Assembly (NCBI GenBank): GCA_027081355.1 | Contig: JALWKP010000031.1 | Span: forward strand, 1 to 24,658 | Source: Campylobacteraceae bacterium | GTDB lineage: Bacteria > Campylobacterota > Campylobacteria > Campylobacterales > Sulfurovaceae | Length of the DNA: 24,658 nucleotides | Direction: 5' to 3' | Translations under genes and position numbers: made by a program | In this document: piece after piece, positions 1 through 24,658 of the stretch | Numbering within the stretch: position 1 is the stretch's first letter | Layout of the letters: every line of letters begins with the position of its first letter | The notes under the pieces: generated by a model | Seen by the model: the letters and a program-made list of their open reading frames with translations, nothing else | Told to the model about the DNA's origin: nothing | The model's database searches: none

Positions 1-1273
1 CAGGCAGCGGGCTAATCATATGCCCGCCGGTTTCCGTTTGCCACCAGGTATCTACAATAGCGCACTTTCCGCCGCCTACCGTATTGTAATACCACTTCCA
101 AGCAGGCGGGTCAATCGGCTCGCCGACAGTTCCTAAAACCCTTAAAGAGCTCAAATCATACTTTTTAGGCTCATCTTCGCCCATTTTATGCAGCACTCTA
201 ATAGCAGTAGGCGCAGTATAAAATTGCGTAATTTTATGCTCTTGCACCATTTTCCAAGCGCGCCCGGCATCTGGATATGTGGGCACCCCTTCAAACATCA
301 CGGTTGTGGTTCCTGCCGCCAAAGGACCGTAAACTATGTATGTGTGCCCGGTAATCCAGCCGATATCGGCAGTGCACCAAAACACATCGCCCTCTCTTAA
401 ATCAAACACCCACTCCATAGTCATTTGCGCCCATAAAATGTAGCCTGCTTGCGAATGCTGAACCCCTTTTGGCTTGCCTGTGCTTCCGCTTGTGTAAAGC
501 AAAAAGAGCGGATCTTCGCTATCCATCACTTCAAATTCACACTCGTCGCTCTGCGCGCCGATTAATTCATTATAATCAAAATCGCGCCCTTGGACCCACT
601 CTATCGGCTCTTGGTTTCTCTTGACAACCAAAACCGCCTCTACAGTGCCGCCGCCCTGCTTTAGCGCCTCATCAACCACAGGTTTAAGCATATAGGGCTT
701 GCCTTTTCTAAATGCCCCGTCAGCCGTAATTACAAGCTTTGCGCCCGCATCTTCGATTCTATCTTTCAAAGCCTCTGCGCTAAAACCGCCAAACACAACG
801 CTGTGAATCGCCCCGATTCTCGCACACGCAAGCATCGCATAAGCCGCCTGCGGAATCATCGGCATATAAAGCACAACCCTGTCGCCCTTTTTAATACCAA
901 ATTTATTTTTTAACAAATTGGCAAAACGGTTTACCTCTTTGCTCAAATGATTATAAGTAATCTTCTCTACATCGCCCCTGTCGCCTTCAAACAAAATAGC
1001 AACCTGCTCGCCGCGGCTTTCTAAATGTCTGTCCACACACTGGTTGCACACATTTAGCTTGCCGCCGGTAAACCACTTATAAAACGGCGCATTGCTTTCA
1101 TCCAGCACTTTATCGTAAGGGGCAAGCCAATTTATCTTTTCTTTGGCGTAACCGTCCCAAAACCCCTCGTAATCCTCTTTTGCCCTGTTTTGCAGCGCCT
1201 GGTATTCATCCATACTCTTAATTCTTGCACTCTTTGAAATCTCCGGATTTGGCGGATAAATCTCTTTGCTCAT
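1..1273 (-). CDS. acs: Acetyl-CoA synthetase (AMP-forming), partial; the 3' end runs off the window start
   Basis: Reverse translation from the ATG at 1273 reads [40 protein letters not shown].... Further in is the AMP-binding P-loop [13 protein letters not shown] (rc of about 470-510). No stop occurs before position 1. It is absent from the ORF track because the ORF is open-ended. Confidence 0.9.
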
Positions 1274-1571
1274 TAAACACTCCTTATTCTGTTTATCAAT
1301 TATAAATTATCTAGCTTTTGATTAATTTTCTCTTAAGTATGTCAAATAAAAATGCTTGAGCCAAGAATGGTAAGAATGGTAACACTTTTTAAAAAGCTTG
1401 GAGCTGAGAGTAGAGAGCTAAGAGCCCATTTTGTTAGTATAGCAGTTTGCCGATATAATATATTTAATATTTTTACACATTTTAATAAATTTTTTTAAGT
1501 TTCATTTTATATAATAAATATTAAGAGTATTGAACTCTTTTATGAATAATAGACTGGAAAAGGAAAACTAA

Positions 1572-2066
1572 ATGAAAAAACTACTTTTAATTCCGGCATT
1601 GGCTATTTTACTTGGCTGTGGCGGCGGCAGTGGCGGAGGTGCTACAAAAGTTTCTATTGATGATGATTTATTAGGTTCTTGGTCAAAGGATTGTGAAGAG
1701 ACAATATTTGATGATCCGGGTGACGACAAATATGAGATACAAACTATTATATTCAAAAAAGGCGGTAAAGTAACTTATAAAGAAGTTTACTATAAAGATT
1801 CTTCTTGCACTGAAAAATCAGGTGACGGCACTACAACAGACGGCACATACAGTGCAGGTAAAGAAACCAAGGCAGCCGACGGCGAAAAAGCTAAAAAACT
1901 AGATGTGCATATTAAAGATCGTAATGAATATACTATGTATAGATTTGACGACAACAAAACTACTTTATTAGTAGCAAATTGGGGCGATGAAAATCATGAC
2001 GGCTCTTCCGATAAAAATAGAGCTAACGATTTTGAAGATCCTGATATATGGCATAAAGATAAATAG
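1572..2066 (+). CDS. Small secreted lipoprotein, function unknown (Gly/Asp/Lys-rich)
   Basis: N-terminus MKKLLLIPALAILLGCGGGSGGG is a signal peptide with lipobox LLG-C. AAGGAAAA sits 6 nt upstream of the ATG. The gene is convergent with the next gene. Confidence 0.7.
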   Translation: MKKLLLIPALAILLGCGGGSGGGATKVSIDDDLLGSWSKDCEETIFDDPGDDKYEIQTIIFKKGGKVTYKEVYYKDSSCTEKSGDGTTTDGTYSAGKETKAADGEKAKKLDVHIKDRNEYTMYRFDDNKTTLLVANWGDENHDGSSDKNRANDFEDPDIWHKDK

Positions 2067-2091
2067 AGTTATTCATATAGCAGATTGATAT

Positions 2092-2116
2092 AGAGACGAG
2101 TCGATTCGTCTCTTTT
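2092..2116. terminator. Bidirectional rho-independent terminator between convergent genes
   Basis: GAGACGA(G)TCGAT TCGTCTC hairpin followed by TTTT on the + strand, with an A-run on the other side. It lies exactly between the stops at 2066 and 2121. Confidence 0.5.
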
Positions 2117-2120
2117 GCAT

Positions 2121-2726
2121 TTACTCTTTCTGCCCTAAATCTAAAGTTATATAAGAAGTTGTATTATCGCTGTTTTTAGATTCATACATTCCAAAATCTG
2201 TAATATCCGGGTCCATCATATTTGAACAGTGTCCGTCTGTGCTCTCTATCCAAGATTCGATTGCGTGAATCCAAGTATCTCTGCCGTTTCCTAGCGAATC
2301 GTGCTTATAATAGATATTTTCGGCATACTTTAAACCTTTAAAGCCGTGTTTTCTCATTCTGTCGTAGCTGTGGCTATTGTCGCTTCCAACGTGACTAAAA
2401 TTACCGCTTTTTAACATATCATCACTATGCTCTTTTGCCGCTTCTACAAGTTTATCATTGCTGTTTATTTCAGGTGAAGGACCGCTTTTCATTTCATCAT
2501 CTACACATTGGATATTTAAGCTTCTGACATAATTTAAAACCATTTCATATTGAACATTTATAGGGTCGCTTCTGTCAAATCCACCTACTTTACCTTCGTC
2601 AATTGCTTTAACTAAATCAACTTTTGGGGTCTTTTTACCTTTTAATTCATTTAAAAGTTCATCAACGGTGCATCCTGTAATAAATATTATCAAAATGTTA
2701 ATTCCTAAAATTTTCAAATATCTCAT
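2121..2726 (-). CDS. CAP/SCP (YkwD-like) domain lipoprotein
   Basis: MRYLKILGINILIIFITGC is a lipoprotein signal. Bacterial SCP-like motifs are present: AKEHSDDM...FSH, ...YAENIYY..., ...W..STDGHCSNMM....FGMY. Confidence 0.6.
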   Translation of the reverse strand: MRYLKILGINILIIFITGCTVDELLNELKGKKTPKVDLVKAIDEGKVGGFDRSDPINVQYEMVLNYVRSLNIQCVDDEMKSGPSPEINSNDKLVEAAKEHSDDMLKSGNFSHVGSDNSHSYDRMRKHGFKGLKYAENIYYKHDSLGNGRDTWIHAIESWIESTDGHCSNMMDPDITDFGMYESKNSDNTTSYITLDLGQKE

Positions 2727-2910
2727 TTAAATACTCCCATTATTTGGTAATGCAAGTTTATTAAAATAAATATTAACAATTTCTTAAACAAAACATATTT
2801 TTTACATTTTTTTGCTAAAAAAGAGCCCATTCTATGGAAATATACATAAAATAGATTAAAAAATGCCATATTTATAACATTTTTTGATACAACAATGTTT
2901 AATCTTTTTT

Positions 2911-2920
2911 ATGTGATAAT
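2911..2920 (+). promoter_or_regulatory. Extended -10 element (TGTGATAAT) upstream of the PRTase gene
   Basis: tgtgataat lies about 27 nt upstream of the ATG at 2947, in a T-rich upstream region. Sequence-only guess. Confidence 0.3.
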
Positions 2921-2946
2921 TTATTATCAAAATAGAAAGAGAAAAT

Positions 2947-3387
2947 ATGAAAAAAATATTTTACAGTTACGAAGAATTTGCAAAAGACAGTAAACTTTTA
3001 GCAGATAAAATTAAAGTTTATAATCCAGATGCATTAATTGCAATTGCCAGAGGCGGTTTAACATTAGGGCATTTTTTGGCGCAGGCGTTAAATATAAGAG
3101 AAATTTATACTTTAAACTCTATCCATTACGAAAATAGTAAAAAATTGGATATTTTAAATATTTTTAATATTCCAAATTTAAACGGCTTAAACAGAGCTGT
3201 TTTGGTAGATGATATTATAGACAGCGGCGAAACAATGGCAGAGATATTAAAACTTTTAAATTCGCAATATCCAAATTGCGAATTTAAAGTCGCGACACTG
3301 TTTTACAAAAGCTCAGCCATTTTAAAACCAGACTGGTTAATTAATGAAGCCAATTGCTGGATAGATTTTTTTTGGGAAAAAATTTAA
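2947..3387 (+). CDS. Phosphoribosyltransferase, xanthine-guanine PRTase (Gpt)-like
   Basis: LIAIARGGLTLGHFLAQALNIREI ... AVLVDDIIDSGETMAEI is a PRPP-binding motif. At 146 aa the architecture is collinear with E. coli Gpt as I remember it. Confidence 0.7.
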   Translation: MKKIFYSYEEFAKDSKLLADKIKVYNPDALIAIARGGLTLGHFLAQALNIREIYTLNSIHYENSKKLDILNIFNIPNLNGLNRAVLVDDIIDSGETMAEILKLLNSQYPNCEFKVATLFYKSSAILKPDWLINEANCWIDFFWEKI

Positions 3388-3932
3388 AATTTATACGAAA
3401 TCGAGCCAATCCAAATATCTATTCCATCATTTGGAGCTTTTATACTTGCATTTGAATAGTGCATATATCTAAAGCTAAAATCAAATTTGCCAACTCTGAC
3501 CCCTGCGCCCAATCTGTCTTCAAATAAAAAATTTGTTGACATATTTCTATTGTCAATCCAAGTGTGATTAAATAAAGAAACCCCTATTCCTGCCTCTAAA
3601 TAGGGCTTTACATTATCGCTTAAATTAAAGTAGTAATTAAATACAGGAGACAGCGCAATTCCATAATTCTCTTTGTGATTACTGCTTTTACCTTTCCAGT
3701 AGTTAAAAGTTAATTCATAATATCCCGAAAGATACCCTGCTTTGCTCTCTAGCCAGCGGCTTTTAAAATCTTTGCGCACGCCTATTCTGTAAATATCAAT
3801 TTTATCGCGGCTTCGCCCAATACTTAAAGTTACGCCATCAATATAACTATTGTTTACCTTTAGCGGTTCTTTTGCGCTTAATGTGCCACAAAGCGTAACT
3901 GCTGCTGCCGATGCCAGTAGAAACTTTTTCAT
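3384..3932 (-). CDS. Outer-membrane beta-barrel protein, PagL-like (putative lipid A 3-O-deacylase/acyloxyacyl hydrolase family)
   Basis: Signal peptide MKKFLLASAAAVTLCGTLSA. Alternating hydrophobic beta-strand pattern with a C-terminal ...ISYKF. An H-x-S-N (HYSNAS) motif resembles the PagL catalytic His/Ser. The family assignment is tentative. Confidence 0.45.
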   Translation of the reverse strand: MKKFLLASAAAVTLCGTLSAKEPLKVNNSYIDGVTLSIGRSRDKIDIYRIGVRKDFKSRWLESKAGYLSGYYELTFNYWKGKSSNHKENYGIALSPVFNYYFNLSDNVKPYLEAGIGVSLFNHTWIDNRNMSTNFLFEDRLGAGVRVGKFDFSFRYMHYSNASIKAPNDGIDIWIGSISYKF

Positions 3933-3963
3933 CTGAATCCTTTTTTTGTTTTAATTTTATAGT

Positions 3964-3969
3964 ATAATA
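3964..3969 (+). promoter_or_regulatory. -10 box TATAAT upstream of the 3988 gene
   Basis: tataat 19 nt upstream of the ATG, followed by SD AAGGGGG. Confidence 0.3.
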
Positions 3970-3987
3970 CAAAAAAGGGGGCTTAAA

Positions 3988-4314
3988 ATGAATGAGAACA
4001 ATTTAGATATTTTAAATTTGCTAGGCATTAATGCAAAGGATGGAAAAATTGATATAGATTTAAATAAAACTAAAAGTTTTTTTACAACTTTGCAAGAAAC
4101 ACTACAAGAAAAGGCGCAAAAAATCGATGAAAATATTAAAAATGACAAAGTTGATTTAGAAGATGTCGGATTAAAAATCGATAAAGAACATATTTCCTTG
4201 GATTTAAATAAAACCAAAAACTTTTTTGACGGTTTAACACAAAAATTGGAAAAATTTGTTGAAGAGATAGATAAAACAGCAAAAGAGTTAAAGAGACCGC
4301 TGGATAATAGTTAG
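3988..4314 (+). CDS. Hypothetical protein with a two-unit internal tandem repeat (about 40 aa each). The 3' end is contributed by a MITE-like element
   Basis: Repeat units IDIDLNKTKSFFTTLQETLQEKAQKIDE and ISLDLNKTKNFFDGLTQKLEKFVEEIDK. Strong SD AAGGGGG. The last 8 codons and the stop (KRPLDNS*) are encoded by the left inverted repeat of the dispersed element, copy C. Confidence 0.55.
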   Translation: MNENNLDILNLLGINAKDGKIDIDLNKTKSFFTTLQETLQEKAQKIDENIKNDKVDLEDVGLKIDKEHISLDLNKTKNFFDGLTQKLEKFVEEIDKTAKELKRPLDNS

Positions 4315-4449
4315 TTTCAAAGCATAGTGCTAGAAAGTGCCAGAAATTAAACAAAAAGACTCTATGACCTAGCTAAAGCTAAGCAGAGAGGAGTTTTTGA
4401 TTTATGATGTTTTATAATGCCTTAATTTAGGCTTGCTGATGTGTAAAAG
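4293..4449 (+). repeat. MITE-like dispersed repeat, copy C (left inverted repeat intact, right end degenerate)
   Basis: gagaccgctggataatagttagtttcaaagcatagtgctagaaagtgccagaaattaaa...ctagctaaagctaagcagagagga...gatttatgatgttttataatgcc aligns along its length with copy A at 17620-17782. Confidence 0.7.
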
Positions 4450-4498
4450 TTATCGATAAAATCAATAGATTTATCGGGATATTTTCATTAAGATAAAA

Positions 4499-5200
4499 CT
4501 ACTTTCTATGCTCGATTAAATTGCCTTTATTGTAAGAGAGGATTTTGGTTATCTCTTTTTTTACTGCCGGGTCGCTTTTTTCACTGCTGATTATTTCTAG
4601 CATTTTACCGATATTTTCGTGTTTTAATTCGGTCTCTTTTATGTGTGCTTTAAAATTATACTCTTGTTCTTTTAAAGCGGCTTCGTGTTTTTGTTTGGCT
4701 AAATGTCTTAAGTATAAAATAATCAGCCAGGCAAATGCTACAAAAAGCGCTGCAACTGTTAACAGCTTATAAAGTCCTATCTCTTTTTCTTTAACTTCCA
4801 CCATTTTTTGGCTGTTTATTTTTGCAAGTTCAATAGAATTGTTTGCTTCTATCTGTTTTTGTTTAGTCTCTTGCTCTTTGATTTCTTTAGTTTTTTCCAG
4901 CTCTAACTCTTTTAATTTCTGCTCGTTTTTTGCTTTTATTTGGGCTAAATTTTGCTCTTTTTGCGCTTGCAGTTTTGCCATTTGCAGCTTGCTCTCTTTG
5001 TTTAATTTTTCTAAGCGCTCTTTTTGGCTTATCTGCACAGGTTTTATGGGGTTTTTTACTTTTTTATTATCGGTTTTTGGAACTTTTTTAATCATTGGAT
5101 TATTATTGTTTAATGCTTTTGTCTGCTCTACGCTTTTATCTGCGCTGCCTCCGCACCCGGTAATTATAACTGCACTTAATATTAATAGAAAACTTTTCAT
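4499..5200 (-). CDS. Coiled-coil lipoprotein with an internal transmembrane segment, function unknown
   Basis: MKSFLLILSAVIITGC lipobox. About 120 aa of K/E/Q-rich heptad-like sequence, then a hydrophobic span LLTVAALFVAFAWLIILYL followed by a charged C-terminal tail. Confidence 0.6.
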   Translation of the reverse strand: MKSFLLILSAVIITGCGGSADKSVEQTKALNNNNPMIKKVPKTDNKKVKNPIKPVQISQKERLEKLNKESKLQMAKLQAQKEQNLAQIKAKNEQKLKELELEKTKEIKEQETKQKQIEANNSIELAKINSQKMVEVKEKEIGLYKLLTVAALFVAFAWLIILYLRHLAKQKHEAALKEQEYNFKAHIKETELKHENIGKMLEIISSEKSDPAVKKEITKILSYNKGNLIEHRK

Positions 5201-5262
5201 TAAAATATCCTAATTTTTTTATTCAATGCCGAATTATACAATAAAACATAACTTTTTTTTGC

Positions 5263-5268
5263 TATAAT
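5263..5268 (+). promoter_or_regulatory. -10 box TATAAT upstream of ilvI
   Basis: gctataatc 33 nt upstream of the ATG at 5301. SD GGAG at about 5289. Confidence 0.35.
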
Positions 5269-5300
5269 CGGCTTTAAATCTACAAATTTGGAGCAGTTTT

Positions 5301-6995
5301 ATGAAAATTAGCGGAGCACAGATGGTTTGCGAAGCCATTAACGCCGAGGGTGTTAAGTATGTATTCGGCTACCCGGGCGGTGCAATTATGAATGTTTACG
5401 ACGAAATTTACAAGCAAAACGGTTTTAAACACATTTTAACGCGCCACGAGCAAGCGGCGGTTCACGCAGCCGATGCTTATGCAAGAGTAAGCGGCGAAGT
5501 GGGCGTTGCTATGGTAACAAGCGGTCCGGGTTTTACAAATGCGGTTACGGGGCTTGCTACGGCTTATACCGATTCTACGCCGCTTGTGGTTATCAGCGGG
5601 CAGGTGCCTGTTAGCCTTATCGGGACAGACGGCTTTCAAGAAGTCGATGCAGTGGGGATTAGCCGCTCGTGCACAAAGCACAACTATTTAGTAAAAGATA
5701 TTAACGATTTGCCGCGCATTTTAAAAGAGGCGTTTTATATCGCAAGAAGCGGGCGCCCGGGACCTGTGCTTATTGATATTCCAAAAGATATTACAAGTGA
5801 AATTGCAGAATTTAATTACCCCGAAAGTGTGGATATTCCGACATATAAACCAAGTTACAAGGGCAATAACCGCCAGATAAAAAAAGCGGCAGAAGCGATT
5901 TTAGAAGCTAAAAAACCGCTTCTTTATATCGGCGGGGGTGCGGTTTTAAGCAACGCAAGCGATGTTATCCGCGAATTTGCTGAAGTTACGGGTATTCCTG
6001 CGGTAGAAACGCTGATGGCGCGCGGCGTTATGGGCGATAGCAACCCTTTGCAGATAGGAATGCCCGGAATGCACGGAAGCTACGCTTCTAATATGGCAAT
6101 GAGTGAGAGTGATTTGATTATCTCTTTGGGTGCGAGATTTGACGACAGAGTTACGGGCAAACTTAGCGAATTTGCCAAATATGCCGATATTATCCATATA
6201 GATATAGACCCTGCAAATATCGGAAAAATTGTAGATGTTGACTACCCGATTGTGGGAGATGTTAAAATTGTTACGCAAAAACTTTTGGATAAATTAAGAG
6301 ATACCGTTAAGCCGAAACGCTACGAAGTTTGGAGAGATTTGCTAAAAAGATACGACGAAATCCATCCGCTGGGCTTTGAAGACAGCGATGAAGTTATTAA
6401 ACCGCAATGGGTTATAAAGCGCCTGGGCGAGCTGGTTGGCGAAAATGCTACCGTAACTTCGGATGTAGGGCAGCACCAAATGTGGGCGGCGCAATTCTTT
6501 CCGTTTTCAAGACCGCGCCAGTGGGTAAATTCGGGCGGACTTGGAACAATGGGATTTGGTTTGCCGGCAGCTTTGGGAGCTAAAATGGCAAACCCCGAAA
6601 AAACGGTAATAAATGTTACGGGAGACGGCTCGATTTTAATGAATATTCAAGAGCTTGTAACCGCGGCAGAAAACGGCATTGCGGTAATTAATGTAATGCT
6701 AAACAACCACTTTTTGGGAATGGTTAGACAGTGGCAGACATTCTTTTACGAAAAACGCTACGCCGAAACCGATTTGAGTTACCAGCCAAACTGGAAAATG
6801 CTTGTAGAAGCGTGCGGCGGAGTGGGTTACGATGTAACAACAAAAGAGGAGTTTGATGTTGCGCTAAAAGATGCAATTGCCCAAAATAAGGTAGCATTTA
6901 TAAATGTTGCAGTTGATAGATTTGAAAATGTTCTGCCGATGGTTCCAGCAGGCGGCGCGCTGTTTAATATGATGCTAGAGTATAAGGAGAGATAA
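5301..6995 (+). CDS. ilvI: Acetolactate synthase (acetohydroxy-acid synthase) large subunit
   Basis: ThDP-enzyme N-terminus MKISGAQMVCEAINAEGVKYVFGYPGGAIMNVYDE. ThDP-binding motif ...GLGTMGFGLPAALGAKMA..TGDGS..MN. Length 564 aa. Confidence 0.92.
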   Translation: MKISGAQMVCEAINAEGVKYVFGYPGGAIMNVYDEIYKQNGFKHILTRHEQAAVHAADAYARVSGEVGVAMVTSGPGFTNAVTGLATAYTDSTPLVVISGQVPVSLIGTDGFQEVDAVGISRSCTKHNYLVKDINDLPRILKEAFYIARSGRPGPVLIDIPKDITSEIAEFNYPESVDIPTYKPSYKGNNRQIKKAAEAILEAKKPLLYIGGGAVLSNASDVIREFAEVTGIPAVETLMARGVMGDSNPLQIGMPGMHGSYASNMAMSESDLIISLGARFDDRVTGKLSEFAKYADIIHIDIDPANIGKIVDVDYPIVGDVKIVTQKLLDKLRDTVKPKRYEVWRDLLKRYDEIHPLGFEDSDEVIKPQWVIKRLGELVGENATVTSDVGQHQMWAAQFFPFSRPRQWVNSGGLGTMGFGLPAALGAKMANPEKTVINVTGDGSILMNIQELVTAAENGIAVINVMLNNHFLGMVRQWQTFFYEKRYAETDLSYQPNWKMLVEACGGVGYDVTTKEEFDVALKDAIAQNKVAFINVAVDRFENVLPMVPAGGALFNMMLEYKER

Positions 6996-7471
6996 TGCAA
7001 ACAGTAAAAAGAGTAATTTCGATAATTGTTCAAAACGAAGCCCAGGTTTTAGCCAGGGTTTCGGGGCTGTTTGCAGGGCGCGGATATAATATCGAGTCGC
7101 TGACAGTTGCTGCAATTCCAGGCAGCAATATGTCGCATATGACAATTGTAACCCAAGGGAGCAAACGCGTTATCGAGCAGATTATTAAGCAGCTGCATAA
7201 ACTGATTCCGGTATATAAAGTAATAGAGCACGATTCTATGGTAGAAAAAGAGATGGTGCTTGTAAAACTGCCTATTGACAAAGATACAAATATTGCCAAT
7301 ATCCAATCGCTTTTTGAGGCATATAACGGAGGTATTGTTAATGCTTCTAAAAATGTGATAATTGCAATGGCAGCCGATGAATCTATGCGGATTAACCACT
7401 GTATAGAAGCGGCTAAAAATTTTAAACCGATAGAAATTGTCCGCAGCGGCGTTGTGGCGATGGAGAGATAA
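6995..7471 (+). CDS. ilvH: Acetolactate synthase small (regulatory) subunit
   Basis: ACT-domain start VISIIVQNEAQVLARVSGLFAGRGYNIESLTVA. TAATG overlap with ilvI. Confidence 0.88.
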   Translation: MQTVKRVISIIVQNEAQVLARVSGLFAGRGYNIESLTVAAIPGSNMSHMTIVTQGSKRVIEQIIKQLHKLIPVYKVIEHDSMVEKEMVLVKLPIDKDTNIANIQSLFEAYNGGIVNASKNVIIAMAADESMRINHCIEAAKNFKPIEIVRSGVVAMER

Positions 7472-8421
7472 TGTCAAAAAGTTTAAAAGAGATTGCTAAG
7501 TTTTTAGAGCTTGAATGCAACGAAGATTTGGAGATAAAAAAGCTTTTAACGCTTAAAGAGGCAGACAAAAACAGTTTAAGCTTTTTTCACGACGAGAAGT
7601 ATTTAAACGATTTAAAAAGCACTAAAGCCGGCGCAGTTATTTTAAAAGAGGAGTATCTTCAGTATCTGCCAAACGGGACAGTTGCGCTTGTGACTAATGA
7701 GCCTTATAAAAAGATGGCGCTTGCAACTTCTCTTTTTGCTTATATACCGAGCGTGCAGACTTTTGAGCCTGTTTTAAAAGAGGGGGCAGAAATTGCACAA
7801 AGTGTAAATTGCGGTAAAAATGTTACAATAGGAGCCGGCAGCAAAGTAATGGCGGGCTGCTTTTTGGGCGACGGTGCAGAGATTGGCGAAAACTGTATAA
7901 TTTACCCAAATGTTACGATATATCACGGCTGCAAAATCGGAAATAATACAATAATCCACAGCGGCACGGTAATAGGCAGCGACGGCTTTGGTTTTGTAAG
8001 CAAAGACAGCTCTAATACCAAATTTTACCAAATCGGCAATGTTGTTATAGAAGACAATGTGGAAATCGGCGCAAACTGCACGATAGACAGGGCGACTCTT
8101 GGCTCTACAATTATAAAATCCAATGCCAAGCTTGACAACTTAATTCAAGTGGGGCACAATTGCCAAATTGGCGAATACAGCATAATAGTTTCGCAAGTTG
8201 GATTGTCGGGTTCTACAATAGTGGGGCAAGGCGTGGTTATTGGCGGACAGTGCGGAACTGCGGGGCATTTAAAAATCGGCGACAGAGCAATGCTTGCAGC
8301 AAGAACAGGCGTAACCAAAAGCTTAGAAGGCGGCAAAATCTACGGCGGCTTCCCTGCGGTAGAGATAAAACTATGGCGCAAAATGCAAGCTGCGCTTATG
8401 CGGCTGGTTAAGAAGAGATAG
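7471..8421 (+). CDS. lpxD: UDP-3-O-(3-hydroxyacyl)glucosamine N-acyltransferase
   Basis: Left-handed beta-helix hexapeptide repeats (IGAGSKV..GDGAEIGENCIIYPNVTIYHGCKIGNNTIIHSGTVIGSDGFGF...). N-terminal domain typical of LpxD. TAATG overlap with ilvH. Confidence 0.85.
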   Translation: MSKSLKEIAKFLELECNEDLEIKKLLTLKEADKNSLSFFHDEKYLNDLKSTKAGAVILKEEYLQYLPNGTVALVTNEPYKKMALATSLFAYIPSVQTFEPVLKEGAEIAQSVNCGKNVTIGAGSKVMAGCFLGDGAEIGENCIIYPNVTIYHGCKIGNNTIIHSGTVIGSDGFGFVSKDSSNTKFYQIGNVVIEDNVEIGANCTIDRATLGSTIIKSNAKLDNLIQVGHNCQIGEYSIIVSQVGLSGSTIVGQGVVIGGQCGTAGHLKIGDRAMLAARTGVTKSLEGGKIYGGFPAVEIKLWRKMQAALMRLVKKR

Positions 8422-8465
8422 GATTGAACAGTGAAGATTTAGGATTTTAGGATTTCTTTCACCCT

Positions 8466-8483
8466 AAAGCCGCACAGCTTTTG
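8466..8483 (+). terminator. Weak hairpin plus T-tract downstream of lpxD
   Basis: AAAGC-CGCACA-GCTTT followed by TGG... A short stem, so low confidence. Confidence 0.25.
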
Positions 8484-8546
8484 GATGTAAATATTTTCTG
8501 CTTATGGATTTGAAATTCTAAATCCAATAGCATTGGAGATGTTTCG

Positions 8547-8723
8547 TTAATCTATAATTCTTAAAAAGTTATGAAGCCCCGCTCCTATCAAAATGGAGCC
8601 AAGCACAAAAGATTCATTTCCCGCTTGTATAGTATCGGTAACTGGAGAAAATTGTTCGGCAGTAAGATTCACTCCAGCATAAAGAAGAGAAGATGATATT
8701 AAAAAAATAACTATTCTATACAT
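8547..8723 (-). CDS. Small hydrophobic membrane protein (58 aa, two predicted TM helices) downstream of the SPFH gene
   Basis: My own translation: MYRIVIFLISSSLLYAGVNLTAEQFSPVTDTIQAGNESFVLGSILIGAGLHNFLRIID. GGGGAAAAG lies 5 nt upstream. It falls below the ORF-track size cut-off. Confidence 0.3.
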   Translation of the reverse strand: MYRIVIFLISSSLLYAGVNLTAEQFSPVTDTIQAGNESFVLGSILIGAGLHNFLRIID

Positions 8724-8765
8724 ATCTTTTCCCCATAACTGACATTTTTATGACAGCATTATAAC

Positions 8766-9875
8766 CTATTTAAGCTTAAACATTCCATTTAATACACCAT
8801 CTAATCCGTTGTAAATATTTAAAGTTCCGACAGTTCGTGTAATTTTTTCTAATGCTTCAAGCTCTTTCAAACGCGCTAAAGTCGGATTATCTTTCATTAA
8901 TTTTGCTGTATTAAGCAAAGAGCGTGTTGCTGCAGTTTCTTCACGGCGTTTAATAATATTAGCTTCTGCACGCTTTTTTGCTTCAATAACTTTATTAAAA
9001 ATTTCACGCATTTCACCAGGTAAAATTATGTCTTTAATATGTATATTTTTTAATTCAACACCGATACCATCTAAACTTTTTTTGAAATTTTGAACAATTT
9101 CTCCAGAAATTCTGTGCTGTTTTTGCAGCACTTCGTCAATTTCTAAATTGCCAATATGCTCTCGCACTGCAAATTGCAGCTGTTTATAGATGTATTCGTC
9201 TGCATCTTCTGCTTCGGTTATAAATTTTAAGCCGTCTGCAATTTTATAGTGCAGCACTGCATTTAGGCGGATTGTAACTTTATCCTTTGTTAGCAGTTCC
9301 TGCTGATTTAACGAAAGCTCTTTTAAGCGCTTATCAATTTGAGAAACTGTAATGGTGTTTAACTCATTAAAAAAGTAATATACTCCCGAATTTAGAGTCT
9401 TTTCATATTTTCCATTCCTAAACAGATATGCTTCTTCGCCTTCTCTTACATAAACTTTTAAAACAGAACTTGGCAAAATTTTCATTGTTTCAATATAATC
9501 GGCTTGCTCTTTGTTTAATTGATAATTGCTTCGGATATCAACCTTTTGCACTTGCAAATCAAGCTCTTTAAAATAGAGTTTTACAGCACCCAAAGGTAAA
9601 AAATCAGTAAATTTGCCGTCAATTTTTACAAAAGCCCTTTCATAGTCGTTTAACTCGATAATTTTAAACTCTTGATTGACAATTTCTATAAAGTTTTTGT
9701 AAAGCAGTTTTGCTTTTTCTCCGCTTATGCCGTTTTCTTTTTTATCGATAATTTCTACTCTATATCTGCCAAAAGGGTTAAAAAGTTTATGCACGCCGGT
9801 ATCTAACACCTTTATTAACTTTTCATCTTTGTAAACTAATGCTTTTTCACTCTCTTTTATTCTTATCTTAAACAT
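8766..9875 (-). CDS. SPFH/band-7 (stomatin/HflK/C-like) domain protein with no transmembrane segment and an N-terminal SPFH-like partial duplication
   Basis: The C-terminal half reads QELLTKDKVTIRLNAVLHYKIADGLKF...IKDIILPGEMREIFNKVIEAKKRAEANIIKRREETAATRSLLNTAKLMKDNP..ARLKELEALEKI, a canonical SPFH core. The start is trimmed to MFKIRI, which has AGGAG 6 nt upstream. The track start MLLALTKGDK lacks an SD. Confidence 0.65.
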   Translation of the reverse strand: MFKIRIKESEKALVYKDEKLIKVLDTGVHKLFNPFGRYRVEIIDKKENGISGEKAKLLYKNFIEIVNQEFKIIELNDYERAFVKIDGKFTDFLPLGAVKLYFKELDLQVQKVDIRSNYQLNKEQADYIETMKILPSSVLKVYVREGEEAYLFRNGKYEKTLNSGVYYFFNELNTITVSQIDKRLKELSLNQQELLTKDKVTIRLNAVLHYKIADGLKFITEAEDADEYIYKQLQFAVREHIGNLEIDEVLQKQHRISGEIVQNFKKSLDGIGVELKNIHIKDIILPGEMREIFNKVIEAKKRAEANIIKRREETAATRSLLNTAKLMKDNPTLARLKELEALEKITRTVGTLNIYNGLDGVLNGMFKLK

Positions 9876-9964
9876 TTTATCTCCTTTTGTTAAAGCTAAA
9901 AGCATAAAGCTCTAAGCTAAAAGCAGTTTGAATCTTATTGCTCTAAACTTGAAGCTTTTATTTA

Positions 9965-10001
9965 GGGCTTTGTTTTAAAGCATTGCTTTTAAACAAAGCC
10001 C
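9965..10001. promoter_or_regulatory. Long near-perfect hairpin (16-bp stem, 5-nt loop) in the SPFH gene upstream region
   Basis: gggctttgttttaaag-cattg-cttttaaacaaagccc. There is one mismatch in the stem. Confidence 0.5.
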
Positions 10002-10024
10002 AAGTTTTAAACGGAAAGCTGCGG

Positions 10025-10077
10025 GGTTAAAGTATTTGCGCGTCCTTAAGCGTAAAAACGCGCTTTTTGCTTTAACC
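10025..10077. promoter_or_regulatory. Nested hairpin (8-bp outer stem enclosing a 6-bp GC stem)
   Basis: ggttaaag...gcgcgt-ccttaagcgtaaaa-acgcgc...ctttaacc. Confidence 0.4.
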
Positions 10078-10149
10078 TCAAGGCAATTTTTCTGGTTTAA
10101 AGCTTTTAAGAAAATTTAAAATAAAAATTACATCCAAAATGTAATGCCT

Positions 10150-10330
10150 TACCACTTGGCTGCCAATACCAAACTGCGGTATCGGGCGGGACTCGAACCC
10201 GCGAACTTATAGAACGCCTTGTTTCTTTCAAGGGGCAGGAGTCGAACCTGCAAATTCCTACAGAGTAACTTCACTCAAGTTACAGAGGTGTATTCTAATA
10301 CACAAACCGCATAGCGGAAGTGCAAGGCAG
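10150..10330 (-). other. Cluster of tRNA-like fragments or structured RNA. There are two T-arm/acceptor-like 3' tRNA fragments plus three further stem-loops, none forming a canonical tRNA. They may be pseudo-tRNA or integration-site remnants, or an unrecognised ncRNA
   Basis: Minus-strand reading gives GCAGGTTCGACTCCTGC (rc of 10235-10251) and GCGGGTTCGAGTCCCGC-CCGATAC-C (rc of 10178-10202). Both match the T-stem/T-loop consensus GGTTCGA(N)TCC seen in the real tRNAs at 17941-18454. No partner acceptor or D-arm is present. Additional hairpins are GTGTATT-AGA-AATACAC, GTAACTT-GAGTG-AAGTTAC and CCTTG-AAAGAAA-CAAGG. Confidence 0.35.
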
Positions 10331-10418
10331 AAGCCAGGCAAAAGCTTGAAACTTCCTTTACACGCTGTAATTATATTTTAAAAAACGGACATATAGTGTC
10401 TTTTGGGAAAAATGGAGT

Positions 10419-11306
10419 TTAGTCAATTTCAAGATATACAAGTTTTGTAAGAGCAAAGATGCTATCGTTATCATCGCTTATCATTAAGTAGCGGTTTTTG
10501 CCGATTTTGGCTAAACCTTCAAAATTTTCCATATTAAAAAAACGGTTTATTTTAAGTTTCAATAAAAGTTCTTGCCTGCCGGTTTCTAAATTTAACTCTG
10601 CCAAGTTTACCTCAAATTTGCCTATAAACCAGTTGAATGCCCGCTCTAATACTAAAATATGTTTATCATCCATCACTTCTATTTCGGATATTCCATTTCT
10701 TTTTATCTTTTCCATTTTAAATTTCCACTCTCTGCCTTTAGTGGAATATATAGTTTGGTTTTCTCTTTTAGTCCCTTTTTTTGGATACTCTAAAGCAGTT
10801 AAAAAACCGTATTTTTTATGCCATGCTAAAGACTCCAAAGATTTATTAGGCGAGCTTACTTCAATATTCTGCAAAGATTTTGGCAATTTGACTTCATTTA
10901 ACCTTATACCTGTTTTGCTAAAGTGATAAATTTTAGTAATTCTTTCAAAACTGATATAGAGTTCTCCTTTGTTATCTAGCGCCATTCCTTCACTGTCTCG
11001 TTGATTGTCTTTTAATATTTTACCGTTTTTGTCCCGCAGCCGGTAAGAGTGCAAAGGTTTTAATTTAAAGCCGCTGTTGCTAAATTTTGCTTTAAAGGTA
11101 AATAGAAACCCTTTATCGCTTAGCATATATAAAATCGAACTCTTTTTATCATAAGCCAAATCTGAAATTTCAGATAATTTATTGCCGTCAATAGTATATT
11201 TTAAATTTTTCTGGCTGATTATTTTAACTTTTTTACTTGCATTTACAGGTATTATTTCAAATGCATTTAAACTTATGAATAAAAATAAAAAAATAGATAT
11301 TTTCAT
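10419..11306 (-). CDS. Secreted beta-propeller-like protein, phytase-like esterase / SdiA-regulated family (tentative)
   Basis: Signal peptide MKISIFLFLFISLNAFE. Motifs SEISDLAYDKKSSILYMLSDKG and SEGMALDNKGELYISFE recall the esterase-like activity of phytase family. The start is trimmed from the track's MQRFHY..., which is encoded inside repeat copy B. Confidence 0.5.
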   Translation of the reverse strand: MKISIFLFLFISLNAFEIIPVNASKKVKIISQKNLKYTIDGNKLSEISDLAYDKKSSILYMLSDKGFLFTFKAKFSNSGFKLKPLHSYRLRDKNGKILKDNQRDSEGMALDNKGELYISFERITKIYHFSKTGIRLNEVKLPKSLQNIEVSSPNKSLESLAWHKKYGFLTALEYPKKGTKRENQTIYSTKGREWKFKMEKIKRNGISEIEVMDDKHILVLERAFNWFIGKFEVNLAELNLETGRQELLLKLKINRFFNMENFEGLAKIGKNRYLMISDDNDSIFALTKLVYLEID

Positions 11307-11350
11307 ATATTGTCCTATATTAGACTTGTTGCAATATAAGTGCGGATAAT

Positions 11351-11515
11351 GAAACCGCTGCACAATAGCAAGCCCAAATTACAGCGTTATAAAATATCGT
11401 AAATCAAAAAAAATTATTTTTAGGCTTAGCTTTGACCAGGCTTTTAAGTAATTTTATTTAATTTTTGATACTTTCTGGCACCATACTTTGAAACTAGATA
11501 TTGCGCAGCGGTCTC
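11351..11515 (-). mobile_element. MITE-like dispersed element, copy B (165 bp, imperfect 17/19 inverted repeat, opposite orientation to copy A)
   Basis: gaaaccgctgcacaatag...gcccaaattacagcgttataaaatatcgtaaatcaaaaaaa...cttagctttgaccaggc...tttgatactttctggcaccatactttgaaactagatattgcgcagcggtctc. Its reverse complement aligns base-for-base with copy A. Confidence 0.75.
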
Positions 11516-11550
11516 ATAATTTGTTTATGGCATTTCATCGAACATAGCTT

Positions 11551-11577
11551 AAAGAGCAGATGCGCAGCCTGCTCTTT
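11551..11577. terminator. 9-bp perfect hairpin between the wza stop and repeat copy B (no clear U-tract)
   Basis: aaagagcag-atgcgcagc-ctgctcttt. Confidence 0.3.
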
Positions 11578-11594
11578 GTAAACAAATCTGTCAA

Positions 11595-12344
11595 TTAATC
11601 TGTCAAAGCCTTAACAGTAGCAAACGGCGAAACTATATTGGAAATCAGCTGTAATGGATAAACCATATTTGTTGTATTAAGTTTAAACTCTTTTGAACTG
11701 TCTGGCTGAACATAAATTATATCGTTTGGCTTAATTATAATATTTGAAGCTTGCAATTTGTTAAAGTTTGTCAAGTCAAGTCTTCTCATATGCATTTTTC
11801 CATTTGCATCTGTGCTGATTACTATTATGTTATTTCTGACTGCATGGTCGGTTAAATCTCCTGCTGATGCAATAGCCTGCAATATTGTCATATACTCTTT
11901 ATCTACTTTAATCGGTCCGGGTTTTTTAACTTCGCCTAATACATAAATTCTTTTGTTTAAAACTTCTAAATTCAAAGCAGGGTTTCTTAAATATTTAGAG
12001 TATCTTCTCTCTAACATTTTAGCAGCCTCAGTCTGGGTCAAACCTGCTACATGGACTCTATGAATTAAAGGCAAAGAGATATCGCCGTTGCTATCGACTA
12101 AAATACCGTTGCTGTTAGGAGGAATTAAATCCGGATGCTGGTAAATAGTAATTGCCAATCTGTCATTTTTTAATATTCTGTAATCTATTTTAGCAGGAAT
12201 ATTTCCGTCATAACTTTGAGAAACCGAAGCTGCGCCGTCGGAATTTGAACTATCTATACTTTTATCTTGAAGCAGCTTATAATTCTTTGGAGCACAGCCT
12301 GTTATCAACAAAAGCATCACTAGCAGTATTATTTTCTTTAGCAT
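11595..12344 (-). CDS. wza: Polysaccharide export outer-membrane lipoprotein, Wza/OPX family
   Basis: Lipobox LLITGC. Poly_export-like YRILKNDRLAITIY and SLBB-type repeats (IYVLGEVKKPGPIKV, IIKPNDIIYV). SD AAGGA. Confidence 0.78.
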   Translation of the reverse strand: MLKKIILLVMLLLITGCAPKNYKLLQDKSIDSSNSDGAASVSQSYDGNIPAKIDYRILKNDRLAITIYQHPDLIPPNSNGILVDSNGDISLPLIHRVHVAGLTQTEAAKMLERRYSKYLRNPALNLEVLNKRIYVLGEVKKPGPIKVDKEYMTILQAIASAGDLTDHAVRNNIIVISTDANGKMHMRRLDLTNFNKLQASNIIIKPNDIIYVQPDSSKEFKLNTTNMVYPLQLISNIVSPFATVKALTD

Positions 12345-12347
12345 TTT

Positions 12348-13085
12348 TTATCCTTTTAAATTATTAAGAACTCTGTTTTTCTTAAAAATAGAGTTGTAAA
12401 TGTCTAACCTGCGAACCTCTTTTAAGCCTTCTATGTGCCTTAAACCATGGGCATCGCTTCCTACAAAATCCACCAGTCCGTTATTAACCAAATACTCGGC
12501 TTTATGCTTAGATTCTTTTCCGTATGCACCTGCTAAGGAGTTTAAATTCATTTGAAATAATACTCCAATATTTTTTAATGTTGCATACTCTTTAGCCGGA
12601 TTGCTGATATATCTATAGCGCTCAGGATGGGCAAAAACCGGAGTATAACCATTGGCTTGTATTTCAAATATCATATCTTCCAAATAGTAAGGTTTATGCG
12701 AAAAAGAGCTTTCAAAAAGCAAATAATTTTCGCCAAAAGTTAAAATATCCCCGCTTTCTAAATGCTCTAAAAAGCCGTCGTCTAAATAATATTCAGCCGC
12801 TGCTTCTATTTTAATTTTTAATCCTCTCAATTTTGCTTCTTTTTGCAGCAGTGCCAGGCTTTTTTTTATTTTAGCAGGTGTATTTTTATAAACATCAGCC
12901 ATAATATGGGGCGTTGCCACAATCTTTTCATATCCTAGCTCTTGCATTGCTTTAAGCATGGCGATAGATTCGCCCAAACTCTTTGCGCCATCATCAAGCG
13001 ACGGAAGAATGTGAGAATGAATATCGGTTGTCAATCGATATTTTGCCTCATTTTTTTTACTCTTTTTAAAAAACCAAAATGTCAT
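12348..13085 (-). CDS. wzb: Protein-tyrosine phosphatase, PHP-type (CpsB/YwqE-like), manganese-dependent
   Basis: DIHSHILPSLDDG..., ...TPHI..., ...FAHPERY..., ...GSDAHG... are PHP-domain metal-binding motifs. The start is trimmed to ATG 13085 (MTFWFF), which has AAGGTGG 5 nt upstream. The track start at 13094 is GTG. Confidence 0.78.
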   Translation of the reverse strand: MTFWFFKKSKKNEAKYRLTTDIHSHILPSLDDGAKSLGESIAMLKAMQELGYEKIVATPHIMADVYKNTPAKIKKSLALLQKEAKLRGLKIKIEAAAEYYLDDGFLEHLESGDILTFGENYLLFESSFSHKPYYLEDMIFEIQANGYTPVFAHPERYRYISNPAKEYATLKNIGVLFQMNLNSLAGAYGKESKHKAEYLVNNGLVDFVGSDAHGLRHIEGLKEVRRLDIYNSIFKKNRVLNNLKG

Positions 13086-13096
13086 TTTTACCACCT

Positions 13097-15355
13097 TTAC
13101 TTATAATATCCATATCCATAACCGTAACCGTAACCGCCTTTAGTCAATTTAATATCGTTATAAACAATTCCCAAACCTTTAATTTGCTCTTCTTTTAAAC
13201 TGTCTAAATTTTCTAAAAATACCTTTTTAGAGTAATTTTCCCTGACTACATAAAGGTTAATATCGCATAAATCCATAACAACCCTTGCATCCGAAACCAA
13301 ACCTATTGGAGGCGTATCTAAAATAATAACTTCATAAACATCTTGTAATCTTGTCATTAACTCTTTAAATGCTTTGCTGTTTACCAATTCGCTTGGATTT
13401 GGAGGAATCGGTCCAGAGGTAATTACATCCAGATTTTCATATTCTGTCTGTTGTATTACTTCATAAAGCAGACTCTTGCCCGAAAGATAGGTGCTCATTC
13501 CCTTGCTGTTTTTTAAACCAAATTTTTTATACAGTGTAGGCTTGCGCATATCTACATTAATTATAATTGTATTTTGCCCCGTCATACTGATAATCGTTGC
13601 TAAATTAACAGCTGTAAATGTTTTGCCTTCGCCCGATATTGTTGAGCTTATGCTTATTGTTTTTTTATCCTCCCGAACCATAAATTGTAAATTTGTCCTA
13701 AGCGAGCGGAAACTTTCTGCGATTGCCGATTTTGGCGAATTTGCCACAGCCACAGTATCAGATTTATATTCTGTATGTGTAATGGTTCCGACAATAGGCA
13801 CAGAAGTCAGCTTTTCTATATCTTCTTTAGACTCTATTTTATCATTTGTCAAACTCTTAAAAAATGCCAAAACAATACCTAAAATCAATCCGACTGTTGC
13901 TCCGCCTATAACAATTAGTTTTTTCTTAGGTTTTACCGGCTTATCCGGAACCTCGGCTCTGTCAATAATTCTATTGCTGCTAATTGTCGAAGCCTTAATT
14001 ATAGAACTCTCCGAGCGTTTTTCAAGCAAATATGAGTATATTTTCTCATTAACCAAAAAGCGTCTTTTTAAATTGGTCAAAACCTTTTCGCTTTTTGGCA
14101 GCTTTGAAATTTGCATATTTTGTTTTCTAAGCTCTTCTTTTGCATAAGCTTCTCTCTCTTTAAGAAGTTTTAACGTATTTTTTATACTTCTAAGAATAGA
14201 ACGCTTAAGTTCTATAATCTGACTTGTAACTTTTATGACATCTGGATGCGCATTTGTATATTCTTGCAAAAGCATTCTTTTTTTTACAATTGCATTTTGC
14301 AGCTGCTGCACCATTGAAATTAAAGAGTTTCCGTCCTGTCCCATGCCGACAATCGAAATGCTTTCTAATCCTTTGCCGCTTTTTACCTGATTATAAAGCG
14401 TTTGCACAACTTCCCGCTCTAATGATATTTTTGTAAGCTGGGTTTCAAGTTTTGCCGATTGCTCAATTGCAGATTTGGCTTTTGTGCTTAAATTTATAAT
14501 ATTGCTTCTTTTTTTATAATCTTCTAATTTGTCTTCAGACTCTTTTAAATTTTTAGTAATAATTTTTAACTGTTTGTCTATAAAACTGATTCTTTTTGTC
14601 GCTTCTTTTGTTTTACGCTCAATACTTTGTTTAATATACGCTTCTGCCAATGCATTAACATATTCCTGCGCCCGCTTTGCTATATTGTCTTCAAAAGAAA
14701 TAACAATAACCGAAGCTTTAGGAGAAGCCTGTTTTACCTTTAAATTTTTATTTAATTCATTTAAAACAGTTTTTAATTTTTCCTCTTCGTAAATATATTT
14801 TTTAAACTTAAATTTGCCTGTTTTGTCTATTTTTATTTCAAAATAAGGACCCTTTATCCATTTACCGAATTCTGCCTCTTCTTTAAACTCTTTTTTGCCT
14901 TTTTTCTTAGCCTCTAAGATAAATTTATTTCCTTCTTTTGGATATACATAAAAAAGAACACCATACCCCTTTTTTAATTCGGCTTTAAAAGGCGCATTTT
15001 TATATATTTCTGTTTTTTTATAATTTTTTTCATAATAATAATGGTGCAAAAAATCAACTTTCTTTAAAGCCATTTTAGATACAAAATGTGATTTAAGTAT
15101 CTGTATTTCAGTATCAACATTAGAAGATTGAGACAGCGCCGAAGCCAATATGTCGTTTACTGAAGGTCCTGATTTTCTGGCGCTTATTTCTAATGTTGCA
15201 ACAGCTTTGTAAATATTTGGCTGAAAATAAACATACGCCGCTGCAAGCGCTGCTGTTAAAATAGTTAAAAAAGTTATTAAAATTTTATGCTGAAGCGGTA
15301 TTTCGATAAGTTTTGAAAAACTTATCTCATCCACATTATACTCTTTGTTTTTCAC
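13097..15355 (-). CDS. wzc: Polysaccharide co-polymerase / BY tyrosine autokinase (Wzc, PCP-2a), full-length fused form
   Basis: Two TM segments flank a long coiled-coil periplasmic region. Walker A SGEGKTFTAVNLA and Walker B VIILDTPPIGLVSDA. The C-terminal tyrosine cluster is GGYGYGYGYGYYK. The start codon is GTG. Confidence 0.88.
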   Translation of the reverse strand: MKNKEYNVDEISFSKLIEIPLQHKILITFLTILTAALAAAYVYFQPNIYKAVATLEISARKSGPSVNDILASALSQSSNVDTEIQILKSHFVSKMALKKVDFLHHYYYEKNYKKTEIYKNAPFKAELKKGYGVLFYVYPKEGNKFILEAKKKGKKEFKEEAEFGKWIKGPYFEIKIDKTGKFKFKKYIYEEEKLKTVLNELNKNLKVKQASPKASVIVISFEDNIAKRAQEYVNALAEAYIKQSIERKTKEATKRISFIDKQLKIITKNLKESEDKLEDYKKRSNIINLSTKAKSAIEQSAKLETQLTKISLEREVVQTLYNQVKSGKGLESISIVGMGQDGNSLISMVQQLQNAIVKKRMLLQEYTNAHPDVIKVTSQIIELKRSILRSIKNTLKLLKEREAYAKEELRKQNMQISKLPKSEKVLTNLKRRFLVNEKIYSYLLEKRSESSIIKASTISSNRIIDRAEVPDKPVKPKKKLIVIGGATVGLILGIVLAFFKSLTNDKIESKEDIEKLTSVPIVGTITHTEYKSDTVAVANSPKSAIAESFRSLRTNLQFMVREDKKTISISSTISGEGKTFTAVNLATIISMTGQNTIIINVDMRKPTLYKKFGLKNSKGMSTYLSGKSLLYEVIQQTEYENLDVITSGPIPPNPSELVNSKAFKELMTRLQDVYEVIILDTPPIGLVSDARVVMDLCDINLYVVRENYSKKVFLENLDSLKEEQIKGLGIVYNDIKLTKGGYGYGYGYGYYK
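13106..13135. repeat. Hexanucleotide-periodic tract (tcc/acc + ata/gta, 5 units) encoding the (GY)5 C-terminal tail of Wzc
   Basis: atatccatatccataaccgtaaccgtaacc. Confidence 0.6.
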
Positions 15356-15437
15356 TATTATGCCTTTTTTTTAAAATTTATATTAAAATTCTACCATTAA
15401 ATGGGCAACTCCTTTAAAAAAATTCAATTTTGCCATT

Positions 15438-16202
15438 TTATCTGTTGATTATTGCTCTTTTTATAAAGTTTTTTCCTTTTCTTAATGCATAAGTTTTATA
15501 CCACTCAATATCATTTGCCGCCCAGTGCTCAGGATGAATGTTAAACATTATTACATTTGGCAGCAAATCGCTTTTTAAAGCGTCAATAATATCTTCGGTA
15601 TGAGTAAAATAAAAATTATAACCGCTATTGACTCTGTCTCTTAAATTTACTTCGATATTATCCCAGGTTCTGCTGGCATCAGTTATGTAAAGAACTTCTG
15701 AAAAATCAATATCAAAATACGGTTCGCTTAATAATCCGTAATCTTTATAATCATATTTTCCCCAAAGCAGACGGCTGTCCCATTTAGAAATTGGTCTTCC
15801 ATGCATTGCAATATTTTTTACCGGATATATCTGCCTTAACATTTTTAAATTTTTTTCAAAATCTTTTATTGCAGCTTCATAATCTCCGTTAGTTTGAGCC
15901 AAAGATTCGTAATGATAAGCAATTTCATGCCCCAAAGAAGCGATTTTAGAAATTATCTCGGGCTTAAAAGTCTGTTTGACTGTTCTAAAATAATAAGTAG
16001 CTTTAACCCCTAAAGCATTTTCTAAAATTGCTGCTTTTAAAGAATTTTCCGGTTTTCTATCAACATCGTGCCTCATTAAAACATATTTTTTGGCAGAACT
16101 AATATATTGAGTAAAGTAATCTTCTACGGTAATAAACTCATATTTAAAATTTATAAACTCCTGCAAGAGCATTTTGTATGTATCAAATGTAAAATCTTTC
16201 AT
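15438..16202 (-). CDS. Putative polysaccharide deacetylase / carbohydrate-esterase-like protein (divergent)
   Basis: 254 aa and cytoplasmic (no signal peptide). An LMRHDVD motif and His-rich segments (HYESL, HGRPISKWD, HPEHW) fit a metal-dependent deacetylase fold. Family assignment is by motif recollection only. The start context is anomalous (see findings). Confidence 0.4.
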   Translation of the reverse strand: MKDFTFDTYKMLLQEFINFKYEFITVEDYFTQYISSAKKYVLMRHDVDRKPENSLKAAILENALGVKATYYFRTVKQTFKPEIISKIASLGHEIAYHYESLAQTNGDYEAAIKDFEKNLKMLRQIYPVKNIAMHGRPISKWDSRLLWGKYDYKDYGLLSEPYFDIDFSEVLYITDASRTWDNIEVNLRDRVNSGYNFYFTHTEDIIDALKSDLLPNVIMFNIHPEHWAANDIEWYKTYALRKGKNFIKRAIINR

Positions 16203-16442
16203 TATTTTCCCTTTGTAAATATTGCAATTTAATTTGCATTATATCTAAAATACAAAGGAGCAGTAAAAATATATTTCAATTCTAAAATTATATTCATTGA
16301 ATATATCAATATGCCATATAATGGGAGAGCTTTGGCTTTTGCCAATGGAATAGCCGCTATATTTGCAAAGATGGCAGTGTTAATCGAAGCAGATACTCTA
16401 AGCTTTGCGCTGCTTGTTCTTAGCTTTTTCAGCCGGGATGGT

Positions 16443-17327
16443 TTATCCCGCTAATTCGTTGTATATTTTCTCCATCAGCGGTGTTTTAATCCCATATTTT
16501 TTGCTTAAATTTATAACTGAACCCAAAAGAGAATCTATTTCGCTTTTTTTGCCTTTTTCCAAATCTAGCTGCATAGAGGTTTTTGCGCCCTCAGTAACTT
16601 TAGAAGCTTGGGCAAGAGCGGAGTTTACATCATCTTGTGTCAGGGGGATAGAGAGTTTTTGCGCCAGCGCCGTTATTTCATTAAAGAGTTCTTTTAACTC
16701 ATTGCTGTGCTCTTTGGCAATAACATCCATACTCTTTTTATAATAGCTTGTAAGCGCTGCCATTGCCGATATAAAGAGGAACTTTTTCCAAATTTCATAA
16801 TCGATATCTTCTGTCTGTTTATGGCGGAGCTTTGCGCGGTTGAAAAGATTTGCAATATTTTTAAACTCCTTTGAACCGCCCCAGCATAGTTTAAATACTT
16901 TGCCTTTTTTTACAATCACTCCCGGACTTTTAATATTTGAAATAATATAAACACACCCTTTTAAAATATTCGCCTGCGGATAAAGCTTTTTAACCGTTTT
17001 ATCGTATTCAATTCCGTTTAATAGAGGTAAAATTACAGTTTCTTTGCCGATATTGGAAGATAAGCCTTTTAAAACATTTTCTAAATCATAAGATTTTACC
17101 CCAATTATGATTAAATCAAAAATACCTTCGCTTTGGGCATTTTCTACTGCTTTAGCGGGCTTTACGATAAATTCCTCTTTGTTATCTATAACCTTTAGCC
17201 CCTCTTTTTGAATAGCTTTTAAATGTTCTTTGCGCGCTAAAAAAACAACCTCTGCATCTGTATGCAAAATCAGCTGCGACCCAATATAACCCCCAACGCC
17301 TCCGGCACCTGCAATCAAAATGCGCAT
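16443..17327 (-). CDS. panE: 2-dehydropantoate 2-reductase (ketopantoate reductase)
   Basis: MRILIAGAGGVGGYIGSQL is a Rossmann GxGxxG. ...KTSMQLDLEKGKKSEID is the ApbA C-terminal signature. Confidence 0.82.
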   Translation of the reverse strand: MRILIAGAGGVGGYIGSQLILHTDAEVVFLARKEHLKAIQKEGLKVIDNKEEFIVKPAKAVENAQSEGIFDLIIIGVKSYDLENVLKGLSSNIGKETVILPLLNGIEYDKTVKKLYPQANILKGCVYIISNIKSPGVIVKKGKVFKLCWGGSKEFKNIANLFNRAKLRHKQTEDIDYEIWKKFLFISAMAALTSYYKKSMDVIAKEHSNELKELFNEITALAQKLSIPLTQDDVNSALAQASKVTEGAKTSMQLDLEKGKKSEIDSLLGSVINLSKKYGIKTPLMEKIYNELAG

Positions 17328-17485
17328 TTAAAATCCTTTTAAAACCAAAAATTGTGAATATGTTATTCCATTGAATTTAGATTAATATTTTACTCTTTTC
17401 TTCTTCAAAACCTCTTTTAAAAGAAGATGTTTTTAAAATGCCGCTGTAAGTTATTGCAGCATAGCTTTTAAGAAAAAGAGACAAG

Positions 17486-17545
17486 AAAACCACAGTATAA
17501 TAGCCGGTTCTAAAGTATGGTTTTTGAAAGTATTATTTTATTTAT
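17486..17545 (+). repeat. Truncated copy D of the MITE-like element (left about 60 bp only)
   Basis: aaaccacagtataatagccggttctaaagtatggtttttgaaagtatta aligns to the left end of copy A, 75 bp upstream of it. Confidence 0.6.
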
Positions 17546-17619
17546 ATGGTGTAAGTATCGTAAATAGGGGAGGGTCATCGCCATTAAATTAAGAATTTTA
17601 TATCCATAAAATGCAGAAA

Positions 17620-17782
17620 GAGACCACTGCACAATAGTTAGTTCCAAAGTATGGTGCTAGAAAGTATCAGAAATTAAATAAAATTACTCGAAAGCCTAGC
17701 CAAAGCTAAGCAGAGAGGAATTTTTTTGATTTATGATATTTTATAGTGCCGTAATTTGGGCTAACTATTGTGCAGTGGTCTC
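17620..17782 (+). mobile_element. MITE-like dispersed element, copy A (163 bp, perfect 20-bp terminal inverted repeats)
   Basis: Left TIR gagaccactgcacaatagtt (17620-17639). The right TIR aactattgtgcagtggtctc (17763-17782) is its exact reverse complement. Internal core ...ggtgctagaaagtatcagaaattaaataaa...ctagccaaagctaagcagagagga...gatttatgatattttatagtgccgtaatttgggct. No ORF lies within it. Confidence 0.8.
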
Positions 17783-17940
17783 ACAAAGCTTAAAGCTGAC
17801 AGAGAAAAGCATCTTGACATTCGTATTACAGAATCAAAAACAAATTTCTCTAATCTCCAATTTCTAATCTCTAATCTCTCTTCTCTAAATGGGTATTTTA
17901 CTATTAAGTTAATGATAATGCAGGAAAGTAATAAAATAAG

Positions 17941-18025
17941 TGGTGCGGATGAGAGGAGTCGAACCTCCACGCCTTGCGGCACTAGATCCTAAGTCTAGCG
18001 TGTCTGCCAGTTCCACCACATCCGC
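17941..18025 (-). tRNA. tRNA-Leu (anticodon TAG), class II with long variable arm
   Basis: rc: GCGGATG TG GTGG...CACG C TAGAC-TTAGGAT-CTAGT GCCGCAAGGCGT GGAGG-TTCGACT-CCTCT CATCCGC A CCA. 7-bp acceptor; CCA encoded. Confidence 0.85.
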
Positions 18026-18052
18026 AAAAAGGTTTAGCAATAAGCTAAAAGG

Positions 18053-18129
18053 TGGTACACCCGTTAGGATTCGAACCTAAGACCGCCCGCTTAGAAGGCG
18101 GGTGCTCTATCCAGCTGAGCTACGAGTGC
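18053..18129 (-). tRNA. tRNA-Arg (anticodon TCT)
   Basis: rc: GCACTCG TA GCTC AGCTGGATA GAGC A CCCGC-CTTCTAA-GCGGG CGGTC TTAGG-TTCGAAT-CCTAA CGGGTGT A CCA. Confidence 0.8.
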
Positions 18130-18191
18130 ATTTAAAATGGTTGCATATAGCACAAAAGGCTAATTAATCGCCTCTAGCCTACCAAACAGGT

Positions 18192-18268
18192 TGGTACGCC
18201 AGAGAGGATTTGAACCCCTAACCCTCTGATCCGAAGTCAGATGCTCTATCCAATTGAGCCACTGGCGC
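18192..18268 (-). tRNA. tRNA-Arg (anticodon TCG, by my fold)
   Basis: rc: GCGCCAG TG GCTC AATTGGATA GAGC A TCTGA-CTTCGGA-TCAGA GGGTT AGGGG-TTCAAAT-CCTCT CTGGCGT A CCA. Confidence 0.7.
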
Positions 18269-18291
18269 ATTTTAGAGGGAAGTGACTATAA

Positions 18292-18369
18292 TGGGGTGGA
18301 TAATGGGATTCGAACCCACGGCCCCCAGAGCCACAATCTGGTGCTCTAACCAACTGAGCTATATCCACC
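18292..18369 (-). tRNA. tRNA-His (anticodon GTG) with encoded G-1
   Basis: rc: G GTGGATA TA GCTC AGTTGGTTA GAGC A CCAGA-TTGTGGC-TCTGG GGGCC GTGGG-TTCGAAT-CCCAT TATCCAC C CCA. G-1 pairs with C73. Confidence 0.85.
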
Positions 18370-18377
18370 GCATAAGA

Positions 18378-18454
18378 TGGTCGGAGTGAAAGGACTCGAA
18401 CCTTCGACCCCCTGGTCCCAAACCAGGTGCGCTACCAGACTGCGCTACACTCCG
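18378..18454 (-). tRNA. tRNA-Pro (anticodon TGG)
   Basis: rc: CGGAGTG TA GCGC AGTCTGGTA GCGC A CCTGG-TTTGGGA-CCAGG GGGTC GAAGG-TTCGAGT-CCTTT CACTCCG A CCA. Confidence 0.85.
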
Positions 18455-18534
18455 TTAAATTATGGAGTGCAATTATAAGTAAAAAAACTTTAAATGTCAA
18501 TAGTTTTTGCAAAAAAAATAATTTTTTTGTTAAA

Positions 18535-19917
18535 TTATTTATTATCAAAGATGGATTCAAGCCTTTTTACCATTTCTAAAGCCTCTTCTTTGCTCAAAAT
18601 TTCACCCTCTATTTGGGCTTGATAAATTTTATTTAATATTTCACTGAATTTCGGCGACGGTTCTAATCCTAAATTTATCAAATCCCGCCCCTCTAATACT
18701 CTTTTTGGGGGCGCTTTTAGGCAATTTAAATCTTTTGCTTTTTTTAAAAGCCACTCTCCGGCTTCAAATTTCTCTTCATCTGCTCCGCCCCTGCCGTAAA
18801 AATCGGCTTGCGCCAATTTTACCAAACGGCTTATATTTACTTTTAAAGAGAGCCTTCTAATAGCGCTGCTTTTTGCCCCGCCTCTAAATAACTGCATAGG
18901 ACGCAAGTGAAATTCTACCAATTTTGCAACTTCGCGCTTTAACTCTTTATTATTTGTTAATCTTTTTAAAAAGTTCAGTGTCGGCTCAATTCCCTCTTTT
19001 TCGTGGTTAAATGCCCTAATCCGCCCATTGATAACTTTAGTAGTTGCCGGTTTTCCAAAATCGTGGCACAGTGCGCTAAACATTAAAATTAAATCTTCTT
19101 TCTCACTGCCGGTTCTTAATTTTGCCGCTTCATCAACCACCATTAATGTGTGAATCCAAACATCCCCCTCGGGATGATATGCCGGTTCTTGTTTTGTGCC
19201 TATTAGAGCCTCAAGCTCAGGAAAATATTTTAATATTCCAAATTCACGCATTAATTTTAATCCGACAGACGGTTTTGGAGCTTTTAAAAGCAGCTTTTTT
19301 ATCTCTTCGTAAATTCTCTCTTTTGGCAACTCTTCTAAATTGCCATTATCAACCAATTGACAACACAGTTTACGGGTTTCATTGCTAACTTTAAACCCAA
19401 ATCTTGCCGCAAACTGCACGGCTCTGTAAACTCTTAGCGGGTCTTGCGTAAAACTCTCTTTGTCAATTATTTGTAAAGTTTTGCTTTTAATATCTTCAGC
19501 GCCCCCAAATGGGTCAAGCAATTTCTGCTCTAAAATATCCCACCCCAAAGCATTGATTGTAAAATCCCGTCTTCTGGCAGCTTCTTTAAAATTTAGTTTC
19601 GCATCAACTTTAATTTCAAATCCCCTGTGCCCTTTGCCAACTTTGCTCTCTTGGCGCGGCATAGAAAAATCAAACTCGGTTTTGTCAATTCTAAGTTTTA
19701 CAACTCCAAAACTTTTGCCAACTAAATTTACAGCACCAAACTCCGATAAAATGGATGCTAAATCATTGTAAGAATTGATATTGTAAACCTCTATGTCAAA
19801 ATCTTTTACATCTTTTTGTAAAACAAAATCACGAACCGCCCCGCCAACTAAAATAGCTTTTGCCCCCGCTTTATCTAGCCGGTTTGCTATATCTATTAAA
19901 ATTTTTGGCAATTTCAT
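18535..19917 (-). CDS. cca: CCA-adding enzyme (tRNA nucleotidyltransferase with HD phosphohydrolase domain)
   Basis: LVGGAVRDFVLQKDVKDFDIEVY is the pol-beta head. Also RRDFTINAL, DPLRVYRAVQFAARFGF, HPEGDVWIHTLMVVD and LCHDFGK (HD). The start is trimmed to MKLPKI (or MERVMK at 19929). The track's 39-aa N-terminal extension is not CCA-like. Confidence 0.8.
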   Translation of the reverse strand: MKLPKILIDIANRLDKAGAKAILVGGAVRDFVLQKDVKDFDIEVYNINSYNDLASILSEFGAVNLVGKSFGVVKLRIDKTEFDFSMPRQESKVGKGHRGFEIKVDAKLNFKEAARRRDFTINALGWDILEQKLLDPFGGAEDIKSKTLQIIDKESFTQDPLRVYRAVQFAARFGFKVSNETRKLCCQLVDNGNLEELPKERIYEEIKKLLLKAPKPSVGLKLMREFGILKYFPELEALIGTKQEPAYHPEGDVWIHTLMVVDEAAKLRTGSEKEDLILMFSALCHDFGKPATTKVINGRIRAFNHEKEGIEPTLNFLKRLTNNKELKREVAKLVEFHLRPMQLFRGGAKSSAIRRLSLKVNISRLVKLAQADFYGRGGADEEKFEAGEWLLKKAKDLNCLKAPPKRVLEGRDLINLGLEPSPKFSEILNKIYQAQIEGEILSKEEALEMVKRLESIFDNK

Positions 19918-20026
19918 AACTCTTTCCATTCTCCTATCAGGGTAAAAAACAATGAGATTATGCAAAAGCTTGAAAAAAAGGAGCGGGGACTTTCGCACAG
20001 TCTCAATGTGAGCAGGGGTAATTCCC

Positions 20027-20554
20027 TCAATCCTCAATCCTAAAACCTAAAACTTCTCTTTCCCACTTTTTCGCATTAGGTTCTTTAAAGTAGCGGTTTA
20101 CTTTAAATTCACTCTCTTTTAACTCAAGCAAAACACACTCGGTTAAGTTTTTATTTCGCGCGCAAACCTCACCCGGGTTTAAAAATAACGATTTGCCGCG
20201 AAGTTCGGCGCTAAATTGATGCAAATGCCCAAAGAGCACCAAATCGCAATCGGCGCTCATATAGTATGGAAGGTGCATCATTTTTACTGTATAATCTTTG
20301 ATTTTTAAATAGTAAGGTTCTCTTTTAATCCGGTAATTTGCCTCTGCATGCATTAGTGCAATATCGTTATTTCCAAAAACAGCAGCATAAGGCACGCCCG
20401 CTTCGCTTAAAGCTTTTAAATTCTCTTCATTCTCTAAGTCACCTAGGTGCAAAAGATACTGAGCACCCTCCAAGAGCAGTTTTTCAATCGCCTTTTTTTG
20501 CAAATCTCCGCGTCTGTGGGTATCTGAAAGAACGCCTATTTTTACACTGCTCAC
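20027..20554 (-). CDS. Metallophosphoesterase, YfcE/MJ0936-like phosphodiesterase
   Basis: Motifs VLSDTHRR, HLGDL, GNND, GHLH. 175 aa. The stop overlaps the topA start (4-nt overlap). Confidence 0.75.
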   Translation of the reverse strand: MSSVKIGVLSDTHRRGDLQKKAIEKLLLEGAQYLLHLGDLENEENLKALSEAGVPYAAVFGNNDIALMHAEANYRIKREPYYLKIKDYTVKMMHLPYYMSADCDLVLFGHLHQFSAELRGKSLFLNPGEVCARNKNLTECVLLELKESEFKVNRYFKEPNAKKWEREVLGFRIED

Positions 20555-22752
20555 TTTTTCTCTTCTACCTTATAATCGCATTTTAAACACTGTGTTACGC
20601 TTTTGGTTTTCAACTCTTTATGAACTAACATATATCCGCACTCTGGGCATTTCTCTTTTAGCGGAGTTGCATTTGTGATAAATTTGCATTTTGGGTAATT
20701 CTCGCATCCGTAAAATTTGCCCCTTCTTCCGCTGCGCTCAAGCAGTTTGCCGCCGCATTCTGGACAAGGGGCGTCTGCCTCTTTGGGCGGAGTTAAAGGT
20801 TTTGCATTTTTACATTTTGGATACGCCGAACAAGCCAAAAATTTGCCTCTGCGCGATTTTTTAATAACCATCGGGCTGCCGCACTTTTCGCATAGCTCAT
20901 CTGTTGTCTCAGGCTCATCTTTTTTGCCGTCTTCTTTCATATTTCGGCTGTATTTGCATTTTGGAAAATTGGAGCACGAAATAAATTCGCCGTAGCGCCC
21001 TTTTCTTATAACCAGCTCCCCGTCTTCGCAGCTGGGGCACTTTTCGCCAATTGGAGTAACAGTTTTTAGCGATTTAATCTCTTTTTTGCCCCTCTCTATT
21101 TTGGCAATAAAAGGTTCGTAAAATTTGCGCAAAACCTCTTGCCAATTCTCTTTGCCCATTGCGATTTCATCAAGTGTCTCTTCCATTTTAGATGTAAAGT
21201 TAGAATCAACAATTTCGGCAAAGTGTTTCTCCAGCATCTCAATAACCGTAAAAGCTATTTCGGTAGGATGGATGCGTTTTTTCTCTATTTCTATATATTT
21301 TCTAGCTTGCAAAATAGAAATTGTCGGCGCATAAGTGCTTGGGCGTCCGATTCCTCTTTTTTCCAGCTCTTTAATCAAGCTCGCTTCGCTATATCTTGCA
21401 GGAGGTTCGGTCTGATGCTCTTTTGCTTCGATTTTATCGAGTTTAATGCTTTGTTTCTCTTCCAGCTTTGGCAAAATTGTATCTTTTTCGCTGTAACCTG
21501 CAACTTTGTAAAACCCATCAAAAAGCATCTTTTTACCCTGCGCTTTAAATACCGCGCGGCTGCCTTTGATAAATAGATTTTGCAATTCATATTTAGCATC
21601 TGCCATCTGGCAGGCTAAAAAGCGGTTGTAAATTAGGGTATATAATCTTAATTCCGAACTTTCTAAGTATTTTGCCGCAATTTCGGGTGTAAATTCGATA
21701 TTTGTAGGGCGGATTGCTTCGTGCGCTTCTTGGGCTGCTTTTGATTTTGTGGCGTAAACTTTTGCTTTGCCTGGCAGATATTTGTCGCCGAATTTCTCTT
21801 TAATAAAATCTCTGGCACTCTCTACCGCCTCTTTTGCAAGGTTTAAACTGTCTGTTCTCATATAAGTTATAACCCCGCTGATGCCTTTGTCGGTTTTCAC
21901 CCCCTCATACAGCTTTTGGGCAATTTGCATTGTGCGTTTTGGTGCAAAGCCAAGCTGCGAAGAAGCCGCCTGCTGAAGCGTAGAAGTCATAAAAGGCGGC
22001 TGAGGTTTTGCGGTTTTCTTAACAGTTTCAATTGAATCAACCGTAAAGAGGTCTGCTTTGCAAGATTTTACAATTTCATCGGCAAACTCTTTAGAGTTAA
22101 TATCAAGCTTTGCCAGCTTTTTCCCATCAAAACTGTAAATATTAGATTCAATTTTTTTGTCAAAAAGCGCTTGGATTGTAAAGTAAGTAACTGGTTTAAA
22201 CGCTTTAATTTCGCGCTCTTTATCGACTACAATTTTAAGCGCAGCGCTCTGAACGCGCCCGGCACTCAAACCCCTTTGAATTTTGCTCGCAAGCAGCGGC
22301 GAAAGGCGGTAACCTACAATTCTGTCTAAAAGCCGTCTTGTCTGCTGCGCATCAACGCTGTTCATATCTACTTTTCGCGGGTTTTCCAGCGCTTTTTTAA
22401 TAGCGCTTTTTGTAATTTCGTGAAATACGATTCTTGGCAGCTCGCCAGGCTCTTTGCCAATAGCCTTGGCAATATGGTATCCAATCGCTTCCCCCTCGCG
22501 GTCTTCGTCGGTTGCGATATATATATTTTCTGCCTCTTTTGCGAGTTTTTTTAACTCTTTTACGGTTTCTCTGGCATCTTTTGGCACAACATATTTTGGC
22601 GTAAATGTGCCATTGTCGATAGTTATGCCAAATGCGCTTTTAGGCAAATCCCTAATATGCCCTTTAGAAGCGACAACTTTATAGTTTTTTCCTAAAAAAT
22701 GCCCAATAGTCCGCGCTTTTGCCGGTGATTCTACAATTATTAAATTTTTCAT
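20551..22752 (-). CDS. topA: DNA topoisomerase I with four C-terminal C4 zinc ribbons
   Basis: TOPRIM MKNLIIVESPAKARTIGHFLG. Active-site GVITYMRTDS. Repeated CPxC...CxxxPKC motifs. The start is trimmed to MKNLII; the track start MLKLQK... lacks an SD. Confidence 0.88.
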   Translation of the reverse strand: MKNLIIVESPAKARTIGHFLGKNYKVVASKGHIRDLPKSAFGITIDNGTFTPKYVVPKDARETVKELKKLAKEAENIYIATDEDREGEAIGYHIAKAIGKEPGELPRIVFHEITKSAIKKALENPRKVDMNSVDAQQTRRLLDRIVGYRLSPLLASKIQRGLSAGRVQSAALKIVVDKEREIKAFKPVTYFTIQALFDKKIESNIYSFDGKKLAKLDINSKEFADEIVKSCKADLFTVDSIETVKKTAKPQPPFMTSTLQQAASSQLGFAPKRTMQIAQKLYEGVKTDKGISGVITYMRTDSLNLAKEAVESARDFIKEKFGDKYLPGKAKVYATKSKAAQEAHEAIRPTNIEFTPEIAAKYLESSELRLYTLIYNRFLACQMADAKYELQNLFIKGSRAVFKAQGKKMLFDGFYKVAGYSEKDTILPKLEEKQSIKLDKIEAKEHQTEPPARYSEASLIKELEKRGIGRPSTYAPTISILQARKYIEIEKKRIHPTEIAFTVIEMLEKHFAEIVDSNFTSKMEETLDEIAMGKENWQEVLRKFYEPFIAKIERGKKEIKSLKTVTPIGEKCPSCEDGELVIRKGRYGEFISCSNFPKCKYSRNMKEDGKKDEPETTDELCEKCGSPMVIKKSRRGKFLACSAYPKCKNAKPLTPPKEADAPCPECGGKLLERSGRRGKFYGCENYPKCKFITNATPLKEKCPECGYMLVHKELKTKSVTQCLKCDYKVEEKK

Positions 22753-22941
22753 TCTATTCCTAATATAAATATAAAATTTCTGCAATTTTAACACAAGTTT
22801 TTGAATTTATACAATATTATGTGAATTTATTTAAAGAAGAAAAGAAGTAATTATCCAAATTCGGCAGCTAAATGCCGCCGAAAACCTCACTGCAAAATAA
22901 ATGCAACCGCTGCATTTACAATTTATTAGAAAGTCTCTTTT

Positions 22942-23025
22942 TTATGCACTAAGAAGGATAAAAGAGAGAACTAAACCGTTAGTTTTTTTAACCATATAAG
23001 TTATTTTTTCTTTTAACTTTTTCAT
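22942..23025 (-). CDS. Candidate 27-aa small protein (MKKLKEKITYMVKKTNGLVLSFILLSA) with an unusually strong SD, upstream of topA
   Basis: AGGAAGGAGAGA lies 5 nt upstream of the ATG. The C-terminal half is hydrophobic. It is followed on the minus strand by hairpin AAATGCAGCGGTTGCATTT plus ATTTT. Confidence 0.3.
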   Translation of the reverse strand: MKKLKEKITYMVKKTNGLVLSFILLSA

Positions 23026-23486
23026 CAGTCTCTCCTTCCTAACTGATTAGCAGATAGCAAATATAACAATCTGCCTAGTTGTATATTATCAAGATATAAC
23101 TTAATTAACAATTTCTATTAAATGTGATTTATATGTTTGATATGTATAATTTAATAAGTTGTAGTTTTGTTATATTCGAGATATCGATATAAAATAAACT
23201 ATATAAGAAACTTTTGAAAAAATCAGCACTTTTTTAATATTTTAAGAAATTTTTTTTTTGTAACCATAAGTAACTAAAAAAACAATTTACAAAAGCAATT
23301 TAAAAAGTTTTTAATATTATAAGTTTGAAAAAGTATAAAAAAGTAATAAAGAATATAAACTATGGTGACTACTCTTCTTTAGTTTTTTTATTTTATATCT
23401 TTATCGACACTTCCAGTAAGCTTATTTTTAGTTACTTGTTTTGTGTAAATATATAACTGATAAAAACTAAATTTTTCTAAAATATG

Positions 23487-23504
23487 CGAAGCAAAAACTT
23501 CGCA
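23487..23504 (-). terminator. Hairpin plus T-tract downstream of the outer-membrane protein gene
   Basis: Minus strand reads GCGAAG-TTTTTG-CTTCGC followed by ATATTTTAG. Confidence 0.45.
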
Positions 23505-23512
23505 ATTTAATT

Positions 23513-24247
23513 TTAAAATTTAAAACTATAAGATATAGCTGCATATAATCCTTTTGTTTTTATATCGGCATTATAGCTTCCGCTTGTCTCAAAACGGTTA
23601 TATCTGTATCCGCTTTCAATACTTATGTTTTTAGAGACTTTAACTTTTATAGCTGTTCTTAAATCTGCATAAAAATCATCTGTCGGAGAAATAATTGCCT
23701 GATTTACCCATTTAACCGATTTTTCCCACTTAGGAATAGGAATCTCCGCTCGTAAATATCCAACTCCTATAAGTTTATGAAACGAAGCTTTAGTCTCTCG
23801 AGAACAGGTCTGACTTAAAAAACTGCCGTCAAAGTATCTTAATCCTAAACCATATTGAAAATCTGCTAAGTTTTTTTGCGGTTTGTCTATGTAATAAATC
23901 GCATCATAAATTTTCAAGTCTAATTTACTTTTTTGCAATTCTCCCTTGTCAAAATTTAAGCCATTTAACTGCATATCTGAAGATAATACCTTTTTACCTT
24001 CGTTTTTAATTTTTGTATATCCAAATTTAAAATTCAAATAATCGCTAGCGCCTTTTAAATCCAATACAATAGATGGTGCAAATTTTCTTTTTAAGCCTCT
24101 TTCATCTAAATCTATTACACTTCCTTGTCTTTGGAAAGTTCCGCTACTGTCTGCATTCCACCCCTCTATTTGAAACTCAACACTGTCAAATGTTTTTGCC
24201 TGCGTTAGCGAAGCTAAGGCAAGGCATATAATTAATGCTTTTTTCAT
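23513..24247 (-). CDS. Outer-membrane beta-barrel protein, function unknown
   Basis: Signal peptide MKKALIICLALASLTQA. Amphipathic beta-strand periodicity with a terminal ...AISYSFKF (C-terminal Phe). Confidence 0.6.
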   Translation of the reverse strand: MKKALIICLALASLTQAKTFDSVEFQIEGWNADSSGTFQRQGSVIDLDERGLKRKFAPSIVLDLKGASDYLNFKFGYTKIKNEGKKVLSSDMQLNGLNFDKGELQKSKLDLKIYDAIYYIDKPQKNLADFQYGLGLRYFDGSFLSQTCSRETKASFHKLIGVGYLRAEIPIPKWEKSVKWVNQAIISPTDDFYADLRTAIKVKVSKNISIESGYRYNRFETSGSYNADIKTKGLYAAISYSFKF

Positions 24248-24259
24248 CTATTTTCCTTT

Positions 24260-24658
24260 TTATGGTCTTTTAACTTGTTTATATACTTGTGCAGAGAAAT
24301 TACTTACATTTCCTGCTCCGTCAATAGCTTTTACTCTAAAGAAAGTTCTTGACCAATTTCCTGTTGGCGGGTTGTTTGTTTGACCTGGAGCATATGCACA
24401 AGTAGGGCTTGAAGTATCACATCCAGGAATCAGTTCATAATCCTCTAATTTATTTGACTTAGTATTTTTATAGAATTCATATTTGACAATTCCTACATCA
24501 TCTGTGCTTCTTGATGCATCCAATATAACTTTTTTGCCGATATTATCCCCTTGTATATTAACAGGTGCTGTAGTTCCATCTTCAAATTTATTTGCTATTA
24601 ATCTTGCAACAGGTGCTTTTGTATCTGTTACAGGTTTTGCAACATCTGTATAAGCTTG
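24260..24658 (-). CDS. C-terminal part of a larger secreted protein with an Ig/FN3-like domain; the start lies beyond the window
   Basis: The frame is open to the window edge. ...KVILDASRSTDDVGIVKYEFY...WSRTFFRVKAIDGAGNVSNFSAQ resembles the FN3/Ig-like beta-sandwich motif RV.A.D.AGN.S. The stop is 13 nt before the outer-membrane protein gene start. Confidence 0.55.
   Translation of the reverse strand, partial: QAYTDVAKPVTDTKAPVARLIANKFEDGTTAPVNIQGDNIGKKVILDASRSTDDVGIVKYEFYKNTKSNKLEDYELIPGCDTSSPTCAYAPGQTNNPPTGNWSRTFFRVKAIDGAGNVSNFSAQVYKQVKRP

Follow-up and report, generated by a model that had tools for sequence, protein, structure and literature searches.

A structured RNA with tRNA-like modules precedes an SPFH/Band-7 gene in Campylobacterota

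The region analyzed here lies in a 24,658-nt stretch of Campylobacteraceae DNA (the window) and encodes, on the minus strand, a structured RNA directly upstream of an SPFH/Band-7 (slipin) gene. The structure of this RNA is conserved and backed by covariation, and RNAs with T-arms recur upstream of distant slipin genes. The region is probably the RNA half of a two-part module that pairs a tRNA-mimicking RNA with a soluble SPFH/Band-7 protein. An initial annotation had offered three explanations for the tRNA-like fragments in the region: stacked remnants of integration at a tRNA 3' end (its favored reading), decayed tRNA pseudogenes, or a structured non-coding RNA that reuses tRNA-like modules. 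Structure, conservation and covariation bear out the last of these.

Promoter, transcript layout and the SPFH/Band-7 gene

The spacer upstream of the SPFH/Band-7 gene is free of ORFs for ~510-540 nt (10418 down to 9906 or 9876, depending on the start codon chosen), in agreement with the ~500 bp estimated initially. The span originally singled out, 10150-10330, carries a real signal, but the feature is wider and reaches from about 10400 to 9876. Its elements and the genes that follow are:

10387-10400, minus strand: operator-like quasi-palindrome GACA-CTATA-TGTC(C), in the -35 region of the predicted promoter
10370-10375, minus strand: -10 box TATAAT of the predicted RNA/SPFH transcription unit, invariant in 5 of 5 lineages
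10265-10363, minus strand: 5' domain, helices P1-P4 (RNAalifold, 5 lineages)
10210-10260, minus strand: module 1, a reduced tRNA-like module without D-arm
10128-10207, minus strand: terminal module, a circularly permuted tRNA-Gln(UUG) mimic
10118-10127, minus strand: U-run UUUUUAUUUU directly 3' of the anticodon stem, a possible weak or partial terminator
10002-10105, minus strand: 3' domain, formed by a long irregular helix with a variable apical hairpin (5' strand within 10105-10070; 3' strand, 10032-10002)
9965-10001, minus strand: hairpin GGGCUUUGUUUAAAAGCAAUGCUUUAAAACAAAGCCC between the 3' domain and the ribosome-binding site
8766-9886, minus strand: SPFH/Band-7 (slipin) gene, 369 aa, including the ribosome-binding site AAGGAG (9886-9881); start at 9875
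8547-8723, minus strand: small hydrophobic ORF, 58 aa, directly 3' of the SPFH gene

A sigma-70-type promoter (TATAAT, 10375-10370) would drive the RNA, with transcription predicted to start ~7 nt 3' of TATAAT and the operator-like palindrome overlapping on the upstream side. This palindrome is a putative regulator binding site. The pattern GGACA-N5/6-TGWCC keeps its spacing to the -10 box in the window, in the relatives L140, L143 and L144, and also in L141 (by alignment); genes for HTH-WYL-WCX regulators flank the locus in L140 and L144/L145. The RNA would reach the SPFH start codon after about 450-490 nt, so that it would be made as the leader of the SPFH mRNA. These are predictions from sequence, for the promoter and both ends of the transcript as well as for co-transcription with the SPFH gene. 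From 5' to 3', the RNA would consist of a four-helix 5' domain, a reduced tRNA-like module, the permuted tRNA-Gln(UUG) mimic and a long 3' helix.

The 5' domain comprises P1 (GUGUAA/UUGCAC) with P1a (GGAAG/CUUCU, with an inserted hairpin), P2 (CCGC-UAU-GCGG), P3 (GUGUAU-UAGA-AUACAC, with an invariant UGUAUNAGA) and P4 (GUAACUU-GAGUG-AAGUUAC). P4 corresponds to a 7-bp hairpin already recognized in the initial annotation (10283-10265), which is real. RNAalifold over the 5 lineages yielded 28 pairs in this domain, 7 of them compensatory, one P1a pair occurring as A-U, G-C or C-G. Covariation in P4 is also visible by eye (GUAACUU/AAGUUAC, GUAGUUU/AAACUAC and GGAAUU/AAUUCC). A minimum-free-energy fold of the single sequence had proposed a long-range 5'/3' helix and a GGAAGU/ACUUCC stem; these were replaced by the P1/P1a pairing because the comparative data give them no support.

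In the 3' domain RNAalifold placed 28 pairs, 15 of them compensatory, compared to 1-5 in slid controls. Paired cells amounted to 87.1% versus 29-52% in these controls, and the segments CUUG, CC.C and UCCG are invariant in the alignment. The hairpin that follows has counterparts of different sequence at the matching relative position in L140, L141 and L142. Upstream of the 3' domain, a U-run follows the anticodon stem in the window and in L140; it is missing from L141 and L144 and thus is not a conserved 3' end, and a terminator scan did not call it (10118-10127). In the window and L140 some transcripts could end there, that is, as a separate sRNA.

This layout bears on a cis-only explanation, in which a 450-nt structured 5' UTR controls SPFH expression and has no ribonucleoprotein role with the Band-7 protein; the leader might, for example, bind a tRNA-recognizing protein or serve as a substrate of RNase P or a tRNA-specific nuclease. 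In every case the RNA stands directly 5' of the SPFH gene on the same strand and is conserved up to the ribosome-binding site, with no conserved terminator in between. A hairpin stands just before the ribosome-binding site in L141 and L142; in the window and L140, ~80 nt separate the equivalent upstream hairpin from that site. However, three independent tRNA-like modules and a large 5' domain exceed the needs of a simple attenuator. Moreover, the better-studied analogous operon, rsr-yrlBA-rtcBA, encodes tRNA-like RNAs that are stable and act in trans as partners of the neighboring protein (PMC4201824). We therefore consider an exclusively cis-acting leader unlikely. Acting as a leader in cis and as a ribonucleoprotein partner are not mutually exclusive roles.

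The protein half of the proposed RNA-protein module matches Pfam Band_7 (E=3.7e-32). It has no hydrophobic segment of transmembrane grade (maximum KD19 0.67) and is thus probably soluble; PADLOC returned no defence-system match for it. The small ORF downstream has two hydrophobic segments; L121-L124 (58-65 aa) and also L140 (59 aa) have it called as a gene. It had no match in Pfam or PADLOC, and whether it is part of the system is uncertain. Since the window contains no RtcB, RlaP, RtcR or WYL gene, the link of its RNA to RNA repair comes from relatives. The MITE copy that the initial annotation placed 1 kb away is indeed a repeat (11350-11526), with further copies of ~170 nt at 4282-4443 and 17617-17783. 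It is unrelated to the RNA, because relatives that carry the RNA have different upstream neighbors.

Module 1 and the permuted tRNA-Gln(UUG) mimic

Both T-arms reported initially are genuine: T-arm 1 (GCAGG-TTCGACT-CCTGC, 10251-10235) and T-arm 2 (GCGGG-TTCGAGT-CCCGC, 10202-10186), on the minus strand. A search for GGTTCGANTCC allowing at most one mismatch returned 8 matches in the window, with 0.48 expected. Five of these lie in true tRNAs, one (with one mismatch, plus strand) is at 18659-18669, and the remaining two, both exact, are inside the T-arm region.

In module 1, the strand UAGGA is followed by a 4-nt 'variable loop', T-arm 1, a closed 5-bp stem (CCUUG-AAAGAAA-CAAGG) and the strand UUCUA. 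The closed stem had been described as an anticodon-arm-like hairpin and is real (10233-10217); it covaries, being CCUUG/CAAGG in the window and CCUUU/AAAGG in L140. The equivalent of module 1 is complete in L143 and L144, with a T-arm, a closed stem, UA, a D-arm and A, and is closed by a 5-bp helix that its flanking strands form. Such 5-bp closing helices of internal modules occur at tRNA spacing. The modules are labile: the D-arm of module 1 is missing from the window and L140, and in L141 this module is without the T-loop sequence, a hairpin of the same shape (ACAGA-CUGAAAA-UCUGU) standing in for T-arm 1.

For neither T-arm had a complementary 5' acceptor strand or a D-arm been found. This is incorrect for T-arm 2, as both are present downstream: CCGATACC (10185-10178) pairs with GGTATTGG (10170-10163) over the loop GCAGTTT, and a D-arm and an anticodon arm follow. 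The earlier search had been directed upstream, the usual position of these elements in a tRNA. The terminal module thus reads, on the minus strand:

10202-10186, minus strand: T-arm 2, preceded by the variable loop AGUUC
10185-10178, minus strand: acceptor 3' strand and C73
10177-10171, minus strand: loop GCAGUUU
10170-10163, minus strand: G-1 and acceptor 5' strand
10162-10161, minus strand: 2-nt linker CA
10160-10146, minus strand: D-arm, GCC-AAGTGGTAA-GGC
10144-10128, minus strand: anticodon arm UUACA-UUUUGGA-UGUAA (TTACA-TTTTGGA-TGTAA in the DNA)

When the module was rejoined in normal order, ARAGORN called it as a tRNA-Gln(ttg) that forms a perfect cloverleaf (75 nt). As encoded, the chain of the mimic runs from the variable loop through the T-arm, the acceptor 3' strand, the 7-nt loop and the acceptor 5' strand to the D-arm and the closed anticodon arm, so that all elements of the D-loop/T-loop elbow and of the L-shape are present. 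In the alignment of 4 lineages, 97.6% of the cells of the terminal module are paired, compared to 28-42% in slid controls, and 9 pairs are compensatory (0-2 in controls). Acceptor-stem pairs show compensatory changes at 4 positions across lineages. All 5 anticodon-stem pairs differ between the window and L144, whereas the loop UUUUGGA is invariant. The covariation analysis as a whole draws on 4-5 lineages, two of them close.

As encoded, the module possesses all elements of a tRNA but in permuted order, and tRNA finders do not call it. ARAGORN (tRNA and tmRNA) and Rfam at the gathering score call no tRNA or tmRNA here, in line with the initial statement that no canonical tRNA is present. More specifically, ARAGORN finds at this locus no contiguous 5'-to-3' cloverleaf with an acceptor formed from two ends; the Rfam tRNA model (RF00005) matches with positions 10-42 only, at 22.4 bits (gathering score 29); and the Rfam tmRNA model covers only 17-18 nt of each T-arm. 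The initial annotation had named a single known RNA family spanning the region as what would overturn its interpretation. The best Rfam match over the core is indeed to one family, YrlA (RF02553), but it remains below threshold (28.5 bits, E=5e-4; gathering score 69). In this match 10118-10231 aligns to the model with T-arm, closed stem and D-arm paired. The modules of L140, L143 and L144 align with these helices paired as well, and YrlA matches every module in the relatives at 27-39 bits (28-39 for the module-1 equivalents of L143 and L144), spanning model positions 23-88 only. No Rfam family reached its gathering score in the region; sub-threshold matches to snoRNA, miRNA and similar families fell on AT-rich hairpins and were disregarded. 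Because tRNA finders miss such loci and Rfam scores stay below threshold, annotation shows nothing but intergenic space at these places, or they are mistaken for tRNA remnants.

The quality of the cloverleaf raises the question of a working permuted or two-piece tRNA-Gln, matured by RNase P, 3' processing and CCA addition into two paired RNAs that serve in translation, in the manner of two-piece tmRNAs. The de-permuted tRNA-Gln(UUG) is flawless, with a 7-bp acceptor stem and an invariant anticodon loop. We know of no bacterial precedent for such a tRNA-Gln. Against a role in translation, L143 lacks the anticodon arm, the acceptor stem of L141 has a U.U mismatch, and the window strain carries C8 where U8 is near-universal; the relatives and another strain have U8. 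In addition, the element is tied to an accessory gene and not to translation genes. A role in translation is thus very unlikely, even though a YrlA RNA of M. smegmatis with a 7-bp acceptor stem is cut by RNase P and given a CCA in vivo (PMC4201824).

Another idea is that tandem tRNA-Gln duplicates lost their outer halves, so that what remains of copy 1 (its 3' half) pairs, now without function, with what remains of copy 2 (its 5' half). Permuted genes in general are likely to have arisen by tandem duplication, the loop starts with GCA at the CCA position, and true tandem Gln-Gln pairs, as in L059, show the same 7/7 complementarity. Yet a pseudogene would not be expected to show an invariant loop together with compensatory changes in 4 pairs of the acceptor stem and 5/5 of the anticodon stem, and the promoter, 5' domain and 3' domain are co-conserved. 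The same topology also occurs upstream of a slipin gene in a Firmicute. Recent horizontal copying is disfavored by identities of 56-87% for the proteins and ~70% for the nucleotides of the aligned loci. Functionless duplicates are therefore highly improbable. Decayed pseudogenes in general, the second of the explanations offered initially, are rejected because nearly every helix has compensatory changes across lineages whose SPFH proteins are 56-87% identical.

A more specific role is conceivable for the terminal module, as bait or sensor for an anticodon nuclease specific for tRNA-Gln(UUG). Such a bait would have to copy the loop of its cellular target exactly, which would account for an invariant UUUUGGA on a stem free to vary. 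We regard this proposal as speculative and, at present, improbable. If true, cleavage in the loop would sever the 5' RNA from the SPFH mRNA, and the resulting 2',3'-cyclic-phosphate and 5'-OH ends could activate the Band-7 module or signal to the WYL regulator, similar to the known activation of RtcR by damaged tRNA fragments. The locus would then be a self-contained RNA-damage sensor made from a permuted tRNA.

Conservation with the SPFH/Band-7 gene

The whole spacer from TATAAT to the SPFH gene is kept in 5 Campylobacterota lineages that differ in their other neighbors. The RNA lies on the same strand directly upstream of SPFH orthologues in L140 (87% protein identity), L141 (70%), L143 (57%) and L144-L147 (56-57%), whereas the gene farther upstream varies (an esterase, an APP1 phosphatase, a protein without known function, an AAA_14 protein or a WYL regulator). 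L145 carries RtcB and an RF-1-domain gene 2 kb upstream, as well as WYL at the locus. The esterase was tried as a synteny anchor and dropped: where its orthologues (64-80% identity) have no SPFH gene next to them, the genes downstream are different and the RNA is absent. The RNA is strictly linked to the Band-7 gene and not to the esterase.

This linkage speaks against stacked attachment-site remnants of integrative elements targeting a tRNA 3' end. Two T-arm plus acceptor segments do stand in series, and the MITE-like repeat is 1 kb away. On the other hand, the scanned ORFs of the window include no integrase or island genes, no island border is seen, and the locus has no intact tRNA. Serial integration yields an intact tRNA followed by displaced 3' fragments, while here the 3' fragments come first and the 5' half follows. 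Furthermore, the element covaries, is conserved, and moves as a unit with the SPFH gene into different neighborhoods. The reading favored initially is thus extremely unlikely.

A viral scan for a T-loop, N22-32 and a Gln-type D-arm was swamped by ordinary tandem tRNA-X/tRNA-Gln pairs. The same pattern with a non-T required two bases before the D-stem gave 4 matches in genomes, all ordinary tandem tRNAs, which says nothing on distribution because the relatives and another strain carry T (U8). A metagenome scan for two T-loops 28-48 nt apart plus a D-arm, a spacing too narrow for relatives such as L144, also gave 4 matches, none homologous; each consisted of a tRNA, a minihelix and a further tRNA or tRNA-like fragment, called as tRNA-Gln in L137-L139. 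The invariant 5'-domain motifs had 0 matches in a viral scan, and tblastn of the SPFH protein against phages found none.

Beyond the Campylobacterota, slipin homologues with 31-36% identity in E. coli, Burkholderia and Subdoligranulum have T-arm RNAs upstream and genes for the ligase RtcB, the nucleotidyltransferase RlaP or the regulators RtcR or WYL beside them. In Subdoligranulum (L150), WYL is followed by a T-arm / T-arm + 7-bp closed stem + D-arm + hairpin, then slipin, RtcB and RlaP. The E. coli locus (L148) has a T-arm and a 7-bp closed stem before slipin and RlaP. In Burkholderia (L149), RtcR precedes a T-arm minihelix and a tRNA-like gene in normal order (Rfam tRNA, 44 bits), followed by slipin and RtcB. 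The slipin-RlaP island region, carried for example by strain WAT (NZ_CP012380), is present in 1,632 of 5,426 complete E. coli genomes, and the T-arm RNA upstream is unannotated; E. coli is a tractable host for testing the RNA-protein partnership.

By analogy with Ro60 and Y RNAs, and following the proposal of Burroughs and Aravind, the RNA and the Band-7 protein would be cognate partners. Under RNA-damage stress, the tRNA-shaped modules of the RNA would interact with tRNA-recognizing factors, candidates being tRNA-modifying enzymes, RNase P, the CCA-adding enzyme, RNA-repair enzymes and anticodon nucleases. Given the 7-bp acceptor stem of the terminal module, G+1 (~10169) may be a site of RNase P cleavage, as reported for the M. 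smegmatis YrlA, which would part the upstream RNA from the SPFH mRNA. The locus bears on what tRNA-shaped domains do in Y RNAs of bacteria and in RtcB repair operons.

Relation to known tRNA-like RNAs

Soma and co-workers in 2007 and Chan and co-workers in 2011 are said to have described circularly permuted tRNA genes in Cyanidioschyzon merolae, some green algae and Thermofilum. As in these genes, the 3' half here lies upstream of the 5' half and a short spacer joins the acceptor ends. The algal and archaeal genes give rise to ordinary tRNAs through a circular intermediate and the BHB splicing endonuclease, a pathway that to our knowledge bacteria lack. In contrast, the module in the window has its ends at position 43/44, inside a much longer predicted transcript.

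A bacterial precedent for a permuted tRNA-like gene is the two-piece tmRNA of alpha-proteobacteria and cyanobacteria, which is made from a permuted ssrA and whose pieces stay paired after processing. The RNA in the window differs in having neither a tag reading frame nor a series of pseudoknots, and the ARAGORN tmRNA search was negative. Plant mitochondrial t-elements and the MALAT1 mascRNA are single tRNA-like elements in normal order without a dedicated protein partner. They share with the present RNA that a tRNA-shaped element within a longer transcript could direct RNase P and set RNA ends.

YrlA (RF02553; Chen et al. 2014, PMC4201824; Wang et al. 2018) has the same succession of T-arm, loop-closed acceptor stem, 2-nt linker and D-arm, a helix of flanking strands that closes the module as in the internal modules here, and an operon position beside a putative protein partner in RNA-repair neighborhoods. 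The relatives carry one to three tandem modules of YrlA topology, compared to one in YrlA. Furthermore, the terminal module keeps a closed anticodon arm, which puts the chain break at the variable loop instead of the anticodon loop. The RNA has no Ro60-binding helix, and the motif GNCGAAN0-1G of that helix is absent from the window, L140, L141 and L143, its sole match, in L144, falling on the junction of D-arm and anticodon stem. No rsr/TROVE gene was found among the scanned ORFs of the window or the called genes of L121-L147. Lacking Ro60 motif and rsr, and scoring 28.5 bits against a threshold of 69, the RNA is not a strict YrlA.

The closest counterpart is the b7a-tRNA, short for band 7-associated tRNA, which, according to the relevant passage of 10.1101/312249, Burroughs and Aravind predicted in 2016 beside Band-7 and RtcB genes. 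The same passage describes it as strongly resembling authentic tRNA, notes that YrlA now and then adjoins a Band-7 protein, and states that no member of the b7a-tRNA/Band-7 partnership had been validated experimentally (10.1101/312249). The RNA in the window fits this class, itself a prediction, in adjoining a Band-7 gene. It has every tRNA element, though in permuted order, and its relatives and distant homologues lie beside RtcB, RlaP, RtcR or WYL. On that account, the Band-7-associated tRNA-like RNA has been a computational prediction since 2016, with no Rfam family. The window and its relatives now give a covariation-backed secondary structure for one lineage of the class. Whereas ARAGORN and Rfam recognize the Burkholderia example, whose order is normal, the version in the window is permuted; it adds a reduced module upstream and a covarying leader of ~450 nt, and there is no RtcB in the window. 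These loci show that an entire tRNA-Gln, permuted and with its anticodon loop fixed, can make up the mimic, and that the RNA and Band-7 gene persist as a minimal pair without RtcB.

The permuted tRNA-Gln module

As reported in the initial annotation, two T-arm-like hairpins are present on the minus strand, at exactly the positions assigned there:

10251-10235, minus strand: T-arm 1, GCAGG-TTCGACT-CCTGC
10202-10186, minus strand: T-arm 2, GCGGG-TTCGAGT-CCCGC

With at most one mismatch allowed, the T-loop consensus GGTTCGANTCC had eight matches in the window (0.48 expected). Of these, five fall within the genuine tRNAs at 17941-18454, two exact ones within the RNA locus, and the remaining one, with one mismatch, at 18659-18669 on the plus strand. 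Neither ARAGORN nor Rfam at its gathering score called a tRNA or tmRNA at the locus, in agreement with the earlier view that no canonical tRNA is encoded there. The accompanying claim that both T-arms lack a 5' acceptor strand and D-arm is false for T-arm 2, for which both were found directly downstream; the original observation thus holds for the T-arms and the missing tRNA call, but not for this point. Directly 3' of CCGATACC is the loop GCAGTTT, and beyond it the complementary strand GGTATTGG. A 2-nt linker then leads to a D-arm of the Gln type (GCC-AAGTGGTAA-GGC), which is followed by an anticodon arm (TTACA-TTTTGGA-TGTAA) and a U-run. Once the two halves of this terminal module were rearranged into normal order, with the upstream 3' half placed behind the downstream 5' half, ARAGORN called a tRNA-Gln(UUG) of 75 nt. 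Its acceptor, D- and anticodon stems measure 7, 3 and 5 bp, its variable loop has 5 nt and its T-arm is perfect. Thus, the locus holds a complete tRNA whose acceptor end is closed and whose chain is instead open between positions 43 and 44.

The lineage that the window represents is uncultured, belongs to the Campylobacterota and lies near Sulfurovum. One MAG and three assemblies of metagenomes or read runs hold near-identical copies of the locus; the patterns used in the single genome scan and the single metagenome scan shut out true relatives. Two copies, L121 and L124, define the following variants:

10162, 10158, 10154 and 10379: strain-level SNPs

At position 8 (10162) the window has C, and L124 and all relatives have U, identifying C8 as a strain variant. 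The D-loop U of the window is C in both copies, and D-stem pair 3 changes from C-G to U.G in L121. All SNPs in the tRNA-like module are compatible with the tRNA fold.

Conservation and covariation

SPFH/Band-7 orthologues in relatives share 87% (L140), 70% (L141), 57% (L143) and 56-57% (L144-L147) protein identity with that of the window. Directly 5' of each, on the same strand, lies a spacer of 470-630 nt homologous to that of the window, whereas the genes further upstream are different at each locus, indicating from synteny that the RNA moves together with the SPFH gene. Orthologues of the upstream esterase (64-80% identity) have other downstream genes and no RNA. The conserved elements are a TATAAT box, a quasi-palindrome, a four-helix 5' domain, one to three tRNA-like modules and a long 3' helix.

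The internal modules of L143 and L144 are complete, comprising a T-arm, a loop-closed stem of 5-6 bp, UA, a D-arm and A, with flanking strands that form a 5-bp helix and a 4-5 nt "variable loop". Module 1, which contains T-arm 1, has lost the D-arm in the window and L140 and kept the T-arm, closed stem and closing helix; the closed stem covaries between them (CCUUG/CAAGG versus CCUUU/AAAGG). In L141, module 1 lacks even the T-loop sequence, yet retains two hairpins of equal dimensions. Given this layout, the hairpin first described as anticodon-arm-like is really the loop-closed, acceptor-like stem of module 1.

Covariation was assessed over four to five lineages. In the permuted module, 97.6% of cells were paired, versus 28-42% with slid helix partners, with 9 compensatory pairs versus 0-2. 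Between the window (UUACA/UGUAA) and L144 (AAGUG/CACUU), none of the five anticodon-stem pairs is the same, yet the loop UUUUGGA is identical. The 3' domain had 87% of cells paired (29-52% in slid controls) and 15 compensatory pairs (1-5 in controls), and the 5' domain had 7 compensatory pairs. This strong covariation of all three parts, together with the movement of the RNA with the SPFH gene, excludes att-site debris, the reading initially favored. The compensatory changes likewise rule out decayed tRNA pseudogenes. The third original proposal, a structured ncRNA reusing tRNA-like modules, was right.

A nearby repeat had been annotated as a MITE. The repeat is real, but is not part of the tRNA-like RNA, as RNA-bearing relatives have different upstream neighbors. 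Its three copies (~160-175 nt, 74-87% identity) are:

4282-4443, plus strand: intergenic repeat
11350-11526, minus strand: intergenic repeat
17617-17783, plus strand: intergenic repeat

The esterase and capsule-export genes flank one copy, and another is found beside the tRNA cluster. A gene of the CCA-adding enzyme/poly(A) polymerase family (18535-20037, minus strand; PolyA_pol head, RNA-binding and HD domains) adjoins this Pro-His-Arg-Arg-Leu cluster and topA, probably as ordinary housekeeping synteny.

Promoter, neighboring genes and distant slipin loci

The window itself carries only the RNA, the SPFH gene and, 3' of the latter, a small hydrophobic ORF:

10375-10370, minus strand: TATAAT box, invariant across lineages
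10387-10400, minus strand: quasi-palindrome GGACA-N5/6-TGWCC, upstream of TATAAT, overlapping the -35 region of the RNA/SPFH promoter
8547-8723, minus strand: hydrophobic ORF of 58 aa with two hydrophobic segments, directly 3' of the SPFH gene

The distance of the quasi-palindrome to the -10 box is identical in the window, L140, L141, L143 and L144. As a candidate operator, it may serve the HTH-WYL-WCX regulators that flank L140 and L144/L145. No conserved terminator separates the RNA from the SPFH gene across the compared lineages, and the U-run is confined to the window and L140, suggesting in silico that the RNA is co-transcribed as the SPFH mRNA leader. No transmembrane-grade segment was seen in the SPFH protein, which is therefore probably soluble. 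The 58-aa ORF, which matched no family, is also among the called genes of L140 and of the near-identical copies; its product may serve the soluble Band-7 protein as a membrane partner.

In L140, a two-gene HEC-01 candidate defense pair (7559-9357; AAA_15/21 ATPase and DUF4276 protein; PADLOC E=1e-124 and 3e-66) adjoins the WYL regulator that follows the RNA-SPFH unit, which suggests that this locus sits in a defense/stress island. L145 carries RtcB and an RF-1-domain gene 2 kb upstream.

As an independent test of the predicted Band-7 association, full-length slipin homologues (31-36% identity) of E. coli, Burkholderia and Subdoligranulum were examined; in all of them, a T-arm RNA lies shortly 5' of the gene on its strand. 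In Subdoligranulum, a T-arm precedes a T-arm, 7-bp closed stem, D-arm and hairpin in the permuted topology of the window, flanked by a WYL protein, RtcB and RlaP. In Burkholderia, a divergent rtcR and slipin-rtcB enclose a T-arm minihelix and a tRNA-like gene in normal order, which has a short anticodon loop and scores 44 bits with the Rfam tRNA model. In E. coli, a T-arm and closed stem are followed by slipin and RlaP, the pair being inserted between a DUF3811 gene and lysC:

L148 (CP061233.1), about 4805-4842: T-arm TGGG-TTCGATT-CCCA plus 7-bp closed stem, unannotated, upstream of slipin-RlaP

This region occurs in 1,632 of 5,426 complete E. coli genomes; among the eight records listed, the only annotation under it is the slipin CDS start. 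A Zeta-toxin-domain ORF fragment lies just 3' of the pair (L148 7332-7883).

Similar-looking units were seen on phage contigs, in tRNA-rich regions and without an ARAGORN tRNA call, and in metagenomic tRNA clusters. The latter "minihelices" (acceptor-like stem and T-arm ending in CCA, without D or anticodon arm) are preceded by a genuine tRNA-Thr or tRNA-Pro and followed by a tRNA-Gln or tRNA-like fragment.

L016 about 12150-12450; L038 about 2941; L061 about 3775; L098 oriented position 854: phage T-arm, 7-bp closed stem and Gln-type D-arm units
L137 about 150-205; L138; L139; L136 about 9275-9320: minihelix units

The L016 unit looks like two interleaved tRNA-like units beside a phage tmRNA, and the L038 unit possibly represents two intron-containing tRNAs in tandem.

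Possible function and relation to known RNAs

Comparison of the loci establishes, at the level of sequence, a conserved, highly structured RNA with tRNA-shaped modules, a conserved promoter and an obligatory link to a Band-7 gene. By analogy with Y RNA and Ro60, it would be the cognate RNA of the Band-7 protein and might offer tRNA-like surfaces to tRNA-recognizing enzymes during an RNA-damage response. Only in M. smegmatis does YrlA have an acceptor stem of 7 bp, and this RNA is cleaved by RNase P and gains CCA in vivo (Chen et al., PMC4201824). With the 7-bp acceptor stem of the terminal module, RNase P cleavage is predicted at about 10169, which would part the upstream RNA from the mRNA. 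That the tRNA-Gln anticodon loop does not vary suggests recognition of the loop itself. That the terminal module acts as bait or sensor for an anticodon nuclease is an improbable in silico reading; a competitive-inhibitor idea was raised for YrlA by Hughes et al. (PMC7790460).

YrlA was the best Rfam match for every module in the window and relatives (27-39 bits), far under the 69-bit gathering threshold. A motif search of the RNA found no Ro60-binding motif GNCGAAN0-1G, and rsr/TROVE genes were absent from every locus examined; on these grounds, YrlA in the strict sense was rejected. Unlike YrlA, the terminal module keeps a closed anticodon arm. According to Wang et al. (bioRxiv 10.1101/312249), YrlA occasionally adjoins the Band-7 protein, and a Band-7-associated tRNA beside Band-7 and RtcB was predicted by Burroughs and Aravind in 2016, with no experimental validation of either. 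As described there, this class of Band-7-associated tRNA-like RNAs is a better home than YrlA, and the element is probably a new member of this predicted, unvalidated class; its distinctive feature is a complete tRNA-Gln mimic in circularly permuted form within a covarying leader of ~450 nt.

Follow-up and report, generated by a model that had tools for sequence, protein, structure and literature searches.

Recently mobile, hairpin-forming repeats of about 163 bp in an uncultured Campylobacterota lineage: a probable family of non-autonomous DNA transposons

The stretch of DNA analysed here (24,658 nucleotides, hereafter the window) carries several copies of a short repeat at its gene boundaries, which raises the question of what these repeats are, i.e. 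a dispersed mobile family, the product of local duplication, or structured sequences maintained by the host. Our data suggest that they very probably represent a MITE, i.e. a DNA transposon of the non-autonomous kind, with a length of about 163 bp, which forms a hairpin over its whole length and would be moved by a transposase encoded elsewhere.

Copies of the repeat and their genomic setting

The window is ordinary chromosomal DNA of 36 % G+C and encodes acetolactate synthase, LpxD, a capsule-type export cluster, PanE, five tRNAs, the CCA-adding enzyme and topoisomerase I. Proteins identical or nearly identical to its own come from metagenome-assembled genomes labelled Campylobacteraceae, and the nearest named PanE is that of Nitratifractor, with 51 % identity. 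The repeats and the neighbouring tRNA genes are as follows.

17620-17782, + strand: copy A, full element of 163 bp, a recent and strain-polymorphic insertion
11351-11515, - strand: copy B, full element of 165 bp, between the Poly_export gene and a phytase-like gene
4293 to about 4449, + strand: copy C, an old and decaying copy, left terminus with three mismatches, right terminus gone
17486-17545, + strand: copy D, left-arm stub of about 60 bp from an old copy, 75 bp before copy A
17941-18454, - strand: cluster of five tRNA genes (Leu-TAG, Arg-TCT, Arg-TCG, His-GTG and Pro-TGG), immediately beside copy A and upstream of panE in the direction of transcription

All four copies were located where a sequence-only reading of this DNA had placed them, and its description of B as the same element in opposite orientation, of C as a copy with a preserved left and a decayed right end, and of D as a left-end stub was confirmed in each case. 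Pairwise identity among them ranges from 73 to 84 %, with 84 % over 165 bp between A and the reverse-complemented B, and 80-84 % between A and C. D matches the left arm of the element at 72-78 % over 45-60 nt (BLAST E = 1e-4) and is a genuine, albeit marginal, copy. Degenerate patterns built on an interior 27-mer and on the terminus match copies A to D and nothing else in the window, while shuffled sequences predict 0.00-0.15 matches. C was found in all strains seen, and D in every strain, including those that lack A. A fifth member of the family, again a one-arm stub, lies about 800 bp outside the start of the window (L021:~11955-12005), with the gene for acetyl-CoA synthetase on one side and a small convergent ORF on the other, and ends in ...CTAACTATTGTGCAGTGGTATC followed by AT. 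The count so far is thus five copies or stubs in around 32 kb, plus three copies in sister species.

The ORF scan found no ORF lying wholly inside any copy; those of at least 20 aa that touch one all extend into the flank and do not exceed 74 aa, in agreement with the earlier claim that the copies have no coding capacity. The claim that they sit at gene boundaries held as well: C overlaps the stop of the ORF at 3988-4314, B lies 45 bp upstream of the start of the phytase-like gene (ATG at 11306), and A is 158 bp away from tRNA-Leu. The terminus contains stop codons in two frames, i.e. GAG ACC ACT GCA CAA TAG and AGA CCA CTG CAC AAT AGT TAG, and insertions at gene ends are probably tolerated for this reason. 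Two genes owe their last codons and stop to the element: the left terminus of C supplies the final seven codons (KRPLDNS) and the stop of the ORF at 3988-4314, and the APP1 gene of the sister species L014 (L014:6025-6867) ends in ETTTQ* within the element copy at that locus. Insertion at the 3' end of a gene is therefore tolerated.

Other repeats lie close to these copies. A 25-nt inverted repeat (11249-11273 and 12539-12563, 24/25 complementary and 1265 bp apart) has one arm in the part of the phytase-like gene that encodes the signal peptide and the other in the gene of the CpsB phosphatase, so that copy B and the Poly_export gene lie between the arms; in L014, precisely this stretch, with the Poly_export and phytase-like genes, is swapped for an APP1-type gene, and an element copy marks the junction. 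Between copy A and tRNA-Leu, the heptamer TCTCTAA is repeated six times in tandem (17847-17888), and its unit number varies among near-identical strains, with one more in L017 and fewer in L019; similar heptamer runs are found upstream of panE in L014. A further short repeat (GCCATTAARTTAAG..TTTTATRTCCATAAAATGCA, 17580-17615) abuts the insertion site of A and occurs once in the window. It apparently recurs two to three times, in both orientations, upstream of L014 panE (~157-200, ~370-420 and 630-690), where the exact core 13-mer was confirmed at two sites and the middle site was recognised by eye.

Movement among strains and sister species

Evidence for mobility is given when comparing the spacer between panE and the tRNA genes among strains. 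In four strains of about 99.8 % identity (L017, L018, L019 and L020) the site of copy A is empty and reads ...CAGCTTTAAGC TTTTT GCATTTTATGG..., while the window and L002 read ...AAGC TTTGT (163-bp element) TTTCT GCATT..., a net gain of 168 bp (163 + 5). The contigs of L001 and L003 end exactly at the element edge (17620) and carry the flank of the occupied type, so that four assemblies are empty at this site and four are either occupied or broken at the element edge. These breaks probably arose because the repeat occurs elsewhere in those genomes, as expected in short-read assembly.

Outside the window's genome, copies were found at L004:899-1061, L014:5880-6042 and L014:1-51, the last at a contig end. 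Copy A is 98.2 % identical to the L014:5880-6042 copy and 96.9 % identical to the L004 copy, while the panE genes of the two lineages share 83-85 % nucleotide identity with that of the window. The L004 copy adjoins an ORF of 1817 aa and the L014 copy lies between the CpsB and APP1 genes, i.e. at loci non-orthologous to that of A. Since a non-coding copy is far better conserved than a housekeeping gene and is found at different positions, transposition or transfer must have been recent. The sequence-only reading had proposed a mobile, dispersed family and had named copies restricted to this stretch, together with a lack of target-site duplications, as the outcome against it; what we found instead were copies at unrelated loci in other genomes, an insertion polymorphism with an intact empty site, and 5-bp direct repeats on the flanks that are perfect in 4 of 13 copies. 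The family has recently been mobile and is demonstrably active.

A scan of genome collections with the interior 27-mer returned only one further copy (that of L004), and the same pattern had no match in the metagenome scan. Copy A gave no BLASTN match in plasmid and phage collections, termini patterns had none in viral contigs, and no termini were seen in more distant relatives, i.e. those with a PanE of 58-63 % identity (L027-L030) and a relative of the metagenome host described below with a BioB of 75 % identity (L031-L033). Likewise, a protein database search with the internal frame of the element (MIFYSAVIWA[N/Y]YC..) for spurious gene calls revealed no further copies.

No transposase gene was present in the window or, according to precomputed Pfam tables, among the examined genes of loci around homologues of the window's proteins, where the genes neighbouring copies have housekeeping or unassigned Pfam profiles; nor was one found among nine metagenome-locus proteins sampled by Pfam. 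In the metagenome loci, pairs of termini separated by 1-2 kb were considered as a possible autonomous element and rejected, as they enclose genes for biotin synthase, shikimate kinase and an AMP-binding enzyme. An autonomous element with these termini was found neither in the window and among the examined genes of these loci nor in the plasmid, phage or viral collections.

Termini, hairpin and flanking sequences

The element is AT-rich, and its ends read GAGACC. Copy A ends in GAGACCACTGCACAATAGTTAG and its exact reverse complement, which amounts to a perfect terminal inverted repeat of 22 bp; the perfection of this repeat had been recognised before, while its length had been put at 20 bp. Over 17-22 bp, the window family conserves a recognition-type end sequence, GAGACCACTGCACAATAG, and the 17-bp terminus GAGACCACTGCAYAATA is recognisable in B, C and the L004 and L014 copies. 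The outermost GAGACC/GGTCTC (17620-17625 and 17777-17782 in A, and all other termini) is at the same time an outward-facing type IIS site of BsaI/Eco31I, probably by coincidence.

Beyond the terminal repeats, the two halves of the element are complementary over nearly its whole length, a full-length hairpin that had previously been overlooked. Copy A folds into a single hairpin of about 69 pairs, the tip of which is a small GCTA/TAGC stem with a loop of four bases, at a fold energy of -87.4 kcal/mol as compared with -31.7 ± 3.8 in shuffled sequences (z = -14.7). B and the L004 copy show the same fold, which is mostly gone in C, and no hairpin remains in D.

A scan of metagenome contigs for both termini spaced 105-135 bp apart revealed six elements of about 146-158 bp on VAPL, VAOW and VAPE contigs (36-39 % G+C). 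Related elements were present at the following loci.

L005, L006, L007, L009, L011 and L013: metagenome loci with related elements of about 156 bp and about 264 bp

The termini of these elements are identical to those of A at 15-17 of 17 positions, including positions left free in the search pattern, and both the flanks (AT/element/AT) and the placement at gene boundaries correspond to those of the window family. Their interiors (centre CTAACCGGTTAG) are unrelated to it and are paired over less of their length. The same contigs hold the ~264-bp variants, several solitary termini and a 25-bp remnant at L006:4810-4834 (GAGACCACTGCACAGTAAGCGTCTC), and in L013 a solitary terminus is found at four consecutive gene boundaries. 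In the regions L013:3362-5294, L009:3231-5599 and 9196-9212, L007:8105-10325 and L006:4810-4834, nearly every gene boundary carries a full element, a 264-bp variant, a lone terminus or a remnant; the lone termini mostly read GGTCTCAT, and some provide the stop codon of the adjacent gene. The proteins most similar to BioB of the metagenome host (55-58 %) carry the labels Deltaproteobacteria or Deferrimicrobiaceae, and not one of its best 120 matches has a Campylobacterota label. On the evidence of this one gene, the metagenome host probably belongs to a different phylum from that of the window.

Pattern matches in L008, L010 and L012 turned out to be unrelated repeats. Those at L010:16-641 and L012:2729-3288 are arrays of a 22-bp unit with GAGACCACTGAGACATA, in inverted blocks around telomere-like GGGTTCA/GGGTTTA heptamer repeats.

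For the analysis of the insertion sites, the flanks of 13 terminus-bounded copies were compared, i.e. four of the window family and nine of the metagenome family. The pentamers flanking A and B are given here.

17615-17619: AGAAA, left flank of A, imperfect copy of the duplicated target
17783-17787: ACAAA, right flank of A, imperfect copy of the duplicated target; its C variant is found only in A-carrying assemblies (the window, L001, L002 and L003)
11346-11350: ATAAT, left direct repeat of B, 5/5 identical to 11516-11520
11516-11520: ATAAT, right direct repeat of B

The 5-bp flanks are direct repeats that agree at all five positions in 4 of the 13 copies, i.e. B (ATAAT), L007a (ATAAT), L011 (ATTAT) and L013b (ATGAT), at four positions in seven and at three in the remaining two; the L014 copy, flanked by TAAAA and TATAA, has one mismatch. 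The direct match equals or exceeds the inverted match in 11 of 13, and the consensus over all copies is ATNAT, with AT adjoining the element on either side. The inspection for direct repeats of 2-9 bp that had been proposed for these flanks thus did reveal repeats of 5 bp, while a perfect duplication was restricted to the four copies named. By contrast, the suggested TA or TTA duplication does not agree with flanks of the AT/element/AT type and a net gain of 5 bp.

Two points complicate the length of the duplication. The empty site of A is AAAAA (window + strand), and both pentamers of A deviate from it at the same position, which is not what simple gap repair would predict; this feature counts against the MITE reading. 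In addition, the mismatches concentrate at the pentamer position farthest from the element, and therefore an alternative model also fits, in which one T...A base per side belongs to the element and the target is TNA. Read in this way, the duplication is perfect in 8 of the 13 copies and the ends are TGAGACC...GGTCTCA in most copies, while the young copies A (A...A) and L014 (A...T) are without those bases. The duplication would accordingly be either 5 bp, or 3 bp (TNA) with element ends of the 5'-TG...CA-3' type. For A, a 4-bp CTTT duplication and a duplication-free insertion were also considered and rejected, since they misfit the other copies or leave a discrepancy of 1 bp.

Alternative explanations and relation to known repeats

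Two alternatives concern the nature of the repeats. The clustering of five copies and stubs within about 32 kb, with A only 75 bp from D, would be in line with local segmental duplication or recombination. We give this explanation practically no credence, considering that copies occupy unrelated loci in L004 and L014, that no flanking sequence is common between copies, that A has a clean empty site, and that assemblies break at the element edge as they do for a repeat present elsewhere. It is likewise very unlikely that the host maintains the elements as structured RNAs with a function or as regulatory hairpins of the REP/ERIC type (terminators, mRNA stabilisers or sRNA precursors), with mobility being secondary. 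The hairpin is indeed extremely stable, as seen in A, and as compared with A, three pairs of B have changed in a compensatory manner. In A, B and the L004 copy, G.U pairs (6 vs 1 in A) favour the fold of the strand reading GAGACC..TAGTTCC over that of its complement by 15-18 kcal/mol, which in the young copies hints weakly at an RNA structure specific to one strand; however, this asymmetry was inherited from one master sequence and is therefore a single observation rather than three. B and C are found in sense orientation within transcription units or downstream of them, but overall three copies are in sense and three in antisense orientation to the flanking genes, and no promoter-like or terminator-like sites coinciding with copies were found. 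The Rfam 15 scan of the window at gathering threshold returned the five tRNAs only, and a permissive scan of 17400-17950 gave, as its best hits, eukaryotic microRNA-precursor hairpin models, all below half of the gathering score. Moreover, pairing is freely lost in older copies: relative to A, B has seven broken pairs and seven one-sided changes that still pair, C has 15 of 69 pairs broken and nine such one-sided changes, and D has lost the hairpin. Transitions that preserve a pair as G.U are about as frequent as those that create C.A (7 vs 4 in B and 9 vs 8 in C), and A is dispensable, as half of the near-identical strains lack it. A selfish element whose copies decay once they have inserted accounts for these observations, given the free loss of pairs, the neutral transitions, the unbiased orientation, the lack of signals and the dispensability of A. 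The REP-like or sRNA-like nature that the sequence-only reading had offered as an alternative is therefore disfavoured by the neutral decay, the lack of an orientation bias and the lack of an Rfam match.

A third alternative concerns the enzyme. A whole element that is self-complementary has the substrate geometry used by tyrosine (Y1/HUH) transposases of the IS200/IS605 or REP-associated type, and since no DDE transposase was found nearby either, the element might be moved as a single-stranded DNA hairpin by such an enzyme. In IS200/IS605-type elements the ends are asymmetric and no duplication arises, whereas the termini here are identical inverted copies, 5 bp are gained on insertion, and direct repeats form the flanks. 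There is no REP-type GTAG or CGTC head either, and the metagenome family shares the termini only and no common hairpin, which suggests that it is the termini that are recognised. We consider this mode of movement very unlikely. For the preferred reading, i.e. a MITE, the following course may be proposed: a transposase encoded elsewhere in the genome would bind both identical ends, cut the element out or copy it, and place it at short sites rich in AT (ATNAT by consensus, and AAAAA in the case of A) with a net duplication of 5 bp. Inserted copies are not preserved and pass from substitutions (B) through loss of an end (C) to one-arm stubs (D and the L021 stub).

Prokaryotic MITEs are defined, for working purposes, as elements of 50-800 bp with terminal inverted repeats of at least 10-15 bp, a duplication of 2-10 bp and no transposase (PMC11602168). 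The window family agrees with this definition in being small, ending in inverted repeats, containing no ORF, lying between genes and occurring in several copies, and its movement was demonstrated as well; it differs from a generic MITE in that the duplication is imperfect in most copies and no cognate insertion sequence was identified. Derivation from IS630/Tc1-mariner elements, as for MITEs of the Correia and RUP type, was rejected, as it needs a TA duplication, while the flanks here read AT/element/AT and 5 bp were gained at A. Correia elements (CREE/NEMIS) of Neisseria are non-coding, about 100-160 bp long and have terminal inverted repeats of about 26 bp with a TA duplication. They are similar to the window family in size, lack of coding sequence, gene-boundary sites, the ability to fold as hairpins in transcripts and presence or absence among strains; in contrast, the window family has unrelated termini, a 5-bp gain at ATNAT-like sites and self-complementarity along its entire length. 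The bcr1 repeat of the Bacillus cereus group, with about 155 bp and a duplicated TTTAT pentamer on its flanks, resembles it in size, AT-rich pentanucleotide flanks, a predicted stable secondary structure and the lack of an identified transposase, while its sequence and host are unrelated. MITEs derived from the IS3 family have 5'-TG...CA-3' ends and a duplication of 3-5 bp; TGAGACC...GGTCTCA ends with TNA would fit this type in 8 of the 13 copies, but the A and L014 copies are without those bases. Tn3-derived TIMEs have termini of about 38 bp starting with GGGG and a 5-bp AT-rich duplication, and membership in this group was rejected: a gain of 5 AT-rich bp would agree with it, but the ends begin with GAGACC and their conserved part spans 17-22 bp.

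Enterobacteria harbour imperfect palindromes that are regarded as small mobile sequences, such as ERIC/IRU (127 bp) and RU-2 (168 bp) (PMC2229807, PMC2759123). They share with the window family the imperfect palindrome over the whole length, a similar size, an intergenic location, the lack of a known autonomous partner and the ability to extend into reading frames. They differ in having no sequence similarity and another host phylum; moreover, recent movement of the window family is evident from an empty site and from copies that are nearly identical between species. Altogether, the window family resembles Correia, ERIC/RU-2 and bcr1-type palindromes in the way it works, with neither sequence nor target in common. 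REPs, according to the definition in PMC3733652, are G+C-rich palindromes of 20-40 bp headed by GTAG or CGTC. Measured against that definition, REP/BIME membership was rejected for an AT-rich element of 163 bp with GAGACC ends and no such head. A literature search for MITEs in Campylobacterota and related genera returned nothing relevant, and searches for the terminus sequence and for sample accessions likewise yielded no match and nothing relevant, respectively. The family is a MITE not previously described, of a category that is itself known.

Considering that the same terminus is found on another interior in an apparently unrelated host, it is tempting to speculate that GAGACCACTGCAYAATA marks a widespread, uncharacterised transposon superfamily that is shared across unrelated phyla, with interchangeable hairpin interiors, possibly 5'-TG...CA-3' ends, a TNA/ATNAT target and lone, well-conserved termini at nearly all gene boundaries of some genomes; as a whole, this idea is unlikely. 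If it were true, the density and conservation of the lone termini could mean that the host has co-opted them as a protein-binding or gene-punctuating site, as has been argued for REP/BIME. In any case, a terminus common to the two families provides a handle for finding the transposase.

Since MITEs are common, the category is not what is new here, but rather a family without any match in Rfam, in plasmids and phages or in the literature in the searches made here. It is active in an uncultured lineage of Campylobacterota that is related to Nitratifractor and known only from metagenomes. The element accounts for the breaks at its edges in short-read assemblies from these organisms, and the presence or absence of copy A constitutes a marker for strain typing.
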